Shown: positions 1 through 64,000 of the stretch, piece by piece
How the letters are laid out: the number at the start of each line of letters is the position of its first letter
Numbering within the stretch: the stretch's first letter is position 1
Assembly: GCA_963662715.1 (NCBI GenBank)
Contig: OY759724.1
Span: forward strand, 2,074,662 to 2,138,661
Direction: 5' to 3'
DNA: 64,000 nucleotides
Source of the DNA: Candidatus Omnitrophota bacterium
GTDB taxonomy: Bacteria > Omnitrophota > Gorgyraeia > Zapsychrales > JANLHA01
Notes under the pieces: generated by a model
The model's input: only the letters and a program-made list of their open reading frames with translations
Databases searched by the model: none
What the model was told of the DNA's origin: nothing
Program-made: the position numbers and the translations under genes

Positions 1-558
1 ATTTTGTTCGTGGGCCGCCTGGAAAAGGAAAAAAATTTATTCGCTCTGCTTGATGCCATACGGCAGACGCCCCTGACTCTTGATATTGTTGGGGAGGGGC
101 GGCTAAAAGATGAGTTGACAAGCTATATCAAAGTCAATAAGATAAAAGCCCGTTTGCTCGGCCGTATGGCTAATAGCCGATTGCCGGAGACATATAACCG
201 TTATCCGGTTTATATTCTGCCTTCCTTTTGCGAAGGCATGCCCAAAACCTTGCTGGAGGCCATGTCCTGCGGGATGGCTGTTATCGGCAGTGATATTGAA
301 GGAATCCATAATATTATCAAACATAAGGAGTCGGGATACTTATGCGATACAACGACGGAATCCATTAGGGACGCTGTCCGGGAAGTTATGGGGGACCCGT
401 CTTTAAGGCAAAGATGTGGCTCCCGGGCAAGGCGGTATATAGAAGAATATCATAGCCTTGACTCGATTGTCCGACAGGAGAAAAAAATTTACGGTTTTGA
501 TAATGAAAATAATAAAAAAGATTTTGTTAGCACTCTTCAGCAGGAAACTTGTTGCTAA
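1..558 (+). CDS. glycosyltransferase family 1 (GT4-type), C-terminal part; 5' end lies outside the window
   Basis: ORF 4..558 runs in frame from the window edge. C-terminal GT1 motifs present (EGMPKTLLEAMSCGMAVIGSDIEG...KESGYLC). Confidence 0.8.
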   Translation: MLFVGRLEKEKNLFALLDAIRQTPLTLDIVGEGRLKDELTSYIKVNKIKARLLGRMANSRLPETYNRYPVYILPSFCEGMPKTLLEAMSCGMAVIGSDIEGIHNIIKHKESGYLCDTTTESIRDAVREVMGDPSLRQRCGSRARRYIEEYHSLDSIVRQEKKIYGFDNENNKKDFVSTLQQETCC

Positions 559-1252
559 AATCATTGTCCGCAAAGCCCTGCAATGTCATACGCTGGCCTA
601 TAAATATGCCGGGCGTTTCAGCTGTTTTCTCGAACCTGGGGGCCTGCATCCGAAACACCGGCTTATGAATTATCATCAGTGGTTTATTGACCATATGAAT
701 AAAGACTGGACTGTCCTGGATGTCGGATGCGGGAACGGGGCCCTTTCGTATGACTTGGCATGTTCCTGTCGGCAGGTTATCGCCATCGATAAGAATCCCT
801 TGAATATAGAAAAGGCCAGGAGAAATTTTGCCTTGGGGAATATCGAATATATTTTAGGTGAAGTCCCTGCCTGTTTTGATGACAGAGTTTTTGACGCTGT
901 TGTCCTTTCTAATGTCCTGGAACATATTGCCGACCGGAAGGTCTTTTTGACTGAGATTATGAAAAAAACGAAAAGAATTCTCATACGCGTTCCCATGATC
1001 GATCGTGACTGGATTACCTTGTATAAAAAGGAATGGGGCTTGGAATGGCGTCTGGACCCTACCCATGAAATAGAGTATACCTCTGATCTGCTGGTTGCTG
1101 AACTCAGAGCGGCTGGCTTGGATGTTCAGACATGCGACAGAAGATTTGGAGAGTTGTATTGTCTGGCTGTCCCACTAAGTGAATCAAGAAAGGATCCATC
1201 AGATGAGCGTCTCCCCATTGCGGCGGGTTGCGGTGATTATTCCCTGTTTTAA
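503..1252 (+). CDS. class I SAM-dependent methyltransferase
   Basis: ORF 458..1252 has the glycine-rich SAM-binding motif VLDVGCGNGALS. ATG at 503 is the first in-frame ATG in the overlap with the upstream GT1 tail (alternative ATG at 665). Confidence 0.7.
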   Translation: MKIIKKILLALFSRKLVAKIIVRKALQCHTLAYKYAGRFSCFLEPGGLHPKHRLMNYHQWFIDHMNKDWTVLDVGCGNGALSYDLACSCRQVIAIDKNPLNIEKARRNFALGNIEYILGEVPACFDDRVFDAVVLSNVLEHIADRKVFLTEIMKKTKRILIRVPMIDRDWITLYKKEWGLEWRLDPTHEIEYTSDLLVAELRAAGLDVQTCDRRFGELYCLAVPLSESRKDPSDERLPIAAGCGDYSLF

Positions 1253-1892
1253 CGAAGAATTGACGATAGAAAACGTTATCTGCGATTTTAAGGATAAAAT
1301 CCCGGAAGCGGATATTTTTGTCGTTGATAATTGTTCTTCCGACCGGACGGGGCAGGTCGCGGAAGCGGCCGGGGCTAAAGTGTTGCACGAACAGGCCCCG
1401 GGGAAGGGCAGTGTGATGCAGATCGCTTTCAATAAGATTTCTGCCGATGTCTTTGTGACGGTAGACGGGGATGCCACTTACAGCGCCTCTGACGTTAAAA
1501 AAATTCTTGCGCCTGTTATCGAAGGCCGGGCGGATATGGTTGTGGGCAACAGGCTGAACAATAGAAATGCCGAAGTCTGGACCCGTCATCGCGTCTGGGG
1601 GAACAGATGTATCTGTCGTTTCTTCAATCTGTTGTACGGGACAAAGTTTTCCGATATCCTTTCGGGGTACCGGGCTTTGTCCGCCGAAGCTGTTGAAGTG
1701 TTGTCTTGCCAGAGCAAAGGTTTTGAGATTGAGACGGAAATAACCGCAAAAGCTGTCATTCACAAACTTCGTGTACAAGAAGAACCTATCCATTATTATC
1801 AAAGACCGGAAGGCAGCAGTTCGAAATTAAGTGCATTCCAGGACGGGCTGAAAATTGTCGGTACAATGATCAGGCTTTGGCTTGCGGCCTAA
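1203..1892 (+). CDS. glycosyltransferase family 2, polyprenol-phosphate sugar transferase type (DPM1/GtrB/ArnC-like)
   Basis: ORF 1179..1892. N-terminal GT2 signature VAVIIPCFNEE...VVDNCSSDRT...VDGD. In-frame ATG at 1203 overlaps the upstream methyltransferase end. Confidence 0.8.
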   Translation: MSVSPLRRVAVIIPCFNEELTIENVICDFKDKIPEADIFVVDNCSSDRTGQVAEAAGAKVLHEQAPGKGSVMQIAFNKISADVFVTVDGDATYSASDVKKILAPVIEGRADMVVGNRLNNRNAEVWTRHRVWGNRCICRFFNLLYGTKFSDILSGYRALSAEAVEVLSCQSKGFEIETEITAKAVIHKLRVQEEPIHYYQRPEGSSSKLSAFQDGLKIVGTMIRLWLAA

Positions 1893-1934
1893 AATTTCAT
1901 ATAAAATGCAGAAGGAAAATAAAGAGAAAAAAGA

Positions 1935-3521
1935 ATGAATAAAAGCGTGGGATGGCCAGATATCCTTGACTTTATAATTCTTGGTCTTCTCTGTTTATTC
2001 GGGGCCGGATATTCTTTATTAAACCGGACATTCGCACAGCTTCATCTTCAGCTGTCTTTTTTGCCTTTCCCTGTGTTTATCGGTGAAATCCTGTTTGCTG
2101 TATGTTTGATTCTGTTGCTCCTGAAAGAGCGCCTTCAGGGGTATCCTTTCCTGAAAAACAAACCCAGAAGTTTTGCGGCGGGGCTGATATTTTTTTTGCT
2201 TTTCATCGGGTTGAAAGCAGGAACAGGATATCTTGCGTATGGCCCTTTGGCTTTCCGGAATGCCGCTTTGTTTTATTATATTGTGTTTGTTTGGATTGCC
2301 GCTTCCGCTTATAACAGAAGATTTTTTCAGCCGGCTGTTATTTTTTCTTTGATTTTTTTCTTCACCACGTCTATCGTCATCCGCCCGCTTAATTGTTATA
2401 TGTATTTTATGTTCAGTTATATCCTTTTAAGTTTGCTTCTTATCATTCGTCTGCCGCAAAAAAGAATACGGTGGATGATTGTGTCTGTTTTATTTCTTTT
2501 CATCCCTTATCTGTATATCCTCGGCAGTTCCCGGGCTAATATTGTGGCGAGTATTGCCGGTATGTGTGTTTTTCTTCTGTTGTATTTGAGCAAAAGTATG
2601 GTGAAGGTCCGTTTCCTGAGGATTTTTGTGTCCATCCTTGTTTTCCTTTTCGCTGCGGCTTTTTTCGTAATGACTTTCAGCCGGACGGAAGAGATTCGCA
2701 GTCTTACCCGTATTAAGGGATTCCTGGCGCAGTATCGGGAAGCGAATCGGCTGATTCAGGAGAAGAAAGATGATTATGTGATGAGGGATGTCCCCGTACA
2801 GTTGTATTCACATAATAAAACAATTGATTTCATGACAAGCGACAGCCGGATCATCGAAACAGACACTGTCAAAATGGTGAATAAAGTTAAACAGAATATG
2901 AAACAGCATTCTATAAGCATGTCGGTCCGGCTGGCCGCGGGGCCTGACGCTCAAGATGATGCACAGATTTTGGATTCGGAAACATACGACAAGTCCCGAA
3001 ATTTAAAAGACACGGCCGGTTCGCAGGCAGAGGCCGGGAAGGGCGATACCGCTGCGACAGCAAAAGCCTCTTTGACCAATGAACCCACGAATAATATATT
3101 GTGGCGCATTCTTGTTTGGAAAGACATGTTGCAGGAAGTCTGGGCTGTGAATCCCGTTTGGGGTGTACCTTTCGGGAAACCTTTCCGTTCTTGCAGTATT
3201 GAAATCCTGGGCTGGAACAAAATGGAAGTTGACGGCGTGGGGTGGCTGGAGCCGCATAATTCTTATGTGCATATTATTTACCGTGCGGGGGCGCTTGGGG
3301 TTTGCCTGATAGGTCTTATCCTGTTTTTGGTCGTACGCCTGGCGATATTTTTTGTCCGGAAAGGACGAACAACCGGGATTCTGCTTGTTTCGATCCTGGC
3401 ATACTGGCTGGTTGTGGCGAATTTCCTGGTGACTTATGAGCTCCCTTTTTTCGCTATCCCTTTCTGGAGTCTTATGGGCTTGACCGTCGGGTATTATCGG
3501 GATATTCAGGCTCATGCATAG
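1935..3521 (+). CDS. O-antigen ligase / Wzy-like polytopic membrane protein (paralog 1)
   Basis: More than 10 predicted TM helices. Wzy_C-type motif near the C-terminus (WLEPHNSYVHIIYRAGALGVCL). A roughly 150-aa hydrophilic low-complexity loop lies between TM blocks. Confidence 0.7.
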   Translation: MNKSVGWPDILDFIILGLLCLFGAGYSLLNRTFAQLHLQLSFLPFPVFIGEILFAVCLILLLLKERLQGYPFLKNKPRSFAAGLIFFLLFIGLKAGTGYLAYGPLAFRNAALFYYIVFVWIAASAYNRRFFQPAVIFSLIFFFTTSIVIRPLNCYMYFMFSYILLSLLLIIRLPQKRIRWMIVSVLFLFIPYLYILGSSRANIVASIAGMCVFLLLYLSKSMVKVRFLRIFVSILVFLFAAAFFVMTFSRTEEIRSLTRIKGFLAQYREANRLIQEKKDDYVMRDVPVQLYSHNKTIDFMTSDSRIIETDTVKMVNKVKQNMKQHSISMSVRLAAGPDAQDDAQILDSETYDKSRNLKDTAGSQAEAGKGDTAATAKASLTNEPTNNILWRILVWKDMLQEVWAVNPVWGVPFGKPFRSCSIEILGWNKMEVDGVGWLEPHNSYVHIIYRAGALGVCLIGLILFLVVRLAIFFVRKGRTTGILLVSILAYWLVVANFLVTYELPFFAIPFWSLMGLTVGYYRDIQAHA

Positions 3522-3698
3522 TTCTTGAAACTCTGAATCCAGCCGGAATTTCTGTCGGCCGGCGGCGGATCTGAATTTTTCCGGAATCCCGAAGGCGGGT
3601 TTGCTGATGGCAGCACGAAAGACATCCGGTGTTTCATGCTTGTAAAATTTTAAGAATAATGTAATATACTTACTTAAATTGTTTTTACGAAGGAGAAA

Positions 3699-4739
3699 AT
3701 GTCCGTGAAGAAGGCTTTAATAACCGGGGTGACAGGACAGGACGGGAGTTATCTGGCTGAACTTTTGCTCGACCAGGGCTATGAGGTCTATGGCCTCGTG
3801 CGACAAGAAGCTTTGGAAGATCCTAATCACAGGATGGAGAGATTTTTACATATCAGGGACAAGCTGAAATTGTCCGCCGCGTCTTTGGAAAGTTTTCCCA
3901 GCATTTTTAAGATCATTCAGGACGTCAAACCGGATGAGATTTATCATTTGGCCGCGCAGAGTTTCGTTTCTTATAGTTTTGATGACAAATTTTCCCCGCT
4001 GTTGACCAATATCAGCGGAACACATTATGCGCTTTCTTCCTGCAAATCCATGCCCGTTCCGGCCAAGTTTTATTTCGCCGGTTCGAGTGAAATGTTCGGG
4101 AAAGTGGATGCAGAACCCCAAAATGAATCAACGCCTTTTCATCCCCGGTCTCCTTACGGAATTTCCAAGGTGGCGGGTTTCCATTTGACCCGCAACTACC
4201 GTGAGTCTTACGAAATGTTTGCGTGTAACGGCATCTTATTCAATCATGAGTCTCCGCGCAGAGGATTTGAATTTGTCACCCGTAAAATCACATCCGGCGT
4301 GGCTAAAATTAAGTTCGGGCTGGCAGACAGGATCAGTTTAGGCAACCTGAACGCAAAACGCGACTGGGGATTTGCCGGGGATTATGTTAAAGCCATGTGG
4401 CTCATGTTGCAGCAGGAGAAGCCGGATGATTATGTTATTGCTACCGGTCATGCGCATACGGTGCGCGAATTTGTTGAGCTTTCGTTCAAGACGGTTGATA
4501 TGGAGATCCTTTGGGAAGGGAAGGGCATACACGAAAAAGGCATTGATGAGAAAAGCGGACGCGTTTTAGTTGATGTGAACAAAGAATTCTTCCGGCCCGA
4601 CCAAGTCCATGTCCTGAGAGGGGATTATACAAAAGCAAAAAGAATTTTAAACTGGGAACCAACCATTCAGTTCCATGATCTTGTCCCGATGATGGTCGAG
4701 GCGGATTGCCGTTTGTTCTCCCAGGACAAGATGCGATAA
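3699..4739 (+). CDS. gmd: GDP-mannose 4,6-dehydratase (divergent paralog)
   Basis: N-terminal Rossmann motif ITGVTGQDGSYLAELLL. Conserved Gmd blocks [49 protein letters not shown] ribosome-binding site before the ATG at 3699. Confidence 0.9.
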   Translation: MSVKKALITGVTGQDGSYLAELLLDQGYEVYGLVRQEALEDPNHRMERFLHIRDKLKLSAASLESFPSIFKIIQDVKPDEIYHLAAQSFVSYSFDDKFSPLLTNISGTHYALSSCKSMPVPAKFYFAGSSEMFGKVDAEPQNESTPFHPRSPYGISKVAGFHLTRNYRESYEMFACNGILFNHESPRRGFEFVTRKITSGVAKIKFGLADRISLGNLNAKRDWGFAGDYVKAMWLMLQQEKPDDYVIATGHAHTVREFVELSFKTVDMEILWEGKGIHEKGIDEKSGRVLVDVNKEFFRPDQVHVLRGDYTKAKRILNWEPTIQFHDLVPMMVEADCRLFSQDKMR

Positions 4740-4947
4740 AGGTGCGCAAATCATAACATTCGTCCTTAGAGTTGTTGGGTGACACGGCCGTAGCTACTGT
4801 TCTGTCAGCCCCGCCGCTGTGTTTAATGTGATTTTTTTGCTTCTAAGATACCCCTGCCGCTGGCCGTGGTTTTCCCGGGCAGACCGGGGTGAAAACATTA
4901 AACTCGTATCCACGAAGGAATGAAGCCTCATCCGTTGACCCCGTAGG

Positions 4948-7401
4948 TTGCCATGGGGAAGGCAGAAGGGTTTATTTATTTTCTCCATGCAGAATAATAC
5001 ATGTCAAAAAAAGACGCGAAAGCAGAAAGGGCTGGCCGTTTTCTGTTTGGCTCTGGCGCTGTTCGTTTTGTTCGCTCCCGTGTTGACCGGGAAAAAAATT
5101 TTATTCCCATCCGACCTGCTGCACACGATGATCTCCCCTTATGCTGAGGGACGGTCTGTTCATGTTTACAATCATTTTTTGAATGACATTGTCGTTCAGT
5201 ATTTCCCGTACAAAAAATTAACTCAAACAGCCCTGCTGCAAGGGCGATGGGCTTACTGGAATCCTCTCATCCTCGGCGGGTATCCGCAATATGCTTTAAC
5301 GATGGCGGGAAATTTTGACGTGACGAACCTTCTGCTGGTTTTTATCCCTGACCCGCTTCAGGCCTATTTCGTTCAGATTCTTGCTCTGCTGTTCATCGCC
5401 GGCATCTCCATGTTCGCCTTGCTTCAATATTACCAGCTGCCTGTAAATGCCAGCCTGCTTGGTGCCGTCTGTTACATGCTGAACAGCATGTTTATTTGCA
5501 CGATCTTTTTCCCCTGGATTATGGGGGCGTTCTGCTGGATGCCGGCGGCGGTTTTATTCCTGGATAAAAGCCTGAGGGATAGGTTATTGCGGGACCAGGC
5601 GCTTTGCGCTTTATTGACAGGCTGTGCCATGATGGCCGCTTCTGTTCAGACGATGAGTTTTATTTTTTTCCTGACGTTTGTGTTTTCTGTTATGTACGGG
5701 TATGTCTTCGCCCGGACTTTCAGAGATGTCGCAACACTGGCTAAGATTTATTTGACGATACATGTCTGGGCCATAGGCCTGACAGCGGTCATGTTGTTGC
5801 CTACATTAGAACTTTTCTATTTTGACGCTATCCAAGGCGGACAATGGGGCAACGTAGGGCAGGGGGCCATCCCCTTTGTCAAGAGGCTGTGGGGAGTCGC
5901 CGGCGTGATTTCCTTTGCTTTCCCGCAATTGGCCGGGAGTGTCAGGGCCTTTGATCTAACAAAATTAGCATCCTCAACGATGATGTTTTATAACGGTTTT
6001 ATCGGCTTTCTTCCGCTGCTTTTCGGATTGTTAAGTGTCCGGAATATCAAGAAAGACAAAAGAATCATCATTTATATGACCATCACGTTGTTCGGCTTGC
6101 TTGTGCCGCTTGCTTCGCCGTTCTTAAAATATGTTTATCACCGTTTTTTTATTATTTATATTTTCGGCATGTCTGTCCTCTCAGCCTTTGGGCTGACATA
6201 TTATTTGCAATGGCAGGATAAGGATAAGATGGCTTCTTTTTTAAGAAAGGTCACAGCCCTTTTTGTGCTGGTGGTGCTTGTTCTGCTGGCCGGTCATGTG
6301 TTCATTCAGCTTTTTTATGATGACGTTCTTAAGCACGGCCGGAAATTTGTCGAGGCTCATCTGCACATGGCTAACTTGCTTGCCGGCAATCGGGGCTGGT
6401 ATTTGGGGCGCGTGGAGAAACTCTTGCAGCATTTCAACTTTTTTGCTCCGGCCATTTTCATCCCTGTCGCCACCATGGCCTTGGGCCTGGGAGCGCTTTG
6501 GGCCCACAGGGCCAACCGGCTGAAATCATCATTCACAGGCCTCATTTTATTTATCACAGTTTTTCAGCTTTTGTTCTTTGCCTGGAGCTGGCTGCCCATG
6601 GTCAGCCCTCAGGAATACCCTTTATATCCTGAGACGCAGTCGGTTAATTTTTTAAAAAAAGATCAAGATTTATACCGGGTTTTGATTTATAACAATAATA
6701 CGAATAGGAAGCCTGTTTATTCTCCGAATATTCTTTCTGTCTACGGCATCGAAACGATCAACGGTTATGAAAGCGTTGAGCCTAAAACGATAAGATATTT
6801 GATTCAGGGTATGGACCCTGCGGTTTTAGGCTTGTGCAACGTCAAATATATTATCACGCATGATGATCCTCCTTTACGGAGTCCTCATTTGCATTTAACA
6901 TGGGAGGGGGAAGGCCTGCATATATATGAGAATGAACTGTTCGTCCCGCGGGCTTTTTTCCGGTGTCAGCATGAAGTCAGATCCGAGACAGATATCCTTC
7001 AGGGCATTCGGACAGGCCGGTTGGATACCAGCCGGAAAGTCTTTTTCAGTGAAGGGTTGGGCGGGCAGGCCGGGGGGCAGCAAGGGGAGAATTTGCGAAA
7101 GCCTTTGATAAAATTAAGGCAATATTCCCCGGAAGAAGTTTTATATGAGGTCGAGACACAGGTGCCGGGCTATTTCGTGCTCAGTCAATCCTGGTATCCG
7201 GGGTGGACCTGTTATCTCGACGGCCGGCAGGAAGAAGTCAGAAAAGCGAATTATTGTATGCTGGCTGTCCGCGTCCCGGCCGGGAAACATAAAGTCCGGT
7301 TTGTATTCCGTCCGCGTATTTTTTATATAGGCCTTGCTGTAAGCTCGATATTTTTTCTGTTGATTCTTATTTCATTAAGGAAGAAAAGACATGCCTCTTA
7401 A
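4948..7401 (+). CDS. YfhO-family membrane protein (GT-C fold, probable glycosyltransferase/glycan-modifying enzyme)
   Basis: 817-aa polytopic membrane protein with YfhO-like blocks NDIVVQYFPYKK and GRWAYWNPLILGGYPQYA. Start is uncertain (ATG at 4948 or 4987). Confidence 0.6.
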   Translation: MPWGRQKGLFIFSMQNNTCQKKTRKQKGLAVFCLALALFVLFAPVLTGKKILFPSDLLHTMISPYAEGRSVHVYNHFLNDIVVQYFPYKKLTQTALLQGRWAYWNPLILGGYPQYALTMAGNFDVTNLLLVFIPDPLQAYFVQILALLFIAGISMFALLQYYQLPVNASLLGAVCYMLNSMFICTIFFPWIMGAFCWMPAAVLFLDKSLRDRLLRDQALCALLTGCAMMAASVQTMSFIFFLTFVFSVMYGYVFARTFRDVATLAKIYLTIHVWAIGLTAVMLLPTLELFYFDAIQGGQWGNVGQGAIPFVKRLWGVAGVISFAFPQLAGSVRAFDLTKLASSTMMFYNGFIGFLPLLFGLLSVRNIKKDKRIIIYMTITLFGLLVPLASPFLKYVYHRFFIIYIFGMSVLSAFGLTYYLQWQDKDKMASFLRKVTALFVLVVLVLLAGHVFIQLFYDDVLKHGRKFVEAHLHMANLLAGNRGWYLGRVEKLLQHFNFFAPAIFIPVATMALGLGALWAHRANRLKSSFTGLILFITVFQLLFFAWSWLPMVSPQEYPLYPETQSVNFLKKDQDLYRVLIYNNNTNRKPVYSPNILSVYGIETINGYESVEPKTIRYLIQGMDPAVLGLCNVKYIITHDDPPLRSPHLHLTWEGEGLHIYENELFVPRAFFRCQHEVRSETDILQGIRTGRLDTSRKVFFSEGLGGQAGGQQGENLRKPLIKLRQYSPEEVLYEVETQVPGYFVLSQSWYPGWTCYLDGRQEEVRKANYCMLAVRVPAGKHKVRFVFRPRIFYIGLAVSSIFFLLILISLRKKRHAS

Positions 7402-9322
7402 AGAATTGCCATTCGTCAGTATTCTGATGGCCACCAAAGATGAAAATCCGCAGTATTTGAAAGAAGCGGTCGATAGCATCTGCCGACAAAGCTATACAAA
7501 CTGGGAGTTTCTTATCTTGGATGACGGGTCTTCGACCCAGGATAATTATGATTGGCTTGTGCACAGATCGGAAGAAGACAAGAGAATTCATGTTTTCCGT
7601 GGCCCGGGCGTGGGGCTGGCCCGGGCGCTTAATTTTCTTATTCCCAAGGCGCAGGGAGAGTTTTTTGCCAGGATGGACAGTGACGACAGGGCTTATCCCG
7701 AAAGGATTATGAAGGAAGTTGAATATTTGATGCGGTATCCCAACACGGTCTTGGTGGGATCCTGGATCAGAATCATTGACGGGACCGGAGAACCGATTCA
7801 TCAGTCATGCCCTGCCGATTATTTCAGGCCTCCCTGGTCCAGGGCCGCGCATTCCGGCTGGTGCGGCCGGTTGGATGCTTTGAAGGCTATCGGCGGATAT
7901 TCTCCGGATTTCCCGGTGAGCCAGGATTATGACTGCTGGCTCCGTTTGCAGCGGCAGGGACGGGTGGGGGTGGTTGAGGAAATCCTTTTGGATTATCGGT
8001 GGGGCCGGATTAGCTCCGAACGCTCGGTTGAGCAGTTACAGTATTTCTGGATTGCGAATCAGATACACCGGGATAACTCAGGGATTCCCAAGGTCAGTGT
8101 CTCTTCGGTTAAGGCCAGGTTAAAGAAATATGATTTTTGGTACGGCAGGATGTTTCAATCCCAGTCTATCAGCCAGCAGGCTATGCGGCTTTGGCAACAA
8201 GGGGATTACCGCCAGTCTTTCAAGGAATTCCTGGCGTCTTTGAGAGTATTCCCTTTCAGCCTCCGGACATGGCTTTGTTCATTCCTCGTTTTGATATTTC
8301 ATAAATATCCTGCCCATATGACGCAATTTTTAAAATTGCGGGTGCTTTTGCCTCGCATACTGTATTTGAATCCCAAGCCGCCGTCTGCGGCTGTCTGTCT
8401 GCATTTTTCTGAGAATGGGGGCCGGGGTGGTTATCGTCTGGCTCTCGTTATTCCTACGGCCGACCGCCGGCAGGTGCTTCATCGATTTTTAAAAAGCGTT
8501 GAACCGCAAAAAAACTGCGTCTCCCAGATTATTATTGTTGACGGGGGCAGGAAACCGGTGGAGGACCTTGTCCGGGAATTTTCCCAGTTGCCCATTGATT
8601 ATGTCCGGGCCCCTTACCCGTGTCTGACCAGGCAGAAAAATCAGGGGATTGAGCATCTCCGTCCGGACATCGATCTTGTATGTTTTTTTGATGATGATAT
8701 TATCCTGGAAGAAAATGCCTTGGATAACATGATCCGTTTCTGGAAGAGCAGCGGGCAGGAGGTCGGCGGCGCGGCGTTTAACATTATCAATGTGGTCAAA
8801 AGGAAAACCTCTTTCATGAAGCGGATTTTTTTGACAGGAAGTGAAGCCAAGGGCCGGATTATGCGTTCCGGTTACGGGGCGATGCTTTCCCCCGTGGATG
8901 ACAGTATCTTTACAGACTGGATTTTCGGCGGAGCCACTGTCTGGCGGCGGGATATTTTTTCGACATATAAATTCGACGAGTGGTTTGAAGGCTACGGTTA
9001 TGGGGAGGACCTGGATTTCAGTTACAACGTGGGTAAAAAATATAAACTAGCGGTCATCTCCGAAGCCCGTGTGCAGCATATCAAAGACAATACAGAAGGT
9101 ATTGATTATGTCCTTTTTGGGAAAATGCAGGTTGTTAACCGGTATTATATTGTCAGAAAGTTTAAGGAATTTTCCACGCTGCTGTTTTTGTGGTCGTCCA
9201 GCGGACAGATGTTGGAAAATTTATATATGTTTCTGTTCAGAAGAAACAAAACCTACTTCTCCAGGCTTTTAGGCAATCTGTCCGGATTATGGCATATTAT
9301 CGTTCAGCCTCCCCGCGTATGA
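7391..9322 (+). CDS. two-domain (tandem GT2) glycosyltransferase
   Basis: N-terminal GT2 domain (VSILMATKDE...LILDDGSS...MDSDD) and second GT2 domain (LALVIPTADRR...IIIVDGG...FFDDDI). AAGGAAG ribosome-binding site upstream. Overlaps the upstream gene by 11 nt. Confidence 0.8.
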   Translation: MPLKELPFVSILMATKDENPQYLKEAVDSICRQSYTNWEFLILDDGSSTQDNYDWLVHRSEEDKRIHVFRGPGVGLARALNFLIPKAQGEFFARMDSDDRAYPERIMKEVEYLMRYPNTVLVGSWIRIIDGTGEPIHQSCPADYFRPPWSRAAHSGWCGRLDALKAIGGYSPDFPVSQDYDCWLRLQRQGRVGVVEEILLDYRWGRISSERSVEQLQYFWIANQIHRDNSGIPKVSVSSVKARLKKYDFWYGRMFQSQSISQQAMRLWQQGDYRQSFKEFLASLRVFPFSLRTWLCSFLVLIFHKYPAHMTQFLKLRVLLPRILYLNPKPPSAAVCLHFSENGGRGGYRLALVIPTADRRQVLHRFLKSVEPQKNCVSQIIIVDGGRKPVEDLVREFSQLPIDYVRAPYPCLTRQKNQGIEHLRPDIDLVCFFDDDIILEENALDNMIRFWKSSGQEVGGAAFNIINVVKRKTSFMKRIFLTGSEAKGRIMRSGYGAMLSPVDDSIFTDWIFGGATVWRRDIFSTYKFDEWFEGYGYGEDLDFSYNVGKKYKLAVISEARVQHIKDNTEGIDYVLFGKMQVVNRYYIVRKFKEFSTLLFLWSSSGQMLENLYMFLFRRNKTYFSRLLGNLSGLWHIIVQPPRV

Positions 9323-9348
9323 ACACCGGGCTATTTATGAGATGATGT

Positions 9349-10473
9349 ATGAGTCGAGTTATCCTGTGTTTGCTACATCTTCCTCCACCGCACATCGGGC
9401 CGTCAGTCATCAATGAATCGGTCATCCAGAGCCTTTCTTTGAACCCGGAATTCGAATGTGATGTTTTCCCGATCAATACGTCGAATCATATACAGCAGAT
9501 CAACCGGTTTTCATTAAAGAAAGTTTCTGTCCTTTTCACAATGAGCTTTAAGCTGATCAGGAGGTTGCTGAACAGAAAGTATCATTTGGTTTATATGTCC
9601 CTGACGCCTACGGGAATCGGATTCTTAAAAGATTTTATCCTGGTGATGATCTTGAAAATGCGGGGTGTTTGCCGGCTTTACCATCTGCATGGCAAAGGGG
9701 TTCATGAGAAACAGAACGTATTCATGACATGGCTTTACCGCCTGTGTTTTAAAGGAAGTCATGTCATTCTGCTGTCGGAAAGCCTTTATCCGGATATCAA
9801 GTGTTATGTTCCTCGTGAGCAGGTTTCGGTCATCCCTAACGGCGTCCCCGAGGATATTGATGCGAAAGCCTGGGAGAAAATAAGAGAGCGGCGGAGACAG
9901 CCTCATGTCTTTCATGTCCTTTTTTTAGCGAACCTGGTGAGAAGCAAGGGGATCTTCACGGCGTTGGAAGCGGTGCGTCAACTGCAGCAGAAGGAGCTGA
10001 AGTTCCAATTTTCTGTTGTCGGTGCGGATTTTGATGTCACACAGGCCGAACTGGTCGAATGGGTGGAGCAAAATGACCTGCAGGAAACGGTTTTTGTTTT
10101 AGGATACAGAAGCGGGGCGCAAAAACGGGAGATATTTGAAAGAGCGGATATTTTTATTTATCCGACACAAAAGGATACTTTTCCTCTGGTCCTTTTGGAA
10201 GCTATGCAGTACGGTTTGCCGGTCGTTTCGACTTTTGAGGGGGCTATCCCTGATATTGTTGACGCCAATCAGACCGGGTTCTTGGTCGCTCCCGGATCAG
10301 CAACGGATCTGGCGGAGAAGATTGAATTTTTAATGAAGGATACGGAATGGCGGAGCAACATGGGGGAACAGGCACGCGCCAAATTCGTCCGGGAGTATAC
10401 ATTTTTTATCTTTGAACATCGGCTGAGCGCTGTTTTTAAAAAGGTGTCTGATGATCGTGCAGCGCTATCTTAA
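9349..10473 (+). CDS. glycosyltransferase family 1 (GT4)
   Basis: C-terminal GT1 signature YPTQKDTFPLVLLEAMQYGLPVVSTFEGAIPDIV...GFLV. Confidence 0.85.
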   Translation: MSRVILCLLHLPPPHIGPSVINESVIQSLSLNPEFECDVFPINTSNHIQQINRFSLKKVSVLFTMSFKLIRRLLNRKYHLVYMSLTPTGIGFLKDFILVMILKMRGVCRLYHLHGKGVHEKQNVFMTWLYRLCFKGSHVILLSESLYPDIKCYVPREQVSVIPNGVPEDIDAKAWEKIRERRRQPHVFHVLFLANLVRSKGIFTALEAVRQLQQKELKFQFSVVGADFDVTQAELVEWVEQNDLQETVFVLGYRSGAQKREIFERADIFIYPTQKDTFPLVLLEAMQYGLPVVSTFEGAIPDIVDANQTGFLVAPGSATDLAEKIEFLMKDTEWRSNMGEQARAKFVREYTFFIFEHRLSAVFKKVSDDRAALS

Positions 10474-10482
10474 GGAGATCTC

Positions 10483-12384
10483 ATGTGCGGCATAAACGGA
10501 TTAAGTGGATTCCCGGAAGGGGCCGCGCTTGTCCAGAATATGAACCAGGCTATCAGGCACCGGGGGCCTGATGCCGAAGGCGTGTGGCAGGACGAGTGTT
10601 TGACGCTTGGGCATCGGCGGCTTTCGATTATCGACCTGTCTCCGGAGGCCAATCAGCCGATGGCGAGAGACGGTTTTATTATCGTTTATAACGGAGAAAT
10701 ATATAATTTCCGGGAATTAAGGGAAGATTTAAAACGAAAAGGAGCCCTTTTTAAGACGCGTTCGGATACCGAAGTCGTCCTGGAACTTTTTCGCCATTAT
10801 CGCGAGGAAAGTTTTTCTAAACTTCAGGGGATGTTTGCCTTTGGCCTCTACGATTGTAAGAATAAAGAATTGTATCTGGTCCGGGACTATTTTGGCATTA
10901 AACCTCTTTTCTACTGGCATGCGCCGCCTGACCGTTTGGCTTTCTCCTCGGAATGTAAATCGTTCCTGAATCTTCCGGGGTTCCGGAAGGAATTGAACCC
11001 CGGGGTTCTCGTCTCCTGCCTGAATTATCTTTGGCCGGCAGGGGATGAGGCTATTTTTAAGGATGTTTTCAAGGTCCCTCCGGCCCATTACCTGAAAGTG
11101 CGTTTTCAGCGTAACGGGATCGCTTTGACCCAAAGACGGTATTGGGAATGGCCGGATCCCCTTTTTTCTCCGGGGCCGGAGCAAGAACATATAGAGGCCT
11201 TATCCGCCATTCTTGAGAAGAGCGTTGAGGAACATCTTGTTTCCGATGTGCCTGTCGGAGCTTTTTTAAGCGGGGGGTTAGATTCTTCATTAATAACGAC
11301 GTTGGCCCGGAGGCATAATCCGGATTTGTCGACTTATACCATATCGATCTCGCGGAAAGCCCAGCAGGTGGAACGCATGCCGCGGGACAACTTTTATGCC
11401 CAGGCGGTGGCTTCGTATTTGGGTGTCCGTCATACAGATATTCCCGTAGAGCCTTCTGTGATCGACGCTTTGCAGAATATGGTTGAAATTTTGGACGAGC
11501 CGATCGGGGATCCGGCCGCAATTAATACTTATCTTATTTGCCGGCTGGCCCGGGAAAGAGGGATAAAAGTGCTTTTGTCCGGCATGGGGGCCGATGAAAT
11601 ATTTGCGGGGTACAGGAGGCATTATGCCACGCTCCTAAGCCGAAAAATACAGCGGTGCCCGGGGTTCATGAAAAAGGCCGTCTCCCGGACCCTTTCCGTT
11701 CTGCCGGTTCGTCTGGGCTCTTACGGCCTGCGGCCCGTCCGCTGGGCCAAGCGTTTTTTTTCTTTTGTCGACATGCCTTTCGCAGAAGCCTATATGCGCA
11801 GCTATTCCTATTATGACCGAAACGAGCTGAGAGAAATCTTTAACGGGCGGTATGATGCCGAGATTGATGAGCTATTCGATCACCATGACCGGCTTTTTAA
11901 CGACGCCAGAAACTGGGATGAGATCAATAGGATGTGTTTTACAGATATTCATATGTTCATGACGGGTTTGAATTTGACGTATACCGACCGGGCTTCTATG
12001 GCGGCTTCGGTGGAAGTCCGGGTGCCTTTTATTGACAAGAATGTTATAGAATGGGGCATGTCTTTGCCGGGTTCCTATAAGATTAAAAATAATACTTCAA
12101 AATATATTTTAAAGAAAGTGGCCGAACGGGATTTGCCGAAACGTATTGTTTACCGCCCCAAAGCTTCTTTCGGCATGCCTTTACGGGCTTGGATGAATGG
12201 AGAACTTCGGGAATTAGTGGACGATGTTTTATCTTATGATAATATAAAAAAGCGCGGGATTTTAAATCCTGACCTGGTCAGGACAATTATCCGAAGAGAC
12301 CGGGAAGGGCGGGAGGACCATGCGTACAGGATTTATCAATTTTTAACTTTGGAATTATGGTTGCGGAAAATCACCGGGGTATAG
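10483..12384 (+). CDS. asnB: asparagine synthase (glutamine-hydrolysing) family amidotransferase, AsnB-like
   Basis: N-terminal MCGI Ntn-glutaminase start and PP-loop SGGLDSS. 633 aa. Sits inside the polysaccharide locus, as do sugar-amidating AsnB homologs. Confidence 0.85.
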   Translation: MCGINGLSGFPEGAALVQNMNQAIRHRGPDAEGVWQDECLTLGHRRLSIIDLSPEANQPMARDGFIIVYNGEIYNFRELREDLKRKGALFKTRSDTEVVLELFRHYREESFSKLQGMFAFGLYDCKNKELYLVRDYFGIKPLFYWHAPPDRLAFSSECKSFLNLPGFRKELNPGVLVSCLNYLWPAGDEAIFKDVFKVPPAHYLKVRFQRNGIALTQRRYWEWPDPLFSPGPEQEHIEALSAILEKSVEEHLVSDVPVGAFLSGGLDSSLITTLARRHNPDLSTYTISISRKAQQVERMPRDNFYAQAVASYLGVRHTDIPVEPSVIDALQNMVEILDEPIGDPAAINTYLICRLARERGIKVLLSGMGADEIFAGYRRHYATLLSRKIQRCPGFMKKAVSRTLSVLPVRLGSYGLRPVRWAKRFFSFVDMPFAEAYMRSYSYYDRNELREIFNGRYDAEIDELFDHHDRLFNDARNWDEINRMCFTDIHMFMTGLNLTYTDRASMAASVEVRVPFIDKNVIEWGMSLPGSYKIKNNTSKYILKKVAERDLPKRIVYRPKASFGMPLRAWMNGELRELVDDVLSYDNIKKRGILNPDLVRTIIRRDREGREDHAYRIYQFLTLELWLRKITGV

Positions 12385-12465
12385 GAAAACAGGGAATTTT
12401 TTGGCCCCCGAACGCCAGGAAGCTCAGTGTTCCTGAAAAATAATTGCGAGGAGGTCTTTTGAGAT

Positions 12466-14610
12466 ATGAGACAGATTGTTCAAAACTTGAAAACCGGAGA
12501 GCTGATTTTAGAGAATGTCCCGGCGCCTTCCGGGCAGCCCGGCAAGGTGCTTGTACAGAACAGATATTCTCTGATCAGTGCCGGAACCGAACGCTCAACG
12601 GTTCATACCGGGAAATTGTCTCTGCTGGGAAAGGCTAAGAAGAGGCCGGATCTTGTCAAACAGGTTATGGCAAACATCCGGAAGGAAGGCCTGGCCTCGA
12701 CCATTCACAAAGTCAAAAATAAACTCAATTGGCCTAAAGCTTTGGGCTACAGCAGCTGTGGCATTGTTCTGGCTTCGGACCGGCAGGGCCTTTTTCAGGC
12801 CGGTGATCTTGTGGCCTGCGCCGGGCAGGATTATGCCTCTCATGCTGAGGTTGTCTGCGTCCCGCAGAACCTTACGGTTAAAGTGCCGCCAGGCGTGTCT
12901 CCCGAAGAAGCCTGTTTCACGACAGTGGGCGCCATTGCTTTGCAGGGTGTGCGGCAGGCGGATGTCCGGATCGGGGAAAAGGTCTGTGTTATCGGGCTGG
13001 GGCTTATCGGGCAGCTCACCGCTCAGATTCTCAAAGCCAACGGCTGTTTTGTGTTCGGGATCGATGTCAGCGATCATGCGCTGAAGCTGGCTGAGGATTT
13101 GGGGATACAGGCAGCGGCGCATAGAAAGGCGGCGCATCTTCATCAGAGTCTGAATGCCTTTGCCGGTCCGCACGGTTTTGATAAAGTGATTGTCGCGGCT
13201 TCGTGCCAGAATAATGATCCGGTCCTTTTGGCCGCGGAAGTGCTCCGGAAGAAAGGCCTCATGGTCGTGGTGGGCAACGTCCCGGTGGATATCCCCCGGG
13301 AACCGCATTTTTATAAGAAGGAACTGGAACTGAAAATGGCGACCTCCTACGGGCCGGGCCGGTATGATCCTTCTTATGAGGAGCACGGCCTGGATTATCC
13401 TTACCCCTATGTCAGGTTCACGGAAAACAGAAACATGGAGGTTTTCCTGCATTTAATCGTCCAGGGTATGGTGCAGGTCAAGCCGCTTATAAGCCATGTT
13501 TTCGACTTCGCCGAGGCTTTAAAGGCTTATGACGTGATCATGGAACAAAAAGAGCCGTATACCGGCATACTTTTAAAATATGATGAAAACAGCAGGGCCG
13601 TTGAAACGCGGCAGGTTGCTGTTCATCATGATCCGGTCAAGGCCATCAATGTCGGGTTTATCGGGGCGGGGAGTTTTGCCCAGGGACATCTTCTGCCTGC
13701 CTTGAAGCAATATGATGTTTCTCTCGATACGGTTGTCACGACACAGGGGGTTTCCGCCAAAAACGTCGCGGATAAATTCGGCTTTCGTACGGCTTCCACG
13801 GAGGCAGAGGCCGTATGCTCGGCCAAGGATATCAATACAGTATTCATTGCCACCCGGCACAACACGCATGCCGGTTTTGTTTTGAGATGCCTGGCAGCCC
13901 GGAAGCATATTTTTGTGGAGAAACCTTTATGCTTAACGGAGGACGACCTTAAAGAGATCGCGTCCTTAGGCCCGGGAGGGCGTTTGTTTATGGTGGGGTA
14001 CAACCGCCGTTTTGCCCCGCTGAGTGTTTATGTGAAGGAACATTTGCCGTCTGATATGCGTCCGGTCATGATGAATTTCAGAGTTAATGCCGGATATATC
14101 CCGGCAGAATCCTGGATACAGGACAAAGAGGTCGGGGGCGGCCGCATCCTCGGAGAACTTTGCCATTTTGTGGATCTGATGCTGTTTTTTTCCGGATCTG
14201 TCCCGCGCCGGGTTTCGGCTTTCGGGGTGACCCCGAGGGGCAAATGGCAGAGGGATGACAATCTTGTCGTACAGTTGGAATTCCAGAATGGCTCTGTAGG
14301 GCAGATTTTGTATACAGCCATGGGGTCCTCCCGGATGCCCAAAGAACATCTGGAGATTTTTGCCGGAGGGAGTTCTTTTGTCATCCATGATTTCCGGGAA
14401 GCTAAAATATTTGTTCAAGGCCGCGAATCAAACGTGCGCCGGCCGGGGAAAGGGCATAAAGAGGAAATCGCCGCCTTCATATCATCCCTGCGGGACGGGA
14501 CGGAAAGCCCTGTCCCCTTCGAACATATCCTTTCGGTGTCGCTGACAACTTTTAAGATTATAAAAAGCCTGGAAACCCAGTCATCACAACTGGTCGATAT
14601 TCATGAATGA
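12466..14610 (+). CDS. bi-domain oxidoreductase (zinc-type alcohol dehydrogenase/MDR domain fused to Gfo/Idh/MocA domain)
   Basis: N-terminal GroES-like ADH fold and MDR Rossmann motif (VIGLGLIGQL). C-terminal Gfo/Idh/MocA motif (VGFIGAGSFAQGHLLPAL...EKPL). Confidence 0.8.
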   Translation: MRQIVQNLKTGELILENVPAPSGQPGKVLVQNRYSLISAGTERSTVHTGKLSLLGKAKKRPDLVKQVMANIRKEGLASTIHKVKNKLNWPKALGYSSCGIVLASDRQGLFQAGDLVACAGQDYASHAEVVCVPQNLTVKVPPGVSPEEACFTTVGAIALQGVRQADVRIGEKVCVIGLGLIGQLTAQILKANGCFVFGIDVSDHALKLAEDLGIQAAAHRKAAHLHQSLNAFAGPHGFDKVIVAASCQNNDPVLLAAEVLRKKGLMVVVGNVPVDIPREPHFYKKELELKMATSYGPGRYDPSYEEHGLDYPYPYVRFTENRNMEVFLHLIVQGMVQVKPLISHVFDFAEALKAYDVIMEQKEPYTGILLKYDENSRAVETRQVAVHHDPVKAINVGFIGAGSFAQGHLLPALKQYDVSLDTVVTTQGVSAKNVADKFGFRTASTEAEAVCSAKDINTVFIATRHNTHAGFVLRCLAARKHIFVEKPLCLTEDDLKEIASLGPGGRLFMVGYNRRFAPLSVYVKEHLPSDMRPVMMNFRVNAGYIPAESWIQDKEVGGGRILGELCHFVDLMLFFSGSVPRRVSAFGVTPRGKWQRDDNLVVQLEFQNGSVGQILYTAMGSSRMPKEHLEIFAGGSSFVIHDFREAKIFVQGRESNVRRPGKGHKEEIAAFISSLRDGTESPVPFEHILSVSLTTFKIIKSLETQSSQLVDIHE

Positions 14611-15805
14611 CATTTATGAGTCTTTGGTTCGTTTAAAGGATTATTGTCAAAAGGCCGGTTATCAAGGATGGGATCCTTTTGACGGGTTGAATTCTGCCTT
14701 TTTTCAGGCATCTTTTTTAAGAAATTCCCCTTTGTTTCGGATGTGCTGGATTCAGTTCTTTAAGCGAAGCCCGGTTAACCTGCGGTCGGTCTTTCGTGTC
14801 CCCAAAGGATTCAATCCTAAAGGCATAGCTTTGTTCTTGCGCGGTTATGTCTGTCTGGCCCGGGCTTTTCAGGATGAAGCGGATTTCGCGGTTATTCGTT
14901 CCCTCGCGGAGACATTGCGTAATTCTGTTTCGGCCGGATACTCCGGGTCTTGCTGGGGATATAACTTCGACTGGCAGTCCCGGGCTTTTTTTGTCCCCCG
15001 CGGAACCCCGAATGTGATCGTCTCGACTTTTGCGGGACATGCTTTACTGGATGTTTATGAACTTCAGGGGGAAAAAAAATTCATGCAGATGGCGGTGTCT
15101 GTCAGCGATTTTATCCGGCAGGATTTAAACCGCCAGGAGGATCAGCACGGCGGAATGTGTTTCTCCTACACGCCTTTAGATCACTCACGGATTTTCAACG
15201 CATCTCTTTTGGCGTCGGCTTTTTTAGCCCGGGTTTACCGTTTAACCCGCGACCCCGCGCTTTTTATTGACGCCCAGAGGTCCGTGTCTTTTTGCTGCCG
15301 GCAGCAAAATGCCGACGGCAGCTGGTTTTACGGTATGAACCCGAATCAGCGATGGATCGACAGCTTCCATACGGCGTATAATCTGGAGGCCCTTTTTCAA
15401 TATCAGGATTGGACGGGAGATGATCAGTTTCAGGGATTTTTTGAAAAGGGTTTTTCTTATTATGCGAAAAATTTCTTTACCGAAGAAGGGGTCCCTAAAT
15501 ATTATCACAATCGTATTTATCCTGTTGATGTTCATTCCACGGCCGGCCTGATTTCTCTTATGCTGATATCCGGCCGTCATGCCCGATATGCTGATCTGAA
15601 TAAAAATGTATTGAAGTGGACAATTCGGCATATGCAGTCTAAAATAGGATACTTTTATTACCAAATTCACAAATGGTGCAAGATTGACATCCCGTATATC
15701 CGCTGGACGCAGGCATGGATGTTTTATGCGTTGAGCTTTTACGTGTATTATCTGAAAAAGAACCGTTTGGCTTTTTCATCCGAAGGAGATTGTCAGGAAG
15801 AATGA
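14603..15805 (+). CDS. hypothetical protein (400 aa), possibly a polysaccharide-modifying enzyme; function unknown
   Basis: Clean ORF overlapping both neighbours (8 nt upstream, ATGA downstream). No signal peptide or TM. Trp/Tyr/Phe-rich. No family recognised by eye. Confidence 0.55.
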   Translation: MNDIYESLVRLKDYCQKAGYQGWDPFDGLNSAFFQASFLRNSPLFRMCWIQFFKRSPVNLRSVFRVPKGFNPKGIALFLRGYVCLARAFQDEADFAVIRSLAETLRNSVSAGYSGSCWGYNFDWQSRAFFVPRGTPNVIVSTFAGHALLDVYELQGEKKFMQMAVSVSDFIRQDLNRQEDQHGGMCFSYTPLDHSRIFNASLLASAFLARVYRLTRDPALFIDAQRSVSFCCRQQNADGSWFYGMNPNQRWIDSFHTAYNLEALFQYQDWTGDDQFQGFFEKGFSYYAKNFFTEEGVPKYYHNRIYPVDVHSTAGLISLMLISGRHARYADLNKNVLKWTIRHMQSKIGYFYYQIHKWCKIDIPYIRWTQAWMFYALSFYVYYLKKNRLAFSSEGDCQEE

Positions 15806-16911
15806 CACGAAGAAAAAAAGTCGTTTTTGTCGCCGGGGCCAGACCGAATTTCATGAAAATTGCCTGTCTGCTTAAGGAATGCCGCAAGTATAAGGCGATC
15901 CGGGCTATTGTTGTCCATTCCGGCCAGCATTATGATAACGAGATGTCGGAACAGTTTTTTAAAGATTTGGACATTGCTCCTCCCCGGTATTTTCTGGGGG
16001 TCGGGTCAGGGAGCCATGCCGAGCAGACAGGTCGTGTGATGGTGGCCTTCGAAAAGATCTGCCAAAAGGAGCGTCCCGATTACGTTGTGGTCGTCGGTGA
16101 TGTCAACTCCACGGTCGCGGCCTGCCTGGCCGCCAAGAAATGTCATATCCGCGTAGCCCATATCGAAGCAGGGTTGAGAAGTTTTGATATGGCGATGCCG
16201 GAAGAGATCAACCGCATGGTGACCGACAGTATTTCCGATGACCTCTTTGTCACGGAACAGAGCGGTGTCACCCATTTACGGAAAGAGGGGCATGCTGCGA
16301 AGAAAATTCATTTTGTCGGAAACACCATGATAGACAGCCTTATCCTGGCGATGAAAAAGATTCAACGTATGGACCCGCGGTCCTGGACGAGTTATCCTTT
16401 GCAGGAACAGTTGTCTTCTTATGGCTTGCTGACTCTGCACCGGCCCAGCAATGTTGACAGCAAAACGCAGCTTAAGCGATTGCTGGCTGTGGTTGATCAA
16501 GTGGCCCAGGAGATTCCCATCATATTCCCTGCGCATCCCCGGACCCGTAAAAGCATCAGAGAGTTTAAAGTTAAATTATCAAAGAATATTCATCTTACCC
16601 ATCCGTTAGGCTATTTGGAGTTTATCTTTTTATGCCAGAAAGCCGGATTCATTTTGACGGACAGCGGGGGGATTCAGGAAGAGACGACCTTTTTGAAAGT
16701 CCCCTGTTTCACTCTGAGGGCCAACACGGAACGTCCGGTCACTCTTGAAAAAGGGACGAACATCCTTGTCGGAAATAACATAGAGCAAATTCCCCGCCTC
16801 GTTCATCAGGTCCTCCGCGGTCAGTCCCGGGCGGGCCAGACGCCCCCTTTATGGGACGGGAGGGCCTCTCAGCGGATCATAAAAATTTTGGTGCGGAAAT
16901 TAATGATATGA
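15802..16911 (+). CDS. wecB: UDP-N-acetylglucosamine 2-epimerase (non-hydrolysing)
   Basis: ATG at 15802 shares ATGA with the upstream stop. Conserved blocks VAGARPNFMKIA, HSGQHYD, HIEAGLRSFD, FILTDSGGIQEE. Confidence 0.9.
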   Translation: MTRRKKVVFVAGARPNFMKIACLLKECRKYKAIRAIVVHSGQHYDNEMSEQFFKDLDIAPPRYFLGVGSGSHAEQTGRVMVAFEKICQKERPDYVVVVGDVNSTVAACLAAKKCHIRVAHIEAGLRSFDMAMPEEINRMVTDSISDDLFVTEQSGVTHLRKEGHAAKKIHFVGNTMIDSLILAMKKIQRMDPRSWTSYPLQEQLSSYGLLTLHRPSNVDSKTQLKRLLAVVDQVAQEIPIIFPAHPRTRKSIREFKVKLSKNIHLTHPLGYLEFIFLCQKAGFILTDSGGIQEETTFLKVPCFTLRANTERPVTLEKGTNILVGNNIEQIPRLVHQVLRGQSRAGQTPPLWDGRASQRIIKILVRKLMI

Positions 16912-17681
16912 TAAGAGAGAGACGGATTAATATCCTGGACTGCCCCATTGATAACCTGAGCCGTAAAGAAACGGTGGCTCTGATTGAAGATATGATCCGT
17001 CAACGGCTCTCTTGCCAGCATGTCGTTATTAATGTTGACAAGCTTTTAAAAGTGCGGCGGGACCGGAAACTTCATGATATTATTTCTCAGTGCGACATCA
17101 TTAATGCTGACGGCATGCCGATTGTCTGGGTTTCCCGTTGGCTGGGCCAGCCTTTGCCGGAAAGGGTGGCCGGTATTGATCTGATGCATGATCTGGTGTC
17201 GTTGTCTGCGCAAAAGAACTATAGGATCTTTTTCCTGGGAGCCCGGCAGGATGTTGTGCAAGCCGTTGTCGGGAAATATCGGATGCTGTACCCGGACATT
17301 AACATTGTGGGGTTCCGGAACGGATACTGGCCGGAATCGGAAGAGGAAGACGTGGTTAACGAAATCAGAGCCGCGGCCCCGGATATCCTTTTTGTCGCGA
17401 TGAGCTCCCCGAAAAAGGAAATGTTTTTAAACAGATACCGGCAGAAACTTCGTGTCCCTTTTGTTATGGGCGTCGGAGGCAGCTTTGACGTGGTGGCCGG
17501 ATATACGCAACGGGCTCCCCTTTGGATGCAACGGCGTGGTCTGGAATGGCTGTTCCGTCTTATGCAGGAACCGAAACGCATGTGGAGACGATATTTGATC
17601 GGTAACACGCAATTTGTTTTTATCGTGGCCCGCGAGATGTTTGGTCCCAAGGCCAGAAGAAACAGCCCGCAGCATCAGTAA
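16908..17681 (+). CDS. WecB/TagA/CpsF family glycosyltransferase (GT26, N-acetylmannosaminyl(uronic acid) transferase-like)
   Basis: GT26 blocks GIDLMHDLV, YRIFFLGA, FVAMSSPKKE, GVGGSFD, RRGLEWLFRL. ATGA overlap with the wecB stop. Confidence 0.85.
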   Translation: MIRERRINILDCPIDNLSRKETVALIEDMIRQRLSCQHVVINVDKLLKVRRDRKLHDIISQCDIINADGMPIVWVSRWLGQPLPERVAGIDLMHDLVSLSAQKNYRIFFLGARQDVVQAVVGKYRMLYPDINIVGFRNGYWPESEEEDVVNEIRAAAPDILFVAMSSPKKEMFLNRYRQKLRVPFVMGVGGSFDVVAGYTQRAPLWMQRRGLEWLFRLMQEPKRMWRRYLIGNTQFVFIVAREMFGPKARRNSPQHQ

Positions 17682-17740
17682 GAATTTTATCCTGTTGCGC
17701 CCACGCGCTATTTTATTATCCCTCTACAATATAAAATAAG

Positions 17741-17810
17741 CCTGCCGTTCCTTCCCGTTCCGGATGGGGAAAAACTCCGGAACAGGAAAAATTATTGGCA
17801 GGTGTTTTGA
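17741..17810 (+). terminator. nested GC-rich hairpin followed by a U-rich tract after the wecG-like gene
   Basis: CCTGCC..GTTCCGGA-loop-TCCGGAAC..GGCAGG then TGTTTTG. The U-tract is weak. Confidence 0.3.
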
Positions 17811-17833
17811 AAAATGCTGTATGGATGTATAAT
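17807..17833 (+). promoter_or_regulatory. candidate sigma70 promoter for the sugar-transferase operon
   Basis: TTGAAA -35 at 17807..17812, TATAAT -10 at 17828..17833 (15-nt spacer, TG just upstream) in an AT-rich 230-nt intergenic region. Confidence 0.3.
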
Positions 17834-17913
17834 TGATATTGCGAAATTAAAAATGAATAGGTAAAATGTAACATTATTAAAATTTATCATTCTAATACTA
17901 ATAATCTTTTTGT

Positions 17914-19323
17914 ATGATCACTTCCATCAGAAAAATCTATCCTCTTTATATCTTCATTGATTTTGTCTTGATCTGGAGCAGTTTTATCATTCCGTATTTT
18001 TTAAAATACAACGCCATTACGGATATTTTCCGGGTGATCACGCTGCCCAACCTTGATCAGTATATTTTTATCTTCGTTCTTTGGACGATATTTATCGTCA
18101 GTTTTTTTCAGGGAAAAGGTCTTTACGCCACGGACCGGAGCCTGCCCATCCCCAAAGAAATGGCGCGGGTGGCCTTAAATCTTTTTTATGTCAGCGTGAT
18201 CATGGCCGCCATCATATTTTTCGCTCAGTATAAATTTTTTTCCCGGAAGGTCTTCCTGGAGAACTTTTTGTCTTTATGTTTTTTGCTGGGAGGGTGGAGG
18301 GTCATCAAGAGGCTTATTCTGCGCAAGCTGATCGCCGGCGGCTTTCATAATATTAATGTCTTGATTGTCGGGGCCGGAAAAGTCGGGGGCGTCGTTCTGG
18401 AGGAAATCCGGCAGAATCCGCAGTGGGGATTCCATATTGTCGGATTCCTGGACGATCGTAAAGAGGAAATCGACGGATTCCCTGTCCTCGGGAAGGTGCG
18501 GGACTTTCCCTCGGTGGCCCGGAAACACTTTGTCGATGAAATTGTTGTGACAATCCCGTCTGTGCGGGAACTTATCGGGGATATTATCAAGAAGGCCAAA
18601 ACCATGCATCTCGGGGTGAGAATCGTTCCGGAGAATTTTGAAGGGCCGCTGTCTTTTATCGAAATCAATTATATGGGCATCATTCCCTTGCTGACATATA
18701 AACAGCGGAAACATCATCCTACGGAGTTTGCCCTTAAACGGCTGTTTGATATCATGCTGTCATTCGTGTTTATTGTTTTGTCATCCCCTTTATTTGTTGT
18801 TATCTCCCTTTTGATTAAATGGGATTCTCCGGGGCCGGTTTTTTATGTCCAACAGAGGGTCGGATTAAAAGGGAAGCGTTTTAATCTGTTTAAATTCCGT
18901 TCCATGTTCGATGGCGCTGAGCAAATGAAGTCCAGACTGTTAAATAATAATGAAGTGAAAGACGGTGTTATTTTTAAAATGAAAAAGGATCCCCGGGTCA
19001 CCCGTTTCGGGAAGTTGTTGCGGAAGTACAGCCTGGATGAATTGCCGCAGCTTTTTAATGTTTTTAAAGGGGACATGAGCCTGGTCGGCCCCCGGCCGCC
19101 GACCCCGGATGAGGTTGAACAATATCAACAGCAGGATTTGCAGCGCTTGTCCATCCGGCCGGGTGTTACGTGCATTTCTCAGGTCCGGGGCCGAAGCGAC
19201 CTGTCGTTTAAAAGATGGGTTAAATGGGATTTGTGGTATATCAATAACTGGTCTTTTGGTTTAGATATGCAGATTCTGCTGTGGACCGTGCCCGCCGTCA
19301 TAAAAGGAAAAGGAGCTTACTGA
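17914..19323 (+). CDS. exopolysaccharide/O-antigen initiating polyprenyl-phosphate glycosyl-1-phosphate transferase (bacterial sugar transferase family, WbaP/EpsB-like)
   Basis: N-terminal TM helices, NAD-binding-like middle domain, C-terminal sugar-transferase blocks KRLFDI, SPGPVFYVQQRVG, FNLFKFRSM, DELPQLFNVFKGDMSLVGPRP. Confidence 0.9.
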   Translation: MITSIRKIYPLYIFIDFVLIWSSFIIPYFLKYNAITDIFRVITLPNLDQYIFIFVLWTIFIVSFFQGKGLYATDRSLPIPKEMARVALNLFYVSVIMAAIIFFAQYKFFSRKVFLENFLSLCFLLGGWRVIKRLILRKLIAGGFHNINVLIVGAGKVGGVVLEEIRQNPQWGFHIVGFLDDRKEEIDGFPVLGKVRDFPSVARKHFVDEIVVTIPSVRELIGDIIKKAKTMHLGVRIVPENFEGPLSFIEINYMGIIPLLTYKQRKHHPTEFALKRLFDIMLSFVFIVLSSPLFVVISLLIKWDSPGPVFYVQQRVGLKGKRFNLFKFRSMFDGAEQMKSRLLNNNEVKDGVIFKMKKDPRVTRFGKLLRKYSLDELPQLFNVFKGDMSLVGPRPPTPDEVEQYQQQDLQRLSIRPGVTCISQVRGRSDLSFKRWVKWDLWYINNWSFGLDMQILLWTVPAVIKGKGAY

Positions 19324-19335
19324 TGCTGGAAAGGC

Positions 19336-20637
19336 GTGGACAGGTCAATGGCCGGAAATATTAATGTCTCTGCCATCATCCGTTTCTTGCTGTTCGGCCT
19401 TATTGTCTGCCTGCCTTATAGCAAAGCTATTATTGAGACATGTGTCATTCTTTCCCTGGTGCTCTGGTTCTCAGTGCGCCTGAAGCTTCTCGTTCATCCC
19501 AAAGGCCCTGACCGGCAGGGGGGGGCTTCCCGGAGCTGGGGTGATGTTATAAAACCTCCTCCAACACCCCTCAACACAGCGATTTTGTTTTTTGTCATCA
19601 TTTGTTTGTGTTCTGCCGTTTTCAGCATTAATCCCGCGAAATCTTTCCATGGTTTTATCACAAAAACGCTGGAATGGTTTGCCGTATTTTATCTCATGGT
19701 CGGGGTCTTTACGACCAAGAGACAGCTGGCCACGGCGGTTGTCCTTTATCTTGCGACATCATGCGTGACGTGTTTGGACGGCATCGTGCAATTTTACTGG
19801 TTAGGGCATGACGTGATCCGTCAGCGTTTGTTGATCCGGGACGGAGCCACAGCTGCTTTCTCTCATCCCAACAGCCTTGCCGGTTATCTGACCATTGTCG
19901 TGCCCTGCGTATTTTCCCTGTGTTTTTCCCCGGGGCTAAAAGTAAGGCTTCGTCTGGCGTTAATGTCTTTGTGGAGTATTATGAGCTGGGCCTTGATCCT
20001 GACCTTCTCCCGGTCGGGCATTTTCGCCGGTCTGGCGGGGGTCCTGTTTTTTATTTGCCATAAGAGCAAGCCCGTATTTATCTGGATATGTATTCTCGCC
20101 GTTTTGCTCGCCGGAAGTTTTTTGCGTTTTGCGCCTCATGAGGTCCGCAAGCGTACGCGTACCCGGCCGGAAATTGTTTCGGATGATGTGAAATGGCGGT
20201 GGCATCTCTGGCAGGACAGCTTGGCTTTGGTCCGGGAGAGGCCGTGGGTGGGCCACGGATTGAATACTTATATGGATCTGATACATCGCAAAAGACCTGA
20301 TGCGGCTCCGGTTTATGCACATAACTGTTACGTTCAAATCATGGTGGAAACCGGCGTTCTGGGCCTGGCAGGTTTCCTGTGGATCCTGTTCGCCCTTGGA
20401 AAAGCCGTATTCGGAAGCCTGTCAAGCCCGACGGACCGTGTTGCCGACCGGCGGCTATCAGGCCTTATTCTAGGTTTGTATTCAGGGGTGGTCGCGTTTT
20501 TGGTCCACAGCTTTTTTGAAGTCCATTTTTATTCTTTGCAACTATCAGTTTACTTTTGGCTTATTGCCGGTATACTAATCTCTGGAATCTCTATGCAGAC
20601 GCATTATAAGAAATGTGAAGAAAATATTATTATTTGA
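19336..20637 (+). CDS. O-antigen ligase / Wzy-like membrane protein (paralog 2)
   Basis: Polytopic. Wzy_C motif HGLNTYMDL...[21 protein letters not shown]. Confidence 0.75.
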
Positions 20638-20653
20638 AGAGGGAGGCTCATCC

Positions 20654-21667
20654 ATGAAAAAGAGAAAAGTGGCCCTGATCACCGGTATTACGGGACAGGA
20701 TGGCGCTTATTTGTCGGAATTATTGCTTAAAAAGAAATATGATGTTTATGGACTGATCAGACGGTCCAGCACGTTCAATACAACACGCATTGATCATCTC
20801 TATCAGGATCCTCATGAAAAGGATGTTCAATTGCGGCTGCTTTACGGGGATCTCAATGACGCGAGTTCTCTGAACCGGATTATCAGGACTATAAAACCGG
20901 ACGAGATATATAATCTTGGAGCGCAGAGTCATGTCAAGGTCAGTTTTGAGATCCCGGAATACACGGGAGAGATTGTCGGGCTGGGGACGACGCGTCTGCT
21001 GGAAGCCATACGGGATTCAGGTATTAAAGCGAAATTTTATCAGGCTTCAAGCAGTGAAATGTTTGGTAAAGTTCTCGAGATCCCTCAATCTGAAAAGACC
21101 CCGTTTTATCCCCGCAGCCCTTATGCGGCGGCGAAAGTCTACTCTTATTGGATGACCGTCAATTACCGGGAAGCTTATAATATTTTCGCCTGCAACGGTA
21201 TTCTTTTTAACCATGAATCTCCCCGGAGAGGGGAGACCTTCGTGACCCGGAAAATTACCATGGCCCTGGCCCGGATTAAACACGGAGTGCAGGATAAGCT
21301 TTTTTTAGGGAATCTGGACGCTAAAAGAGACTGGGGTTTTGCCGGGGATTATGTTGAAGCCATGTGGTTGATGTTGCAGCAGAAGACCCCGGCTGATTAT
21401 GTCATCGCGACCGGCCAGACGCATTCTGTGCGGGAATTTCTTTTAGAAGCGTTCTCCTATTTAAAGATGGATTGGAAAAAACATGTCAGGATCGATAAGC
21501 GCTATTTCCGGCCAACGGAAGTAGATCTCCTCATAGGCAACAGTTCAAAAGCCCGCAGAAAATTGAAATGGAAACCCCGAGTGAACTTTAAGCAGTTAGT
21601 CCGTATGATGGTTGATGCTGACCTGGAACTAGTTGAACGTCAGCTTTACGGCCAGAAGAAATCTTAA
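20654..21667 (+). CDS. gmd: GDP-mannose 4,6-dehydratase (canonical paralog)
   Basis: GGAGG ribosome-binding site then ATG at 20654. Blocks [58 protein letters not shown]. Confidence 0.95.
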
Positions 21668-21685
21668 GATCCTTTAGAGATCATC

Positions 21686-23155
21686 ATGATGAATAACTTT
21701 AGGAACTGGACTGAAAAAGGCATCGTCTACTCTTTCTATGCCTTGATTTATTTTTTGCCTATCTCTACGGCTTTAGTCGAAATTTTCTCTACCTGTATTA
21801 TTTTGTGTTATTTGTCGAGGATGGGGGTTCTCCTTCTGAATCGGGGCGCCGTGGCCGATGGGGCCGGTGGTCCGGTGCGGGATTCTTCTCCATCGGAGAA
21901 GATGTTTTTCGGAGCCTGTGTCCTGTTCCTGGCCGCGAATATCCTGTCCACCCTGACGAGTCAATATCCCTGGGTGAGCTTTAAAGCCCTGTTTTTTAAG
22001 CTGAGTCAGGGGCTGGTGCTGATGCATGCGTTTTCTTTGGTGATGCTGACGCAAAAACGGATAAAAATATTTATAACCGTTTTTTTGGTTTCGGCAACCT
22101 TATCGTCTGTTAATGCCATTTTCCAATCTTTTTCCGGTCATGGTTTCGTGAGAGGTTTTTCGCTGGTGGAGGAGGCCCGGGTTACGTCTTCCTTCAAACA
22201 TCCCAATGATTTTGGCGGATATCTTATTGTTGTCAGTTCGGTTGTCCTGTCTTTGATTGTCACAGGGATTTATGAAGCCTTTTTTTATAAAAAACAGCAG
22301 GAATCGGTCGGCGGGGCTGCTTCGACCCCGGTCTTTGTCTGGATCTGGATCGGGAGTCTGTTGATCCTGACTTTATGGAGTTTGGGGCTGACTTTTTCCC
22401 GGGGAGCCTGGCTGGGATTTATTATCGCGGTGTTATGCCTGGCTTTTTACAGGAAGAAAGTTTTTTTCTTGTTGATAGGGCTCTGTGTGCTTTTTCTCCT
22501 GATCTTCCATCCTCAGTTATACAAAGTCCGGGGAAGGAATTTAAGAGTTTATAACCCCAAAGGCGTTGTTATAAAACCTAAAGACGTAAAGAAAATTATG
22601 GCGCCGGATCAGGAGCCTCCGCCTTCGGCACAGGACCGGTCTTTGAAGAATGACCTGGAATCCCAAGGGCATAAAAATTATATTCAGGCCGTTTTTAAGA
22701 AAGTATTAACGGTTTTTGAGGTTCTTGCCGGAAAAAGCATGGGCAGGTTTGGTTTTTGGAAAGAAGCCATGCTTATTGTCAAAGACTACCCTTTGTGCGG
22801 GGCCGGGCTGAACACCTATTCCAAGGTGGCTCCCCGGTACAAGATTAACTGGGGCGGGTATCCGCATAACTGTTACCTGCACATGGCAGCTGAAACCGGT
22901 GTGTTAGGTTTGGGCCTCTTTTTAGGCCTTGTTGTGATTTTTTTGTGTCACGCATGGACGAAAATTCATTTGGTGACGCCGCCGTATTTATTGTCCGTCT
23001 CCCTGGGAGGCGTGGCCGGGTTGTCAGGCTTTTTGGTGCAATGTTTTTTCGATACCAACCTTTATTCTGTGCAGTTAAACAGTCTTTTTTGGATTTTCAT
23101 CGGGTTGGTCTTAGCGGCTATAAGGACCGGCCGGCCGTACGGTTCAGAGTCATGA
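21686..23155 (+). CDS. O-antigen ligase / Wzy-like membrane protein (paralog 3)
   Basis: Polytopic. Wzy_C motif GAGLNTYSKV...YPHNCYLHMAAETGVLGLGLF. Confidence 0.75.
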   Translation: MMNNFRNWTEKGIVYSFYALIYFLPISTALVEIFSTCIILCYLSRMGVLLLNRGAVADGAGGPVRDSSPSEKMFFGACVLFLAANILSTLTSQYPWVSFKALFFKLSQGLVLMHAFSLVMLTQKRIKIFITVFLVSATLSSVNAIFQSFSGHGFVRGFSLVEEARVTSSFKHPNDFGGYLIVVSSVVLSLIVTGIYEAFFYKKQQESVGGAASTPVFVWIWIGSLLILTLWSLGLTFSRGAWLGFIIAVLCLAFYRKKVFFLLIGLCVLFLLIFHPQLYKVRGRNLRVYNPKGVVIKPKDVKKIMAPDQEPPPSAQDRSLKNDLESQGHKNYIQAVFKKVLTVFEVLAGKSMGRFGFWKEAMLIVKDYPLCGAGLNTYSKVAPRYKINWGGYPHNCYLHMAAETGVLGLGLFLGLVVIFLCHAWTKIHLVTPPYLLSVSLGGVAGLSGFLVQCFFDTNLYSVQLNSLFWIFIGLVLAAIRTGRPYGSES

Positions 23156-23174
23156 GGGCCCCTGTCCCATTTCA

Positions 23175-23202
23175 TTGACAAATCGTTTTGCCTGAGTATA
23201 AT
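23175..23202 (+). promoter_or_regulatory. near-consensus sigma70 promoter upstream of pgk
   Basis: TTGACA at 23175..23180, 16-nt spacer, TATAAT at 23197..23202. Confidence 0.45.
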
Positions 23203-23255
23203 ATATCGAGTTATTTATTAGTATAGTCTTAGTTAATAAGTTAATAGAAAGAGGA

Positions 23256-24443
23256 ATGAGTATGCAAAAACAAACAGTCAAGGATGTCGAACTTAAAGGG
23301 AAAAAAGTCATTGTCCGCGTTGATTTTAATGTCCCTTTAGATAAAACTCAAAATATTACGGATGACCGCCGTATTAAAGCGGCCCTGCCGACGCTTAAGT
23401 ATATTCTGGAACAGCACCCTGCTAAGGTTATTCTCATGAGCCATTTAGGAAGGCCTAAGGGAGAGGTTATTGAAGCGATGCGTTTAACACCTGTGGCCAA
23501 GCGGCTGGAGGAACTTCTGGGGGAAAAAGTTCTCAAATTGGATGATTGCGTCGGTCAGGCTGTCAAACAGGCTGTGGAGGGTAGTCAAGAAAAGGTTATC
23601 CTGTTAGAAAACTTGCGTTTTCATAAAGAAGAGACCAGGAACGATCCGGATTTTTCTAAACAGCTGGCGTCTTTAGCGGAGATTTATGTGAATGATGCTT
23701 TCGGTTCGGCTCACCGGGCCCATGCTTCAACAGCAGGTATTACGGCCTGCCTTCCTGCCGTTGCCGGTTTTCTGCTGGAGAAAGAAATAACCTATCTCGG
23801 CAAAGCCGTAGAAACACCGGAAAAACCTTTCGTGATTATTCTGGGAGGCGCAAAAGTATCGGATAAGATTGCTCTTATTGAAAACCTTCTGCCGAAAGCC
23901 GATGCCTTTATCATAGGCGGAGGCATGGTCTATACATTTCTTAAAGCCTTGGGCAGGAATATCGGCAACTCTTTATTGGAAGAAGACAAGGTGGAGACCG
24001 CTAAATCTGTTATGGAAAAGGCAGGGCAGGCCGGGGTTAAGATGGTCTTGGCAACGGACTTTGTTGTTGTGGAGGATTTTGACAAGCCGGAAACCCTCAA
24101 GATCGTTAGCGGAGAGATCCCGGACGGCTGGGAAGGGATTGATATCGGTCCGGAAAGCCGGAAAGCCTTCAGAGACGTTTTGTCAACGGCGAAAACGGTT
24201 ATCTGGAACGGTCCTCTAGGGGTTTTCGAAATAGACGCTTATGCGGAAGGGACCAAAGACATTGCCCAGTATATCGCCGGTCTTGAAGATGTGATTTCGA
24301 TCGTGGGCGGAGGGGATTCCGCGGCCGCTGTTGCGAAATTTAACGTGGAGTCAGGCATGACACATATTTCCACGGGCGGCGGAGCTTCCCTGGAATTTTT
24401 GGAAGGCAAGGAACTCCCTGGGGTTGCGGCATTAAACAGTTAA
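23256..24443 (+). CDS. pgk: phosphoglycerate kinase
   Basis: Full-length Pgk (VRVDFNVPLD, LSHLGRPKG, GGGASLEFLEGKELPGV). Confidence 0.95.
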   Translation: MSMQKQTVKDVELKGKKVIVRVDFNVPLDKTQNITDDRRIKAALPTLKYILEQHPAKVILMSHLGRPKGEVIEAMRLTPVAKRLEELLGEKVLKLDDCVGQAVKQAVEGSQEKVILLENLRFHKEETRNDPDFSKQLASLAEIYVNDAFGSAHRAHASTAGITACLPAVAGFLLEKEITYLGKAVETPEKPFVIILGGAKVSDKIALIENLLPKADAFIIGGGMVYTFLKALGRNIGNSLLEEDKVETAKSVMEKAGQAGVKMVLATDFVVVEDFDKPETLKIVSGEIPDGWEGIDIGPESRKAFRDVLSTAKTVIWNGPLGVFEIDAYAEGTKDIAQYIAGLEDVISIVGGGDSAAAVAKFNVESGMTHISTGGGASLEFLEGKELPGVAALNS

Positions 24444-24469
24444 AGAAAAATATTACTAGAGGTGAATCC

Positions 24470-25237
24470 ATGAGAAAAATAATTATTGCCGGAAATTGGA
24501 AAATGAATAAAACTTCCCTGGAAGCCATTGAACTGGTGAATTTACTGAAAAGAGAAGTGTTGGACATCGAAGCGGTTGATATGGTTGTTTGTCCTCCTTT
24601 TACCGCTTTGGCGGACATCCGGGATGTCCTGAGCGAATCGGATATCGGATTAGGAGCCCAAAATCTTTACTGGGAGGATTCGGGCGCCTTTACCGGTGAG
24701 GTTTCCGCTCCGATGCTGAAAAATTTGGGCGTTCAGTATGTGATTATCGGACATTCGGAGCGGCGACAGTTCTTCGGGGAAACCAATGAGACGGTCAATA
24801 AGAAAATCAACGCTGCTTTGAAGCACTCCTTGTTGCCGATTGTCTGTATCGGCGAGACTTTGGAAGAACGCGAGAAGGGCCAGACAATGGATGTTATTAA
24901 AACTCAGTGTGAGGGGTCATTGAAGGATTTGACTCAGGAAGACATGGGGAAGATCATTTTGGCTTATGAACCGGTATGGGCGATAGGAACAGGCAAGACA
25001 GCGACCCCGGAACAGGCCCAAGAAGTCCACAAGTTTATTCGCGAGCTTTTGATAAAGATGTTTGGCGCTGAGTGCGCGGCCGGGGTCCGTATCCAATATG
25101 GCGGGAGTGTCAAGCCGGAAAATACGGAGGAACTGATGTCTCAGCCGGACATCGATGGTGCCCTGGTCGGAGGAGCCAGTCTTAAAAGTGATTCTTTTTC
25201 CCAGATTATAAAAAATTGTTTAGAGATTAAAAAATGA
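24470..25237 (+). CDS. tpiA: triose-phosphate isomerase
   Basis: IIAGNWKMN, IGHSERR, AYEPVWAIGTG, GGSVK motifs. Confidence 0.95.
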   Translation: MRKIIIAGNWKMNKTSLEAIELVNLLKREVLDIEAVDMVVCPPFTALADIRDVLSESDIGLGAQNLYWEDSGAFTGEVSAPMLKNLGVQYVIIGHSERRQFFGETNETVNKKINAALKHSLLPIVCIGETLEEREKGQTMDVIKTQCEGSLKDLTQEDMGKIILAYEPVWAIGTGKTATPEQAQEVHKFIRELLIKMFGAECAAGVRIQYGGSVKPENTEELMSQPDIDGALVGGASLKSDSFSQIIKNCLEIKK

Positions 25238-25247
25238 GGTGTTTATT

Positions 25248-25589
25248 ATGGGCGCGATACTGATGGTGGTTCATGTTTTAACGGCGGTACTCTTAATTAC
25301 GGTTATTCTGATGCAATCCGGGCGAGGGGGAGGCTTGACCGAGAGCTTCGCCTCCGCGGAATCTATGTTCGGGGCACGGACGAACGAGTTTATGGTCCGG
25401 GCCACAGTGATATTAGCCGTGGCTTTTTTGGTGACGAATTTGAGCCTGGCGTATATGAACGCAAAAGAAGAAAGATCCTTGATGCAGGAGATGGGGCAAA
25501 TGAAGACCATTAATGTGCCCCTGGAAAAACCTGCGTCCCCGGCTACAGCAACATCCCCATCCTCGCCGGAACCCGCAACAGCTCAGTAG
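25248..25589 (+). CDS. secG: preprotein translocase subunit SecG
   Basis: N-terminal TM helix followed by LMQSGRGGGL, second TM. C-terminal Pro/Ala/Ser/Thr-rich tail. ATG at 25248 (the ORF track starts at a GTG at 25239). Confidence 0.85.
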   Translation: MGAILMVVHVLTAVLLITVILMQSGRGGGLTESFASAESMFGARTNEFMVRATVILAVAFLVTNLSLAYMNAKEERSLMQEMGQMKTINVPLEKPASPATATSPSSPEPATAQ

Positions 25590-25701
25590 GGTCGGGCGAA
25601 AAGGGGCGTTATTTAGTAGAGAACCTTTTCTTAGCCAAAAACCGGTCTTGAAGAAATACCTTTCCAAAAAATGGTGTCTTAAGACAGCTTTCCCTCAACG
25701 G

Positions 25702-27426
25702 GTGAGTGCGTCTTTGCTTTCCTGTGTTTTGCCCTTCTGTCTGTTTTTTTTCCTGTCCTTCTGCTGTTCGGCGGCTCAGAGTGACCGTCACGGGGGGACC
25801 CTTGTGATGGCCACGACGTCGGACCCCAAATCGTTCAATTCCGTCATGGCCAAAGAAGCCTCCTCAACGGCGGTGACCGGGCTTATTTTTGAAGGATTAA
25901 CCACGACGAATGCCTTTACGCTAAAGGTCGAACCGCATTTGGCCAGGAAATGGGATGTGAGCAAGGATGGATTGACCTGGACATTTTATCTGCGGGAGGA
26001 TGTCCAGTGGAACGACGGATATCCTTTTACGGCGGATGATGTTGTCTTTACCTTCAATGACCTGATTTACAACGAAGACATCCCCAGTTCGGCCCGCGAT
26101 ATATTCACGATTAACGGGCAGGAATTTCAGGTTGAAAAAATAGATGATTATACGGTCCAGTTTACGCTGCCGGTTAAGTTTGCTCCTTTCCTGCGGGCCA
26201 TGGCCCAGCCCATCCTTCCCAAACACAGGTTGTTGCAGTCTGTCATGGATAAAAAGTTCAATTTTACCTGGGGCATCGATACTCCGCCGCAGGACATTGT
26301 CGGGACCGGCCCGTTCAAGCTGACGCAATACCGTCCGGGAGAACGGCTGGTTTTCCATCGCAACGAACGGTACTGGAAAAAGTCTTCGGAAGGGGAGGTC
26401 CTTCCTTATCTGAATCGTATTATTTATCTTATCGTCCAGAATATTGATGTGGAAATATTAAAATTTTTGGACGGCGAAACGGATTATTGCGGCATTAGCC
26501 GGGGCAGTGATTACCCTTTGTTAAAGCCTTTGGAAGCAGAAAAGAATTTCACGGTATATGAATCCGGACCGAATTTTGGCAGCAATTTTCTTGTTTTCAA
26601 CCAGAATAAGGGGCTCAACCCTGGAACGCAAAGGCCTTTTGTTGATCCTGTTAAATTGAAATGGTTTACCAACCGTGGATTCCGCCGGGCGGTCGCGCAT
26701 ACTATCGACAAGCAGAAGATGATAGATATCCTTAAGAATCAATTGGGATATCCGCAGGACGGGCCGTTGAGCCCGAGTGCCGGATTTTTTTATAACCCGG
26801 ATACAGTAAAATATGAATTTGATTTGGAGGAAGCCAAAGCGATTCTTTCGGAAAACGGCTTCCTTGACCGTAACGGGGACGGCATCATAGAAGACCCGGA
26901 AGGCCATGATGTTCAGTTTAATTTATACACAAATTCCGATAATTCGGAAAGGGTGCAAATCGCTGCCATTATCCGCCATGACCTGCAGGAGTTGGGGATG
27001 AAGGTGAATTTTCTGGCCCTTGAGTTTAATTCTTTGGTCAGTAAACTCAACGCTTCCTTTGACTGGGATGCCATTATCATCGGCCTGACCGGAGGCGTGG
27101 AACCTCATTTCGGGAAGAATGTCTGGTCTTCCGACGGGCAGCTGCATATGTGGTATCCCCAGCAGGACAAGCCGGCCACGGGATGGGAGAAAAGAGTCGA
27201 TGAGATTTTTACCGCAGGAGTCCAGGAGCTTGACGATGAGAAACGGAAAATCCTTTATGACGAATGGCAGCGGATCGTTTCCGAGGAGCTCCCGTTTATT
27301 TATACGGTTTTAGGGAGCAATATTTTTGCTGTACGCAATAAATTCGGGAATTTAAAGCCTTCTAGTTATGCCGGGGCTTTCCATAATTTGGAAGAGATTT
27401 ATATTTTAGAGGAGAACCGCCGATGA
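25702..27426 (+). CDS. ABC transporter substrate-binding protein, peptide/nickel family 5 (OppA/DppA-like)
   Basis: SBP_bac_5 architecture. Signal peptide begins at in-frame GTG 25702 (VSASLLSCVLPFCLFFFLSFCCSAAQS). The longer 25513 ORF has no start codon before the signal peptide. Confidence 0.8.
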   Translation: MSASLLSCVLPFCLFFFLSFCCSAAQSDRHGGTLVMATTSDPKSFNSVMAKEASSTAVTGLIFEGLTTTNAFTLKVEPHLARKWDVSKDGLTWTFYLREDVQWNDGYPFTADDVVFTFNDLIYNEDIPSSARDIFTINGQEFQVEKIDDYTVQFTLPVKFAPFLRAMAQPILPKHRLLQSVMDKKFNFTWGIDTPPQDIVGTGPFKLTQYRPGERLVFHRNERYWKKSSEGEVLPYLNRIIYLIVQNIDVEILKFLDGETDYCGISRGSDYPLLKPLEAEKNFTVYESGPNFGSNFLVFNQNKGLNPGTQRPFVDPVKLKWFTNRGFRRAVAHTIDKQKMIDILKNQLGYPQDGPLSPSAGFFYNPDTVKYEFDLEEAKAILSENGFLDRNGDGIIEDPEGHDVQFNLYTNSDNSERVQIAAIIRHDLQELGMKVNFLALEFNSLVSKLNASFDWDAIIIGLTGGVEPHFGKNVWSSDGQLHMWYPQQDKPATGWEKRVDEIFTAGVQELDDEKRKILYDEWQRIVSEELPFIYTVLGSNIFAVRNKFGNLKPSSYAGAFHNLEEIYILEENRR

Positions 27427-28391
27427 TGCTGCGTTATGTCATAAGACGCTTTGTCGTGGCCGTGCCCTTGTTGCTTGTCATGACGTTGCTGACCTTTGTC
27501 CTCATGCAGAAAACGACGGGGAGTTTTTATGATATGTTGCGGCTGGATCCGCATATTTCCGAGGACACCATTAACCGGTATATCAGGCTTTACCAGCTCG
27601 ATAGGCCGGTTATTTATCAGTATAAACAGTGGGTGTTGAATTTGCTTAGAGGGGAGTTCGGCTATTCTTTTTATTATAATATTCCGGTTGTCTCGCTTAT
27701 CTCGAGCCGGCTGTGGAACACGTTTATCCTTTCTTTCTCCAGTATTGTCTTAACCTGGACGGTCGCGATCCCCCTGGGGATCATGGCTGCCGTTCATCAC
27801 AACCGCTGGCTGGACCGCCTCATCCAGTCTTTGTCTTATGTGGGGCTGGCTACCCCGAGTTTTTTCCTGGCCCTCTTGCTGCTGTTTTTTGCCAGCCAGA
27901 CGGGATTGTTCCCTTTGGGCGGCATGCATAGCGCGCAGTATGACGATTTGACCTGGTGGGGAAAGTTTTGGGATTTGTTGCGGCATTTAGCCATCCCCGT
28001 GATAACGTTGTCTGTCGGTTCGATAGGCGCCCTGCAGCGGATTATGCGGGGCAACATGCTGGAAGTTTTGCGGCAGCAGTACATCCTGACGGCCCGGGCC
28101 AAAGGATTGCCTGAAAACCGTGTTATTTACCGTCATGCTCTGAGAAATGCGATTAACCCTTTGATCACTTTAATGGGATATGAATTCTCGCGTCTCTTGA
28201 GCGGTGCCGCTTTGCTGGAAATCATCTGCAGTTGGCCCGGCCTGGGGGCGTTAATGTTAACGGCTGTGCGCTCCAAAGATATCTACCTGGTTATGGCGAG
28301 TTTTATTATGGGGAGTGTGTTGTTCCTTTTAGGAAATCTTTTCGCGGACATCCTTCTGGCCCGCATGGATCCAAGGATAAGATATGAGTAA
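27423..28391 (+). CDS. ABC transporter permease (OppB/DppB-like)
   Basis: BPD_transp_1 with EAA-like loop (LTARAKGLPENRVIYRHALRNA). Confidence 0.9.
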   Translation: MMLRYVIRRFVVAVPLLLVMTLLTFVLMQKTTGSFYDMLRLDPHISEDTINRYIRLYQLDRPVIYQYKQWVLNLLRGEFGYSFYYNIPVVSLISSRLWNTFILSFSSIVLTWTVAIPLGIMAAVHHNRWLDRLIQSLSYVGLATPSFFLALLLLFFASQTGLFPLGGMHSAQYDDLTWWGKFWDLLRHLAIPVITLSVGSIGALQRIMRGNMLEVLRQQYILTARAKGLPENRVIYRHALRNAINPLITLMGYEFSRLLSGAALLEIICSWPGLGALMLTAVRSKDIYLVMASFIMGSVLFLLGNLFADILLARMDPRIRYE

Positions 28392-29481
28392 AGATCAGTA
28401 TTCTGTTCAATCTCAAAACGGCTTTCAGCGTTTCCGCAAGAATGGCTGGGCGGTATTCTGTTTGAGCGTCCTTGTCCTCTTGTACGGGGCAGCCCTGTTG
28501 GCCGATTTTATCAGCCCTTACTCCTATCAGAATGAAGACCGGAATTATTCCTATTGTCCGCCGACAAGCATTCAATTTCATGATGAACAGGGCCGTCTCA
28601 GGTGGCCGTACATTTACGGCTTTAAAATTTATTTTGACGAATATCATAAACGCGGGTATGAGATTAACCGGGAAGAAAAATATCCGCTTAAATTGTTTAC
28701 CCGAGGAGATCCGTACAAATTTTTGGGGTTCCTCCCGGGGACCATACGCCTTTTTGGTGTTGAGCGCCCCGGCCGTCTTCTGATCTGGGGGGCTGATTCG
28801 CGCGGACGGGACCTTTTTTCCCGCATTGTCTATGGCGGACGGATATCTTTATCGATCGGATTGTTCGGGGTGTTTATCTCTTTTTCGATCGGACTGCTGG
28901 TGGGCGGTATTGCCGGCTATTACGGAGGAAGGGTTGATGATATCCTGATGAGGATTTGTGAAATGATTATGATGATTCCGGGGTTTTACCTTTTACTGGC
29001 CTTAAGGGCCATGGTCCCGGCGAGCTTTAATTCCGTCCAGGTTTATTTCTCCATTGTTATCATTCTTTCCTTTATCGGCTGGGCCGGCTTAGCCAGAATC
29101 ATCCGGGGAATGTGCCTTTCGATTAGGGAACGGGAGTTTGTCTTGGCTGCGAAAGTTATGGGCCTTTCTGATCTTAAGATTATCGTCAGGCATGTTTTGC
29201 CCCATACATTGTCTTATTCTATTATTGCGATTATGCTTTCGATCCCCGGATATATCTTGGCCGAATCAGCCTTAAGCCTGATCGGGCTGGGGATCCAGGA
29301 CCCGTATGCGTCCTGGGGAAATTTGTTGTCAGAGGCGATGGGGATTATTCAGATACATTTCGCCCCGTGGATCCTTTTGCCCGGATTGTTTATCTTTTTG
29401 ACTGTCATGTGCTTTAATGTGATCGGCGATGCTTTGAGAGATTGTTTGGACCCGCGGTTTAGGGTCGAGGAGAATCTTTGA
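28384..29481 (+). CDS. ABC transporter permease (OppC/DppC-like) with an extended periplasmic N-terminal segment
   Basis: OppC-type N-terminal TM plus about 90-aa loop, then the permease core (LAAKVMGLSDLKIIVRHVLPH). Confidence 0.9.
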   Translation: MSKDQYSVQSQNGFQRFRKNGWAVFCLSVLVLLYGAALLADFISPYSYQNEDRNYSYCPPTSIQFHDEQGRLRWPYIYGFKIYFDEYHKRGYEINREEKYPLKLFTRGDPYKFLGFLPGTIRLFGVERPGRLLIWGADSRGRDLFSRIVYGGRISLSIGLFGVFISFSIGLLVGGIAGYYGGRVDDILMRICEMIMMIPGFYLLLALRAMVPASFNSVQVYFSIVIILSFIGWAGLARIIRGMCLSIREREFVLAAKVMGLSDLKIIVRHVLPHTLSYSIIAIMLSIPGYILAESALSLIGLGIQDPYASWGNLLSEAMGIIQIHFAPWILLPGLFIFLTVMCFNVIGDALRDCLDPRFRVEENL

Positions 29482-29552
29482 GTTTTTCCCGGGGCAACGA
29501 TTAAGGTTTCAGTGGGTTTTGATATGAAAAAACACAAAAAAATTATCCCATT

Positions 29553-30326
29553 ATGTTGTTAGAGATCCAAAAATTAAGCATTGTCGCCAAAACAGAGCAG
29601 GGAGAAAAGCCGATTGTGGATCGGGTGAGCTTCCAGGTCCAGGAACGTAATATTGTGGCTTTGGTCGGGGGCTCCGGCAGCGGCAAGACGACAACGGGGC
29701 TGGCCGTTATGAGACTGCTGGCGCCGGGATTAAACATTGTTTCCGGCTCCATCTATTTTAACGGGAAAAATATTCTGACCTTGCCTGAGCAGCAAGTGCG
29801 GGATCTCCGCGGCGGCCAGATCGCGATGGTTTTTCAGGAACCCCTGTATGCCTTTAATCCTGTCTTCCGTGTCGGATACCAGATCGATGAAGTGTTGCGG
29901 TTTCATACGAGTTTGACGGTCTTGCAGCGTCAAAGACGCGTTGAAGAATTGCTGAGGCAGGTGGAAATTAAAGAACCGATGAGAATCGCCCAATCTTATC
30001 CGCATCAGTTGAGCGGCGGATTGCGCCAGCGGGCGATGTTGGCGCAGGCCATGGCGGCGAATCCTCAATTAATTATTGCCGACGAACCTACAAGCAATCT
30101 GGATGTCACCGTGCAGGCAAGGATTCTGACGTTATTCAAGAAACTCAGAGATGAGTTCCGTTTGACGCTTTTGCTTATTACGCATGATTTGGGGCTTGTG
30201 CAGTATTTATCAGATCATGTTGTGGTTTTATCCGGGGGGAAAGTGGTCGAACAGGGGCCGGCGTCCGACGTTTTGCAGCGTCCCCAGGAACCGTATACTC
30301 AAACACTGCTGGAGGCATTGAAATAA
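29553..30326 (+). CDS. ABC transporter ATP-binding protein (OppD/DppD-like)
   Basis: Walker A GGSGSGKTT, signature LSGGLRQR, Walker B LIIADEPTSNLD. Confidence 0.9.
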   Translation: MLLEIQKLSIVAKTEQGEKPIVDRVSFQVQERNIVALVGGSGSGKTTTGLAVMRLLAPGLNIVSGSIYFNGKNILTLPEQQVRDLRGGQIAMVFQEPLYAFNPVFRVGYQIDEVLRFHTSLTVLQRQRRVEELLRQVEIKEPMRIAQSYPHQLSGGLRQRAMLAQAMAANPQLIIADEPTSNLDVTVQARILTLFKKLRDEFRLTLLLITHDLGLVQYLSDHVVVLSGGKVVEQGPASDVLQRPQEPYTQTLLEALK

Positions 30327-30327
30327 T

Positions 30328-31263
30328 ATGTTGCTGGAGTTGCAGGGGATACAAAAATATTTCCCGGTCAAACACAGCGTTTCTTGCGGGGCAAGAGAAG
30401 ACAGCTCTCCCGGAAATCTTGGCGCTTCTGTCGAACAGGCGGTCTCCGCCCTTGCCTGGTGGCAAAAGAGTTATGTCCGGGCGGTCGATGGAGTTGATTT
30501 AAGTATTGAGCAGGGGGAAGATCTGGGCTTGGTCGGAGAATCCGGTTCCGGAAAAACAACGTTAGGACGGCTTATTGTCAGGCTGTATTCTTTAGACAAG
30601 GGACGAATCTTCCTGGAGGGGAAAGACATTTCTTCTTCCCGGTCAGCTGTCCAGTTATTAAGGAAAAAAGTCCAAATGGTCTTCCAGGACCCTTATAGCA
30701 GTTTGAATCCCCGTTTCCCGGTAAGGAAAATTTTAAAGGAAGCCTTTCATCAATTGCGCCCTTTCCCGGACAGAAATTATCAAGAGCTTAAAATGATTGA
30801 AATGATGAAAGCGGTGGGGTTGGAAGGGGAAAATCTTAACCGGTTCCCTCATGAATTTAGCGGCGGGGAGAGGCAGCGTATCGCTATTGCACGGGCGCTG
30901 CTGATGAACCCGAAGCTTCTCATTTTAGACGAAGCGGTTTCTTCTTTGGATGTGCTCGTCCAGCAGCAGATCATTTCTTTGTTGAAAGAACTGCAGAAAA
31001 AGTTTAATGTCACGTATTTTTTTATTACGCATAATCTTCGAGTGGTCAAAAAATTGTGCAGACGTATTGCCGTTATGTATAAGGGGAAAATTGTTGAGCT
31101 GGGATATGCGGAAGACATTTTTGAGAATCCGCAACATGTTTATACAAAAGAATTATTGTCCGCTGCGGTGAATTATCAGGCATCGCAAAGTGATTTGGAA
31201 ATAGAGTTTGATAAAAGTTCCCGTTTGGTTGACTTGGGGAACGGACATTTTGTAATAAAGTGA
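30328..31263 (+). CDS. ABC transporter ATP-binding protein (OppF/DppF-like)
   Basis: Walker A GESGSGKTT, signature FSGGERQR, Walker B LILDEAVSSLD. Insertion before Walker A. Confidence 0.9.
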   Translation: MLLELQGIQKYFPVKHSVSCGAREDSSPGNLGASVEQAVSALAWWQKSYVRAVDGVDLSIEQGEDLGLVGESGSGKTTLGRLIVRLYSLDKGRIFLEGKDISSSRSAVQLLRKKVQMVFQDPYSSLNPRFPVRKILKEAFHQLRPFPDRNYQELKMIEMMKAVGLEGENLNRFPHEFSGGERQRIAIARALLMNPKLLILDEAVSSLDVLVQQQIISLLKELQKKFNVTYFFITHNLRVVKKLCRRIAVMYKGKIVELGYAEDIFENPQHVYTKELLSAAVNYQASQSDLEIEFDKSSRLVDLGNGHFVIK

Positions 31264-31389
31264 CGGAAAATTTGCTATAATAAATGTTTTCAGTAAGAAT
31301 TTTAAATATCATTTATAATTTGAATATTATCTTCTAAAAAATTTGTTAAAATAGACACGACTAAGTTTCCCTAATAACGGAGAAAATCT

Positions 31390-33729
31390 ATGAGTAATGC
31401 TTTCTGGAAAAGATTGAGTCTTATTTTTGGGCTTTTAACGTTAGCCTTTATATTCGGGCTGCTTGTTTTTGTCGCTAATTTGGAAGTCAAGGATTTGGAT
31501 TTGTGGCTTCATTTAGGCATGGGCCGGCACCTGGTTGAGAACGGATTCCGTGTCCCGGCAGCGGATATTTTAACCTGCACGTTTGCGGGCATCCCCTGGG
31601 TGAATCACGAATGGCTTTTTCAGGTCATTGTATACCTTATCTACTCCCGGTGGGGTCCTGAAGCCCTTATCACCATGCAGGTGATTGTTGTGACGCTCAC
31701 GATGACGATATTGTTGCTTATGGGCTACAGCCGGAAACGCCAGCTCGGCTCTATCTTTATGTTTCTCCTGGTTTCGCTCGTTTTTCAAAACCGTTTTACG
31801 ATACGTCCGGATCTTTACAGTTTATTGTTTTTTGTCCTATATATCTTTATTTTATCTTTCCATATTGACAAGAAATGGTCTTTGTATGCTTTATTTATTG
31901 TGCAGCTTTTATGGACGAATATGCACGGTTTCTTTTTCTTCGGTCCTCTTTTTGTCCTTATCGGCTTGGTGTCCGAGTGGATGAAACGGCATGTGCCTTT
32001 GCCTTATGAATGGAATAAAATCGGCCGGTTAACAGATGATGAATACAGTCGAATGGGCTGGATTTTTGCTGTTGTTATTTTGGCCTGCCTGCTTAATCCT
32101 TTGACATTCGAAGGGGCGTGGTATCCGATCGGGGTCTTTTTTAAGATTTCCGGAGAGCACAAAATCTTTTTCGATAAAATTATCGAACTTAGGAAGCCCA
32201 TCACGAGTGACACGCTGTTTTTGCCCACAGAATACCCTTATTATAAACTGCTTATTATCTTGTCATTCGTCAGCCTCTTCTTTAACCGTTTCCGGCTGGA
32301 CATCGCCGGATTGTTTTTTTGGCTGATCTTTCTGTTCTTTTCCCTGGCCGCGGTCCGCAACCTGATTTTTTTCGGTTTCGCGGCTTATATCGTTTATATG
32401 AGTAACGCCCTTGTCTTATCCATGCGCGATATTGTGCCGATCCGGATCACGGACAGGAAGTTTTTATATTTGACAACAATTCTTGCAAAGATTTTTCTCC
32501 TGGTCTGGATCATGCAGTACTGGACCACTATTTCCACGAACGGTTATTTTGATTTTGACAAGTATGAGCGTAAAAGTGAGTTCGGGGGGGTCTCTTTGCG
32601 GTCTTATCCCAATAAAGCCGTGGATTTCCTGGTTGAAAACAAAGTGAAAGGCAATTTTTTTAATGACTTTAACACCGGCGCTTATCTTACCGGGAGATGT
32701 TTTCCTGATATAAAAACGTTCATTGACGGACGGACAGAAGTCTATGGCCCGATTTTCTTCAAGTATTATGTGTCTTTGTGGGAAAAGGACAACCCGGAAC
32801 TTTTTGCCGACGCTTTGGAGAAGTTCGGCATTACCGGGGCTCTGATGAATTCCGTTCAGCAGCCGATTCCGCCGCGGGTCCTTAATTACTTGGAAAATAA
32901 TCCGGAGTGGATTCCCGTCTATTTTGATTATGACGCGGTGATCTATCTTAAGGATGTCCCGCAAAATCGGGATATTATCGAAAAACATGCCATTGATTTT
33001 TCCAAATGGGAGGGGAAATCTCTGGATATGTACCGGCTGGGGTCCAAGAAGGTTACCCCTTATCAGAACATGAACCGGGCTTATACTTTAGAGTCCATGG
33101 GCTATGATAAAGCGGCTTTGAAAGAGATTAACTATGCTTTGGAAGTTACCCCGGTTTATAATCTGCCGTATCTGTTGTTAGGTAAAATTTATGCCAAACA
33201 TAAGAATTATCAGAAGGCGTACGAAAACTTCCGTATCGCCGTTTTATTCTCCCCCGGGAACAGGAAGGCCCGTTATAATATGGCTCTGGCTCTTTATGAC
33301 CTGGGAGAATTCAAGTATGCGGCAGATCAATACCAGCGGCTTATTGACCAGTCGCCCCGGTCGGCCAAAGCCCATTTTCTCATGGCCAGGACTCTTGTTA
33401 AGATGGAAAAATATGACAATGCCCTGGAATTTATCCAGGTCGCCCATGCCTTGAAGCCGGGGGACATTAAAGATATTCTGGATCTCGGGAAGATGCTCGA
33501 AGAAGAAGAGGCTTATGCGATAGCGGTGGACGTCTATAAGCTCGGTTTAAATACGAAAAAAAATCTTGATGAAGTCCACCGTCTTTTGGCTGGCGTCTAT
33601 GAAAAATTAGGACAGCCGGAGAAAGCGGCAGAGCATCTTCGCGCGGAGAAGCGAATTATTTCGGAAGAGAAATATCAGACTCAGTTGCCAGATGTCCTGT
33701 CGGGGCCTGAAGATGAGCCGGAAGAATAA
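31390..33729 (+). CDS. polytopic membrane protein with C-terminal TPR-repeat domain; putative GT-C-fold glycosyltransferase
   Basis: About 11 TM helices in the N-terminal 400 aa, with an acidic first-loop DLD motif. C-terminal approximately 250 aa of TPR repeats. Function inferred from architecture only. Confidence 0.55.
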   Translation: MSNAFWKRLSLIFGLLTLAFIFGLLVFVANLEVKDLDLWLHLGMGRHLVENGFRVPAADILTCTFAGIPWVNHEWLFQVIVYLIYSRWGPEALITMQVIVVTLTMTILLLMGYSRKRQLGSIFMFLLVSLVFQNRFTIRPDLYSLLFFVLYIFILSFHIDKKWSLYALFIVQLLWTNMHGFFFFGPLFVLIGLVSEWMKRHVPLPYEWNKIGRLTDDEYSRMGWIFAVVILACLLNPLTFEGAWYPIGVFFKISGEHKIFFDKIIELRKPITSDTLFLPTEYPYYKLLIILSFVSLFFNRFRLDIAGLFFWLIFLFFSLAAVRNLIFFGFAAYIVYMSNALVLSMRDIVPIRITDRKFLYLTTILAKIFLLVWIMQYWTTISTNGYFDFDKYERKSEFGGVSLRSYPNKAVDFLVENKVKGNFFNDFNTGAYLTGRCFPDIKTFIDGRTEVYGPIFFKYYVSLWEKDNPELFADALEKFGITGALMNSVQQPIPPRVLNYLENNPEWIPVYFDYDAVIYLKDVPQNRDIIEKHAIDFSKWEGKSLDMYRLGSKKVTPYQNMNRAYTLESMGYDKAALKEINYALEVTPVYNLPYLLLGKIYAKHKNYQKAYENFRIAVLFSPGNRKARYNMALALYDLGEFKYAADQYQRLIDQSPRSAKAHFLMARTLVKMEKYDNALEFIQVAHALKPGDIKDILDLGKMLEEEEAYAIAVDVYKLGLNTKKNLDEVHRLLAGVYEKLGQPEKAAEHLRAEKRIISEEKYQTQLPDVLSGPEDEPEE

Positions 33730-33792
33730 TCAGGCCGGTTTTTACGATACGACAGGGCATCCTTTTGGGAAAGGACAAGGGGACATAATTCT

Positions 33793-35019
33793 ATGAGAGA
33801 GGTTTTGACGTTTATTTTAGCCGGGGGAAAAGGAGAACGGTTGAATCCGTTGACCCGCGACCGGGCGAAGCCTGCCGTTCCTTTCGGGGGAATTTATCGC
33901 ATCATTGATTTCACATTAAGTAACTGCATCAACTCCGGATTAAGAAGAATATATATATTGATCCAATATAAATCTTTTTCCCTGCAGAAACATGTCCTGG
34001 CCGGCTGGGGCGATATCGTTTCCAGTCAGTTGGGGGAGTTTATTGATGTTATCCCCGCGCAGCAGCGGATCAGTTCGGACTGGTATCGCGGAACCGCGGA
34101 TGCCATTCATCAGAATATTTATACGATCCATGACCATGATCCAAAATTGATCCTTATCCTGGCGGGTGACCATGTTTATAAAATGAACTATGAGAAAATG
34201 ATTTCTTATCAGAAGAAAACGAATGCGGACATGGTTGTCTCCTGCATCCCCATGCCGGCGGAGACGGCTGTGAGTTTTGGGGTGATCGAAGTGGACCAGG
34301 AGAACAGGGTGTGCGGCTTTCGGGAAAAACCCAAAAAACCCAAAACGATTCCCGGGGATTCGGAGCATATTTTTGCTTCTATGGGCATTTATCTTTTCAA
34401 GAAGGATGTCTTGCTGCAAGAACTGGAAATAGATTCAAAGAGCATGACATCAGAGCATGATTTTGGAAAGAATGTCATTCCGCAAATGTTGAAGAACGGT
34501 AAAAAAATATTGGTTTATAATTTTGTGGATAAGGATAACAAGCCGTGTTACTGGCGGGATATCGGGACGCGGGATGCGTATTATCAGGCTAATATGGACC
34601 TTGTCCAAAGAGACCCGGAATTCAACTTGTATGAACGGACGTGGCCGGTCAGGACTTTGCATGAGCAATTCCCGCCCATTAAGCTGCTGCATGCCGAGGA
34701 GAACGGACAGCTTATTCACGGTGAGCTTGACGACTGCCTGATCGCGGGCGGCTGTATTATCGACGGGGCAAAGATTAAAGGATCCATCCTTTCCACGAAC
34801 GTTTGTGTCCACCCCCATGCCAGCGTCATCAATTCTGTTATTATGGAGGGGGTTTCGGTCGGTTCTCATGCGAAGATAAAGAATGCTATCGTTGATAAAG
34901 AGGTCGTCGTTCCGCCGGGGGCGCAGATAGGGTATGATCTCAGTCTCGACCGGAAAAGATTTGACGTAACAACATCAGGCATTGTTATTGTGCCCAAAAG
35001 AGTCAAGATTCAGGGATGA
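33793..35019 (+). CDS. glgC: glucose-1-phosphate adenylyltransferase
   Basis: ILAGGKGERLNPLTRDRAKPAVPFGG, IDFTLSNC, LbH C-terminal domain. Confidence 0.9.
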   Translation: MREVLTFILAGGKGERLNPLTRDRAKPAVPFGGIYRIIDFTLSNCINSGLRRIYILIQYKSFSLQKHVLAGWGDIVSSQLGEFIDVIPAQQRISSDWYRGTADAIHQNIYTIHDHDPKLILILAGDHVYKMNYEKMISYQKKTNADMVVSCIPMPAETAVSFGVIEVDQENRVCGFREKPKKPKTIPGDSEHIFASMGIYLFKKDVLLQELEIDSKSMTSEHDFGKNVIPQMLKNGKKILVYNFVDKDNKPCYWRDIGTRDAYYQANMDLVQRDPEFNLYERTWPVRTLHEQFPPIKLLHAEENGQLIHGELDDCLIAGGCIIDGAKIKGSILSTNVCVHPHASVINSVIMEGVSVGSHAKIKNAIVDKEVVVPPGAQIGYDLSLDRKRFDVTTSGIVIVPKRVKIQG

Positions 35020-35054
35020 TTATGGCGTAATAAATATAAAAAGAAAGGAACTGT

Positions 35055-36266
35055 ATGATTGTGCAGCCAAAAATAAGAGGGTTTATTTGTACGACAGCCC
35101 ATCCTGCGGGCTGTGCTAAAAATGTCCAGGACCAGATTGACTATGTGAAAGAGCAGGGGCTTATTCAAGACGGCCCCGAAAGGGTTCTTGTGGTCGGAGC
35201 TTCAACAGGCTACGGCCTGGCGAGCCGTATCACGGTCGCTTTCGGATGCCGGGCTAAGACCATGGGTGTCTTTTATGAAAAAGCAGCGGAGGGGCGGCGC
35301 ACGGCGACGGCCGGGTGGTATAACTCGATTGCTTTTGACCAGGCCGCCATAAATGAAGGGCTTTACGCGAGAAGCTTTAACGGCGATGCGTTTAGCGACG
35401 AGATGAAGGATCGGGTCGTCTCGACGATCCGGGAGGACTGGGGAGGCGTTGATTTGCTGATCTACAGCTTGGCATCTCCCAGGCGTTTGCATCCGAAAAC
35501 AGGTCAATTGTCCAAATCCTCGTTGAAGCCAAGAGGCGCTCCCTATACGAACAAATCCATAGATTTTTCCATCAACAAAATTGTGAATGTGACCCTGCCT
35601 TCAGCCACAGAAGAAGATGTGCAGCAGACGATCGATGTTATGGGCGGTGAGGACTGGGACATGTGGGTGGCCGCATTAAAGCAGGCTAATCTGCTGTCTG
35701 AAAAATTTGTCACGGCTGCTTATTCGTATGTCGGCCCGGATGTGACGATGCCGGTTTATCGCAATGGAACGATTGGGGCGGCTAAAGACCATTTGGAAGA
35801 AACAGCCCGCAAAATGGACGAATGGCTTAGACAAAAAGGCGGCCGGGCTTTCGTGTCCGTGAACAAGGCTTTGATCACTCAATCCAGTTCGGCGATCCCT
35901 TTCATCCCGCTTTATTTCATTATTTTGATGAAAGTTATGAAGCAAAAAGGCGTTCATGAGGACTGTATTCATCAGATGGTCAGACTTTTTCATGAGAGGC
36001 TTTATGCCGGGGGAGAGATCCCGGTTGATGAACTTGGCCGCGTACGAGTGGATGATTGGGAGATGCGTCCGGATATCCAGAGTGAGGTCCGAGAGTTATG
36101 GGAAAAAGTATCTAACGAGAATGTTGAGCAGTTGGCTGATGTCCGGGGATATCATGAAGATTTCCTGAAGTTGTTCGGCTTTGGGTTGTCTGGCGTAGAT
36201 TATGAAGCTGATGTCGATATCGATTTAAAGTTCCCCGATTACGATTCTGTTATTATGAAAACATGA
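35055..36266 (+). CDS. fabV: trans-2-enoyl-CoA/ACP reductase (NADH), FabV family
   Basis: MIVQPKIRGFICTTAHPAGC N-terminus, GASTGYGLASRI, SYVGPDVT. Confidence 0.9.
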   Translation: MIVQPKIRGFICTTAHPAGCAKNVQDQIDYVKEQGLIQDGPERVLVVGASTGYGLASRITVAFGCRAKTMGVFYEKAAEGRRTATAGWYNSIAFDQAAINEGLYARSFNGDAFSDEMKDRVVSTIREDWGGVDLLIYSLASPRRLHPKTGQLSKSSLKPRGAPYTNKSIDFSINKIVNVTLPSATEEDVQQTIDVMGGEDWDMWVAALKQANLLSEKFVTAAYSYVGPDVTMPVYRNGTIGAAKDHLEETARKMDEWLRQKGGRAFVSVNKALITQSSSAIPFIPLYFIILMKVMKQKGVHEDCIHQMVRLFHERLYAGGEIPVDELGRVRVDDWEMRPDIQSEVRELWEKVSNENVEQLADVRGYHEDFLKLFGFGLSGVDYEADVDIDLKFPDYDSVIMKT

Positions 36267-36419
36267 CCTTTTCTGCCTCTTTCGGCATTCTTGATCAGAG
36301 GTGTCCGTTTTTGTCCGCAGTGTTTGAGGATGATTTGCAGTTAGTGGTGATCAGATGCATTTTATGCTGTTTCCTGCCAGAGGTTGTTTGTCTTCTTATT
36401 TAAAAAGTTTAATAAAAGA

Positions 36420-36448
36420 TTGACAAGGGTCTTTTGATCTAATACATT
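36420..36448 (+). promoter_or_regulatory. candidate sigma70 promoter for the HTH-ACP(-smc) transcript
   Basis: TTGACA at 36420..36425, 17-nt spacer, TACATT at 36443..36448. Confidence 0.35.
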
Positions 36449-36475
36449 GAAAATAAATAATTAAAATTAGTACTA

Positions 36476-36730
36476 ATGGAAAAAGATATGAACCAGAATC
36501 AGTTGATGACAATTGACGAAGTTGCTCAATATCTAAGGGTAAAAAAACGAACTGTTTATGACTGGCTTAAAAAAGATAAGATCCCGGCCATCAAGACCGT
36601 TGGGCAATGGCGGTTTAAGAAAGAAACGATTGATTCATGGCTTGAGGCTCAGCAGAGATTTATCGATCAGATTCGCATGGAAAAAGAGTCAAAGGATAAG
36701 GGAGGAACAAATGATGGCAGCACGAGGTGA
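36476..36730 (+). CDS. small helix-turn-helix DNA-binding protein (excisionase/HTH_17-like)
   Basis: LMTIDEVAQYLRVKKRTVYDWLKKDKIPAIKTVGQWRFKKETIDSWL matches the excisionase-family HTH. No ribosome-binding site seen. Start ambiguous (36476, 36488 or 36506). Confidence 0.6.
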   Translation: MEKDMNQNQLMTIDEVAQYLRVKKRTVYDWLKKDKIPAIKTVGQWRFKKETIDSWLEAQQRFIDQIRMEKESKDKGGTNDGSTR

Positions 36731-36974
36731 CTCTAATATTGAGAAAGACATTCGGATGCTTGTTGCAGACATCTTGGAGACTGAACCCGAAGAGATAGAT
36801 GGTGAGGCAAAGTTTGTTCAGGATTTAGGTATGGACTCTATGATGGCTTTGGAGATTTTAGCCGGATTAGAAAAGAAGTATCGCATCGTTATCCCGGAAG
36901 AGATGCTGGCAAAATTTGTCAATCTCAACACGACTGTGAAGATTGTAGAGGATCTTTTAAGAGAAAAGTCATAG
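36711..36974 (+). CDS. acyl carrier protein-like (phosphopantetheine-binding)
   Basis: GGAGG ribosome-binding site at 36701..36705, ATG at 36711/36714. ACP core FVQDLGMDSMMALEILAGLEKKY with the DS(M) attachment serine. Overlaps the HTH gene by 20 nt. Confidence 0.75.
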   Translation: MMAARGDSNIEKDIRMLVADILETEPEEIDGEAKFVQDLGMDSMMALEILAGLEKKYRIVIPEEMLAKFVNLNTTVKIVEDLLREKS

Positions 36975-37026
36975 GACGGTCTTTCCGAGAATTCTTCAGA
37001 ATTTCCATCCCAGAGAGGAGTAAGGT

Positions 37027-40000
37027 GTGTTTTTTAAAAGATTAGAAATCTTTGGATTTAAATCTTTTGCGGATAAAACTGTGATGAATTTCGGCCCAGG
37101 CGTTACGGCGATTGTCGGGCCTAACGGTTGCGGTAAAAGCAATGTTTTTGATGCTATCCGCTGGGTGTTAGGGGAGCAGAGCGTTAAGGAACTGCGTGGC
37201 TCGGCCATGGAGGATGTCATCTTTAATGGCACGGAGAAGAAACCTTCTTTAGGTTTTGCCGAAGTGAGCCTTACTTTTTCCAATGAGTCGCGTGCTTTAC
37301 CCGTTGATTATAACGAAGTAACCGTAACGAGACGCCTGTTCCGTTCGGGGGAAAGTGAGTATCTGCTGAATAAGACGACAGTCCGGTTGAAAGATATCGC
37401 TGAGCTTTTTATGGGGACGGGTATTGGCGCAGAAGCCTATTCTCTTGTTCAGCAGGGAAAAGTTGATTTGGTCGTCAGCGCTAAACCGGAAGACCGGAGA
37501 ATTATTCTGGATGAGGCTTCGGGGATAACAAAGTACAAATCGAAGCGGAAAGAAGCTTTGAATAAACTGCGAGACACAGAGAACAACCTGCTGCGGATTA
37601 ATGATATTATCGTTGAAGTCAAAAGACAGATCGCTTCGCTGGAAAGACAGGCGAATAAAGCCCGGCGTTATAGAGAAGAATTTGAGAAGTTGAAGGACCT
37701 GGAAGTCCAATACGCGGGGATGGAACTCAATGAGTTTTCCGAGCAAAGCCAGCGTCTCCGGCAGCATATTGCGGAAATGAAAGACCGGGAGAACCAGGAA
37801 ATCGAAGCCCTGAAAGAGCTTAATGAACTTTTAGGCCATGAAACGAGTTTTATGGAGGAGCTGGACGAAAAGATCAGCGAAATGACCGGGCAGGCGATAA
37901 AAGTGGAAGGTCAGGTTGACCTCCATCAGAGGCAAATTGAATTTAACGAAGAAAGAATTGAAAATGCCTTGTCTCAACAAAAGCGAATTGCTGAACATAA
38001 GGGGCAGATCCGGGAACGGTGCCGGCTGCAGGAAGAAAAGCTGGAAGAACTCCGTGTCTCATTGTCTCAATCGGAACACGTGATTGAAGGGAAGACCGGG
38101 CAGCTTGAAGAGAAAAGGAGTTCTCTTAACACGATCGTTGAAGGAATTGCCACGGCGCGTTTGAATATCCGGGATGAGGAGGAAAAAATATTAACGATTA
38201 CCGCTAATCAGGTTCAGGTGCGCAACAGGTTGACGGAGGTCATGAAAGAGGTCCAGGGCAGTTTGGCCAGAAAGAGACGGCTGGAAATAGAGAATGTCAA
38301 AGTGGCCCAGGAAAAAGAAGTGGTCGATCATAGATATGCCGATATCTGCCAGAAAACCCAAACAGCGAAACAGACCATTCAGGATCTGCGGGGCCAGAGG
38401 GAAACCCAGGTCACTCAATTGAAGGCTCTGCAGAGAGAGATGGATGCCCTAAAACAATGCATTGACGATCTTGAAAAAAAGAAACTGTTTTTAAAGTCAC
38501 AAAAAGAATTTATTGAGAAATTGCGTGTCCAATATCAAGATATCCCCGATCCGATTGTCTCCGGCCGTTTTGTGACGACGACATCCCCTTCGCAACATCA
38601 TACCGGTATTATCGGTAAGGTCCGGGAGGTTGTTCCTCTTCAGGGGGAGCGTTTGGCCCAGATGCAGGCCTACTTGGGAGAGCAGGGGGATCAGTGTTTT
38701 GAGATCATCTGTGAAACAAAGTTTATTGAGTTAGACCCGCAACATATCTCGGTGAAGATCGATGAGTTGAGCCAGGACATTTCGGACCGTATGGTAACGA
38801 AGAGCCACTTGGAGAATGATATCAGGGGTTTGTCGGATCTGGTGGAACAACTTGAAGAAAAAATCCAGGAACAGGAGAAAGTCCTTTCCATTTTTGAGGC
38901 CCAAAAGGATGATGTGATCAAGGAAACGGACAAATTGAACGATGAATTGGATCTTGTGAAATTGGAGCTGGAAGAAGTCACGGGGATGTTGTCCTCTTTA
39001 AAGAAATCCGAGGAAGAATTAACCATTAATCTGGATTCCTTGTCTCAAGAGCTGGCTTTTTGTCAGGTCCGGATTCAGGAAGGGCAGAAACTGGTTGCTG
39101 ACAATTCCCAGCAGAGAGAAGAAACAACCATCCTGATTGCTCAGATAGAGTCGGAAATCCGTTCGGAACAGGAAAAAAGAAACAGCTATAGTGAGAATTT
39201 AAAGCTTTATCAGGAAACCTTGGAAGGCAGCATCAAGGAAATAGAACAGCTGGATCAAGAGGAGGCTGAAGAGCAGTTGAAACACCAGCAGTTCGAGCAG
39301 GAAATTGTGTCCTTGCTGGCGAAGATAGAAGATGTTAAAAAACAGAAAAGCTCTTTGCAGAACGTGTTGAGAGATTATGAGAAGCAAAAGGATGAGGTTG
39401 TCAGCCGCATCAACAGTGTGCGGGCGAACATCTCTTCCAACAACTCAGATCTGGAGGAAATCAGAAGTCTTGTCCACCAGGACCAGTTTAATGATCAGGA
39501 AATTTCGTTTCACATCAAAGAGATCAAAGACCGTCTGCAGCAGGCCTACCGGATCGATTTTGACGAGTATGTCCGTCAGAGGAACGAACAGGTCCCGGCC
39601 GGGGCCGAGGTTCCTGAGGCGTCTGCTCCGAAGGAGCTTCCCGATATTGATGAGTTGAAAGAAACGATCAACCGCCTGCGCAAGCGTTGCGATGCCTTTG
39701 GGTCCGTAAACTTAGTGGCCATTGAAGAGTTTGAGGAGCTAAAGCAGCGTTTTGAATTCCTGACCAGTCAGCAGAGCGATTTGATTTCAGCGAAACATTC
39801 CTGCAGCAAACGATCGTCAAGATTAACCGCCAAACACGGCAAATGTTTATGGATACGTTTACCAAGGTGAGTGAAGAGTTCCGTATCTATTTCAGAATGC
39901 TTTTCGGCGGAGGAGAAGCCCAGCTCGTTTTGATGGATCCCGACAATGTCCTTGAGACAGGGATTGAAATTATCGCGAGGCCTCCTGGCAAAAAACTGCA

Positions 40001-40340
40001 GAATATCAGCCTGCTTTCCGGAGGGGAAAAGACCCTGACGGCGATCGCTCTCATTTTCGGCGTTTTCAAGGTGAATCCCAGCCCGTTTTGTGTCCTCGAT
40101 GAAATTGACGCTGCCCTGGATGAATCAAACGTGGGACGGTTCAGTTATCTTCTTAAGGACTTTGCCGAAATTGCCCAGTTTATTGTTATAACTCATAACA
40201 AGAAGACCATCGCTTCTGCAAAAGTCATGTACGGGATTACGATGCAGGAGACAGGGGTCTCTAAAATCGTGTCGGTGAAGTTCGCGGAGAAAGACGAGAC
40301 AAAGACGGAGAATCTTCAGGCCGTTACCGCCAGTGTATGA
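37027..40340 (+). CDS. smc: chromosome segregation protein SMC; reading frame interrupted by an apparent 1-nt deletion at about 39801 (ORFs 37027..39870 and 39843..40340)
   Basis: N-terminal Walker [10 protein letters not shown] and coiled coils. C-terminal signature [16 protein letters not shown] and Walker [12 protein letters not shown] are in the second ORF. The junction reads ...DLISAKHS | [20 protein letters not shown]..., the conserved SMC C-terminal motif split between frames. Confidence 0.85.
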
Positions 40341-40368
40341 TTCTTACCCTCCCGGGGCACGGGGATTT

Positions 40369-41567
40369 TTAATATTTTTCTTCTCTAAAATGATTGGCAA
40401 AGCAGGTTTTGTTTTTGCCGCTGAATTTTGCGATATACATGGCTTTATCCGCCATGGCGATTAAATCTTCTTTGTTCATCGCGTCATCAGGGTAATTGGC
40501 CAGCCCAAGGCTGATTGTCATGTGAAGAGACTGGCCTTCCGAAGGCTCGGGAAAAGAATATTCCTCAATACGCTTGCGTAATCTCTCGGCGATATCCCAT
40601 CCTTGATCGAGATTGGCTCCCGATAAGATAATCGCAAATTCCTCCCCTCCGTAACGGCAGACAAAGTCAATATCCCGGGAGGAGTTGGTGAGTATCTGGG
40701 CCATGTTTTTCAGGAGCTGGTCTCCATGCTGATGCCCGTAGGTGTCGTTGATTTTTTTAAAGTCGTCAATATCAATCATAACCAGGCTTAACGGCTGTTT
40801 CAGCAGGATAGCCTGGTTAAGTTCTTCCGTCAGTTTTTCTTGAAAGAAACGGTGATTCCAGAGACCGGTGATTGGGTCGGTCAGGCTTTGCAGAACAACC
40901 ATTTCGTATAAATGGGAGTTTTCGATGGCAAGCCCGGCTTGGTTGGCCAGCATGGTAAAAATTTTTATGTCATCCTGACTGATAGGCTTTTGGGTGTAAA
41001 TATTGTCGGCGATAATGAGTCCGTTAACCTCGTCTTTGGCTTTAAGGGGCATGATGAGCAGTTCATTCGTGTAGAATATTTTTAGAAGAGGATCATCTTT
41101 ATATTCCGATATGGCATAAGGAAGCAGATGCCAGGGGGTCCCTCTGAAGTAGGCTTGGGAAAGGAGAAAAGGGCTGACGGGGTCCAGAGGAAAGCGAAGG
41201 TCTTTCACCGATTTAAAAAGGCTTGCCTGGTCGATAGTGTTGTAAACTTTATCGGCTTGAATGAGGTCGTTAAGATCCTGGTTGCAGTTTTCGATGTATT
41301 CCAGACTTTATTGGCATGTTCTCCCGATTCCGGGCCTATGGCCATTTTGCATTCCAGGACTTTTTTCTGTGAGTTGACAAGAAAGAGAATCGCCCGGTTG
41401 TACCCGAGCCCGGTGTGGGAGGTGACTCCTGTCAGGATAATATAGAGGATATGATTCAGTTCAAGGGTCGTCCTCATGGCGCAGCTTACTTCGTAGAGGA
41501 CGTTGAGCTCCCGGTTCGCTTGTTTGATGCGGTTTTCGGTCATGTCTCTTGTTGTGATTTCAGTCAT
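40369..41567 (-). CDS. GAF domain-containing diguanylate cyclase (GGDEF/GGEEF); frame interrupted at about 41285 (ORFs 41205..41567 and 40369..41208)
   Basis: N-terminal GAF (first ORF, continuing in the second ORF's upstream frame as ...YIENCNQDLNDLIQADKVYNTIDQASLFKSVKDLRF). C-terminal GGDEF with RYGGEEFAIIL. Confidence 0.8.
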
Positions 41568-41614
41568 TTATTCTTAATATTATTGAAAAATTTCCCTAAG
41601 TCTTCTTGGATTGC

Positions 41615-41643
41615 AAGATAGCATTTTCCCTGATCTTTGTCAA
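41615..41643 (-). promoter_or_regulatory. candidate sigma70 promoter for the GGDEF gene
   Basis: On the minus strand: TTGACA (41638..41643), 17-nt spacer, TATCTT (41615..41620). Confidence 0.3.
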
Positions 41644-41736
41644 GATGAGAAATGTTTGATCTTTGGGGGCGGTAATCACTTTAATATATTGATATATAAA
41701 GATTTAAGAATTTAATATAATAGAAAAAATCTGGGA

Positions 41737-41765
41737 AGCGCTTTCTTGACACTCATTATAGCATA
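41737..41765 (+). promoter_or_regulatory. candidate sigma70 promoter for cvpA (divergent from the GGDEF promoter)
   Basis: TTGACA at 41737..41742, 17-nt spacer, TATACT at 41760..41765. The TTG at 41746 that the ORF track uses as a start is the -35 box itself. Confidence 0.35.
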
Positions 41766-41790
41766 TGTTATACTTGGACAGTTTAACTTA

Positions 41791-42375
41791 ATGTTTTTCA
41801 ACATGATAAGAGAAATTCTTACAATTGTAAACATCGTTGACGTTGTCGTATTTTTCATCTTCATAAGAAGCGCCTATATTGGCTTTACCCAAGGACTTAT
41901 CGTGGAGCTTTTTAAGATGATGGGGATACTTTTTGCGACATTCTTTACATTGCATTATTTTATTATTTTGACTTCTTACTTAGGCGGGGTTCTTCCTTTG
42001 CCGATGGATATGATCGTCGTTGTGGCCTATATTATGATATGGGTGATTATGGTCGCTTTATTTGCTGTCGTCCGGCAGGGGTGGATGCTGGGTTTTCCAC
42101 CCATTGAAAAAACGTTTATATACAAGATATTGGGAGGGGTTTTGGGGACGATTCGGGCCATGTTCGTCAGCGGTTTGTTGTTTCTAGTGATATTTATTTC
42201 ATCAAGCGCAATTTTAGTTCAATCGGCTCGCTCCTCCTTTGCAGGCTTTTACCTTAAAAGTATTTCAGTAGATTTTTATAAATCCTGTTATATGAATTTC
42301 ATTGTAAGAGTCTTCCCCAAAGAACCCATGAATGATAAGATATTTGAATTTTTCCCGGAAGAACTCAAAAGGTAA
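41791..42375 (+). CDS. cvpA: CvpA family membrane protein (colicin V production protein-like)
   Basis: Four TM helices in the typical CvpA arrangement. Start placed at the first ATG (41791) downstream of the predicted promoter (alternative 41803). Confidence 0.65.
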   Translation: MFFNMIREILTIVNIVDVVVFFIFIRSAYIGFTQGLIVELFKMMGILFATFFTLHYFIILTSYLGGVLPLPMDMIVVVAYIMIWVIMVALFAVVRQGWMLGFPPIEKTFIYKILGGVLGTIRAMFVSGLLFLVIFISSSAILVQSARSSFAGFYLKSISVDFYKSCYMNFIVRVFPKEPMNDKIFEFFPEELKR

Positions 42376-42431
42376 CTGAGTTTGCTCCGCGGCTTTTTGA
42401 ACCTTTCGATTGGCTCAGAAAAGGACATCCA

Positions 42432-43400
42432 TTGAAGCTGAGGGATATTTTTGATTTACTTGTTCGAGAAGGTGTTCAGGCGGATTTAAGGCCTCTTAAG
42501 CAAATTCAAGGGCAACAGCGGCGGCTTAAAAAAGAATATCAGTTGTTGCCGGAAAAAAAACGTAAGTTCTTTGACAAAGAACGCTTGTCTAATCCTTATT
42601 CAGATTCCCGGGTTTTATCCGGGGACCCCGATCTGGATGTGACACAAATTTTGGTGGGTATTGATATCGGCGTCGGGGAACTTCTCGTGGCCAATCAGTT
42701 GCGACAGTCCGGAATAGCTGTTGACGCGGTCTTAAGTCATCATCCTCTGGGGAAAGCTTTGGCCGGCTTGACGGATGTGATGGGGATTCAGACGGACATT
42801 TTGATAAAACAGGGGGTGAAGGATGCCGCGGCCAAAGGCTTGATGGAAAGGCGGATAGGGGAGGTTGCCCGTCGGTTGCATGGCCAGAATCATGAGCAGG
42901 TCGTTGATGCCGCCCGCTTGCTGGGTATCCCGCTGCTGTGCTGTCATACCCCGGCCGATAATCATGTCGCGAGCTATTTGCAGACCCTGATGGAACGGCG
43001 GCATCCCAAAAAACTGGAGGACGTCGTAGAGCTCCTTTTGAAAGAGCCGGAATATCAGGAAGCCGCCTTAAGAGGGGCCGGCCCGCATATTTTGGCCGGG
43101 GAGCCGGACGATAAAGCCGGACGTATTCTGGTTGATATGACAGGAGGGGCGGAAGGTTCCAAAGAGACTTTTGCCCGGCTATCTCAGCTCGGGATTAATA
43201 CCTTGTTGATCATGCATTATTCAGAAGGGCATTATCAAAAGGTTAAAAACGAATATTTAAATGTGGTTAACGCTGGTCATATTGCCAGCGATACTTTGGG
43301 GATAAATTTAATTTTAGATAAGTTGGAACGACAGGCACAATTGCAAGTTTTGGAATGTTCCGGATTCAGGAGATTTAAACGTTATGGGACTCATCCCTGA
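42432..43400 (+). CDS. Nif3-like dinuclear metal centre protein (YqfO/YbgI family) with N-terminal extension
   Basis: GIDIGVGELLVANQLRQSGIAVDAVLSHHPLG matches the Nif3 HHPL block. C-terminal AGHIASDTLG block. Genomic context next to dnaG-rpoD as in Bacillus. Confidence 0.6.
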   Translation: MKLRDIFDLLVREGVQADLRPLKQIQGQQRRLKKEYQLLPEKKRKFFDKERLSNPYSDSRVLSGDPDLDVTQILVGIDIGVGELLVANQLRQSGIAVDAVLSHHPLGKALAGLTDVMGIQTDILIKQGVKDAAAKGLMERRIGEVARRLHGQNHEQVVDAARLLGIPLLCCHTPADNHVASYLQTLMERRHPKKLEDVVELLLKEPEYQEAALRGAGPHILAGEPDDKAGRILVDMTGGAEGSKETFARLSQLGINTLLIMHYSEGHYQKVKNEYLNVVNAGHIASDTLGINLILDKLERQAQLQVLECSGFRRFKRYGTHP

Positions 43401-45165
43401 AGATACCGTCCGCCAGATCCTCGATCGGGTGGATATCGTTGATGTGATTTCTTCATGGCTCCCTTTGAAACGGGCCGGACGGAACTATAAAGCTCCGTGC
43501 CCTTTTCACCAGGAAAAGACTCCGTCTTTTGTCGTTAATCCTGATAAGCAGATTTTTCATTGCTTCGGTTGCGGAATCGGGGGGAATGTGGTTTCTTTTG
43601 TGATGCAGCAGGAGCAGATAAGTTTTCCGGAAGCCATGAGACTCCTGGCGGACCGATGCGGTGTGGTCATCCCTCAGACGGATTCCCATCGCTCGCAGAA
43701 AGATAAACAGAGGGAACAGATTCTTGAGGCCACGCAGTTGGCGTGTCAGTTTTATCATCGGCAGTTGCTGTCTTCCCGAAGTGAAGGGGCTCGGGAGGCG
43801 CGTAGCTATTTGAAGGAGCGCGGCATTCATCTTGAGCCGGTCCAGGAATATCAATTGGGCTATGCGCCGGATCAATGGGAGTCTTTATTGATCTTTCTAA
43901 GAGACAAAGGTGTTCCGCCGGATATCATGGATAAAGCCGGTCTGATTATCCCTCGGCAGAAGCAGCCAGGATATTATGATAGATTTCGTAACCGGATTAT
44001 CTTTCCGATCCTGGACAGACGAGGCCGCTGTCTGGCTTTTGGCGCACGCTCCCTGGAGAAGGACAACCCGGCGAAATATATCAATTCCCCGGAGACCGTG
44101 CTTTATACGAAAGGTCACCACCTGTACGGACTGAACTGGGCCAAAGACGCTATCGTTCAGGAAGACCAGGCCATCGTCGTTGAAGGATATATCGATTTTA
44201 TTACCCCATTTCATGCCGGTATAAAAAATATCGTCGCTTCATTGGGAACCGCTTTGACCGTGGAGCAGATCCGGATTTTGAGCCGGTATACTCACAATGT
44301 GTTCATGCTGTTTGACTCGGACGAGGCCGGAGAACAGGCGATGATGCGGAGCCTGGATTTGCTGGTTGAAGAGGGGTTTAACGTCCGCATCGCAACCCTG
44401 GCGGTTGGGGAGGACCCGGATTCTTTTATCCGGAAACATTCCGTCCGCGATTTTAAAGACCGTTTGGCGCAGGCCGAGACATTTTTTGATTTTAAATTGC
44501 GTGTTCTTTTATCGCGACATAATTCCCAAACGATTGAAGGGCGGGCCCAAATTTCTTCGGACATGTTGCAAACTGTGGCTAAGTTCCCGAATGCTGTCAT
44601 TCGGGCGGAATATGTGAAGCGTTTAGCCGGTGCTCTTTGTTTGTCTGAGGAGGCTTTGGCTTTTGAGTTTAAGAGAATCCTGGCCAGCCACGGCCAGCAG
44701 CAAAAGGCATCAGCGCCTTCCCCGGCGGGAGGGGTTGAAACGGCTTTTCCTGTCCGTCCTGTCGAACGGGATATGCTCCGTTTGCTGCTTAATGAACAGA
44801 GTTTCGTCCCGCTAACGAAGGAGTTGTTGTCCCTTTCTGATTTTCATAACGAAGACGTACGGTCTGTTATGGCGAAAGTTTTTGAGTTGTACGAGGAAAG
44901 ACAAGAAGTTCATTTGTCTGACTTAATGTGTTGTTTCGAGGATCAAAAGATTTTGCAAATGATATCTCATCTGGTTGCCGATGAGGAGTTTGTTGTTGGC
45001 GATAAGCAGCGTTTCCATAAAGATTGCTTGCATCGTTTGCGTCAGGACCGGCTGAAAATGATTCGACAAGATATTTTGCGGCAGATGCGACAGGCTGATC
45101 AGCAGGGAGATGCAGAGAAGCTGGAGGAATTAATGCTGGAGTTTAATCGAATTGTAAAAAATTAA
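43384..45165 (+). CDS. dnaG: DNA primase
   Basis: Zinc-binding CPFHQEKTPSF...HCFGCG, TOPRIM VEGYIDFI...DSDEAG. Confidence 0.95.
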   Translation: MGLIPEDTVRQILDRVDIVDVISSWLPLKRAGRNYKAPCPFHQEKTPSFVVNPDKQIFHCFGCGIGGNVVSFVMQQEQISFPEAMRLLADRCGVVIPQTDSHRSQKDKQREQILEATQLACQFYHRQLLSSRSEGAREARSYLKERGIHLEPVQEYQLGYAPDQWESLLIFLRDKGVPPDIMDKAGLIIPRQKQPGYYDRFRNRIIFPILDRRGRCLAFGARSLEKDNPAKYINSPETVLYTKGHHLYGLNWAKDAIVQEDQAIVVEGYIDFITPFHAGIKNIVASLGTALTVEQIRILSRYTHNVFMLFDSDEAGEQAMMRSLDLLVEEGFNVRIATLAVGEDPDSFIRKHSVRDFKDRLAQAETFFDFKLRVLLSRHNSQTIEGRAQISSDMLQTVAKFPNAVIRAEYVKRLAGALCLSEEALAFEFKRILASHGQQQKASAPSPAGGVETAFPVRPVERDMLRLLLNEQSFVPLTKELLSLSDFHNEDVRSVMAKVFELYEERQEVHLSDLMCCFEDQKILQMISHLVADEEFVVGDKQRFHKDCLHRLRQDRLKMIRQDILRQMRQADQQGDAEKLEELMLEFNRIVKN

Positions 45166-45177
45166 TGAGGTAAATGA

Positions 45178-46758
45178 ATGGATAAAAAGGATTTAAAAGT
45201 TGATTTGGAAAAACTGATTGCTTTGGGGAAAAAGAAGGGATTCCTGACCTATGACGAGGTCAATTCCACATTATCCGAAAACGTTGATTCCTCCGAAGAC
45301 ATCGATCATGTTTTTGAGATCTTAGACGGGAAGAATATTAAAGTCCTGGAATCGGACGATGACTTTGTCCCCCCGGAAGACGAAGAGGGCGAAACCCGCG
45401 AACAACAACTGAGACGTTTGCGTGAGGAGCAAAACCGGGATGACGATTATGCGGATAAGTTTATCCCCCTGGACGACCCTGTCAAAATGTATCTCAAACA
45501 GATGGGGTCTATCCCTCTGTTAATGCGCGACGAAGAGATTAACCTTGCAAAACGCATTGAGGAAACAGAGCATCGGTTAGCCGAGGCCCTTTTTGTGACC
45601 GCTTTTGCCCGGAAGGAAGCCCTGGATGTCGTGGGCAAGGTCCTTAAAGAGGAGATCAATGTCGAAGATGTCATTAAGGATGAGCTGGAAAGACGTCCGA
45701 AGCTTATCCGTGATCTCAAGAGAATCATGAAGAAGGTGAAGTACTCCCGGATAGGCACCGAGCAGTCGGCCAAGGCGCTGGCGGAATTTAAGTTAACGGC
45801 CTCCTTTAATGAAGATACGATCAATAAGATTGTTGAGATCGTGGAGAGTATTGCCAAGATTGAGAAGGCCCTGAAAGGGAAAAGAAAAAGCGCGAGCGTT
45901 CAGGAATTGAAAGCTCGCAAGAAAAAATTGGAAAAAGAACTGGGCGAGCCGGTCGGCAAGGTTAAAGACCAGTTGAGAGTTATTAAAATCCGGCAGTCAA
46001 AATTCAACAAAGCCAAAAAATTGCTGGTGGAAGCGAATCTGCGGCTGGTTGTCAGTATCGCGAAGAAATACATTAATCGGGGGCTTTCTTTTCTCGACCT
46101 GATACAGGAAGGAAACATGGGGCTGATTCGGGCTGTTGAAAAGTTTGAGTATAAACGGGGATACAAGTTTTCCACCTACGCCACCTGGTGGATTCGTCAG
46201 GCCATTACCAGGTCTATTGCTGATCAGGCCAGAACGATTCGCATCCCGGTGCATATGACGGAAACGATCAATAAAATCATTCGTGTTTCCCGGTTGTTTG
46301 TCCAGGAATACGGCCGTGAGCCGACCGCCCAGGAAATTGCCAAGCAGATGCGTATCCCGGTCAGCAAAGTTAAAGAGATACTGAAAATTTCTCAAGTGCC
46401 CATTTCTCTGCAGACACCCATTGGGGATGAAGGGGATACGAATTTCGGTGATTTTATCGAGGACAAGAAGGCTGTCTCCCCGGCGAATGCAACGCTGCAC
46501 TCCATGCTGAAGGAGGAAATCACGTCTGTTTTGCAAACCCTGGACGAAAGAGAACGCAAAATCCTGGAGCTGCGCTTTGGGATTCATGACGGTACGAGCC
46601 GGACGCTGGAAGAAGTCGGTACGGAATTTAATGTCACGAGGGAAAGGGTCCGGCAAATAGAATCTAAAGCATTGAGAAAATTGCGACATCCCACAAGATC
46701 CCGGAGGATAAAGACTTTTCTTGATATTTCTGCCAAGGAGGCTGAAGGTATCATTTAA
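45178..46758 (+). CDS. rpoD: RNA polymerase sigma factor RpoD (sigma70)
   Basis: Region 2 [16 protein letters not shown]...[10 protein letters not shown], region 4 [17 protein letters not shown]. Confidence 0.95.
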
Positions 46759-46958
46759 AATGATTTTGAATGATGGTTAAGGCCTGCGAGACAGCTTTTT
46801 CTTGTGGGCTTTTTCTCTGTCTGGGGCAACCGTTGTTGGAGGCTGAAGGCGGCTCGTTGCAAAGGCCCGGAGGCCCGCTTTCCGGTTCTCCTCTTTAGAT
46901 GTTGCGCGATTTGTGCTATACTTTCTTTATAATTGCGTAAACTATCAGAATTAATATT

Positions 46959-47876
46959 ATGAAAAAAATTATTATATTTATATTTGTTCTTCTGTTTGTT
47001 GGCCCGCAGTTTTCTTATGCCAAGTCCAGGAAATTGGATGACCAGACGAAAGACCTTTGTAACCAGGTGATGGTGGAGATCTTCAAGGAAATTTATTCCC
47101 TGAAGAACAAACATAAGGAACTGTCCCAGTTCGACAAGAAGGTCCTGCTTAAAAATAAATTAGGTATTTATACCATTGTTTACAAATATAAAGAGGAGCT
47201 GGAATATCCTGACGGGACGATTGAGGTGAAAGTCCCTTATTCTTTTGCCGTGACGATCGACCGTTTAAAGGACGAGACATTCCCGCAAAGGGACGGTTCT
47301 TTTGCCTACAGTTTTCCGGCTTTGAGTCTGAAATTCGCCGGATATCAAAATAAACGTTTGTTAAGGACGCAGTTCAACCTCCTGCCGGTTTTAGGGAAAC
47401 ACGGCAAAGTGCTTAACGACTATCAGCAGCAATTTCTCCCGGTCAGACTGTTCATCAGGACCTCCAAGCAGGAGTACAAGGTCGATGAAACGGTTGACTT
47501 TGCCGTTTTGTTAACGAATGTCAGCAAAGCCAATCTTATCATGAAAAAATTGGATTCGGAAACCCTTCATTTCTCTGTTAACGGTCGTATTTGGGGGGTG
47601 TTCCTTGAAGCGCAGAATAAAAAGACCCCCACTGATCGTGCGGAAGCCGTCAGGCAGCAGCTTGAAGCGAAAAGAGCTGCCCGCAGGAAACAGGCTGAAG
47701 CTAAAAAGGATCCGAACCAGGTCAGTGGTTTGCTGGAATCCGGCGAAGCTTTTATTATTAACCTTCAGGGGACGACGTTTTCTGAACCTCAGGAGGTTGT
47801 TGTGGAAGCCGTGTACCAAATTCCCATCAGAGGCGTATATCCATCTGCCACTTTTAAATTTAAAGTCGTTGAGTAG
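46959..47876 (+). CDS. hypothetical secreted protein (signal peptide), Lys/Gln-rich C-terminal segment
   Basis: ATG with N-terminal signal peptide MKKIIIFIFVLLFVGPQFSYA. No recognisable domain. Confidence 0.6.
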   Translation: MKKIIIFIFVLLFVGPQFSYAKSRKLDDQTKDLCNQVMVEIFKEIYSLKNKHKELSQFDKKVLLKNKLGIYTIVYKYKEELEYPDGTIEVKVPYSFAVTIDRLKDETFPQRDGSFAYSFPALSLKFAGYQNKRLLRTQFNLLPVLGKHGKVLNDYQQQFLPVRLFIRTSKQEYKVDETVDFAVLLTNVSKANLIMKKLDSETLHFSVNGRIWGVFLEAQNKKTPTDRAEAVRQQLEAKRAARRKQAEAKKDPNQVSGLLESGEAFIINLQGTTFSEPQEVVVEAVYQIPIRGVYPSATFKFKVVE

Positions 47877-47976
47877 TCGCTTCGTTTTTTTTCCATTCAG
47901 ATTCCTCTTGTTTTTCATGCTTAAGAGGCTTTTTCTGGAAATGATATAACCTGGCGAGTTTCATGCGTTTATTTTA

Positions 47977-48005
47977 TTGAAAAACCATGTTCGTTATGTT
48001 ATGCT
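47977..48005 (+). promoter_or_regulatory. candidate sigma70 promoter for the tRNA pair
   Basis: TTGAAA at 47977..47982, 17-nt spacer, TATGCT at 48000..48005, about 45 nt upstream of the first tRNA. Confidence 0.4.
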
Positions 48006-48048
48006 GAATAGCAAATTTTGGGATTAAAAGAGGATTTTTGTTTGTCCC

Positions 48049-48122
48049 GGGCCCATAGCTCAGTCGGTCAGAGCAGTTGACTCATAATCAATTGGTCCCA
48101 GGTTCGAGTCCTGGTGGGCCCA
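48049..48122 (+). tRNA. tRNA with CAU anticodon (elongator tRNA-Met or lysidine-modified tRNA-Ile2)
   Basis: Cloverleaf folded by hand: acceptor GGGCCCA/TGGGCCC, D-arm GCTC..GAGC, anticodon stem GTTGA/TCAAT, loop CTCATAA, T-arm CCAGG-TTCGAGT-CCTGG, discriminator A. G1:C72 means it is not an initiator. C4:G69/C5:G68 resemble tRNA-Ile2. Confidence 0.85.
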
Positions 48123-48177
48123 GATAATACTGATATGTTTTGTCGCAAAGCAGGTTGTGCTTCCTTACGAATAAAAT

Positions 48178-48254
48178 GGGCGCATAGCTCAGCCGGTTAG
48201 AGTGCTGCCCTCACATGGCAGAGGTCGAAGGTTCGAGTCCTTCTGTGCCCACCA
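48178..48254 (+). tRNA. tRNA-Val (CAC), CCA encoded
   Basis: Acceptor GGGCGCA/TGTGCCC, anticodon stem CTGCC/GGCAG, loop CTCACAT, T-arm GAAGG-TTCGAGT-CCTTC, discriminator A followed by genomic CCA. Confidence 0.85.
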
Positions 48255-48314
48255 AAATTATATAATCTTTAGTGCAAAGGACAATTCGCTCTACGGGAAA
48301 GAAAGGAATAACGA

Positions 48315-49043
48315 TTGGAACAGATTGATATCAAAGAGCAAATCAGCGAATTATTGAAGCTGCAGCACGTAGATGCGGAAATTTATGATCTTAAAAGACA
48401 GTTAGAGGAAAAGCCGGAATATCTCAAGTCCCTTCAGGAGCAGTTTGAGGCTAAAAAGACCGTTTTTCATCAATTAGAGGAAAAACATAAGGCCGTACAG
48501 CTTGAACGGAAGTCCCAGGAAGGCGACCTGCAGGCGAAAGATGACGCTATCGCCAAGGCGAATATGCAACTGTCACAAATAAAAAACAACAAAGAATATA
48601 CTGCAAAAATTAATGAAATAGAGAGCATTAAAGCGGATAAGTCCATTATCGAAGAGAAGATCATCCTCGCTTACGATGAGGGGGACAAGCTCAAAGACGA
48701 AATAGAAAAAGAAAAAGAACTTGTTCATCAGGAGGAGCAGCGGTATTTGCAGCAGAAAAAGGAAGTGGAGGAGAATATCCGGAGCATTGAGCAGCGGATC
48801 AAGGAATTGCATAAGCAACGCGAGGAATTGATACCCCAAATTAATCCCTCTTTCTTAAGCCGTTATGAACGTATTCTGGTTAATAAAGAAGGGTTGGCTA
48901 TCGTCCCTGTCGAGGGCCAGGCCTGCGGCGGATGTTATATGAACGTGCCTGCCCAGGTGATCAATGAAATAAAGAAATATGAGGAATTGGTTTATTGTGA
49001 GATCTGTGCTCGGATCCTTTATTTAAAAGAAAGAGAATCATAA
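48315..49043 (+). CDS. zinc-ribbon domain protein with long coiled coil (COG1579/DUF164 family)
   Basis: TTG start after AAAGGAA ribosome-binding site. Coiled-coil body. C-terminal C4 ribbon CGGC...CEIC. Confidence 0.7.
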   Translation: MEQIDIKEQISELLKLQHVDAEIYDLKRQLEEKPEYLKSLQEQFEAKKTVFHQLEEKHKAVQLERKSQEGDLQAKDDAIAKANMQLSQIKNNKEYTAKINEIESIKADKSIIEEKIILAYDEGDKLKDEIEKEKELVHQEEQRYLQQKKEVEENIRSIEQRIKELHKQREELIPQINPSFLSRYERILVNKEGLAIVPVEGQACGGCYMNVPAQVINEIKKYEELVYCEICARILYLKERES

Positions 49044-49090
49044 TTATAATAAAGAATGACGACGCGGATTCGGACCATGTCTGAGGAGCT

Positions 49091-49546
49091 ATGAGACTGA
49101 AAATATACTCTGATGGTGCTTGTAGCGGTAATCCCGGCCCCGCAGGTATTGGTGTTGTTATTCACAAAGACGGGGAAGTTGTTAAAGAGATTTCGAAGTA
49201 TATCGGAGAGGCAACGAATAATATTGCAGAGTATACGGCTGTCATTTATGCCGCTCAGGAAGCGCTGATTATGCGGGCCGATGAAGTAGCGCTTTTTACT
49301 GACAGCGAGCTTGTTTATAATCAATTGTCCGGCTATTATAAGGTTAAGGACAGCAAAATCAAGCCGCTTTTTGATCAAATTCAGCATTTAGCTGGGGGGT
49401 TCAAAAAATTTTATATCACGCATGTCCTCAGGGATAAAAACAAGGACGCTGATAAATTAGCACGTAAGGCCATTAAAGACAAGCAGGCCAAGGTGGTTGC
49501 CTCGCGGCCGGTCCAGAATCAGGTGCAGTCTGATTTATGGGCTTAA
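49091..49546 (+). CDS. rnhA: ribonuclease HI family protein
   Basis: IYSDGACSGNPGPAGIGVVI, TNNIAEYTAVI, VALFTDSELV, THVLRDKNKDADKLARKA. The C-terminal 20 aa lie over the predicted 5' part of the RNase P RNA. Confidence 0.85.
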   Translation: MRLKIYSDGACSGNPGPAGIGVVIHKDGEVVKEISKYIGEATNNIAEYTAVIYAAQEALIMRADEVALFTDSELVYNQLSGYYKVKDSKIKPLFDQIQHLAGGFKKFYITHVLRDKNKDADKLARKAIKDKQAKVVASRPVQNQVQSDLWA

Positions 49547-49900
49547 ACAAACCGCGGGGAGGAAAGTCCGGGCTCCAAAGGATATTGTATCCTGGTAACG
49601 CAGGACATCCTGATTTCCGTATCAGGGTAGGATTAGAGCTACAGTGACGATACTCGATCCTTGTTAACAGGGGTCGAGGGTGAAACGAGCAATCTCTACA
49701 AGGAGCAAGGCCAAATAGGGAGAGACACGGTGATAACACCGGGGCGAAGTGATCCGCTTCGCGAAAAGAGCGCAGCTGTTTTCGGTATCTCCGGGTAGGC
49801 TGCAAGAGTCCTTAACGTGAGTTGAGGAGTCAGTGCAATAACCATCCATCTCGCCTGTAAAAAATCGAGATGCACAAAACCCGGCTTATTGGTCTGCTTG
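49480..49900 (+). ncRNA. rnpB: bacterial RNase P RNA (type A-like); 5' boundary uncertain and probably inside the rnhA 3' coding region
   Basis: Universal blocks GAGGAAAGTCCGGGCTCC (49559..49576), AGGGTGAAAC (49677..49686), GGAGCAAGGCCAAATAGGG (49702..49720) and CACAAAACCCGGCTTAT (49873..49889). Candidate P1 is 49480..49490 paired with 49890..49900 (11 bp, one G-U). Confidence 0.8.
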
Positions 49901-50018
49901 AAATATCATTTTTGGGGAATTTTTATGAGTGTTCTGAGAGATGTCGGAATATGGCTTTTCGAAAAGAGAGCGGATTTTTTATTTGTATGAATCATGATTT
50001 AAATGAGGAGGGTTGAAT

Positions 50019-50768
50019 ATGTCAGGTCATTCGAAATGGGCAAGTATTAAACATAAAAAGGCGGCTACTGATGCAAAAAGAGGCGCTGCTTTTACTAAGG
50101 TGACCCGAGAAATTACCGCTGCCGCCAAGGATGGGGGCGGTAATACAGAGACAAATATCAGGCTTCGTGCGGCAATTGCCCGGGCTAAAGAGATTAATAT
50201 GCCTAATACGAATATTGAAAATGCTATAAAGAAGGGGACAGGAGAACTTCCCGGTGTGATCTATGAAAATGTGGTTTTTGATGCCTATGCTCCGGGTGGC
50301 GTGGCGATGCTTATTGAAGGCTTGACGGATAATAAGAACCGGACGACAGCTGAAATCAGAAATATTCTGTCGAAGAAGAACGGCAGTCTGGCCGGAGCCG
50401 GCAGCACGGCCTGGATGTTCACATCAAAGGGTTTTATCTCTATCGAGAAAGACAAAATAGGGGAAGAGGAACTGATGGACATTGTCCTTGAGGCCGGCGC
50501 CGACGATATTGATCCCAAAGGACAATATTATGAAATTGTTTGCGATCCTTCAAACTTGGAAGCAGTCAAGGCCGCCATTCAAGCCAAAAATATTCCCACC
50601 GTAACGGCTGAAGTCACGAAGATTCCTAATTCTTATATCAAGGTCACGGGCAACGAGGCGAAGCAGGTGTTGAGCCTGATGGAAACTTTGGAGGACCACG
50701 AGGATATTCAGGCCGTTCACGCCAATTTTGATATCCCGGATGACGAGATGGAAAAAGCAGCGGAATGA
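50019..50768 (+). CDS. yebC: YebC/PmpR family DNA-binding transcriptional regulator
   Basis: GAGGAGGG ribosome-binding site, ATG at 50019. MSGHSKWASIKHKKA N-terminus. Confidence 0.9.
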   Translation: MSGHSKWASIKHKKAATDAKRGAAFTKVTREITAAAKDGGGNTETNIRLRAAIARAKEINMPNTNIENAIKKGTGELPGVIYENVVFDAYAPGGVAMLIEGLTDNKNRTTAEIRNILSKKNGSLAGAGSTAWMFTSKGFISIEKDKIGEEELMDIVLEAGADDIDPKGQYYEIVCDPSNLEAVKAAIQAKNIPTVTAEVTKIPNSYIKVTGNEAKQVLSLMETLEDHEDIQAVHANFDIPDDEMEKAAE

Positions 50769-50769
50769 T

Positions 50770-51255
50770 ATGAAAATTATTGGTGTTGATCCGGGCTTGC
50801 ATGCCACGGGGTACGGGTTGATTACCGTTGAGTTGAGTCAATCCAGAAATGTTAAGCTCCTTGAAGCCGGGGCTATTGAACCCAAGCCGGATGATTTCCT
50901 GCAAAACAGAATCAATAAAGTCTACGATTGTCTTACGGATATCGTTTCTGAACATCGGCCGACAGTCATGGTTTTGGAGAGGCTTTACTCTCATTACCGG
51001 CATCCGACAACGGCCTGCAAATTGGGACATGTGAGAGGCGTGATCTGCCTCGTCTGCGCCCATCAGCATCTTCAGCTGGTTGAGTACAGCGTAAAACGCA
51101 TCAGGAAAAATGTTGTGGGTGACGGCAACGCGTCAAAACAGCAGACCCGGGAAGTCGTCGCTAACATTCTCCGTATTGATCCCGGACGGCTGACATTGGA
51201 TGCGAGCGATGCTTTGGCGCTGGCCTTGGGGTATGCGTATATGGAACATTATTAG
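50770..51255 (+). CDS. ruvC: crossover junction endodeoxyribonuclease RuvC
   Basis: MKIIGVDPGLHATGYGL. Catalytic acidic residues. Immediately after the yebC stop. Confidence 0.9.
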   Translation: MKIIGVDPGLHATGYGLITVELSQSRNVKLLEAGAIEPKPDDFLQNRINKVYDCLTDIVSEHRPTVMVLERLYSHYRHPTTACKLGHVRGVICLVCAHQHLQLVEYSVKRIRKNVVGDGNASKQQTREVVANILRIDPGRLTLDASDALALALGYAYMEHY

Positions 51256-51293
51256 GCCGATATCTTGTGGAATAAGAATATAAAATATATAAG

Positions 51294-51920
51294 ATGATAA
51301 CGAAGATTTCTGGACAACTGGTTGAAAAAAAAGATAATTCATTGATAATAAAGGTGGGGGGCGTGAGTTATGAAATTTTTGTCCCTTACTCGGTGTTGCA
51401 GAGAGTTTACGAACATGCGGATGAACAGAATCAACTGGAACTGATTACTTATCATTATATTCAGATGGGGACAGGAGCGGGATTCCCTTTTTTGGTTGGG
51501 TTCTTAAATGAGGTTGAAAAGGAATTTTTCCTTCAGTTTATCAAAGTCTCTGGGATCGGTCCCCGGGCCGCTGTCAAGGCTTTAAACAAGCCGATCAGTG
51601 AAATATCGGAAGCCATCGACCGGGGAGACCTACAGTATTTAAAGTCGCTTCCGGGCATTGGGTTCCAGAGGGCGAAAGAGATTGTTGCAAAATTGCAGGG
51701 GAAGGTCGGACGCTATGGGTTAATTCAGGATAAAACCCCGGCGGAGACCGGTTGCCCCATCCCGGATTGGCAGGAAGAAGCTTTGGCTGTCTTAGTTCAG
51801 TTGCAGTATAAAAAGCCGGAAGCGAAGTCTATGATTGATAAAGCTTTAAGACGTTGCCCGCACATCAAGGACACAGAACAACTGATTAATGAAATCTATA
51901 AACAAAGGATGAATGATTGA
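51294..51920 (+). CDS. ruvA: Holliday junction DNA helicase subunit RuvA
   Basis: MITKISGQL N-terminus, HhH motifs LPGIGFQRAKEIV. Confidence 0.9.
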   Translation: MITKISGQLVEKKDNSLIIKVGGVSYEIFVPYSVLQRVYEHADEQNQLELITYHYIQMGTGAGFPFLVGFLNEVEKEFFLQFIKVSGIGPRAAVKALNKPISEISEAIDRGDLQYLKSLPGIGFQRAKEIVAKLQGKVGRYGLIQDKTPAETGCPIPDWQEEALAVLVQLQYKKPEAKSMIDKALRRCPHIKDTEQLINEIYKQRMND

Positions 51921-52753
51921 TGACTCAGTCAGAAAAAGATTTTATTAAGAATATTATTGAAGCGTTGCTGTTTATCAGTGAAAAACCCGTGTCGTTGGAA
52001 CAGATCCGTGCGGTGATGGAAGAGGTGTCGCCCGCGGATATCCGCCGGAAGATTCTGGAATTAAAAGATGAATATGAAAGTGGCATGCGGGGTATCGTGA
52101 TTATGGAGATCGCCGGCGGATATCAAATGTTAAGCAGCCCGCATTATACGGATGCTATCCGTCGGTTCTTTAAAAAAAGAGTTAAAGAGAAATTGTCCAG
52201 ACCCGCTTTGGAGACTTTGGCGATTATTGCTTATAAACAGCCCGTGTCCCGGGCTGATATTGAAGTCATCAGGGGCGTAAATTCGGATGGGGTCGTGGCC
52301 CATCTTCTTAACAAGGGGCTCATTAAGGTTGTGGGGCGCAAAGAACTCCCGGGCAAGCCTTACATCTATGGCACAACAAAACAGTTTCTTGAATATTTTG
52401 GTTTGAAGTCCTTGCGTGACCTGCCTAAACTGGAAGATTTCCCCACGTTATTTGCCAGCAGCGGCGAGACGGGGCATGCGACACCGGAAGAAGGCTCCCG
52501 GGATGTTGAGCCGGATGCTGCTGCCGCACAAGATATCCCTGATGAAGAGGGCGTTGAAGGCCAGGAGGCGGTTGCCTCTGTGGAGGATGTTTCTGAAGGC
52601 GTTTCGGAGGACAAGGAGGAATCCCGGAATTTTGCCTCCCCTGTGCCGGATGCTTCAAGGGAGGAAAGCCAGGAGTCCCTGCCGCTGGAAGGGGTTGAAG
52701 CGAATATGCCTGAGGGTGAACCTGTTATGAGTAACGAAAGAGAACATTTATGA
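51920..52753 (+). CDS. scpB: segregation and condensation protein B with long acidic C-terminal tail
   Basis: ATGA overlap with the ruvA stop. ScpB winged-helix blocks LETLAIIAYKQPVSRADIEVIRGV and LPGKPYIYGTTKQFLEYFGL. About 90 aa of Glu/Asp-rich tail. Confidence 0.85.
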   Translation: MTQSEKDFIKNIIEALLFISEKPVSLEQIRAVMEEVSPADIRRKILELKDEYESGMRGIVIMEIAGGYQMLSSPHYTDAIRRFFKKRVKEKLSRPALETLAIIAYKQPVSRADIEVIRGVNSDGVVAHLLNKGLIKVVGRKELPGKPYIYGTTKQFLEYFGLKSLRDLPKLEDFPTLFASSGETGHATPEEGSRDVEPDAAAAQDIPDEEGVEGQEAVASVEDVSEGVSEDKEESRNFASPVPDASREESQESLPLEGVEANMPEGEPVMSNEREHL

Positions 52754-53808
52754 GTCTAAATGAATTAAGAAAAAAGATTGATCAGATTGATGAAAAAATC
52801 GTGTCCTTGCTGAATCAGAGAGCCAAGGTCAGCAAAGCTATCGGGCAAGAAAAAGCCAGAAGTAATAAAGGGGTGTATGCTCCTGACCGGGAAGTTAAGG
52901 TTCTTAAAAAGATACGGTCTCTTAATCAAGGTCCCATGACTCACGAAGGGTTGGAGGCGGTTTACCGGGAGATCATGTCCAGTTCCCTTTCATTGGAAAA
53001 GAATTTGCGTATTGCCTATATGGGGCCGCAGGCGTCTTTTTCCCATCTGGCGGCGCAGCGCCGGTTCGGCTCGCAGGTCGGATATGTTCCGAGCGGAAAT
53101 ATTGCCGATGTCTTCCGCGCCGTGGAAAGCGGTGACTGTGATTATGGCGTTGTCCCGATAGAGAATTCAATCGAAGGAGCCGTGAATCATACGTTTGACC
53201 TGTTTGTCGAATCTGAATTAAAGATTTGTTCGCAGATTTTGTTGGAAGTGTCGCATAATCTTTTAGCGAAAATCCCGGAGAAAAATATTAGAAGAATTTA
53301 TTCTAATCCGCAGGTTTTTGGCCAATGCCGCAGCTGGCTGACAGCTCATTTGCCGCAGGCAGAACTCATTGATGTCGTCTCAACGACCAGGGCGGCGCAG
53401 CTGGCGGCCAAGGAAAAGAATGCGGCATGTATCGCATCATTAATGGCCGCTCAAGTGTATAATCTGCGTGTCCTTCATAAAGATATAGAGGACCGCGCTT
53501 ATAATATTACTCGGTTTTTAGTTATTGCCCAGACGGATGTCCCTCCGACAGGAAAAGACAGGACGTCGATCCTTTTTTCGATCAAGGACCGCATGGGCGC
53601 GCTGCACGATATGTTGACTCCTTTCTTCGACAATAAGATCAATTTGACGAAAATCGAATCTCGCCCTTCCAAAAAGAAAGCGTGGGATTATTATTTCTTT
53701 GTCGATTTTGAGGGGCACCGGGAGGAGAAGCCTGTGAAGCGGGCCTTAATGAAATTGGAAGATATGTGTAAATATTTAAAAATATTAGGTTCCTATCCTG
53801 TATCATAG
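52750..53808 (+). CDS. pheA: bifunctional chorismate mutase / prephenate dehydratase (P-protein) with ACT domain
   Basis: CM helix LRKKIDQIDEKIVSLLNQRA, PDT block YMGPQASFSH...VPIENSIEGAV, C-terminal ACT. Confidence 0.9.
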   Translation: MSLNELRKKIDQIDEKIVSLLNQRAKVSKAIGQEKARSNKGVYAPDREVKVLKKIRSLNQGPMTHEGLEAVYREIMSSSLSLEKNLRIAYMGPQASFSHLAAQRRFGSQVGYVPSGNIADVFRAVESGDCDYGVVPIENSIEGAVNHTFDLFVESELKICSQILLEVSHNLLAKIPEKNIRRIYSNPQVFGQCRSWLTAHLPQAELIDVVSTTRAAQLAAKEKNAACIASLMAAQVYNLRVLHKDIEDRAYNITRFLVIAQTDVPPTGKDRTSILFSIKDRMGALHDMLTPFFDNKINLTKIESRPSKKKAWDYYFFVDFEGHREEKPVKRALMKLEDMCKYLKILGSYPVS

Positions 53809-53810
53809 CT

Positions 53811-54899
53811 ATGAAAGTATTACCTCGTGTTTTAACAGTCAAGCCTTATCAGCCGGGGCGCCCTATAGATGAAGTCAAACGTGAACTGGGCCTGAAGTCG
53901 GTGATCAAACTGGCTTCGAATGAAAGTCCTTACGCCCCTTCTCCTAAAGTGTTGGCAGCCATTTCCAAAGAAGCCGGGGCAATTAACCGTTATCCGGATA
54001 GCGGCTGTTATACCCTGCGGCGGGCTCTTTCTGCGGAGCTGTCGTGTCATGAAAACCAGTTGATTTTCGGGAACGGTTCGGATGAGATCATTGTCGCGGC
54101 CATTCGTGCCTTTGTCGGGGAAGGCGATGAGGTTGTGGTGGCCCACCCCTCATTTCTTATTTATACCATTGCCACTCAGGTCGTAGGGGGAAAGGTTCAG
54201 GCTGTCCCGGTAAAGGATTTCCGCTACGATCTTTCGGGGATGGCCCAAGCGGTCTCCGACAGGACGAAGATTGTTTTCCTGGCCAATCCGGATAATCCGG
54301 CCGGCACGTATATTTCTACCGGGGATTTGGAACGCTTCCTTTCCTGTCTCCCTTCGGATATTGTTGTTTTTTTAGATGAAGCTTATCACGAATTTGTGGC
54401 CGACAGGAAGGATTATCCGAATTCCAAGGAGTTGCTGAAGAAATATCCTCAGCTGATTATTTCAAGGACATTTTCCAAACTGTACGGCTTGGCCGGGTTG
54501 CGGATCGGGTACGGTCTGGCCCGTCCGGAAATGATAGACATCCTTAAACGGGTTTGCGAACCTTTTAACGTCAACTCTCTGGCTCAGGCGGCGGCTTTAG
54601 CCTGTTTAAAGGATAAGCCTTATTATCGACGCATTGCCAGGGAGATCGAAGCTCAGCGTGAATTTATCTTTCAGTGCCTGGAGTCCTGGGGCATCGGATT
54701 TGTGCGAACGTGTACGAATTTTGTGCTTATTCTTGTGCCGGGAAAGGGAAGGGACTACTGTCGGGGACTATTGGAAAAGGGGATTATTGTCCGGGATATG
54801 AGTGGTTGGGGTTTGGACCATTATATCCGGGTGACCATCGGAACCCCGAAAGAGAACAAGCGCTTTTTATCCGTTTTTAAAACCATGATAAAAAGATAA
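53811..54899 (+). CDS. hisC: histidinol-phosphate/aromatic amino acid aminotransferase (class II PLP)
   Basis: [17 protein letters not shown] lysine block [17 protein letters not shown]. Sits inside the aromatic cluster, so it may act as an aromatic aminotransferase. Confidence 0.85.
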
Positions 54900-54954
54900 T
54901 TATTTAAAGGATAAAACCAGGATAGCTTTGCGGAAAAATCCTGAAGGGGGATTT

Positions 54955-55971
54955 ATGATTATTATTTGTAAACCGGATGCCACAGAAGAACAGCTGCATC
55001 ATATTATTGAAAAAGCGGAAAAATTAGGGCTCAAAGTTCATGTCTCCAAGGGCGTAGAGCGAACAGTCCTGGGATTTATCGGCCCGGAAGACGTTTTGCG
55101 CGTGATTCCCTTGGAAGTTTTTCCGGGAGTTGACCAGGTTTTGCCGGTACTGGTCCCGTATAAACTTGTATCCCGGGAATTTCAAAAAGAGGATTCAATC
55201 ATTCGGATTAATGAAACGGTGCAGGTCGGGGGCGAAAAGATTACCGTCATAGCCGGGCCGTGTTCTGTGGAAAGTTACGATGCCTTGCTGTCTGTGGCCG
55301 AGAAAGTCAAAGCATCGGGAGCAACGGTTCTCCGGGGAGGGGCGTTCAAGCCCCGCACGTCCCCTTATGATTTTCAAGGGCTGGGAGAAGAAGGGTTGAA
55401 GTATCTTAAAGACGTCAGTGAAGCCGTAGGATTGGCGACGATTACGGAGGTCATGGATCCGCGTCATGTCGACCTTGTTGCCCGGTATGTGGATGTCCTG
55501 CAGATTGGAGCAAGAAATATGCAGAATTATAGCTTGCTGCAGGAAGTCGGGAATACCAAGAAACCGGTCATGTTAAAACGCGGAATGAGCGCGACGATTA
55601 AAGATCTTTTGATGGCGGCGGAATATATTGCGGCAAAGGGCAATTTAAATGTTATGTTGTGTGAAAGAGGTATTCGGACATTTGAAACGGCGACCAGGAA
55701 CACATTTGATATTAATGCCATTCCTGTCATTAAGCAGAAGTCCCACCTACCCGTCATTGCTGACCCTAGTCACGGCACTGGCCGATGGGGTTTGGTCAGC
55801 CGGATTGCTTTAGCTGCTGTGGCGGCCGGATGCGATGCTTTGATTATTGAAGTTCATGCCAATCCTGAAGAAGCCTTGTCTGACGGCGCCCAATCCCTTA
55901 CCCCGGAAAACTTTCAAGCCCTTATGTTACAGTTGCAAGCTGTCGCTAAAGCCGTAAACAGAGCGCTTTAG
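54955..55971 (+). CDS. aroF: 3-deoxy-7-phosphoheptulonate (DAHP) synthase, type I-beta with N-terminal ferredoxin-like regulatory domain
   Basis: GAAGGGGG ribosome-binding site then ATG at 54955. N-terminal ACT-like domain. KDO8P/DAHP synthase catalytic blocks [35 protein letters not shown]. Confidence 0.85.
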
Positions 55972-56016
55972 CATTTTCTGGTTGGATTCTTAAAGAATTA
56001 AGGGAGAAAAAGACAT

Positions 56017-56871
56017 ATGCCACTAGGATCACGTTTATTTAAAAAGGTCACCATTATTGGTGTTGGATTGATGGGCGGATCTTTGGGAAAAGCCATCAAA
56101 AAGCATAATCTTGCCAAAGAAGTCGTCGGGCTGTCTCAACGTCAGTCAACTTTATCGACGGCAGTCAAAACCCAGGCGATTGATTATGGGACTCACGATA
56201 TTAAAAAGGCCGTGCATAATGCCGACTTGGTCGTTCTCGCTACCCCGGTCAGCATTATTACAGGCATGTTGTCGATGATCGGGCCTCATTTGAAACGCAA
56301 TTGTATTGTCACAGACGTGGGAAGCTCCAAAGTTTCCATCGTTCAGGCCGCTCAGCAGTCTTTGCCGAATTATGTTAGTTTTTTGGGGTCGCATCCCCTC
56401 GCGGGATCAGAGAAAAGGGGTGTCCAGTTCTCCGACGATGAACTGTTTAACGGGTCGCTTTGCATTATAACTCCGACCGAGCGGGGCAACCGTTCAGTCA
56501 CGAACAGGGTCAAATCCTTATGGAGCCGCGTTGGATGTAAAGTGAAATTTTTATCTCCGGAGGAGCATGACCGTATCATGGCTTTTATCAGTCATCTCCC
56601 GCATGTCCTGGCCTTTTCCCTGATGAATATTATTCCGGAGGATTTATTGGAGTATGCGGCCCAGGGCTTAAAAGACACCACAAGGATTGCGGCCTCTTCT
56701 CCCCAAGTGTGGAATGATATCTGTATGGGCAATGCCCATAATATTGTTAAACTTTTGGATGATTATGTGAAGGATTTGTCTGCTATCAGACGAGCCATTA
56801 TAACGAATGATACGAAGTTCCTTTTGGACACGTTCCAGAAAGCCAAAGAAAAAAGAGATAGGATTATGTGA
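56017..56871 (+). CDS. tyrA: prephenate dehydrogenase
   Basis: Rossmann IIGVGLMGGSLG, GSHPLAG catalytic block. Confidence 0.85.
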   Translation: MPLGSRLFKKVTIIGVGLMGGSLGKAIKKHNLAKEVVGLSQRQSTLSTAVKTQAIDYGTHDIKKAVHNADLVVLATPVSIITGMLSMIGPHLKRNCIVTDVGSSKVSIVQAAQQSLPNYVSFLGSHPLAGSEKRGVQFSDDELFNGSLCIITPTERGNRSVTNRVKSLWSRVGCKVKFLSPEEHDRIMAFISHLPHVLAFSLMNIIPEDLLEYAAQGLKDTTRIAASSPQVWNDICMGNAHNIVKLLDDYVKDLSAIRRAIITNDTKFLLDTFQKAKEKRDRIM

Positions 56872-56872
56872 A

Positions 56873-57583
56873 ATGAAAGATCTTTCGGGTTTTCATGTTG
56901 TGACCATTGACGGACCGGCGGGAGCGGGAAAAAGCACTGTCGCTAAAATGCTCGCCCGGAGGCTGAATTATGCGTATCTGGACACGGGGGCCATGTACAG
57001 GGCTTTGACTCTTAAGGCGATGCGCACAGGCTGTGAATTGGCCCGGGAGGAGTCCCTGATCCAGTGCGCGCAAAAAACAACTATTGCCTTGAAGGCGGAT
57101 CCGGTTAAGGGGCTGAGGGTTTTTCTGGAAGGGGAGGATGTCTCCGATGAGATCCGTACCCTGGAAGTCACGAACAATACGTTTTATGTCGCCAGGGTTC
57201 CCGCGGTGAGAGAGATTTTGGTGGGCTGGCAAAGAGATATCGGGAAGAAACAAAACGTTGTGGTGGAAGGAAGAGATGTGGGCACGGTTGTTTTTCCGGA
57301 GGCTTCGTTCAAATTTTATCTTGACGCGGAATTCTCCGAACGGGTCCGTCGGCGGCTGACAGAACTGCGGGATAAGGGGAAGGCTGTAGAGGCAGAACAG
57401 CTCCGTTGTGAACTGAGTGACCGTGATCAGAAAGATCTCACCAGGACAGTCGGACCTTTAAAGAAAGCCGAAGATGCTATTATGCTTGACTCGACATCGT
57501 TATCTATTGAAGATGTCGTTGACAGCATGTTAAATATCATTCAGGCTAAACGCGCTGTGCCGGAGGGGCAAAAAAGTCCCTGA
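56873..57583 (+). CDS. cmk: (d)CMP kinase
   Basis: P-loop IDGPAGAGKST, YLDTGAMYRA. Confidence 0.9.
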   Translation: MKDLSGFHVVTIDGPAGAGKSTVAKMLARRLNYAYLDTGAMYRALTLKAMRTGCELAREESLIQCAQKTTIALKADPVKGLRVFLEGEDVSDEIRTLEVTNNTFYVARVPAVREILVGWQRDIGKKQNVVVEGRDVGTVVFPEASFKFYLDAEFSERVRRRLTELRDKGKAVEAEQLRCELSDRDQKDLTRTVGPLKKAEDAIMLDSTSLSIEDVVDSMLNIIQAKRAVPEGQKSP

Positions 57584-57641
57584 CCCGGCCGGGAGGGGCC
57601 GTGATAGCGGCAGAATCACTCTGCCAGAAGAAATAAAAAAT

Positions 57642-59432
57642 ATGGATAAGTCACTGATTAGAAATTTTTCGATTATTGCCCATATTGACCACGGAAAATC
57701 GACCCTGGCGGATCGGTTGCTTTTATTTACCGGGGCGATCGATGAAAGAAAATTCCAGAATCAGCTTTTGGATGATATGGATATTGAACGGGAGAGGGGC
57801 ATCACAATTAAAGCTTCTGCCGTAAGGCTGGATTACAAAGCAGACAACGGCAAGTCATATGTTTTTAACTTGATTGATACCCCGGGGCATGTGGACTTTA
57901 CGTATGAGGTGGAAAAATCTCTGCGTGCATGTGAAGGGGCTCTGCTCGTCATCGATGCTTCGCAGGGGGTTGAATCGCAGACCGTGGCGAACAATTATCT
58001 TGCTATTGAAAGCAATCTGGAAATTCTGCCTGTGATTAATAAGATTGATATTGCCAACATTGATATTGATCACGCTAAGATGGAGTTTATGGATATTTTG
58101 AACTTTAAAGAAGAGGATATCCAGCTGGTTTCGGCCAAAGAAGGGGTTGGCATCAAGGAGCTGTTTGAAAAGATTGTCAGTTTCATCCCCTGCCCGGAAG
58201 GAGATGATCATGCGCCTCTGCAAGCTCTGATTTTCGATATGAAATATGACATTTATAAAGGAATTATTATTTATGTGCGCATCTTCAACGGCGTTATAGA
58301 TCCGGGGCTGAAGATCCTGATGATGCATACCGGGAAGGAGTTTTCCATAGAAGAGATCGGTGTTTTTCGCCCGGAAGCGACCAGGGTCAAGAAGCTTACA
58401 AGCGGCGAGGTCGGGTACATTACATGTAATGTCCACGACCCGAGAGAAGTCAGGGTGGGAGATACGATAACGGCTGTCGCCCGTCCGACAGTATCTCCGC
58501 TGGAAGGCTATCGCCAGCTGAATCCCATGGTTTTTTGTGGGGTTTATCCCGTCAATTCAAAAGATTTTATGTCTTTGCGGGAAGCCATCGATAAGCTGAG
58601 GCTGAATGACCCGAGTTTTGTTTTTGAGCCGGAAACCTCTCAGTCCTTTGGCCACGGATTCCGGTGCGGCTTCTTAGGGCTGCTGCACATGGAAATTGTG
58701 CAAGAACGCCTGCAGCGGGAATATGATCTCAACCTGATCTTGACGACGCCCAACGTTAAATACCGCCTTACAACTAAAAATAAAGAGACTTGTTATGTCG
58801 AGAATCCCGCCCAGTTGACGGAGCGGACCCAGATAGACCGGATCGAGGAACCGTATCTGGAGGTTTCCATCATGTCTCCCGTGGAATACATGGATAAGGT
58901 GATGGAGCTGTCCAAATCTAAAAGAGGGATCTATATCAAGAGTGAGTATGTCTCTGACCGTATGCGTATTCTTTTCGACATGCCCTTATCCGAAGTTATC
59001 GTTGATTATAACGATATGATTAAATCCGTAACGCGGGGCTACGGCTCCATCGATTACCGGTTCAAAGGCTATTATCCTGCCAAAATTTCTAAACTGGATA
59101 TTCTGATTAACGGAAAAGAATGCGATGCTTTCTCCTGCCTTGTGAACCAGGAGAGAGCTTATGAAAAGGGGGTTGCGTTAGTGAGTAAATTAAAAGAGCT
59201 GATCCCGCAACAGTTGTTTGAGGTCCGCATTCAGGCCACGTGTGACGGAAGGGTCATTTCCAGCGCCAAAGTGCGCTCAACAGGGAAAAATGTGACGGCG
59301 AAATGTTACGGGGGAGATATTACCCGCAAACGGAAATTGTGGGAAAAGCAGAAAGAAGGGAAAAAAAGGTTGAAGCAGATAGGGAATGTTGAGGTGCCGC
59401 AGGAGGCATTCTTGGCTGTATTAAAAATTTGA
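57642..59432 (+). CDS. lepA: translation elongation factor 4 (LepA)
   Basis: G1 AHIDHGKST, DTPGHVDF, NKID. LepA-specific C-terminal domain. Confidence 0.95.
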   Translation: MDKSLIRNFSIIAHIDHGKSTLADRLLLFTGAIDERKFQNQLLDDMDIERERGITIKASAVRLDYKADNGKSYVFNLIDTPGHVDFTYEVEKSLRACEGALLVIDASQGVESQTVANNYLAIESNLEILPVINKIDIANIDIDHAKMEFMDILNFKEEDIQLVSAKEGVGIKELFEKIVSFIPCPEGDDHAPLQALIFDMKYDIYKGIIIYVRIFNGVIDPGLKILMMHTGKEFSIEEIGVFRPEATRVKKLTSGEVGYITCNVHDPREVRVGDTITAVARPTVSPLEGYRQLNPMVFCGVYPVNSKDFMSLREAIDKLRLNDPSFVFEPETSQSFGHGFRCGFLGLLHMEIVQERLQREYDLNLILTTPNVKYRLTTKNKETCYVENPAQLTERTQIDRIEEPYLEVSIMSPVEYMDKVMELSKSKRGIYIKSEYVSDRMRILFDMPLSEVIVDYNDMIKSVTRGYGSIDYRFKGYYPAKISKLDILINGKECDAFSCLVNQERAYEKGVALVSKLKELIPQQLFEVRIQATCDGRVISSAKVRSTGKNVTAKCYGGDITRKRKLWEKQKEGKKRLKQIGNVEVPQEAFLAVLKI

Positions 59433-59443
59433 CGGAGAGATTT

Positions 59444-60175
59444 ATGGAAGACATTCATTGGAAGGATCAATATGATAAGCTGATCGCGGAAGGAAAAAAA
59501 AGCGGATTCCTCCACCGGGATGCGATCACCAAGAGCCTTCAATCCGCCGGGGCCGATGAGCAAGAGCTTCAGCAGGCGCTGGTGAATTTGCATGATGAAG
59601 GCATTGAAATTGTCAGGAAGTCGGCCACCCGCGAATGGGTGGAATCCATTGTTATCGCCTTTATTCTTGCCATGTTTATCCGGGAATTCTTCTTCCAGGC
59701 TTTCCGGATTCCAAGCGGGTCTATGCGGAACACCCTCCTGGAGGGGGATCGGCTGCTGGTTAATAAATTGTATTATGGCCCCAAGATTCGGTTTACCCAA
59801 AAACGTTTGCCGGGGTTCACGACCCCGCATCGGGGAGATGTTATTGTCTTTATTTACCCGCTTGACCCCAAAAGAGATTTTATTAAACGACTTATAGCCG
59901 TGGGCGGGGAGATCGTAGAAATAAAGGACGGCGATATCTTTATTAACGGGAAGCTGATTGAAAATCCTTTGATTAAGAACACTTTCTACTATAATTACGG
60001 CAATGCTTTGCCGGGCCAGAAGATCAAGGTTCCGGAAGGGCATTATTTCGTTTTAGGCGATAACAGTGCCTCGAGCAGTGACAGCCGTTATTGGGGGTTT
60101 GTGCCGGAAAACAATGTTGTCGGGAAGGCCGCTTTGATTTACTGGCCTCCGCAACGCATACGCCTGATAAAATAG
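59444..60175 (+). CDS. lepB: signal peptidase I with about 55-aa N-terminal cytoplasmic extension
   Basis: Catalytic blocks IPSGSMRNTL and GDNSASSSDSRYWGFV. GGAGAG ribosome-binding site before the ATG at 59444. Confidence 0.9.
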   Translation: MEDIHWKDQYDKLIAEGKKSGFLHRDAITKSLQSAGADEQELQQALVNLHDEGIEIVRKSATREWVESIVIAFILAMFIREFFFQAFRIPSGSMRNTLLEGDRLLVNKLYYGPKIRFTQKRLPGFTTPHRGDVIVFIYPLDPKRDFIKRLIAVGGEIVEIKDGDIFINGKLIENPLIKNTFYYNYGNALPGQKIKVPEGHYFVLGDNSASSSDSRYWGFVPENNVVGKAALIYWPPQRIRLIK

Positions 60176-60219
60176 GGTTATGCCTGTGTGAGATTTTTGA
60201 ACCCAGCCTGAGGGATCAG

Positions 60220-60630
60220 ATGAGAAAGATGTTGCGGAAGAGTTTGAATATCGGCGTCGCCGGGTATTTCTTCGTCAGCCTGTTGTTTCTTCTTCTGTCG
60301 GGATGTGCTTCTTTTGGGCAGCAAAAAGGATCTCTTCAGAAAACGGACGGGAAGCTCCGAAAAGAAACGAAAGAAGAGATCCTTTCCGCGGCAGGGACAG
60401 TTGTGGAAGCCGTGAGCGGACAGGATATGACAGAAGAGGAATTAAAGGATTTTGTGGAGAATATGCGCAAGGATGAAGAGGCTCAGGAGGCGGTGGAAAC
60501 CATCGCTGATGCCTTGGACCAGAATCATAAAAAAGTGAAATATTGCCCTGTGACCGGAAAAAGATACCGTTATAGTCTTGAAAGATGTCCGATTCATAAT
60601 GTGCCGTTGAAAGTATTAGGGGAAGAATAA
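60220..60630 (+). CDS. hypothetical lipoprotein with C-terminal CPxxG...CPxH zinc-knuckle-like motif
   Basis: Lipobox LLSGC after a signal peptide. GAGGGA ribosome-binding site. Acidic middle. CPVTGKRYRYSLERCPIH at the C-terminus. Confidence 0.6.
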   Translation: MRKMLRKSLNIGVAGYFFVSLLFLLLSGCASFGQQKGSLQKTDGKLRKETKEEILSAAGTVVEAVSGQDMTEEELKDFVENMRKDEEAQEAVETIADALDQNHKKVKYCPVTGKRYRYSLERCPIHNVPLKVLGEE

Positions 60631-60663
60631 TGCTTTGCGGTTGTGATATTTTTGGTTCGCCCC

Positions 60664-61236
60664 ATGCCGGTTACCTTAGCCAATAGGATTACTCTTATCC
60701 GTATTTTGTTAGTGCCATTTTTTATCATGGCGCTTTTGTATTATTCCCCTGAACAAACCTTTTGGCTTCGTGTGGCTTTGGCGATATTATTGCTGGCGGT
60801 GTTCTCGGATATCGCCGACGGGTATTTGGCGAGAAAACGGGGCGAGAAAAGTTCTTTGGGAATTCTGCTGGACCCGTTAGCCGATAAAATGTTATTGATG
60901 AGCGGTTTTATCTGCCTGAATCAGATCGGCGTTCATTTGCCTGTTTTTAGATTCCCGACGTGGTTGATCGTGACGGCCATCAGCAGAGATGTTGTCCTGA
61001 TCGTCGGTTCCGCTTTGATCGTCATTCATCACGGGAGCCTGTGCATTGAAGCGACCTGGTGGGGCAAAATTTCCACGATGAGCCAGGTTGCTGTCATCGC
61101 GGGGATGTTGTTGCAGTGGTCCTGGTCGGAATTGTTGTGGCCTTTTGTCGTCTTGTCCTGCGGGGTGTCAGGCCTGGACTATTTGATGAAAGGATTTAAA
61201 TTATTAAACATCGAGAATCCCGGAGGTTCGTCCTGA
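60664..61236 (+). CDS. pgsA: CDP-diacylglycerol--glycerol-3-phosphate 3-phosphatidyltransferase (CDP-alcohol phosphatidyltransferase family)
   Basis: DIADGYLARKRGEKSSLGILLDPLADK motif. Four to five TM helices. Confidence 0.85.
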   Translation: MPVTLANRITLIRILLVPFFIMALLYYSPEQTFWLRVALAILLLAVFSDIADGYLARKRGEKSSLGILLDPLADKMLLMSGFICLNQIGVHLPVFRFPTWLIVTAISRDVVLIVGSALIVIHHGSLCIEATWWGKISTMSQVAVIAGMLLQWSWSELLWPFVVLSCGVSGLDYLMKGFKLLNIENPGGSS

Positions 61237-61260
61237 CGGGAGTTAACAGAGGATAACAAC

Positions 61261-61881
61261 ATGTTCCTTTTATGGGGATTGATTCTGAGTTATTTGATCG
61301 GCTCGTTTCCAACGGCCTATGTTTTTGTCCGGGTGCTGAAAGGTGTCGATATCAGAGACTATGGTTCGGGCAATGTCGGAGCCACGAATGCCTCCCGTGT
61401 TTTGGGAAAAGGGCCGGGGCTCTTTGTCCTTTTCCTTGATGTCGTCAAGGGCATCCTGCCTGTCGTATGGCTGGGAGGCGCTTTATCCTTGGAGGGCATT
61501 GTTGAATGTGTTTTGTTAGGCGTTGCCGTCGTCTGCGGGCATAACTGGTCCGTCTTTTTAAGGTTCAAAGGGGGGAAAGGCATTGCTACAAGTCTGGGCG
61601 TGTTAATCGGCCTGGCTATGAATTTCCCCCCTTTTCGCCCGGTCCTGATTCTGACATTATCTTTGTGGACAGTTATTTTCTTCGTGACGGGTTATGTTTC
61701 GCTTTCCTCTATAACCGCGGGGTTCGGCTTGCCTGTCTTTATGATCCTGACACATCAGGTTGTAGAGATGATTATTCTAGGATGTATACTTTGTGTCTTT
61801 GTTTTTCTCCGGCATATCCCCAATATCCGACGGCTCCTTCAGGGGCAGGAGTCCCGCATGAATTTGTTCCCCAGAAAGTGA
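61261..61881 (+). CDS. plsY: glycerol-3-phosphate acyltransferase PlsY
   Basis: GSGNVGATNASRVLG and HNWSVFLRFKGGKG blocks. Confidence 0.9.
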   Translation: MFLLWGLILSYLIGSFPTAYVFVRVLKGVDIRDYGSGNVGATNASRVLGKGPGLFVLFLDVVKGILPVVWLGGALSLEGIVECVLLGVAVVCGHNWSVFLRFKGGKGIATSLGVLIGLAMNFPPFRPVLILTLSLWTVIFFVTGYVSLSSITAGFGLPVFMILTHQVVEMIILGCILCVFVFLRHIPNIRRLLQGQESRMNLFPRK

Positions 61882-62143
61882 ATTTCTCTTTCTTTCGGCT
61901 TATTTCCGTAAGTCCTATATTCCCTGCGGGTAGGGGTGCCCACCTGCGCAGCTTTTAAAAAAAATATTGCATAAAAAATTGCCGGTTAAAGAAAGCGTTT
62001 TTTTGTCCCGTCGCTGCCGGAAAAATATTTTTGAAAGAAAGCGCTTTCTCCCCTAAAAGGCGATGACCTTGCCTGCCGGAATCCACATGTTATACTTTGA
62101 TTGTAAGTTCCCAATAAACATTCTTGCCCTTGAGGGGGAGGAC

Positions 62144-62497
62144 ATGCGGAAAATATTATATAAAAAACGCCATTCTTTTAAACACCGTCGGAAAATTATT
62201 TTGATTAAAGAGATGGCCGAAGATAAAGAATGCCGGACAATAGTTCAAAAAAGTTTTATTTACAAAATTAGAAATTCGGGGTATACTAATACTGTTGATA
62301 CGCATCCAGAGATATTCGTTAGAAAACATATTGATAACAAACAGCAGAAAGAAGTTTTTCATTTTAAAGTTAAAGGTTCATTCTCATTGAGGCAGGGACG
62401 GCATTCTTACAAAGTTGAATTTTGTCATATTTTGAAAATAAATATTTTTTGGAAAGCAAAAATTTTCTCCCCCAAAAAGTCAGGAACTCTGACTTAG
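62144..62497 (+). CDS. hypothetical small, highly basic protein (117 aa) in a low-GC islet
   Basis: GGGGGAGG ribosome-binding site then ATG at 62144. About 30% GC versus about 48% in flanks. Strong intrinsic terminator downstream. No recognisable family. Confidence 0.5.
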   Translation: MRKILYKKRHSFKHRRKIILIKEMAEDKECRTIVQKSFIYKIRNSGYTNTVDTHPEIFVRKHIDNKQQKEVFHFKVKGSFSLRQGRHSYKVEFCHILKINIFWKAKIFSPKKSGTLT

Positions 62498-62529
62498 CTG
62501 CTTGTGTTTAATCAACACTAGCCGAGGAT

Positions 62530-62568
62530 GAGCGGCAGTCTTTTCGAAGACTGCCGCTCGTTTTTTAT
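62530..62568 (+). terminator. Rho-independent terminator
   Basis: Perfect 13-bp stem GAGCGGCAGTCTT/AAGACTGCCGCTC with a TTCG loop, followed by GTTTTTTATT. Confidence 0.8.
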
Positions 62569-62665
62569 TCAATAAAATCTTATCTTGAAAACAAAGCACT
62601 TTTTCTATAAACTACCATTAATATTAGAAATTAAAAAAGACTAATAATTTAATATATATTGTCTT

Positions 62666-63433
62666 ATGAGAAACAAAATCGTATGGCTACCTGTTATCAT
62701 ATCAGTGTTGGGCTGTGCTACCGTTCATCCTGATAATAATATATCTCCGCAGACCCCCGTTGGCACTACAGAACAACAGGAGGATGTTGCCGACACAGAG
62801 CTGGATATCCCAGACACCTCCCCGGCTTCTGTTTTAGAGGATATCTCCTTGCAGGATGTGGCAGAGGAATCAGCTTCTTCAGCAGAGGAAGCAGAAAGAT
62901 TGTTAATCCCTTCCGGGTCCGTGTTCGCCAAGACCGTGTTTGAAGGTGTTGTAAAAACAAGCTATGTCCAATTGAGTATTGTTGACATCACCGACCCCCA
63001 AAAAGTTTTTCAACTGATCATCGGGGACAAGGACCGGCAGAAAAATTTGCCGTGGAATATTCAGACAGTCAAACCAGGCTATTTCTTTATCGATTTGCCT
63101 GTTGGGCGGTATCGGATTAATTCGATTACGATCCCCGTGGGGACAACTTTAGCCACAGAGCCGATGGACGTTTCTTTTGATGTTGAGCTGGACAAAACGA
63201 TTTACCTCGGGACATTAAGAGTCATTGGAGAAAAGGAGCGGATTAAACTCGGCGGTGTCCCGATTATCAAGCCGGGTTTTGAATATACCTTGCAGGTCCT
63301 CGATGAAAGAACAGAAGCTCAGAAGGAGTTCCTGCGACGCTTCCCGGAACATCATGGCAGCATTGATTACCAGCTCATGGAAATCAACGCCTTCCGTAAT
63401 ACCCACGAACTTCTCCAGAAGGATAATTCCTGA
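62666..63433 (+). CDS. hypothetical lipoprotein (acidic linker plus beta-rich domain)
   Basis: Signal peptide with lipobox VLGC. Asp/Glu/Ser-rich linker. No recognisable domain. Confidence 0.6.
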   Translation: MRNKIVWLPVIISVLGCATVHPDNNISPQTPVGTTEQQEDVADTELDIPDTSPASVLEDISLQDVAEESASSAEEAERLLIPSGSVFAKTVFEGVVKTSYVQLSIVDITDPQKVFQLIIGDKDRQKNLPWNIQTVKPGYFFIDLPVGRYRINSITIPVGTTLATEPMDVSFDVELDKTIYLGTLRVIGEKERIKLGGVPIIKPGFEYTLQVLDERTEAQKEFLRRFPEHHGSIDYQLMEINAFRNTHELLQKDNS

Positions 63434-63597
63434 AAATATTTTTGAATTTTTGCCGGATCCTCAGCGGAACAAGAGAAAAGAATCGCTGCGGGGAACTAAA
63501 AAAAGTGCAAGAACAGATGGTCAGTTGGGATCTTTATGGTAAAATACGTTCTATAAGTCTTTATTGAGTAAGATTTAACCGTAAAGGAGGTTCTTCA

Positions 63598-64000
63598 TGT
63601 CCAGGACATTAGCTCTTGTTGTTATAGTGATGATGGTGTTGTCGGGATGCGTGACATCATCTCCTAATTCTAGCAATGTCAATATGCTGCAGATGCGGGT
63701 CGGTGAGCTTGAGCGGGAAGTGCAGACAAAGGATAATGAGATCAAAGATTTGCAGTATCAGATTAAAGATTTGAGTTATGAGATTGACCGGTTGAAAAAT
63801 AAATCCCCCCGTATGGAAAAGCGGCCTGCCGTAAGCTCAGCGGTTCCCGCCAGCAGTAAAACAGAGGCGGATGATGATATTATCCGGGTTAAAGCCAGTA
63901 TCCGGCAGGTGCAGGTGGCTCTGAAGAAAGCCGGTTATTATAAAGGAAACATCGACGGGAAAGTCGGAGACATGACCAAGACCGCTATCAGCGATTTTCA
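63598..64000 (+). CDS. lipoprotein with coiled-coil segment and C-terminal peptidoglycan-binding (PG_binding_1-like) domain; 3' end lies outside the window
   Basis: AAGGAGG ribosome-binding site. Lipobox VLSGC. Heptad-like IKDLQYQIKDLSYEIDRLK. ALKKAGYYKGNIDGKVGDMTKTAISDF resembles the PG-binding motif. Confidence 0.65.

Follow-up and report, generated by a model that had tools for sequence, protein, structure and literature searches.

A small basic-protein gene of Omnitrophota with a conserved mRNA 3' end and a possible link to c-di-GMP signalling

A low-GC islet near the end of the window, that is, the whole 64,000-nucleotide stretch of Omnitrophota DNA that was analysed, is read here from its sequence as one self-contained predicted transcription unit on the + strand, reaching from about 62103 to 62566. 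It encodes a 117-residue, strongly basic protein. With a probability of roughly 0.55 we favour the view that this is a vertically inherited, heavily regulated effector, probably a polyanion-binding output of c-di-GMP signalling, and that the 3' end of its mRNA is separately regulatory.

The coding sequence lies at 62144–62497 on the + strand. Its product begins with MRKILYKKRHSFKHRRK, contains 29 Lys and Arg against 9 Asp and Glu residues and has a pI of 10.4, in line with the Lys/Arg-rich frame described in a first-pass annotation of the same DNA. The label ‘orphan’ given there did not survive: 42 close homologues share 43–100% identity and are almost all 116–141 residues long, and a profile search yields at least 150 clusters with E ≤ 0.001, of which 82 reach E ≤ 1e-10; most members are about 100–130 residues long. 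Among the matches listed, all named homologues belong to Candidatus Omnitrophota. The accompanying remark that the protein resembles no known family is correct as far as curated libraries go. The window protein gave no match over noise in Pfam, PHROGs, NCBIfam or PADLOC; ten distant members and all 35 members of the subfamily-B alignment returned only noise against curated families, and sequence-profile searches of the PDB with both subfamilies yielded chance matches only (E ≥ 0.1). We therefore speak of an uncurated Omnitrophota family with two homologous subfamilies, A, to which the window protein belongs, and B, which hhalign relates with 99.85% probability across residues 1–104. Membership of the PilZ family was considered for the protein itself and rejected, as no PF07238 match with the RxxxR and (D/N)xSxxG motifs was found. 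The body of the gene behaves as coding sequence: synonymous sites are saturated at invariant residues, with third-position entropies of 1.85–1.95 bits at T32, P55, V76 and V91, and the frame of about 117 codons is open in all homologues despite the AT-rich DNA, with indels that are multiples of three.

The end of the gene follows different rules. A conserved module of about 100 nucleotides combines single-stranded UUCUCCCCC, two hairpins and a terminator, and the conserved block begins 33 nucleotides inside the coding sequence. The C-rich motif UUCUCCCCC covers codons F108-S109-P110 (62465–62473, +), is frozen at synonymous sites and is unpaired in the predicted fold. Hairpin 1 follows at 62477–62495 (AAGUCAG-GAACU-CUGACUU, +), its final base being the T of the TAG stop codon (62495–62497). 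One compensatory double change (locus L023) and two G-U changes (L017 and L026) in this stem are consistent with pairing in + strand RNA. Hairpin 2 (GCU.GUGUU-UAAUC-AACAC.AGC, 62500–62522, +) is predicted from the fold and recurs in relatives; across 22 distinct lineages with differing stem sequences, its position has a mean z of −2.6 against shuffles, with 16 of the 22 below −1.5. The intrinsic terminator spans 62530–62566 (+), with arms GAGCGGCAGUCUU and AAGACUGCCGCUC at 62530–62542 and 62547–62559, a UUCG loop, a G and U6. The perfect 13-bp stem noted earlier is thereby confirmed and extended by covariation, since the helix is conserved with double changes at 9 of 10 pairs; a simple terminator scan had missed it. 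For the 3' region of the window the predicted fold reaches −45 kcal/mol (z = −7.2).

Synonymous sites are frozen throughout the last 11 codons (TTC in 21/23 sequences, TCC 22/23, CCC 23/23, AAG 23/23, TCA 22/23, CTG 22/23 and ACT 19/23) and saturated in the rest of the gene, which argues for selection on the RNA sequence itself. By Fisher tests, codon choice differs between tail and body (p = 2e-6 to 4e-12), and in the module alignment the paired share of cells is 96.2%, as opposed to 81.5% after shuffling, with double changes at 11 of 17 pairs, values reached by 0 of 500 shuffles; both kinds of statistic overstate independence, the sequences being phylogenetically related. In a pattern scan the UUCUCCCCC motif occurred once per locus, solely at the 3' end of the family gene, in 29/29 loci. 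One locus (L015) carries a 1-nt deletion that preserves the RNA motif and alters the peptide tail. The module thus has the layout expected of a 3'-end-derived sRNA, a conserved unpaired seed-like stretch, hairpins and a terminator, selected beyond coding needs. Searches of Rfam matched the unit to no known RNA family, at E ≤ 1 over 61000–64000 and at the gathering threshold over the whole window.

We propose that the module would act as a post-transcriptional regulatory element. Most likely it would either be processed from the 3' end as an sRNA, with the C-rich seed directed against G-rich, Shine-Dalgarno-like targets, or serve as a cis element that governs the stability or translation of its own mRNA. 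In the window genome, pairing of the Shine-Dalgarno region with the 3' C-rich motif is predicted at −16.6 kcal/mol. As a conserved family feature, long-range pairing between the two was rejected, since subfamily A shows no stronger pairing (p = 0.59) than subfamily B, where the motif is missing. A scan of the window for complements of the C-run gave no enrichment. Another candidate, a programmed −1 frameshift at CCCAAAAAG plus hairpin (dnaX-like A AAA AAG), was discarded: the A-run varies between homologues, codon 111 being AAA, CAA, GAA, AAT, AAC or AGC. Hairpin 1 begins at the AAG itself, and what lies downstream are hairpins without a conserved −1 frame.

Could the module simply be the structure in which the transcript ends? 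The freeze would then only keep hairpin 1 while coding K-S...L-T, and no trans-acting or regulatory role would be needed. Both hairpins and the terminator are indeed ordinary stem-loops, the search of the window turned up no targets of the C-run, and internal promoter-like conservation is absent 5' of codon 108. What such an account leaves unexplained is UUCUCCCCC, which is unpaired in predicted folds and yet shows the strictest freeze (CCC 23/23, TCC 22/23). Moreover, subfamily B gets by with unrelated 3' ends, so the module is not needed for termination alone. We consider this explanation possible but doubtful.

What does subfamily B have in place of the module? It occupies the same locus and shares the homologous domain (residues 1–104), without the 3' module or its hairpin. 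The c-di-GMP-I aptamer RF01051 scores above the gathering threshold directly 5' of the gene in L032 (42.2 bits), L112 (41.1), L052/L053 (37.1) and L091 (36.9), and the aptamer 3' signature AGCCGGGTTGCCGAAGGA (at most one mismatch) lies 60–100 nt 5' of the gene in 27 loci. The bases of this signature double as the 5' arm of a terminator, hence we infer an ON switch. Most subfamily-B leaders hold part of the aptamer and score under the Rfam thresholds; many have the second aptamer hairpin only, or a weak score against the GGC variant RF03167. These truncated leaders carry TCCCCACCAGCCA...GGGGATAGCCGGGTTGCC and may sense a different ligand or none. In addition, subfamily B is often flanked by, or apparently co-transcribed with, a single-domain PilZ gene of about 105–130 residues, so that a locus has the riboswitch, the PilZ gene or both. 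PilZ (PF07238, 40–49 bits) was confirmed for eight adjacent small ORFs, half of which (4/8) sit between the palindrome-promoter described below and the family gene.

These associations suggest that the family would be an output of c-di-GMP signalling. Upstream of the window gene no riboswitch was found at E ≤ 1 and no aptamer signature either; a PilZ gene of the neighbouring type is absent from the 64 kb and from the subfamily-A loci. The c-di-GMP link of the window gene thus comes by homology only, and in this genome, given the missing riboswitch, it may run via a transcription factor or via the 3' module. A more specific proposal goes further and describes an Omnitrophota-specific module, made of a basic protein of novel fold, acting as output or partner of c-di-GMP/PilZ signalling, and of a dual-function mRNA. 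The last 33 coding nucleotides and the 3' UTR would here serve either as a riboregulator whose seed is C-rich or as the site to which the protein itself binds, and in the clade of the window the 3' element would stand in for the 5' riboswitch of the sister lineages. We put this forward tentatively and hold it, taken as a whole, to be rather unlikely.

The 5' side of the unit is equally ordered. The promoter pair pointed out in the first pass is confirmed and gains weight from its conservation in homologues: a −35 box TTGCCT (62069–62074, +), a 16-nt spacer and TATACT (62091–62096), preceded by TG as the extended −10 box TGtTATACT (62088–62096, +). The −35 box reads TTGCCT or TTGCTT in close relatives and cTTGnn or TTGAAA elsewhere; TATACT, usually as TGtTATACTT, is kept 35–45 nt before the ATG in subfamily A, and in subfamily B it is conserved before the long leader. 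Transcription would start at about 62103. The ribosome-binding site GGGGGAGG at 62134–62141 is likewise borne out, within a Shine-Dalgarno region GAGGGGGAGG (62132–62141, +) that has a purine-rich counterpart in most homologues.

The direct repeat AAAGAAAGCG that had been reported upstream is present at 61988–61997 and 62034–62043, and it turns out to be two copies of a palindrome. The perfect 12-bp copy GAAAGCGCTTTC (62037–62048, the sole exact match in 64 kb) lies 20 nt 5' of the −35 box, with its centre about −60 from the inferred start. The distal, degenerate copy GAAAGCGTTTTT (61991–62002, one mismatch to GAAANCGNTTTC) spans most of the first repeat copy and is conserved no further than the four closest relatives, where it reads GAAAGCG. 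A GAAA[GAC]CG[N]TTTC motif lies 5' of the promoter in the inspected loci of both subfamilies; the 604 kb of loci searched contain 75 occurrences of the pattern of palindrome and promoter, all of which precede the family gene, or a PilZ gene followed by the family gene. Within the window, a search for a palindrome regulon returned only the site at the family gene, with one-mismatch matches at chance level. The palindrome is presumed to be a transcription-factor binding site; a dedicated factor would bind it, and the centre near −60 would be an activator-type position. Next to it, a 15-nt stretch (62044–62058, TTTCTCCCCTAAAAG) resembles the tail motif; the likeness is not conserved in relatives and is regarded as chance.

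A small and very basic protein might itself be the factor that recognises GAAAGCGCTTTC, as a DNA-binding or nucleoid-associated protein that autoregulates. It would fit that the palindrome is conserved wherever the protein occurs in the loci inspected, and that it is confined to the family gene in the 604 kb and found once in the window. However, no similarity of the protein to a DNA-binding fold was found, a centre near −60 is atypical for an autorepressor and the site would control both genes in PilZ-first operons; also, the LacI-like layout with a central CG hints at a separate regulator. Autoregulation through the palindrome is therefore unlikely in our view.

The AlphaFold2 model of the protein (pLDDT 87.8, pTM 0.76) has six long β strands and predicts an all-β architecture. 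Structural searches with it gave no convincing fold match, and no significant match to a known nucleic-acid-binding fold (OB, Sm, CsrA, AbrB, coat protein and others) emerged. Conserved residues alternate along the strands (K36/F38/Y40; F72/F74/V76; V91/F93/H95/L97/I99/I101/W103), and in the model a basic, variable outer face lies opposite a conserved hydrophobic face, with a net charge of about +20. The pI of 10.4 and the modelled basic face make nucleic-acid binding, one of the functions suggested in the first pass, plausible. On this basis the effector that we favour would act through polyanion binding, with nucleic acid as the most likely partner.

One such partner might be hairpin 1, at the stop codon of the protein's own message, with autoregulation in the manner of the coat proteins of ssRNA phages. 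The comparison with these coat proteins gives scores in the noise range, no C-terminal helices and no sequence similarity; unlike the operator hairpins of the phages, hairpin 1 is located at the stop and not at the start codon, and it is missing from subfamily B. This variant appears improbable to us. The same low standing goes to a peripheral protein that binds anionic lipids and is tied to the phospholipid genes pgsA and plsY (with gpsA downstream in L032). The position after plsY/pgsA is held across the phylum, the strands are amphipathic, the positive charge is strong, and the weak structural matches include the lipid binders START, FadL and LpqN. Yet the gene has its own predicted promoter and terminator and hence would be transcribed separately from plsY, the alternating hydrophobic face would equally well fit the core of a barrel or sandwich, and the association with riboswitches and PilZ favours signalling over lipid synthesis.

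The base composition of the islet first drew attention to this region. Sliding windows confirm the drop, down to GC 0.305–0.35 in 200-nt windows at 62100–62799 against 0.44–0.55 in the flanks; its onset is at about 62100 and not, as first proposed, at 61990, since GC at 61900–62199 is still 0.41–0.43. The interval 61985–62660 has 33.6% GC and the ORF 30.8%, compared with 46.7% for the whole window, and the ORF at 62144–62497 is the lowest-GC 354-nt segment within the 64 kb. Both composition and codon usage, whose check had been recommended, are atypical for the host: the GC of the ORF is 0.31 against 0.478 ± 0.022, and its GC3 is 0.29 against 0.54 ± 0.034 in 48 long ORFs, seven standard deviations under the genes of the window. 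The Lys/Ile/Phe/Asn-rich amino-acid composition predicts a GC of 0.382 where 0.308 is observed and explains about half of the drop. The low GC3 persists in the four closest relatives, at 75–84% identity and with saturated synonymous sites, and is thus maintained and not residual. As a family-wide trait the GC3 depression was rejected; it is restricted to the clade of the window.

Such a composition had suggested horizontal acquisition. The genomic neighbourhood speaks against it: in about 90 loci the block lepA-lepB-x-pgsA-plsY is followed directly by the family gene, in the same position and orientation. The gene comes right after plsY in 27/27 subfamily-A loci long enough to tell and in 64/80 subfamily-B loci, and protein identity drops from 84% to 37% roughly in parallel with the neighbouring genes. 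In the window it is flanked by plsY and a lipoprotein gene. The comparison of related genomes that had been advised thus shows no patchy distribution, the gene being kept at the same locus. No tRNA gene lies near the islet (the nearest are at 48049–48254), the ORFs of the final 5 kb include no conspicuous integrase or mobility gene of another kind, and the sole repeat at the islet is the operator-like motif, with no flanking repeats of the mobility type. A recently acquired foreign islet with an orphan gene would account for the lowest-GC segment of the window and its GC3 (0.29 against 0.54 ± 0.03); with some 90 loci in the same arrangement, at least 150 homologue clusters, a low GC3 maintained in four relatives and no tRNA or mobility gene nearby, this is refuted by synteny across the phylum and strikes us as highly improbable, and the gene is, on this sequence evidence, inherited vertically. 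A spurious ORF over a purely non-coding RNA, to which only the nucleotide-level conservation of the 3' end would lend itself, is next to impossible given an open frame in all homologues, indels in threes, saturated third positions and a confident structure prediction.

The Omnitrophota occur widely; they are very small bacteria, for the most part uncultured, and some are thought to be host-dependent or predatory. To our knowledge, how they change between lifestyles is barely understood. Three layers of control appear to converge on the family. One is a private operator; another, in one branch, consists of c-di-GMP riboswitches or PilZ partners; the third, in the other branch, is an RNA module overlapping the coding sequence. 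Being phylum-restricted, positionally fixed and under these three layers, the gene is a strong candidate for a component of a lineage-specific switch. The protein, the operator DNA, the RNA module and the riboswitch variants offer concrete experimental handles. For genome scanning there is a caution: a sharp low-GC islet with odd codon usage can be an ancient vertical gene whose composition is maintained.

How does the unit compare with known systems? The enterobacterial sRNAs derived from 3' UTRs, such as CpxQ, SroC and DapZ, have an unpaired seed-like stretch followed by hairpins and a Rho-independent terminator. The window module may be analogous in that its nucleotide conservation exceeds coding need; unlike them, its block reaches 33 nt into the coding sequence, its hairpin 1 abuts the stop codon, it belongs to Omnitrophota and it has no match in Rfam. 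The RsaE/RoxS-type sRNAs of Firmicutes use several C-rich seeds to mask Shine-Dalgarno sequences. By analogy, the unpaired C-run UCUCCCCC can pair with a G-rich ribosome-binding site, here with its own Shine-Dalgarno at −16.6 kcal/mol. It differs from them as a single C-run inside a coding region, without sequence similarity, and the complementarity to its own Shine-Dalgarno is not subfamily-wide.

On the DNA level, the GAAA-G-CG-C-TTTC layout with its central CG is one which we take to be typical of LacI/GalR-type operators (cre, Cra and PurR boxes). A 12-bp central-CG palindrome near −60 would recall activating cre sites; in contrast to cre, the flanking TG/CA is missing and the motif is essentially private to the family gene. 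In Myxococcus, CdbS/CdbA pairs a stand-alone PilZ adaptor with a small DNA-binding partner. The family protein differs as an all-β protein without a ribbon-helix-helix match, and the window has no PilZ gene nearby; a possible analogy lies in the single-domain PilZ gene beside the gene for a small basic protein, with which it may be co-transcribed. Finally, without an aptamer the window gene is unlike the genes under c-di-GMP-I (GEMM-I, RF01051) riboswitches, which its subfamily-B homologues resemble in carrying the aptamer above the gathering score in their 5' leaders.

The small gene at 62144-62497 (forward strand), an ORF of 117 codons starting MRKILYKKRHSFKHRRK..., is ancient, restricted to one phylum and heavily regulated; it is no acquired orphan. 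It lies between plsY (61261-61881; PF02660, E = 9e-53) and a gene for a lipoprotein-like protein of 255 aa (62666-63433), and its product is basic (pI 10.4; 29 Lys+Arg vs 9 Asp+Glu). The signals that a first-pass annotation had recognized around this ORF are present: a ribosome-binding site GGGGGAGG before the start codon (62134-62141), a TTGCCT/TATACT promoter pair with a 16-nt spacer, which also carries a TG extension (62069-62096), a direct repeat AAAGAAAGCG (61988-61997 and 62034-62043) and, 3' of the ORF, a terminator with a perfect 13-bp stem, UUCG loop and U-run (62530-62566). The latter stem-loop was not picked up by a simple terminator scan; the folded 3' region reaches -45 kcal/mol (z = -7.2). 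These features are real, but the main conclusion drawn from them, a horizontally acquired islet, is wrong.

A search of 5.8 billion proteins returned 42 homologues of 43-100% identity, which apart from two short fragments are 116-141 aa long, exactly 117 aa in most cases. In a profile search over 1.84 billion cluster representatives at least 150 clusters, mostly of 100-130 aa, were found at E<=0.001; among the matches listed, 82 clusters reach E<=1e-10. The protein is thus no orphan. All organism-named members belong to Candidatus Omnitrophota/Omnitrophica, and 25 loci from a species-representative genome collection carry the labels Omnitrophota (19), 'uncultured Planctomycetales' (5) and 'uncultured bacterium' (1). 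The order lepA-lepB-(small ORF)-pgsA-plsY-family gene is found in 27/27 informative loci of the window's subfamily, namely those long enough to show the block. In a sister subfamily the gene directly follows plsY in 64 of 80 metagenomic loci, most of the other 16 being short contigs. Such a conserved gene at a fixed place refutes horizontal acquisition on the first-pass annotation's own terms, and its position throughout the informative loci of the window's subfamily leaves no patchiness among related genomes. Across loci, identity to the window declines from 84% to 37% for the family protein, from 89% to 71% for LepA and from 66% to 51% for PlsY. There are no tRNA genes near the family gene, and none of the ORFs in the final 5 kb of the window was obviously a mobility gene.

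Some further observations concern the surroundings. The remotest member examined (L030, 5001-5390; profile E = 7e-4) lies away from plsY; two glutamine synthetase genes stand on one side of it and a secretin gene on the other, each separated from it by a gap of ~300 nt. At locus L009, a group II intron starts (4570-4654; RF02001, 49.8 bits) at the contig end, ~200 nt 3' of the family gene's terminator. The ORF of 179 aa between lepB and pgsA in the window (60091-60630) has weaker homologues (33-55% identity), keeps its position in most loci and ends in a zinc-ribbon-like Cys-x-x-x...Cys-P-x-H pattern; Pfam and NCBIfam give it weak matches (E>=0.0025). The window also encodes a Bacterial RNase P RNA class A (49480-49904, 163.7 bits) as well as tRNA-Met and tRNA-Val (48049-48122 and 48178-48254).

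What, then, of the unusual base composition? The dip is genuine, with a GC of 0.305-0.35 over 62100-62799 against 0.44-0.55 in both flanks, and no other 354-nt segment of the whole window is as poor in GC as the ORF. The onset of the dip, formerly placed at 61990, needs correction, as the sharp fall starts at ~62100. With window codon usage the amino-acid composition predicts 38.2% GC, while 30.8% is observed and window genes average 47.8%. Slightly over half of the drop is therefore due to amino-acid composition, the remainder to AT-ending codons, and codon usage is indeed atypical (GC3 0.29 vs 0.54 +/- 0.034 in window genes). The gene's GC does not exceed that of its flanks in any of 28 loci examined. 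A family-wide depression of GC3 can be ruled out, since only the clade of the window shows it: for the window and the loci L001 and L005, GC3 is 0.28-0.36 in the family gene and 0.53-0.60 in plsY, a difference of 0.21-0.28. Within this clade the AT-biased synonymous codons persist at 75-84% protein identity. Given relatives this divergent, and saturation of synonymous sites across the family, we read the AT-rich codon choice as maintained and not as a residue of transfer.

The protein itself is under selection. Its alignment contains 26 invariant columns and indels of whole codons only, and at invariant body residues the third codon position is essentially random (entropies of 1.95 bits at T32, 1.87 at P55 and V76, 1.85 at V91), a signature of purifying selection on the protein. 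An AlphaFold2 model based on a 32-sequence alignment (pLDDT 87.8, pTM 0.76) consists of six long antiparallel strands (3-11, 16-26, 30-44, 53-64, 69-84, 87-103) and a low-confidence tail (104-117). Conserved residues alternate along the predicted strands (K36/F38/Y40; P55..K61; E70/F72/F74/V76/G78/F80; V91/F93/H95/L97/I99/I101/W103), giving one face that is conserved and mostly hydrophobic, as the core of a barrel or sandwich, or an interface, would be, and another that is variable and strongly basic. The earlier impression that the protein belongs to no known family holds: searches of Pfam, PHROGs, NCBIfam, PADLOC and PDB sequence profiles yielded no relative, nor did Foldseek with the model against PDB and BFVD (TM at most 0.45).

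The proximal copy of the direct repeat is part of a perfect 12-bp palindrome, GAAAGCGCTTTC (62037-62048), which is the single exact match to GAAANCGNTTTC in the window, one-mismatch matches occurring at chance rate. It lies 20 nt 5' of the -35 box, so that its centre falls near -60 from the inferred start. In inspected loci of both subfamilies GAAA[G/A/C]CG[N]TTTC occupies the same position before the promoter; conservation also covers the extended -10 box together with the bases transcribed first (TGtTATACTTyGAtTGTAA). The 604 kb of collected loci contain 75 copies of a combined pattern (palindrome, 15-30 nt, TTGNNN, 15-19 nt, TAYAMT), each of them ahead of a family member, either directly or with a PilZ gene in between. 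This suggests that the palindrome is the site of a dedicated transcription factor that would act from an activator-type position; with its central CG the palindrome is reminiscent of LacI-family operators. The distal copy (61991-62002) is kept in the four closest relatives only. Just 3' of the palindrome, TTTCTCCCCTAAAAG (62044-62058) resembles a motif in the gene's tail, TTTCTCCCCCAAAAAG (62464-62479), a likeness that is absent in the closest relatives and thus probably due to chance.

The sister subfamily (MRDLVFKN..., ~105-118 aa) aligns to residues 1-104 with an hhalign probability of 99.85% and occupies the same locus, but its 3' ends are unrelated and its 5' leaders long. Directly 5' of the gene, the Rfam c-di-GMP-I model scores above gathering at L032 (42.2 bits) and L112 (41.1), and also at L052/L053 (37.1) and L091 (36.9). 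The aptamer's 3' signature AGCCGGGTTGCCGAAGGA is found 60-100 nt 5' of the gene in 27 loci with <=1 mismatch and in about 40 with <=3. Its bases also serve as 5' arm in a terminator, GCCGGGTTGCC...GGCAACCCGGC-Tn, and ligand binding should hence prevent termination, from which we infer an ON switch. Many leaders retain just the aptamer's second hairpin, TCCCCACCAGCCA...GGGGATAGCCGGGTTGC, plus terminator, about 60-250 nt upstream (L036, L037, L041, L044-L048, L055-L057, L062, L063, L065, L069, L073, L088, L090, L097-L100). Rfam gives these no match even at E<=1, and they may represent a degenerate riboswitch or a distinct one. For the full-length leaders L076 2795-2903, L043 2822-2925 and L109 2818-2925 the best Rfam model is RF03167 (c-di-GMP-I-GGC; 24.8-27.1 bits vs gathering 59), a variant for which we know of no ligand.

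In the sister subfamily, eight small ORFs adjoining the family gene encode single-domain PilZ proteins (PF07238, 40-49 bits). Some lie 3' of it, at L043 with a stop/start overlap TAATG at 3351; four others (L050 2533-2880, L071 2537-2854, L090 2497-2886, L096 364-711) stand between palindrome-promoter and a riboswitch-like leader followed by the family gene. In these five loci PilZ and the family gene are translationally coupled or co-transcribed. The family protein was itself tested as a PilZ domain, and this was rejected. In loci of this subfamily the next gene 3' often encodes a protein of ~910-940 aa whose N-terminus contains a hydrophobic segment (L069, L073, L082, L089, L097, L098, L100); that of L073 was scanned and contains TPR repeats, and the others match its N-terminal sequence. 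At L065 the next gene (3436-3855) encodes a protein that resembles type IV pilins and carries a methylation motif at its N-terminus. Both kinds of neighbour would fit a cell-surface or attachment theme. The window has no riboswitch for the family gene and no PilZ gene of this type within its 64 kb; its connection to c-di-GMP is inferred from homology and the shared operator and promoter only.

In the window's subfamily the mRNA 3' end is conserved. The last eleven codons are nearly invariant in nucleotides across 23 sequences, with protein identity down to 37% and loci spanning 35-55% GC: TTC in 21, TCC, TCA and CTG in 22 each, CCC and AAG in all 23, ACT in 19. Elsewhere in the gene other codons encode these amino acids (Fisher tests of tail vs body, p = 2e-6 to 4e-12, approximate since the sequences are related). 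The frozen block UUCUCCCCC-N3-AAGUCAG-N5-CUGACUU (62465-62495), whose last U is the stop codon's first base, is followed by a second hairpin and the terminator. The first hairpin shows a single compensatory double change, at L023 (GCCAG/CUGGC), and G-U changes at L017 and L026, all compatible with pairing in + strand RNA only. In the second hairpin stem sequences differ between lineages (mean z = -2.6 vs shuffles, 22 distinct segments), and the terminator helix has double changes in 9/10 pairs. Overall, 96.2% of cells are paired vs 81.5% in shuffles, and the observed covariation is reached by 0/500 shuffles. The tail motif occurs exactly once per locus, at this position only, and once in the window; Rfam has no family matching the module. 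The encoded tail, the low-confidence part of the protein model, is missing in more distant homologues. At L015 (4322-4348), a one-base deletion between C-run and first hairpin leaves the RNA motif intact and shifts the frame, so that the tail of the peptide reads FSPTSQKL. This single MAG hints that RNA, not peptide, is what is retained; the deletion could be genuine or an assembly error.

Families of conserved hypothetical proteins are frequent in candidate phyla. It is unusual for one of them to unite a private operator, linkage to riboswitches and PilZ, and an RNA module that extends into the coding sequence, and this combination can be tested directly. In the hypothesis with the most support, the family protein would be an output of c-di-GMP signalling and act through binding of a polyanion (probably nucleic acid), and the mRNA 3' end would play a regulatory role of its own.

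For this 3' end we prefer, by analogy, a processed small RNA or a regulator of the C-rich-seed type; a protective transcript end and nothing more is nearly as likely. The C-run can pair with the Shine-Dalgarno of its own gene, and in the window this pairing is very strong (-16.6 kcal/mol, the top value among 48 window leaders), but it is not family-wide: across the window's subfamily it is no stronger than in the sister subfamily without the C-run (p = 0.59). Sites complementary to the C-run are not in excess in the window. A dnaX-like frameshift site is excluded, as the A-run is not conserved and the spacer is absent. The preferred reading, a small RNA or C-rich-seed regulator, draws on the module's architecture, an unpaired, sequence-frozen C-rich stretch ahead of hairpins and terminator. 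This arrangement is shared by small RNAs that are cut from the 3' ends of mRNAs and by regulators that cover ribosome-binding sites with a C-rich seed.
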